Shown piece after piece: positions 1 through 20,000 of a stretch of DNA of 20,000 bases. The translations under genes and the position numbers were made by a program. Positions within the stretch are counted from its first letter, which is position 1, and each line of letters starts with the position of its first letter. The notes below the pieces were generated by a model. That model had not been told where the DNA came from. It did no database searches and saw only the letters and a list, made by a program, of their open reading frames with translations. The stretch comes from Albugo candida (Eukaryota): the NCBI GenBank assembly GCA_040437565.1, contig JBDOQK010000011.1, forward strand, positions 616,694 to 636,693, in the 5' to 3' direction.

Positions 1-43
1 AAATGTGTCGCGAAGGTACGCGTGAAAGACGCTTACAAGCTCC

Positions 44-1447
44 ATGAAATTGCTCAAACGACAAATCGGTGAGAAAGATGGAGCTGGTCATGTTATTCTC
101 CTTGCAGAAGAATCCGAAGACATGTGGCATATCTATAATCTTATACAAGTTTCCGATCAGATCAAAACCTCGACCATACGAAAAGTTGCAAATCTTTGCA
201 TTTTCCAAGGAAATGCTAAGCTGTAACATGCTCGTAGGTCGTAAAGGAAGGCGCAACTGGGTCCACGTCTAGCCAACGTGTACGCTTGAATCTCCAGATA
301 CAAGTGAGCTATCTCTTTTCTGATCTGATCGACTCAACTGAGACTATCCGTGGTAGATCGAAGAATTTCATTTCGACCCAACGCAATGTGCACTTCGTAT
401 CAAAGGAAAGAATGTGATGGAAAATCCCCATGTCCGTGTAGGTGATGAACAAGCAATACATCGACAAAATCCATTACCAACGTTTTTCATCATAGCTGGG
501 CGCCTATCACACTCTGGATTTGGAAATGAATCAAAAGTTTACACTGACTAAAGAGTGCTGGGATCTCGTGTCATTGGAGCGAATTGAAATGGCTTGTGAT
601 ATTTCCAAAACCGCTGAACTTGGCGCTGTGGTTATGCAACTTGGTCTAGCACATTTGTGTCTGATCAAAAGCCACATGACAGTAATAAAAGCACGGGTAG
701 AGATGAATATTGCAAAGAAGCGAACTGGTAGCACCGCACATGGCAAGTGTGTCATCAAATTTTACGAAAGTGTAATGCAAGCAATCAAGCGACATTTTGA
801 TTTCAGTCTGCTGAAATGTGTCATCCTTGCCAGTCCGGGATTTGTCAAGGAAGATTTTCACAAGTATTTGATGGAACAGGCTGTGCGACAAGATGATAAA
901 TTACTGCTAGAGAATAAGAGTAAATTTCTATTATGTCATTCATCATCGGGACACAAGCACGCACTGGATGAAGTCTTGAACGACGCTGTACGTGTTGTAG
1001 GACTGGAGACTATCGAATGGTGCACCGACTTACTGATTTGTTCTTTAATAGGCTGTGTTATCCCAAGTTGCGGATACAAATGCTGTAGAAGATGTCAAGT
1101 GTCTAGATACTTTTTTCAAAATGCTCCACGAGGATCAAGATCGTGCGTACTATGGCTACAAACACATTATGAAAGCGGACGAACAACTGGCCATTGACAC
1201 TCTCATGATCACTGATGAGTTGTTCAGATCAGAGGAAATTAAAACTCGAAGAAGATACATCGATCTGGTTGAAAGTGTACGGGAGCACGGAGGCAACGTG
1301 CGGCTCTTTAGCAGTATGCACATTTCTGGCGAGAAGCTCGGACAGCTGAGCGGAATCGCCGCTATTTTGAGGTATCCTTTACCGGAATTGGACGATCCAG
1401 AAGACGATTCCGAAGAAGAAGAAAAAACAAGTCGGCCGCAGGAGTAA
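44..1447 (+). CDS. PELO: Protein pelota / Dom34 (ribosome rescue factor, eRF1 family), ~391 aa; exons 44-184, 238-303, 357-437, 496-987, 1052-1447
   Basis: Spliced translation gives MKLLKRQI...EESEDMWHIYNLI...STIRKVVKEGATGS...[25 protein letters not shown]...ASPGFVKEDF...HSSSGHKHALDEVL...RAYYG...LFSSMHISGEKLGQLSGIAAILRYPLPEL, all typical pelota blocks. Four GT-AG introns (53, 53, 58, 64 nt) restore one frame. Confidence 0.96.
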
Positions 1448-1494
1448 TTGTACACTAATATGACCTCATTAGCAAATTGATCATACTTTCACAA

Positions 1495-2115
1495 TCAAAC
1501 TGATGAAGCTATGGCACTCGGCGATGCTGCAGCCTGTGATGCCAATGAAGCTGATGGGTGATTACTGTGGTGTGCGTTATGGAGCTGCGCTACCAAATTA
1601 CACAATTCTTTTTCAAATTCCGCAGACGAAATGCACTCTCCAATCGGTGTAAAGGGATTCGAAATGACGTCCACGTAGAGCTTATGTACCTGTTCGAGAA
1701 ACTACACACAAATGACTCTAGTAAGCAGCCAAACCTCATAGATAATGACTCTCAACAAACTGCTCGAACCGTTCGTATTTCCGAGTCGCGTGCTGGTTGC
1801 CGTTGCAATACGGCAATGAGTTTGATGTTCGTATTGGTTATATATCCATAAACACGGTAATCTTCAATCGGTGAAAGAAATCCTAGATACATTTCATTCT
1901 TAGCGGCGACGGAAGTCCACGAACGAAGCTTTTCTTCCACCAGATCCAATGAGACGTGAACGATATGACGAAACGTCAAGTCCTCATCCTCGTCGAATGT
2001 GCGTAAATATAAAGGGTTATTCTACAACAGCGAGATAGCTTCATTGTGCTCTGTCTGATTAAAGTATTCACGATGTTACCGCTGCGCCGACCACAGCAAC
2101 ACAAGCAATAAGCAT
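1495..2115 (-). CDS. TRAPPC2L: Trafficking protein particle complex subunit 2-like (sedlin/longin family), ~164 aa; exons 2115-2080, 2021-1770, 1701-1495
   Basis: Spliced translation MLIACVAVVGAANNPLYLRTF...FRHIVHVSLDLVEEK...MYLGFLSPIEDYRVYGYITNTNIKLI...FLEQVHKLYVDVISNPF matches the sedlin-like TRAPPC2L pattern. GT-AG introns at 2022-2079 and 1702-1769. Confidence 0.92.
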
Positions 2116-2199
2116 CCTGTCAGGGTACCTTTACAAGTTAACGGACATATGTCGAGATATCTATAAGTTAGGTTTGTAATTCACTCGATTCCGGCACCA

Positions 2200-4752
2200 A
2201 TGATGATGGAAGTACCACCATGGAAGAAACATTGTGTGGCAATGGATCCAGAAACCAAAGAAGACTTGAACCCTGCAAACAACAAGGATTCAGAGTGGAA
2301 ATCCTCAAATATGTCCATTATCGCTCAATTCCAGCAAGATGATGCAAGTTTGTTCTCGTAAACGAATGACCATCGAGTGGCGCCTAATGTCTTTATTCAG
2401 GGAACAAGAATTGGACCGCAGATTGATCTTCCTCTGACATCCACCGTATGTCAACTTGAAGAGCTGGTGAATCAATTACAAGAAAACGGAAGTACGAAAA
2501 CACCGTATTCCTTCTACGTCAATGATACCGAAATCAGCAAATCTCTTGACATTACTGTCAAACAATTGGTACGTTTGCTTTCAAGTGTAATTTCGAAGTA
2601 TCTATTGACCGCCTTTACAACGTTGAAATGCTTCACAGGGTATCTCAACGGAAGCAGCACTGACAATCACATTTCAACCTTTAGCTGTGTTTCGAGTGCG
2701 TCCAGTGACGCGATGTAGCGATACACTTGAAGGTCACTCTGAAGCGATATTACATGTGAGTTTCAGCCCAGATGGAAAGAAGCTTGCAAGTGGAGGTGGA
2801 GATGCTACTGTGCGTTTCTGGGACACATCGACTTGCTTACCCAAATTCACTGGCCGTGGTCACAAGCATCATGTGCTTTGCACGGCTTGGTCTCCTGATG
2901 GGGAAAGGTTTTTATCAGGAGATAAAGTTGGCGAAATGCGTTTGTGGGACCCTTTGACAGGAAAGCAAATCGGGCAGCCAATCAAGGGTCATAAGCAGTG
3001 GATCACATCACTTAGCTGGGAGCCAATGCATGCAAACGCATCTTGCGAACGCTTTGCAAGTGCTTCCAAAGATAGCATGATCAAAGTGTGGAATGCACGT
3101 ACTGGTCGCCAAATCGCGTCTCTTTCTGGGCATGTGGACTCGGTCGAGTGCGTCAAGTGGGGAGGTGAAGGACTATTATACAGTGCTTCAAGAGACCGCA
3201 CTATCAAAGTTTGGGCAATGAATTCTGATGATCACACTGGCAAACTCATTCGTACTTTGACCGGACATGGCCACCGAATCAATTCATTAGCACTGAATGT
3301 CGATTATGTGTGCAGAACGGGGCCATTTGACCATGCAAACACGACATTTTCAGGTCGCGATCAGATGCATAAGGCAGCACTGACTCGATATCAGAATGTA
3401 CNNNNNNNNNNNNNNNNNNNNNNNNNNNNNNNNNNNNNNNNNNNNNNNNNNNNNNNNNNNNNNNNNNNNNNNNNNNNNNNNNNNNNNNNNNNNNNNNNNN
3501 NGACGCGATGTAGCGATACACTTGAAGGTCACTCTGAAGCGATATTACATGTGAGTTTCAGCCCAGATGGAAAGAAGCTTGCAAGTGGAGGTGGAGATGC
3601 TACTGTGCGTTTCTGGGACACATCGACTTGCTTACCCAAATTCACTGGCCGTGGTCACAAGCATCATGTGCTTTGCACGGCTTGGTCTCCTGATGGGGAA
3701 AGGTTTTTATCAGGAGATAAAGTTGGCGAAATGCGTTTGTGGGACCCTTTGACAGGAAAGCAAATCGGGCAGCCAATCAAGGGTCATAAGCAGTGGATCA
3801 CATCACTTAGCTGGGAGCCAATGCATGCAAACGCATCTTGCGAACGCTTTGCAAGTGCTTCCAAAGATAGCATGATCAAAGTGTGGAATGCACGTACTGG
3901 TCGCCAAATCGCGTCTCTTTCTGGGCATGTGGACTCGGTCGAGTGCGTCAAGTGGGGAGGTGAAGGACTATTATACAGTGCTTCAAGAGACCGCACTATC
4001 AAAGTTTGGGCAATGAATTCTGATGATCACACTGGCAAACTCATTCGTACTTTGACCGGACATGGCCACCGAATCAATTCATTAGCACTGAATGTCGATT
4101 ATGTGTGCAGAACGGGGCCATTTGACCATGCAAACACGACATTTTCAGGTCGCGATCAGATGCATAAGGCAGCACTGACTCGATATCAGAATGTACGAAA
4201 GAATCAACCGGAACGCTTGGTCTCAGGATCTGACGATTACACATTATTTTTCTGGGAGCCAGCCGTAAGCTAGAAGAAAAAGCATATGATGTTATCTAAT
4301 ATTTGCCTGCAGGAGAATAAAAAGCCATTGGAGAGATTAACCGGTCATGTCCAGCCAGTGAATCATATCTGCTTTTCACCAGACGGACGATACTTTGCAA
4401 GTGCTTCTTTTGACAAAAAGGTCAAAATCTGGAATGGCCACACGGGAAAATTTATCGCAACTCTGAGTGGGCACGTTGGAGCTGTGTATCAAGTTTGCTG
4501 GTCTAGTGACAGTCGATTGATCGTTAGTGCAAGCAAAGATTCAACAGTCAAAGTATGGGAATTAGCCGACTTGAAAAAAGCTAAAGTCACGTTACCTGGG
4601 CATGCAGATGAGGTATATGCGCTTGACTGGTCTCCCAACGGTGACAAAGTAGCTTCTGGAAGCAAGGATCGTACCATCAAAATGTACGTTCGGCCATTTG
4701 CTTCAACTTTGAGCTATAACGATTGGTGTACTTGTGCAGATGGAAGCACTGA
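2200..4752 (+). CDS. NLE1: Notchless homolog / Rsa4 (NLE domain + WD40 repeats, 60S biogenesis), ~508 aa after collapsing the duplicated segment; exons 2200-2343, 2401-2568, 2639-4264 (includes gap and duplicate), 4313-4683, 4740-4752
   Basis: NLE/UBL domain (AQFQQDDGTRIGPQIDLP...PYSFYVND...STEAALTITFQPLAVFRVRPVTRCS), then WD40 repeats (GHSEAILHVSFSPDG, ERLVSGSDDYTLFFW, YFASASFDKKVKIW, LPGHADEVYALDWSPNG...IKIWKH*). The start ATG is one of three tandem ATGs, so it is uncertain. Confidence 0.95.
2707..4196. repeat. Apparently exact 695-bp direct duplication (2707-3401 and 3502-4196) flanking a 100-N scaffold gap; probable unmerged contig overlap
   Basis: Sequence after the N run restarts at gacgcgatgtagcgatac, identical to 2707. 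ORF translations from the two copies are identical, with a 795-bp offset. Confidence 0.95.
3402..3501. other. Assembly gap (100 N)
   Basis: Run of n characters. Confidence 0.99.
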
Positions 4753-4864
4753 CATTTTTGATTGGTTGATAAAGAGCTCATTTCCTGAAGCGCGCGAAAT
4801 GTGCTTGATTGACAGATAACTTGCGGCATATTCAGTTTTTGCCGGATTATAAGCACATAATAGA

Positions 4865-5587
4865 ATGAAACGATCTCATGAAGCAAGCAGTAGAGTACTA
4901 ATGTTTCACTTCTCCGATCCCAGACAGACATCAGTGAATAAGAATTCAATGGAAAATTGTCGCACCCAAAACCTTTGTGCTGATTGGGAAGACAAACTGA
5001 AAAAACTTCGTCTAGACGACTCGGGTCCTCGACCTGGTCAAAGAACAAAGCGAAATCGTGATGCTACAGTACCTATCAGTAGGGCAAAATGTTTCTTTTT
5101 GCTACATCTTATGTGTGACTCCAACATGTAGATGCATTCAGCAGGATGATGATGAATGTAGGGTCTGAAAACAGGTTTTCAGACGACGTAAAAAGGAATT
5201 TGGGAGTACAGCGTTGCGGCGTCTGTCGTCAGCCGAACACGGACGTGCAGAGAAAAAGTAAGTTGAGAAAAGAGCCACAACAGCATCAGATTTGGCGATA
5301 CTTTTCAGGCTCCGATCATGCAATGACAAGACCCGAGATGAACAAGACGTCAAATACCATGCAGACGCTCGTAAAGTGTCATCACTGTGAGCAGAATATT
5401 GGGGTTTGTTGCGCTCGCAGTTGCGATGAATGTGATTCCGTTTTTTGCATCTTCTGCACCACATTGATGTACGTTGTCGCTCATTGTAATGGATCAAGTA
5501 ATAAAAAATTTTACTTGCAGATGTCTTGACAACGAAAAATGTTTATGCTTTCCATGTCACGATGGATTCGCCATTCAACCAAAATAA
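4865..5587 (+). CDS. Siva-like cysteine-rich zinc-binding protein, ~205 aa; exons 4865-5078, 5132-5468, 5521-5587
   Basis: Introns 5079-5131 (gtaggg...catgtag) and 5469-5520 (gtacgt...ttgcag) join the ORFs. The C-terminus CHHCEQNIGVCCARSCDECDSVFCIFCTTLICLDNEKCLCFPCHD resembles the SIVA C-terminal Cys pattern as recalled, with an upstream CGVC pair. The first exon is less certain. Confidence 0.7.
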
Positions 5588-8500
5588 ACTTGCTTGAATA
5601 AATTTCCATCCGAACGCAGATCTTCTACCGACCACAAAGACGCGCTCACATCACTGACTGAAAGATGCTTCATCGGCTCTTGTGTGTGGCATTCGGTCTC
5701 AGATATAACTTGGCTACTAATTGTCCTTTGTTGGGTCTCGGAAGTCTCTAGAGCGCAGAATTAATGAGGCATTATCTTTTGTTGACGAAACAGAGTAAAT
5801 TACCTGTATCTCGGTTTTGATATCGAAATTGGGCAAATGGATTTTTATCCAAGCCTGCACAGAGCATCATCTTAGTGTTAGGGAGATCTTTATCGTCTAA
5901 ACGCATTTTCCTCGCTTCTTTAGATAGCAAACGAGCTCATAGTTTGAGATTTATACTGCTGTGATTGCGACGTACTAGAGTGATCAAGGTAACCAGGGTC
6001 GAACTTCAAAGGTGAGCAGGCTAATTGCGGTTCTGCTATGGAAGAAGCCATGCTTTTTTCTTTCTGTAACATTTCTGTGGGTACTGCTACGTTGAGATGG
6101 AGCTGACACATTTTCTTGGTCGACGAGCTCGGCTTCTCTTGACGTCCACGCCTTGATGCACACACAGCACGAACAGGTTTAGGCTTGCTTCGGTCGTATT
6201 TTACAAAGGCAAAGGGATCGACTGCTTTTGAAGATTCGGGGCTTCGATACCTTTCTTGACTGTCTCTCAAGGTACATTCTCTGCTGATTTTGTCGCTATA
6301 ATTTCGATGGCGCTTTCGGGGTGTCACAATACCATGTTGTTGATCTGGAGAGATCATTTTCGTAGGCTTCATAAAATGCCTGATAGTTTGCTGTTTTGCA
6401 TTGGTGTGATGTGCAGTCAGGACGTTAACATATTTTGTGAATTTCTTCGTCTCTTTGAGATGACTAAGCTTCTCTTTCTTCAACTTGTCTCGTTCCAGCG
6501 ATCGCTGCTGCCGCATCCCCTCAAGGAATGGGCTACCATACTCGACATACCCACTTGTTTCCAATGGTAGGTTTATATAATCGTCTAATCCAACATACTG
6601 TTCATGCATCAATCGTATCTGCACCCATTCGTTCATCATAAGTTCGCATGGCATAGGTGCTAAGAGTGTAGTAGGAGCTTTGATCATGTCATCAAACGAT
6701 AAGAGCTTCTTGCCACAGAACACAATTAAGCAACATGTCTGCTTAGTGTTCCTGGGGTCCATCGGTCCGACACATTCACTTCCAATTTTGATTTGCAAAT
6801 TCTTACGATCATGTTGAATAATTGATTGAATTTTGAAAATGACGATGGATTGTGCTTGCGTTACCAAGCTTGTACAGAACTTGATGCTTTTGCACATAAT
6901 CTCACTCATGTACCCTGGATTTGCGACTGCAAGTTGTTGTATTGACCGTATCTGCATGCGACGCAAATCTTTCTCTGTTGATTCAACTACTCCATGGATC
7001 TGCCGTAGGACAGTGCTGTCGTTTCTGGTATTCCAAATACGTAAGTAGATGGTACGCCACAAATCGTATGCTGTCCAAAGCTTTTTACCCAACTGACGGT
7101 GTCTCAAATATTCCACGATGGCTGCGACAAAGCACTCTGTGAGGTAGTATTTGAATATCAAGGGAAATAATACCAGTCATTAAACGTTTCGCATTTTCTA
7201 CTATCTCATCACGTTCGAGCTGTAAACCAGTATCATTGATATCTATTCTTCCCAGAGCGGACTGGAGAAGAACGTTGTATTTGAATAATTTTCCTCGTCC
7301 TTGAGAAACTGAGGTATCGGTCCTGACGGCAAACCGCAAACTAAGTTTGCTTAATGCGCTAATATCAAGACGCTCGTTTCTCCGTAGCGGATGTTGCCCT
7401 CCATGACACGCCATCAAGAGTTCCAACAGTGTTGTGGTTGTCACGTCTATGACGTCGAGCTCTCGAATCCGTTTCATCGTCGAACGGTCCAGCGAATATT
7501 GATTCATCAATTCTCCGACATTCGTTTTGCAAACCTTATTTGCTTGCTTCGCCAGCGTGACCATACCCTCTTCGAGTAGGTCATCCAAGACTTGCGACAA
7601 TATATTTCTTGCATGTGAGTCGGACTCGTCATTTCGCTGTTTCCGAATATCGTGAATCAAAAATGATTGCTAGTCGTCCAAAGTCATAATCATCAATCTA
7701 AAAGGTGGCTATAACAACATACTTGTAGCCAAGACAGAGCGCTTTCCACGTCGTAGACTAGTAGAAGGAGGTAGTGAAAAATTTACAAGGATGCATGTAC
7801 CGACATACTTGCACCACGAATGACTTCTCCGTTGATAAATTCTGCAAGTTTGCTATGCATTGCACTTCTTATAGGAACCATTTCTGGATTGCTACAATAT
7901 CCGCAAATATAACGAAGAGAGGTCGACAGGTTGGGCCATCTGGCCATCTTACTCACGTAAATAGCTCTTCGTAGAATTTGACCATCTTGGATTTGGTCAT
8001 GATGACGGCCATACCGTGATTGTCGACTCCATGCCTTCCGGCCCGTCCAGCCATTCGCAAGATATCGGACGGTGAGTACTCAACGAAACCGTCCTCACCG
8101 ATGTAGACTTGCGTTGACTTGATGATGACCAATTTCGCTGTCTAGATTCAGTGATGATTAAACGGCTCAGGTAACAAGTTCTGATCTACCAGATTAGTAT
8201 CAACGAAGAACGAAGTCGTGCAACTGTTCGATGGATTTCTCGTAAATATCATACAGCTGAAACTCGTCTGAGCAATTACCATAACACTTGAATCTTTCCC
8301 GACTTGAATTCTTGATAAATAGAAGCCCTTCATAGTGCGGCCATAAAGCTACTGATAGTATACGTTTACGAAAGCTACTCACCTACTGTTATCATCCATT
8401 GCAGCATGATAAAAGCCAATATTATGCTTCAAAAGATGTTGTAGCTTGTCATCGTGCTTTGTGATGAGGAATGTCAAGCGAATATGATGGAATATGTCGA

Positions 8501-9827
8501 CCTACAACATTGATTTTTGACGATTTGTCTTGATCTTCCAAGGGTTTTGCAAGCTTCCTGAGAGTTATCGCCACATTCAGATCTCTCACCGAGCACCAAA
8601 TCAGTAAAGTTTCAGGTACTTTGCAAGCTCCTCGCATGACTTTCGGGAATTGCAAAATATGATGCTCGGTCTTTCACTGGGGTAGCTCTTCAGAATCTCT
8701 ACTACTTTCTGGTCCGATATTCTATAATGATATTAAATGAGTTTACGCTGGATATACCCGATGAGTAACCTTTCATGTACGAATGGGTTGTAGTGAGGAG
8801 CTACGTCCAACACCATGTTTGTCAATGGGACTACGATGACGCGCATCATGCATTAACCGCTATATCAAGCGCCTCTACAAAAGCAAAATGTACCCAGCCT
8901 ATGTTGAAACCCAAACTGCTTCACTATAAGAATGAAGGATGTTCAGACGTCTCCGTGATCAGCGCTTACACTAATCTGCATGTCTTCTGGGCAATCGATC
9001 CAAGTTGCAATGTCTTGAACATTGGAAATTGTATTAGAGACTGCCACTATTCTTCTACGATAGTGGCCATGACGCTTATTTTAGTCTTTTCTTCACACGT
9101 GTATCAAATTTAATCACATTTTATCATTTGAAGTGATCGGATGGTATTGTGACAGTTTGGTCCGGACAATCGCAACTTCAAGTGCGGCCCCACGAATGAC
9201 ATCCCCAATTTGATCCATTTCATCAATCAGCAGCAGTCCGACGGATTTTAGGAACATCTGCAATGTGAAAGTCTGCAGCTCTAGCCAAATTGAGTGATAA
9301 AACCACTCACGGTAGAAGAATTTCTGGTCATGCTGTCCCACTTTTTTGGAAATGGCAACAGCATTATTAGCTACCCCCAAGCTTTACCCTTTTACCTTTT
9401 CTGGAGTGGTAAGAATCACATGTGCTTTTTTCCATTCGCTTTCTGTAATTTCATCCTCCCCTGATACTTTCAGAAAATTCAACCCCAGCGATTTTTCTCC
9501 AAAACGCGTCTTCCAATCCTTCCATCTTGCCAGCCAGAATTGTCGCAGCTATCCTCAATAATCACGTAACACGACGCACCTATCGAGCAAGAGTCTTTTG
9601 TAGGGCAGAAGATATATGATTTTCTTTTGACGGGTTTCGTGATTCCGATGAAATTGAAACAAGCTGGCTTCCAAAATGAGAGTTTTTCCACTTCGATTAG
9701 GGGCACACACAAGAAGATTTTCCCTCCTCGTAAATGCTTTTGATAAAGTGGTCGACTGGAGCTCGGTTAGGTCTTGATGCGGAATGCACTCATCAAATGG
9801 AGATGGAAGCACTTGGTTGACGCGCAT
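5575..9827 (-). CDS. HFM1: MER3/HFM1-like Ski2-family helicase (meiotic crossover helicase family), multi-exon, with divergent motifs, probable Sec63-like region and long low-complexity C-terminus
   Basis: Spliced reading gives NLLVCAPNRSGKT, RWKDWKTRFG, HVILTTPEKWDSMTR, LLLIDEMDQIGDVIRGAALEVAIVR, RIVAVSNTISNVQDIATWI, PSIIFCNSRKSCEELA, IGFYHAAM, AKLVIIKSTQVY...EYSPSDILRMAGRAGRHGVDNHGMAVIMT, in Mer3/HFM1 order. The 3' exons 5917-5804 and 5747-5575 join via GT-AG introns 5918-5975 and 5748-5803. Not every internal junction was resolved. Confidence 0.82.
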
Positions 9828-9880
9828 TTATCGAAATCCTTTTGTATCAATAAGTGCGGTATGCCAAATGCAAATTTAGC

Positions 9881-9904
9881 TTCAACTTCAACTTCAACTT
9901 CAAC
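9881..9904. repeat. Short tandem repeat (TTCAAC)4 upstream of the helicase start
   Basis: ttcaacttcaacttcaacttcaac read directly. Confidence 0.85.
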
Positions 9905-12900
9905 GTTGAATTTAGCACTACGCACATATCAGCTATTCACGTTTTCAATAAACCGTATAATGGTCACAGAAGCGCTTCCACGTTTCAGCACTTGTTAAGA
10001 GTAGGTATTTCCGTCGTAAAGATCCGGACTGATTGAACTTATTCATTTACGTTCAGCCCTTCAGGAGTAAATAAATATCTAGAGATACAGAGATGAAAAG
10101 AGTTAGAAATTATGTATTTGCTCTAGTATCCGAATTTAATAAAAAAAATCTCCGGGACAGCATCCAGCTATGTCCCACATCCTTCTGCATATTCAACGAC
10201 CGACCCAACTTCGTTGCGTCTCGTTTCACTTCGTCTTTTGCTTTGAGCTTCCCAATGATTCTAATTGCGATGTTTTCGTTCGTTTTCGCCATTACATGGT
10301 AGTAATATGTAATTCAGCGAGTAATTTGCCAATAACGTTGCTTAGGAAGGTGAAGTGACGCAGATATCGGTCTATTTACCGGACTCAAAAAGAAGTGAAC
10401 CAATCTTGAGCTTTCAACATTTTCTCTAGATGTTGCTAGCTCAGCCTTGTAGAAAAAAGCGATTCGCAGTTCTCTTGGGCAATTTTTTGGTCATGCAGCA
10501 ATCCTGTCAAGCAAGGCTTGAGTCTAAACGCTTCCAACTAATCTATTGGTCAGAACACAACCACATAAGCAAAATATGCTTCTGAACGAATGGTTAGTAA
10601 AGTAATTTTTGCGATTAGAAGAATTGAGGATATCCCTAGTAATGACATATTTGGTTCAAGATTAGAAGATTGATTATAGCACATTCCCCATGATCCACTC
10701 TTACAGAGACAAGGGATGCATCCTGGAGTATTTATAGCGCACTCACTATTGCATACTTCGCTTCAACATGCCATCCTCGTTTCTGGCTTATAGAAAGCGC
10801 TCTTCATCTTGGTGACTTGTGTACGGTATGCAAAATGTAACGTCTTCATGCTAAGAAAACATTCGTTTTGTGGAAGTTTGCTAGCGAGAGGTGAATCAAA
10901 TTGATTGATTTAGTCGACTTGATGGCCGGTTTTCGTCTCAGCTTCGACTAACTCGCAAACTACGGCTAATCTTTAGGTTCCGCAAGATATTGCGAGAACT
11001 GTTGATAGGATTTTGCGGTCAATGTGAATAAACACATGAGATGACACTACGTTCCTGAGAAGAATTTATCACTAGGCCAAAGCATTGTTCATGAAAATCC
11101 AGATTAGCGCAATGATTCAAGCCAAGAGCGAGCGCAGTGAAATTATCTTGTTTCATAGCAAGCATTATATGAAAGATAGCCTTCGGAAAATTGAAAAAAA
11201 ATCAAATAGTTGATAATTTACTGATAAAAAAACATTTAATGCAAAAACAGAACAGACTTAAGGCCATACCGTCATCGTGCAGGAAATAAGTATGCGATGA
11301 CTTTTATCCGCATACATTGTCGATAGTTGGAGCAGGTTCTGCTGTATTGGTAGCGTATGGTTAAATTTCCAGTCGAATGCGCATAGTTCTGGTTTGAAAG
11401 TATTACCTTATGCTACAGCGAGCCTCACTCTTTTGATAGAGACATGTACGATGCAAACAAGATGGTAGAAACTGATCTCGACATAGTGGAAGTATATCAA
11501 GTTGCTCATACAGCACGCACTAGGTAACATAAACTAATTTTTACGATGCGACATCGATTCCGGCTATGCAATGTACTTGATGTACATATGGATGTTACTA
11601 TCTGCACGCATTTTTACGATCGCGTTGCAATCAGTGTTAACCCTTCAAGCATGACTTAGAAGACCGCAATGATTTATTGAAATGGAATTGTTACAGTTTA
11701 TCGTGCTTATTCTACCAGTTACAGTCACGCAGGTGATGAGACCAGCACCTAGTCGCTATTTTGACCATACAAACGCTTGAATGACACCAGCGCGAGTTCA
11801 TGAGGTAATCAATATCGTATTCCTTCCACCCATTCTACACGCAATTCCATGGAGTAACACTGTAAATGTACCTCTACAAGGAGCATGCAAGTGTTTATGA
11901 AATCGGTGGTTGTAGTTGTCGTTCTTGTTGACGCCACGAACGTAAGCGATCGACAACGCTCCAAGCTCGTCCTTAGCTGCAGAGAGTAAACGTTATGATT
12001 GAGATCGAGTCTTCTACCTTGACGTGTATGCCAAGGATAAAAAAAGACTAGTAATCTTTTGAATGCTGCAATCAAATTACCCACTGCATCACCTTGAGAA
12101 ATCATTTTTTGTATGAAAGAATTCTTCTCAAGGAAGTTCATTCATTTGACTTTAGTGTGAGTAGCAAGTGCCATTTACGATCGCAAAAGCGACACCGCCC
12201 TCCGCACAAAAATATCACCATCTAGACACCGAGTTTATATCTTTGCGGGTGATTTACACGGTTCGAGTATATGCTTTCTCTCCTGTACGCTCAATAAACA
12301 CTGCGGTCATCCTATTGAGCTTTGAAATACTCATGCATCAGTTTGTCTAATGTCAATGGTTTACGATCATGTACTTAGCATGTGAAACGTAACAAATGGT
12401 ATTGTATACGTAGTAGACTTGAGCGATACTTATTGGTCGCTGAAAACCTTCATGGCACTAAATACAGATGAGATCGTATTCGATAAGGCAAAAACAGTAC
12501 AGCCAGACAAAGCTAAGAGGTGTCAGATCCTGAATTCTGAACAGTCCGATTTAGTTCCGTCATTTAGAAACGGACTTAGGAACAACACTTGCAGACAAAA
12601 TTAGTCGAACAAAGAGAAACTCAACAAATACTCCAGTAGACGTGATACTCACCATTAAATCATCGAAACTACTTTATGCGATATCATGCTAGCAGCCAGT
12701 ATACGTTTAATCTCCGTGTTTGGGACTAGGTTGGTAGAACTGCAGTACCTAGCTCTGCCTTTCAATGCTCAGCATTTTTTCAGATTATTCTAGGATTGCG
12801 AGGCATATCTGACAAGGAGCATTTGATTTAGTTCCTTCGACAGCCAGCAACTTGAGATAGGCCTTAAACTCTCCATCTATTTGCGTATCTTATAGCTTTA

Positions 12901-13705
12901 CCATGTTATGTTCTGGAGTTGTTATTCATGCTATTGAGATGAACAAGAAATATGAAAATAATGCACCGCTGATCGTTACTGCATACAAAACGCCAAAGCC
13001 GTAGTTGTTGCCTAGTGGTATTTCCTTCAGCGATACCCCCCCTCACCGCTCAATTTATGAGCTCAATAAGGTTGTCTCAATCTTGAATGAATAATGTGGC
13101 TGTACCAAGTCCCACATGAATTCTACCGAGCAATAAGTCAGAACCAGCATTTTACACCACGAAACTCAGGTTTTTTCGTACATGGAACATTGCCGCATAT
13201 GCCATTGTGCCACTAACTATTTTCTTGCCATGACGTTTACAACCTCAAGTAATGTTCGGCTCTGTGTTGCTCAATCGTCAGGTATCATTTTCTTTTTTGA
13301 GAAAATTTATCACTTTCTGATCCTGCGAGCACGTAATATCGTAATTGTAAAGCAGGGTGCGCTACCTTGAACTTACTTGACTTATTATATTCTCCTCTAG
13401 TAGAGAGAGATTGATCACGAATGCATTCATCTACATAGTACAGTTGCATTTGTACTCATTCAAAGTATATTAATCTCTAACAACTTGTAGGCTTGCTATC
13501 GTGTGATCAATACTTTTTGAAAAGTATCTCCCGAAATCTCGACACACTCTTTTCTCTGTGCTATAGGCTCTCTGGTACCGTCAGCCTGATACAATCCTTT
13601 GGACCCATTTCGAACAATACATTCAATTCTGCATGATACTTTATGGCGGTGCAAATGTATCGCCAAAGCATGACATGGGTGTCAGTAGAGGTGCAACCAC
13701 CTTCC

Positions 13706-13876
13706 TGTTGGCGATGATGCTGCGAGTTCAGATAACGCACCATAATTCGGGTGGATTGTCTGAGGATGTTCTCGACAATTCTACTGGGTAAATAATGAAA
13801 GGCTAAGAATAACTGATCAGGTAAACTTACGACCTAAATCAATATAACACACTTTTCAATCAACTCTGCTGCAATA
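13706..13876 (+). repeat. 5' LTR of the copia element (~171 bp)
   Basis: Starts TGTTGGCGATGATGCTGCGAGTT. Shares ggtggatt, aaaggctaagaataact and ctgctgc blocks, in order, with 17971-18152. Immediately followed by a PBS-like sequence. Confidence 0.75.
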
Positions 13877-13891
13877 AATTATGAGCCCAAG
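13877..13891 (+). promoter_or_regulatory. Degenerate primer-binding site (aattatgagcccaag, resembling copia-type ggttatgggcccag, internal tRNA-iMet priming)
   Basis: Located directly after the 5' LTR end and similar to the known copia half-tRNA PBS. Confidence 0.7.
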
Positions 13892-16800
13892 AACGGTCAA
13901 CTGCATCTTGCATGAGAACGACTGCTTCATATGAGATCTCAATGCTCGCATGAGGATTGCAAAAAAAGGCCTCTTGTCACATACTTCCAATGTTAGTCAG
14001 GACGGCACAATCTACTGCCCAAGCTTAGGAGATTTGAAAGACCTTTTTCCCCTCCCATCGGAACGACGCCAGCGCATCTTCAGTTTGATTATCGACATAT
14101 TGCTGGTAAATGCAACTGTTCTTAGGAATGAAGTTGGATTGTGACCAATTGCCTGATAAAAATATGTAGATTGCACTTGTTGCAATAGAGGTAGAAATAA
14201 AAGTAAAATATATTAAGTATCAACCTTGTTTGTCAACAGTGCAAAAGCTTGGGAGATTTAAAAGACCTTTTTCCCCTCCAATGTAATCACAACGGAGTAC
14301 AAATGCAACGATAGTTGCATGAGTTCAAGATGCAGAAGGGCAGAAACATGATAGATTAATTTCTCAATTTTGATGAAACATGCATGTCGATGAATGCGAT
14401 TTCGATGAAATCAGCCAAGACAAAAAGTTGGCGATCGTGCTCGGGAGTTTGTCCGAGAAATATCACCAAATAAACAAAATCATCAAAAACATGCAAGACA
14501 TAATTTTTTTTCAGACAAAGAAATGATGCATCGAGAGTTCGAAAGTATAATGCGAAAAGAGAAGAGTGAAGTTGCCCTGAAGGTAATTACAAAATGCCGA
14601 GATTTCCGTTGTAAAAGAAAAGGAAGGAAGAAAGGCAAAATTTCTTTGCATATAATCGATTCGGCCACAAGAAGGAAGATTGTTGGAAGAATCAGAGAGT
14701 GAAAGAAGAAACGAAATACCAAGTATTCCCGGTATCAAATAGAATGGAGGGAGGATGGCGACTGGATAGTGGTGCAAGCACCAACATGTGCCTTTTTGAA
14801 AAAGTATTCAACGACGTTCGACTTCTTAAGAAAAACATTCTTATCATGATTGCCAACGGCAAACAAGTAGCGGCACGTAGTTTGATGTGGTCAAGTCGTT
14901 CCTGAATATCAGCAGCCAATTCGGCGAGAATATCCTTTCCGTGCGCGAGTTAGACCATCGGTGCAATGTTTCGTTTGAAAACGGAGCATGTGCAATCAGA
15001 AACAATCAAGAAATTGTGTTCGAGGTGGTCGGAAGAGAAACTAAGTACAAGAAAAGCCCGACCTGGCTATTTGCCGAATGAAGAGAGCAAAACTTTTGGA
15101 CCATTGTGCTGATGGGTTCAAGACGACACGGCTATCAAGTATCGACAGTGATGTAGACGATATTGTTATATGTCTAAGCGGAAAATTATTTTTTTAGACT
15201 ATTTTCGAAATCGAACTATGGTCAAGTGAAACAAAATCCATTTTGGAAAGCATAAACAGGGATCAATGGAGACAAAATCACGATGTGGTGCACGATTCCT
15301 AGTGACATTTATTTACGATTTTCTCGATATGTGGTGATATATTTCATTACGCAGAAATGTGAAATTGTCGATCAGTTTATGAAGTCTAAGGCTATGATGG
15401 AGTACTAATCAAATGCGAAAGTCAAATGCTTCGGACTGATAATGGATGAGAGTATATCAATCGTCGGTTTTTTTAGATAAATGTCAAAGTTGAGCATTAT
15501 ACTATACATCAGACCGCACTCCCATATCCCCGCAACAGAATGGAATGTCCAAATCAATTGATCGGACAATCGTGGAGCGTGCAAGATCCATGATCAACTA
15601 ACTACGTGCAAGTTGATAAGAAGTGGTGGGCAGAGGCGGTATATTCCGCACCATGCATTACAAATAGCGTCCCTTGTGCAGCTCATCCAAATAAGGCGCC
15701 ATGTGAAATATGCCACAAACAAAGCCAAACCTGGAGTATCTACGAGTATTTGGAGCGCATGGCCTCGCGCATATCGATACTTTCAAGTGCAAGGAAATGG
15801 ACACAAAGGTATTTCGATTCATTTATCTTGGAAAATCTGACCAAACAAAAGGGTTTCGAGTTTGGAACTTGGACTACTAAAGAATTAGGTATACTAGGTC
15901 GTCGCTTTTCAAGAGCACCCCTCGAATAAAATACGTTAGAGTCATCAACGGAGATGCTACTGACCATAACATTCCAAACGACTTCGTTAGTGACGATAGA
16001 GAAAACAATCCTTTGATACAAGTCATTCCGCCTCGACATCTCGCACCAATGAAAGTAGACATGAATGAAGTGGACCAAGCCAGCCAACTATTTTTCACAC
16101 GATTCGATACCCACGGATGTAAGCGATAACGTTCAAATGAAATCAGCTCCGAGCAAACTGGAATCCTCCCAAGAGATTGCCTACAATCTGCATCTCGTCA
16201 TATGATGATGGGTTGCGTGTAGCCTCGACATAGAGTCATTCGATTTATTGTGTCCAAGAGAGATTGATATTTTCTCAGTATTCGCGATTGCTTAAAGTAG
16301 AAACAATGAACGAGGATATTATCGGTAAACAAAGACTCACAAGCATGAATTCCTGTTGGCTCTAATTCGGTCATTCCGGCAAACATGGATGATATTACCT
16401 GACCCTCACGGATGCTATATAAAATCAAAAGTAAACATGCGAACTCAGCATCAGAGATCCCATCTTTAGTACAAGAAGCATTGAAGTCACCAGAATTAAA
16501 ATTCTGGAAGGAAGCAATTACATCCGAGCTAGAAGAAACCTGGAATCTGATGACAAATACAAAAAAATAGAATCCAATCGGAACCGAATGGGTATTTACG
16601 ATTAACCGTAGTGAAAGAGAGGATGTTAAGCGGCACAAAGCTAGATTAGTAGCACTGGGATACATACAAACTTATGGTGTAGACTACTAAGAAACATACT
16701 TTCACGCGGCAAGTTGAAATTCCATCCGTGTTTTCATGGCAATCAGTTGTCATAAAAATTCTTAGTTCACCAGTTTGACGTTGACAAAGTGTTCATTAAT

Positions 16801-17372
16801 GGTCACCTTGGAGTAGAATTCATTATATACCCCCTAAAGGAGTAGAAGCCAACCCAAACAGATATCCAAGCTTAAACGAAGCTTGCATGGAATCAAGCAA
16901 GCCGCTGCAGACATGGTTCAAGAGCAATCAAGTATATTCATCAGCATGCGGCTCAAACAGAGTGCAACAGACTCGTGTAGCTTCATTCTTGAGGATATCG
17001 ATTCGTAGATACATGTCACGTTCTACGTCGATGATATGCTTATTATTGCCAAGTGGAGTGGATAGATCAGCGGAGTAGCAAGTGAATTCTCGAAGCATGT
17101 TGAATTGAAAAAAAGATGTTAGGCAATGTTCGCTTCATACTTGGGATAGAAGTGGATTACGTCAAGGCATAGGTCAGATGAAAATCAATCAAGCAGCATT
17201 TATTACACGGATGATAGAGAGGTTTCAGAAGGCAGATGCAAAGTCAGTAAAGAATCCGAATATTGAACGACCATTCTTAGTCAAGTCGAAAACGACCAAC
17301 TCTGAAATGGAAAAAAGACCATATCGGTAGCTCGTCGAATCTCTTCTGTACGCTGCAAACGAGACGGTAACT

Positions 17373-17472
17373 NNNNNNNNNNNNNNNNNNNNNNNNNNNN
17401 NNNNNNNNNNNNNNNNNNNNNNNNNNNNNNNNNNNNNNNNNNNNNNNNNNNNNNNNNNNNNNNNNNNNNNNN
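17373..17472. other. Assembly gap (100 N) inside the copia RT/RH region
   Basis: Run of n characters. Confidence 0.99.
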
Positions 17473-17961
17473 GAAAGGGATCTGCTATGCAAGTCAGTTG
17501 AAAGAATTACGGTAAGTGCGCTTACAGTGAGGCAGAGTTGGCAAGCAACGAAGAGAATTGAGATCAACGTCAGGTACATTAGTGATGATCAACAAGTCTC
17601 CACTCAATTCCAAATGAGAACTGTAACAAAGCGTCGCCATAACTTTCGCAAAAAGCTGAATATGTTGAGCTGTCATTATGCGTTCAAGAGGTGGCATGGA
17701 TCGAAGATGATGGATGATCAATGCGGACTATCTTGTTGTAATTCACGAAGACAATGAGAGTGCGGTTACGATTACCAAGAACGTCGGAGAGCAAAACATA
17801 TTGGTATCAACTATCATTTCGTTCGAGAGCTGGTCGAAGCAACAATGTTGATCCTCAGTACATCGACACCAAACTTCAAGCTGCCGACTTTATGATGAAA
17901 CCGATATCAGCCAAATATATAAGTTTCTATAGGCCAAATTTAACATGAAGAATAATTCGTC

Positions 17962-17970
17962 GAGATGGAG
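17962..17970 (+). promoter_or_regulatory. Degenerate polypurine tract (gagatggag)
   Basis: Purine-rich run just after the RNase H end and directly before the 3' LTR. Confidence 0.6.
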
Positions 17971-18152
17971 TATTAGGCGATTGTGCTGCAAGTTTTTCTG
18001 CCCCTGCGTAAAGCTGGTGGATTCTCTTGAGATATCTTGAGATCGTCAGCAAAAAATTCTCTTTGGTTCTAGAAATAAAAGGCTAAGAATAACTAAAAAC
18101 GTTAGTTAGGACTACGGATATATAGCAAAATCTCGATAAAACTGCTGCTAAA
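17971..18152 (+). repeat. 3' LTR of the copia element (~182 bp)
   Basis: TATTAGGCGATTGTGCTGCAAGTT aligns with the 5' LTR start. Followed by attcc (18153-18157), a 4/5 match to cttcc (13701-13705), the putative TSD. Confidence 0.72.
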
Positions 18153-19020
18153 ATTCCGAACGTTTGACATATACTTAGTCCAGTTGTCGTCCTCGGCTGT
18201 TGTCACCTCTAGCATGTCTGCGTATTTATTCTACAATGAACATCAAGCAAAGATCCCTGGATCAATATCTCCGGTCAATTGATTACTCCTTCCTGGTTAC
18301 AATCGTGTCGATCACAGTAGAGTACCTTTACCGATGCTGATTGATATGATTTACTGTAACAAACCTTCTGCTACTCCGTTCGATCAGAGCTACTTTTATA
18401 ACTCCGTTTGGTTTGAGTTAGAGAAAATGTCACTCGGTTGACGTGACTCAATTTTAGTTTGCTAACATCAGCTCACATCTGACAATAGTCTTAGAGGACA
18501 GCATCTTTTGAATGTAGTTCTAAGCTGCCAATGGGATCTTTTTGTGCTTACTTATAATGTTATTGACTGTGCCGCACGCAAGTACCGGATAAAGTGCCAG
18601 CACACGAGCGCGAGGTTTCTCTCGATGGAGTTTTTTTCTTGCGTCGTATGTACACTTATAAGAGGTGCATATCGATCGATGAAGATCTTACAAACAAGTG
18701 AGACCTTTCTGGCTGATTTATCCTCTCTGCCATTTTGAGGATAAGTAAAGTAGATGATTCAAACACCGCCGGGATTCCATATGTTCACTAGCCATGAAAT
18801 ACGGGCTTCTTCATGTACAGTACTTGTAGGGACGAATGCAGTCGATCATTTACGCAGTGAATGGCTCAAGTACTTATGATTGAATTGCTTAGATTGAATA
18901 GCTTAATAGTCCCAATATATTGTGACGTCAAGCAATAAAAGTCAAAAATTTTTTATTTAAAAATATACATCCCCTATGGCTATGCTGGAGATCCCTAAAA
19001 TCACGGGATCTGAGTCTGCA

Positions 19021-19407
19021 TCATGAACAAGAGCCAGGTGAATTAAACCACTGCTGTACTTCTGTTCGTACACTCTTTTTCGCAGCTCTTCGCTTCAAGA
19101 ACTTTTCCAGGAAAGATACTCTATCTTGCAATTCGGTAATTACCGAATTCTGTTCAACGAGCAGCTCATTCGTATCTGAACCCGCTTCTACAGGCCGCAT
19201 CGTAGTCAACCCCGCTCCCACTGGTTGGAAGAAGCGCCTCTTCGTTACTCGTGGCTTGAACTTAGTTGCTTCGACGAGGTTCCCGTCTCGATCAAATTCC
19301 TGGTGGACCTTCCTGTAGTGTCTTGGGAAGTTCCTCGCCAGAATCGGTTTCTTTCCAGCACAAGAAGGAACGAGACAAATTCCCTTGTAGTCACGTGAGT
19401 AGGACAT
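19021..19407 (-). CDS. Hypothetical 128-aa protein with N-terminal C2H2/BED-like zinc finger, coiled coil and basic patch
   Basis: C11-x4-C16-x13-H30-x4-H35 with F at H-3; heptad-like NELLVEQNSVITELQDRVSFLEKFL; KRRAAKK; intact ATG-to-stop ORF; AATAAA on the minus strand ~65 nt past the stop. Confidence 0.6.
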   Translation of the reverse strand: MSYSRDYKGICLVPSCAGKKPILARNFPRHYRKVHQEFDRDGNLVEATKFKPRVTKRRFFQPVGAGLTTMRPVEAGSDTNELLVEQNSVITELQDRVSFLEKFLKRRAAKKSVRTEVQQWFNSPGSCS

Positions 19408-19937
19408 GGCTAAATCTGAAATGAGTTACCTTACCATTTAGCTGGCCACTGGCACACGCTAGCCATTCATTTTGCGGACTGTCTAAGAGACAAGTGGCAT
19501 CTGCTGCTCGATCTAGAAGGGTCAAGTAGAAAAGTTTATACGCAGCACAGAGCAAATCATCGTGCTGAGCCACGGGCTGCTACTCAATTCCCATTTGTGG
19601 CGCGTCGCTCTGGGTACCTGGCGTTTTGATTGTATCTGTGTAGAAACATACTAAAAGTAAGATCTCTCGTCGATGACACTTGAGCTTGCTGACGGGAGGG
19701 TGTGGTAGGGTCTAGAGTAAAGTGCACAGCCACAGTTATTAAGAGTAACGTCCTTGAATTGGAAATGTTGCGTTTTACATGTTTAGTGTGCAGTATGAGG
19801 TAATCAGTTGCTAGAGCTGTATTAGTAGTGAGGATGGGACATCTTATGTTCTCCATGATGCGTGCTACGTGTAATTATCAAGATTATCGAGTGGTCATCC
19901 TTGAATGTTGAGTGTCCTGAATGGCCAGAGCAGGTGG

Positions 19938-20000
19938 TTTAGGGTTTAGGGTTTAGGGTTTAGGGTTTAGGGTTTAGGGTTTAGGGTTTAGGGTTTAGGG
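19938..20000 (+). repeat. Telomeric repeat (TTTAGGG)9, running off the window end
   Basis: Nine perfect TTTAGGG units with the G-rich strand pointing 5'->3' toward the end. This motif is known from oomycetes and plants. Confidence 0.97.

Follow-up and report, generated by a model that had tools for sequence, protein, structure and literature searches.

The window analyzed here, a 20,000-nucleotide stretch of Albugo candida DNA, carries on its minus strand a gene for the oomycete (Albugo-lineage) orthologue of Mer3/HFM1. Mer3/HFM1 is a meiotic pro-crossover helicase of Ski2-like superfamily 2 (SF2), built as a single RecA1-RecA2-winged-helix-Sec63 cassette. Many residues expected to serve the motor are replaced in the Albugo protein, and these replacements suggest that motor activity may be lost or weakened. 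Its role is probably that of a scaffold bound to DNA rather than that of a helicase. On balance, we favor the reading that this is a Mer3/HFM1 orthologue that has kept its fold, frame, and transcription while its motor residues were replaced, and that would work mainly by occupancy and recruitment. We consider the pseudogene and paralogue readings less likely.

The gene model was assembled by hand, using reading frames, splice sites of the GT-AG type, and colinear alignment with homologues. It has the following parts.

5920..9827, minus strand: Mer3/HFM1-like gene, 17 exons, 1009 amino acids, stop codon included
9827-9580, 9525-9396, 9340-9311, 9257-9118, 9054-8970, minus strand: exons 1 to 5
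8918-8894, 8830-8770, 8721-8620, 8557-8506, 8456-8383, minus strand: exons 6 to 10
8327-8280, 8223-8190, 8141-7957, 7891-7809, 7757-7723, minus strand: exons 11 to 15
7669-7174, 7121-5920, minus strand: exons 16 and 17
7174..7669, minus strand: exon 16, where the Sec63 (helical bundle) domain begins, Pfam PF02889, E 1e-10

All 16 introns are GT-AG and 48 to 65 nucleotides long, and the start ATG at 9827 is immediately preceded by an in-frame stop. At the exon 5/6 junction, the alternative 8972/8923 is equally possible. All 1009 codons are open across the 17 exons, with intact splice sites. A sequence-only reading of this DNA had described its traced exons as open, and this was borne out as a single open frame through every exon of the spliced model.

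The gene is transcribed and spliced. Seven of the 16 predicted introns, together with one further 3' intron, were present as exact joints in contigs of runs X18 and/or X19. Runs X18, X19, and X20 are presumed to be RNA, and their contig depths carry no expression-level information.

7122..7173, minus strand: intron 16, spliced joint with CT..AC ends, X18 and/or X19 contigs
9526-9579, 9055-9117, 8328-8382, 8224-8279, 7758-7808, 7670-7722, minus strand: other confirmed introns, contig joints with CT..AC ends

The remaining nine (introns 2, 3, 5 to 9, 12, and 13) were seen in unspliced form only in the compared contigs, which show presence and not absence. The X20 contigs covered 18 of 30 bins and held zero joints.

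Exon 1 gave a Pfam DEAD match and exon 16 a Sec63 match, and the latter exon is 60% identical to the Albugo laibachii protein. Residues 1-794 of the spliced model align to a cassette profile of 25 homologues as a single RecA1-RecA2-winged helix-Sec63 cassette, and the spliced protein is colinear with all 25 of the top single-cassette homologues over about 790 residues. The nearest protein is an A. laibachii fragment annotated "mer3 putative" (59% identity over 754 aligned positions). A word-index search with the A. laibachii protein returned only itself and one Brr2-like fragment, and single-protein queries of metagenome loci, one using P0001 and one using exon 17, yielded no relative. The best full-length matches, at about 30% identity, are all single-cassette proteins. 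The A. laibachii orthologue has a Sec63 match and a weak wHTH match, and its Atlas model matched an HFM1 cluster best (TM 0.58 over residues 1-502).

In a FastTree phylogeny of 286 cassettes, the window protein grouped with two Aphanomyces proteins (support 0.995). This group fell inside a 62-member clade (support 1.0) that holds nine of the nine named HFM1 proteins and no protein named ASCC3, BRR2, or SLH1. An IQ-TREE fast run with SH-aLRT on a 32-sequence subset gave the same topology; most tips are unnamed and rooting was by midpoint. The root-to-tip length of the window protein (1.86) is high but not the highest, the clade median being 1.37 and the maximum 2.00. With this placement in both trees and the A. 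laibachii protein as nearest relative, the Mer3/HFM1-like identity proposed from the letters alone holds. Having one cassette, a stop before its ATG, and a position in the HFM1 clade, the protein is not a Brr2-type inactive second cassette. Nor is it a member of the DEAD-box family, whose core lacks the winged helix and Sec63 domain, since it carries Sec63 and has a Ski2-like phylogeny.

Translation of the minus strand reproduced the letters first noted for motifs I, II, III, V, and VI, at the coordinates given for I, II, III, and VI, and the following motif regions were placed on the spliced protein.

9681..9704, minus strand: motif I (Walker A), APNRSGKT, residues 42-49; GKT kept, Thr-Gly changed to Asn-Arg
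9591..9608, minus strand: motif Ia region, LPYKRL, residues 74-79; AP.KAL in the family
9213..9224, minus strand: motif II, DEMD, residues 148-151; Asp-Glu kept, His151 changed to Asp
9030..9038, minus strand: motif III, SNT, residues 189-191; Ser and Thr kept, Ala190 changed to Asn
8397..8411, minus strand: motif IVa region, YHAAM, residues 307-311; HHAGL or HHAGM in the family
8133..8222, minus strand: motif V, CTTSFFVDTNL/TAK, residues 333-346; TSTLA.GVNLPAH in the family
8034..8057, minus strand: motif VI, RMAGRAGR, residues 372-379; Gln372 changed to Arg, both GRAGR arginines kept

Motif V is split by the 48-nucleotide intron 12 (8189-8142), with CTTSFFVDTNL at 8190-8222 and TAK at 8141-8133. 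These strings are not chance matches, because their order and spacing are correct in a spliced, colinear protein.

Among the 61 other HFM1-clade cassettes, the fourth motif II residue is His in 60 and Gln in 1, motif III is SAT in 60, and motif VI opens with Gln in all 61. The window protein lacks this combination of a DExH motif II, SAT, and a Gln-first motif VI. The substitutions are unusual, with both H151D and Q372R being unique among these cassettes. Asn-Arg in motif I occurs in none of the 59 HFM1-clade cassettes that have residues there. The reported retention of GKT, DE, and GRAGR was confirmed, and the earlier guess of an oomycete source was right; motifs Ib and IV and the Arg-Gly after motif II are retained as well. 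Because the core hydrolysis residues are all present (Lys48, Thr49, Asp148, Glu149, Arg376, and Arg379), the window protein may still be an ATPase.

The wider set comprised 286 near-complete cassettes drawn from 220 proteins, and the window protein is the only one in it with DEMD. An Arg-first motif VI occurs in three of these cassettes, two of which also have an acidic fourth residue in motif II: the window protein (Asp) and P0111 (Glu). Of the 17 other cassettes that depart from His/Gln, 16 lie at C-terminal cassette positions. The Aphanomyces orthologues carry DEIH with QMIGRAGR or QMLGRAGR; therefore, DEMD/RMAGRAGR is not common to oomycete Mer3, and the refuting condition that the sequence-only reading had set itself fails. 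These substitutions did not appear in the titles and abstract openings, few of them from subscription journals, of the literature on Albugo and oomycete Mer3, Msh4, and inactive Mer3/HFM1.

The replacements extend well beyond the motifs. The window protein keeps 66 of 93 family-invariant columns; counted over 94 positions, 28 are not kept (27 replaced and 1 gapped). The two Aphanomyces proteins keep 84/94 and 77/90 of the invariant columns, and the lowest other clade member keeps 87%. H151D and Q372R are 2 of the 27 replaced invariant residues, which span all domains; the RecA core has lost 22 of its 74 such positions, and the rest of the protein 6 of 20. The losses are thus not concentrated in the motor, and rapid evolution of the whole protein would account for them as readily as a specific loss of motor function.

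The A. laibachii sequence covers 43 of the family-invariant columns. Both Albugo species keep the residue in 26 of these, and in 6 they share the same new residue (T336S, L337F, A338F, G340D, Q372R, and L547I). Two columns changed differently, five were lost in the window only, and four were lost in A. laibachii only, including R376L. Motif VI of A. laibachii therefore reads RMAGLAGR, with Q372R common to both species and the first GRAGR arginine changed to Leu. The altered motif V (Ser-Phe-Phe and Gly-to-Asp) is likewise common to both. Judging from these columns, the loss of invariant residues is proceeding separately in each Albugo lineage. The RecA2 part that carries motifs V and VI is conserved at 78% between the two species, compared with 55-67% elsewhere. 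In the annotated fragment of a close relative, 4/111 exon codons differ versus 5/29 read-through codons (Fisher p 0.019). The open frame, region-specific conservation, and smaller number of exon differences are indirect signs that the gene may be under selection.

At the 3' end lies an open tail in a second reading frame.

5575..5936, minus strand: tail ORF, frame different from that of the gene, spliced segments 5936-5804 and 5747-5575; tblastn 49% over 49 amino acids, E 1e-8

Its intron (5803-5748) was confirmed by a 5747/5804 joint in the contigs, and its frame is open as far as 5575. The A. laibachii model reads through from Mer3 into this tail in one frame, whereas in the window the two are in different frames, with the break relative to A. 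laibachii near 5925-5935. The severed tail still looks coding, and the break could be a first sign of decay. A candidate last intron (5975-5918) that would link the tail to the gene was spliced in no contig and was left out of the main model.

How the changed active site should be read depends on the background for motifs II and VI. The sequence-only reading took the last residue of motif II to pair with the first of motif VI and proposed a compensatory Asp-Arg pair. The class residues it gave (His/Gln versus Asp/His) stand, but the direct contact needs modification: in Prp2, as described in PMC8025883, the His of motif II bonds to Ser or Thr of motif III, as does the Gln of motif VI, and DEAD-box proteins have Asp and His instead, "virtually swapping charges." Asp-Arg compensation resembling the DEAD-box arrangement is plausible from the residues. 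Under such a scheme, Asp151-Arg372 would replace the His/Gln pair around motif III in a rewired but active enzyme that still hydrolyzes ATP and perhaps clamps or unwinds DNA differently. The window protein retains Lys-Thr, Asp-Glu, and the two arginines of motif VI. Two species about 40% diverged have both conserved Q372R and the derived motif V, which lie in the best-conserved part of the protein, and two of the three Arg-first cassettes have an acidic fourth motif II residue. DEAD-box proteins also supply a precedent, having a motif II Asp and motif VI His where DExH proteins have His and Gln (PMC8025883). Against this, the pair is known from one independent lineage only, too few for a covariation test, and P0111 is a strongly degenerate C-terminal cassette. 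The absence of Arg376 from A. laibachii motif VI is difficult to reconcile with an ATPase that still works, and an Asp-Arg pair leaves the changes in motifs V, IVa, Ia, and I unexplained. H151D and Q372R may also be part of a general erosion and not a compensating pair. We regard the rewired enzyme as unlikely, though worth keeping in view. More doubtful still is a bolder form, in which a DExH site turned into a DEAD-box-like Asp-plus-basic site with a new motif V, so that Mer3 would bind ATP and clamp intermediates without translocating, promoting or protecting crossovers.

The same erosion might instead mark a gene on its way to loss, a relic of a disappearing ZMM crossover pathway in which constraint is relaxed everywhere and function is gone. 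The unkept invariant positions across all domains, the lineage-specific and ongoing nature of the erosion, the frame broken ahead of a conserved tail, and the several introns seen only unspliced would all suit a relic. The Phytophthora row is blank for Mer3, Msh4, and Msh5 in Table 2 of PMC2488364, and no Peronosporales protein is among the named matches of the Aphanomyces protein (120 best, most of them unnamed). In addition, A. candida races reproduce largely clonally according to PMC4384639. However, a gene with 1009 open codons in 17 exons and intact splice sites, which is also open over the orthologous part in A. laibachii, is transcribed and spliced, is most conserved in one region (RecA2), and differs less in exon than in read-through codons, argues against relaxation throughout, and we think a relic improbable. 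It had also been suggested that the gene is a divergent paralogue, in which case a canonical MER3 at another locus would carry out the usual function. The long branch and unique motifs would suit it, but the reading is not favored because the protein's place in the trees, beside the Aphanomyces proteins, is the one expected of the oomycete orthologue. Moreover, when 1.84 billion proteins were searched with the A. laibachii protein, none of the 150 best representatives was a second Albugo-like sequence joining that group, and no Albugo protein is among the 120 best matches of the Aphanomyces protein, most of which are unnamed. A paralogue is very improbable in our judgment. Sequencing or assembly errors, raised earlier as a possible source of the unusual residues, deserve almost no credence. 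Two studies, both other than the possible sources, supplied contigs that span all five motif sites (runs X18 and X19 from the first, X5 from the second), and these read identical motif codons with no alternative letter. Over 4201 bases, contigs and window differ only at 7870 (synonymous by codon reading) and 8732 (intronic), and an annotated protein-database fragment differs from exon 17 at just 1 of 397 residues. Because the contigs of three other runs agree at all five sites, the motif letters are not sequencing errors.

Our preferred reading, a motor-impaired but retained Mer3, suggests the following course. Before A. laibachii split off, motif V would have become Ser-Phe-Phe..Asp and Gln372 would have become Arg; these earliest changes would then have been conserved. 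Loss of other canonical residues would be ongoing, separately in each lineage. By now, the residues presumed to couple ATP hydrolysis to DNA translocation would have been replaced at the motif II His, the middle of motif III, the motif VI Gln, most of motif V, and some positions of motifs I, Ia, and IVa. The protein could still bind recombination intermediates and perhaps nucleotide, because Lys-Thr, Asp-Glu, and both arginines remain in the window species. Much as ATPase-deficient yeast Mer3 does, it would work chiefly through occupancy and recruitment of proteins, and any processive unwinding would be weak or absent. According to PMC10201424, yeast mer3 ATPase-deficient mutants have mild spore-viability defects only, and inhibition of the STR complex by Mer3-K167A equals that by the wild type.

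Yeast work suggests that much of the crossover role of Mer3 is ATPase independent, and the Albugo orthologue would offer a natural test case, being open and conserved in at least two species after its coupling residues were replaced. Oomycetes would then include an intermediate state, with a canonical Mer3 in Aphanomyces, none in Phytophthora in an older survey (PMC2488364), and an altered one in Albugo. Motifs II, III, and VI form a network whose three partners have each changed, making this an unusual natural experiment on DExH versus DEAD active sites. If the DEAD-box-like clamp were true, crossovers would be served in a lineage whose Phytophthora relatives appear to be without Mer3, Msh4, and Msh5. 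Practical stakes are modest because Albugo, to our knowledge, is neither culturable nor easily transformed.

Compared with known systems, the protein is closest to canonical Mer3/HFM1, the nearest named members being from Aphanomyces stellatus and Aphanomyces euteiches. It shares their cassette, colinearity, and clade, and animal and amoebozoan HFM1 proteins fall in that clade as well. It differs in its identity of about 30%, in its motif II Asp, motif III Asn, and motif VI Arg, in a largely rewritten motif V, and in altered motifs I, Ia, and IVa; 27/93 invariant positions are replaced, versus 10/94 and 13/90 in the Aphanomyces proteins. The proposed mode of action resembles that of yeast mer3 G166D and K167A, which keep fold and partners without the motor and retain much function (PMC10201424). 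Those alleles are laboratory Walker A point mutants, whereas the Albugo Walker A Lys-Thr is intact and its changes are natural, numerous, and located in coupling and DNA-contact motifs. The Brr2 C-terminal cassette is likewise a Sec63-type Ski2-like cassette with degenerate motifs; according to PMC8220420, it is an enzymatically inactive scaffold that binds nucleotide tightly. Unlike it, the window protein is a single-cassette member of the HFM1 clade and far less degenerate than most deviating C-terminal cassettes. With DEAD-box proteins, as PMC8025883 describes them, it has in common an Asp ending motif II and a basic residue opening motif VI. That likeness holds at two positions only, the basic residue being Arg and not His, in a protein with a winged helix, a Sec63 domain, and a Ski2-like phylogeny.

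Between about 9830 and about 5580, the minus strand has open frames that are short and often switch frame. By joining them at GT-AG sites, we arrived at a Mer3 gene model of 17 exons running from 9827 to 5920 (minus strand), which encodes 1009 amino acids and is interrupted by 16 introns of 48 to 65 nt each. The ATG at 9827 is immediately preceded by an in-frame stop, and every junction is colinear with homologues. Two junctions are uncertain, namely, exon 5/6, where an equally valid alternative differs by one residue, and the 3′ end. A perfect hexamer repeat (CTTCAA, 4.2 copies; TTGAAG on the strand of the gene) lies at 9880-9904, about 55 to 75 nt upstream of the start codon.

We compared the window with contigs from two sequencing runs of the same study (X18 and X19), which are not recorded as RNA and are taken as such only tentatively, and from one run of another study (X5). 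Introns 1, 4, 10, 11, 14, 15, and 16 were present in X18/X19 contigs as exact joints with CT..AC ends, and such joints also revealed an extra intron at 5803-5748 (minus strand). Joints of this kind that match predicted introns to the base are the pattern given by spliced transcripts. The remaining nine predicted introns were found only unspliced in the contigs compared, which show presence but not absence or amounts. Two of these flank the motif VI exon and were unspliced in X18 and X19 contigs that were spliced at neighboring introns:
8142-8189, minus strand, intron 12
7892-7956, minus strand, intron 13
Retention of these introns, on whose frequency the contigs are silent, would place a stop codon shortly after motif V. 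The annotated Aphanomyces stellatus homologue (P0004) has a 17-residue insertion directly after TPEK, at the position of window intron 2, and a 10-residue insertion within motif III; both resemble short introns that the gene model left unspliced.

The sequence-only reading had listed five unusual helicase motifs, and translation recovered every one:
9681-9704, minus strand, motif I, APNRSGKT
9213-9224, minus strand, motif II, DEMD
9030-9038, minus strand, motif III, SNT
8190-8222, minus strand, motif V, CTTSFFVDTNL
8034-8057, minus strand, motif VI, RMAGRAGR
Over 4201 bases, the X18, X19, and X5 contigs differed from the window at two positions, one at 7870, in the third position of an Ile codon and synonymous as we read it, and one within intron 7 (8732). 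Since all motif codons read identically in these contigs, the substitutions are confirmed and sequencing error is excluded as their source.

The protein had been read as MER3/HFM1-like, and domains, nearest named protein, and tree position all agree with that assignment. In Pfam, exon 1 matched the DEAD/DEAH helicase domain and exon 16 matched Sec63. The closest of 5.8 billion proteins was the Albugo laibachii Nc14 “ATP-dependent DNA helicase mer3 putative,” a 740-residue entry whose coverage starts just before motif V, with 59% identity to the spliced model by BLAST and 63% in the alignment; a relative of this gene is already labeled mer3 in a public database. A 398-residue database fragment matched exon 17 at all but 1 of 397 residues, which puts the same species in the protein database, and a 140-residue fragment came from a slightly more distant relative. 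The best-scoring solved structures by sequence were Slh1, Brr2, and ASCC3, with Mer3 absent among the solved-structure matches.

With the A. laibachii protein as query, a full HMMER search across 1.84 billion representatives returned 2057 hits. The top-ranking full-length matches of the spliced model each have a single cassette and about 30% identity to it; they are headed by a protein from Aphanomyces stellatus whose nearest relative is from A. euteiches. Named HFM1, ASCC3, Brr2, and Slh1 sequences came from a search with the Aphanomyces protein. From 220 proteins, we cut by profile 286 near-complete cassettes (RecA1-RecA2-winged-helix [WH]-Sec63 units) and built a midpoint-rooted tree in which most tips are unnamed. 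The window cassette grouped with the two Aphanomyces proteins (support 0.995) inside a clade of 10 (0.962), itself inside a clade of 62 (1.0) that holds all nine named HFM1 sequences and two proteins named “DNA 3′-5′ helicase” and no named ASCC3, BRR2, or SLH1. A fast IQ-TREE run on 32 of the sequences reproduced this nesting, and SH-aLRT values along the path ranged from 91.9 to 100. A lineage-specific paralogue had been offered as one option; given its grouping with Aphanomyces inside the HFM1 clade, we treat the gene as the oomycete Mer3/HFM1 orthologue instead.

Within this clade, the altered motifs are rare. The fourth position of motif II is His in 60 of the 61 other members (Gln in one), motif VI begins with Gln in 61/61, and motif III is SAT in 60/61; the Asn-Arg of motif I occurs in none of the 59 clade cassettes with residues there. 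Across the tree set, 268/286 cassettes have the His/Gln pair at motifs II and VI, and 16 of the 17 other deviants are C-terminally placed cassettes in long proteins, as is the Brr2 cassette known to be inactive. The motif combination in the window is unique among the 286. Arg is first in motif VI in three cassettes, two of which end motif II with an acidic residue, Asp in the window and Glu in the homologue P0111. The P0111 cassette (1267-2062), the sole other acid-Arg combination in the set, is the degenerate C-terminal cassette of a two-cassette protein.

We then defined 94 invariant columns by a threshold of at least 90% identity in 59 members of the clade (window and Aphanomyces excluded). 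The window retains 66/93, with one further column a gap, compared to 84/94 and 77/90 in the two Aphanomyces proteins and 87% in the lowest other clade member. The 27 replacements are T44N, E82D, T104S, D106E, H151D, A190N, P193S, P219L, F238H, L242S, L260I, G303N, H307Y, G310A, E320Y, T336S, L337F, A338F, G340D, V341T, P344T, Q372R, E413R, L416M, P458D, E533H, and L547I. The RecA core lost 22/74 columns and the WH/Sec63 part 6/20; this equal share implies that loss extends beyond the motor. Retained are Lys48, Thr49, Asp148, Glu149, the Arg-Gly after motif II, Ser189, Thr191, Arg376, Arg379, and motifs Ib and IV, in line with the earlier remark that GKT, DE, and GRAGR remain.

The annotated A. 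laibachii protein begins after RecA1 and covers 43 invariant columns. Both Albugo species keep 26 of these and share an identical replacement at six (T336S, L337F, A338F, G340D, Q372R, and L547I). Two columns changed differently, five changed in the window only (including V341T and P344T), and four changed in A. laibachii only (N342T, L343Q, R376L, and L475M). Because the replacements are the same in both species, the sequences indicate that the altered motif V and the Gln-to-Arg substitution are older than the split from A. laibachii and have been held since; by the same comparison, other canonical motif V/VI residues are being lost independently, among them, in A. laibachii, one arginine of the pair. 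The two species are most alike, at 78% identity, in the RecA2 part bearing motifs V and VI; the values elsewhere are 64% for WH, 67% and 59% for the two parts of Sec63, and 55% for the C-terminal region. The 140-residue fragment reads through intron 16 and differs from the window at 4/111 exon codons versus 5/29 read-through codons (Fisher P = 0.019; a very small sample). The exons had been described as open, which holds for 1009 codons over 17 exons with intact splice sites, and the orthologous part is an open frame in A. laibachii too. Taken together with the regional conservation and the fewer exon differences, these features argue, indirectly, for a gene under constraint.

The A. laibachii model continues in frame into a stretch matching window positions 5924-5787 (49% over 49 residues). 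In the window, this stretch lies in another frame, the Mer3 frame ending at 5920:
5575-5936, minus strand, tail open reading frame (ORF), open over 5936-5804 and then across the contig-confirmed intron 5803-5748 to 5575
At about 100 open codons, it is unlikely to have arisen by chance. The tail may have been cut off recently by a 1-nt frame change, or it may be translated separately as a small ORF. It may also be attached through rare splicing; a candidate 58-nt GT-AG intron (5975-5918) would link both frames into a 1086-residue protein, and its spliced form was not seen in the contigs compared.

The window has a G+C content of 42% and two 100-N gaps (3402-3501 and 17373-17472), neither near the Mer3 gene. 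An exact direct repeat (2707-3401 and 3502-4196, plus strand, spacing of 795 nt) flanks the first gap within a WD40-repeat gene (WDR3-like beta-propellers). The repeat scan gave its first 300 nt (2707-3006 and 3502-3801), and identical tblastn hits 795 nt apart suggest that it extends as far as the gap; its appearance is that of a scaffolding artifact rather than a true duplication. An eRF1-like release factor gene lies at 496-1447 (plus strand), with Pfam eRF1 domains 1, 2, and 3 across two overlapping frames, which implies an intron or frame change near 1052-1197.

Table 2 of one survey (PMC2488364) has no entry for Phytophthora ramorum/sojae under Mer3, Msh4, or Msh5, and no Peronosporales protein was among the named hits of the Aphanomyces search. 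A. candida races are described as propagating largely clonally with occasional sexual exchange (PMC4384639). These observations suggest that, in this part of the oomycetes, selection on the ZMM route may be weak or changing. Our literature search, by titles and abstract openings and with most subscription journals outside its coverage, found nothing on the altered motifs of this gene or on an inactive natural Mer3.

In Prp2, a DEAH-box ATPase, bonds link the motif II His to the motif III Ser and the motif VI Gln to the motif III Thr, while DEAD-box proteins have Asp and His in place of His/Gln, “virtually swapping charges” (PMC8025883). All three partners are changed in the Albugo protein (Asp, Ser-Asn-Thr, and Arg). 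The motif II Asp and the basic motif VI residue resemble those of DEAD-box proteins, and this likeness at two positions makes the proposal of a compensating Asp-Arg pair reasonable by analogy. Because so many other residues have changed and A. laibachii no longer has Arg376, we favor a protein in which the coupling of ATP hydrolysis to translocation would be lost or much weakened and which would work by binding DNA intermediates and partners. Such binding-based action has precedents. In yeast, ATPase deficiency in mer3 mutants causes defects that are mild relative to deletion, and Mer3-K167A inhibits the STR complex as the wild type does (PMC10201424); similarly, the C-terminal cassette of Brr2, though inactive, binds nucleotide tightly and has a scaffold role (PMC8220420).
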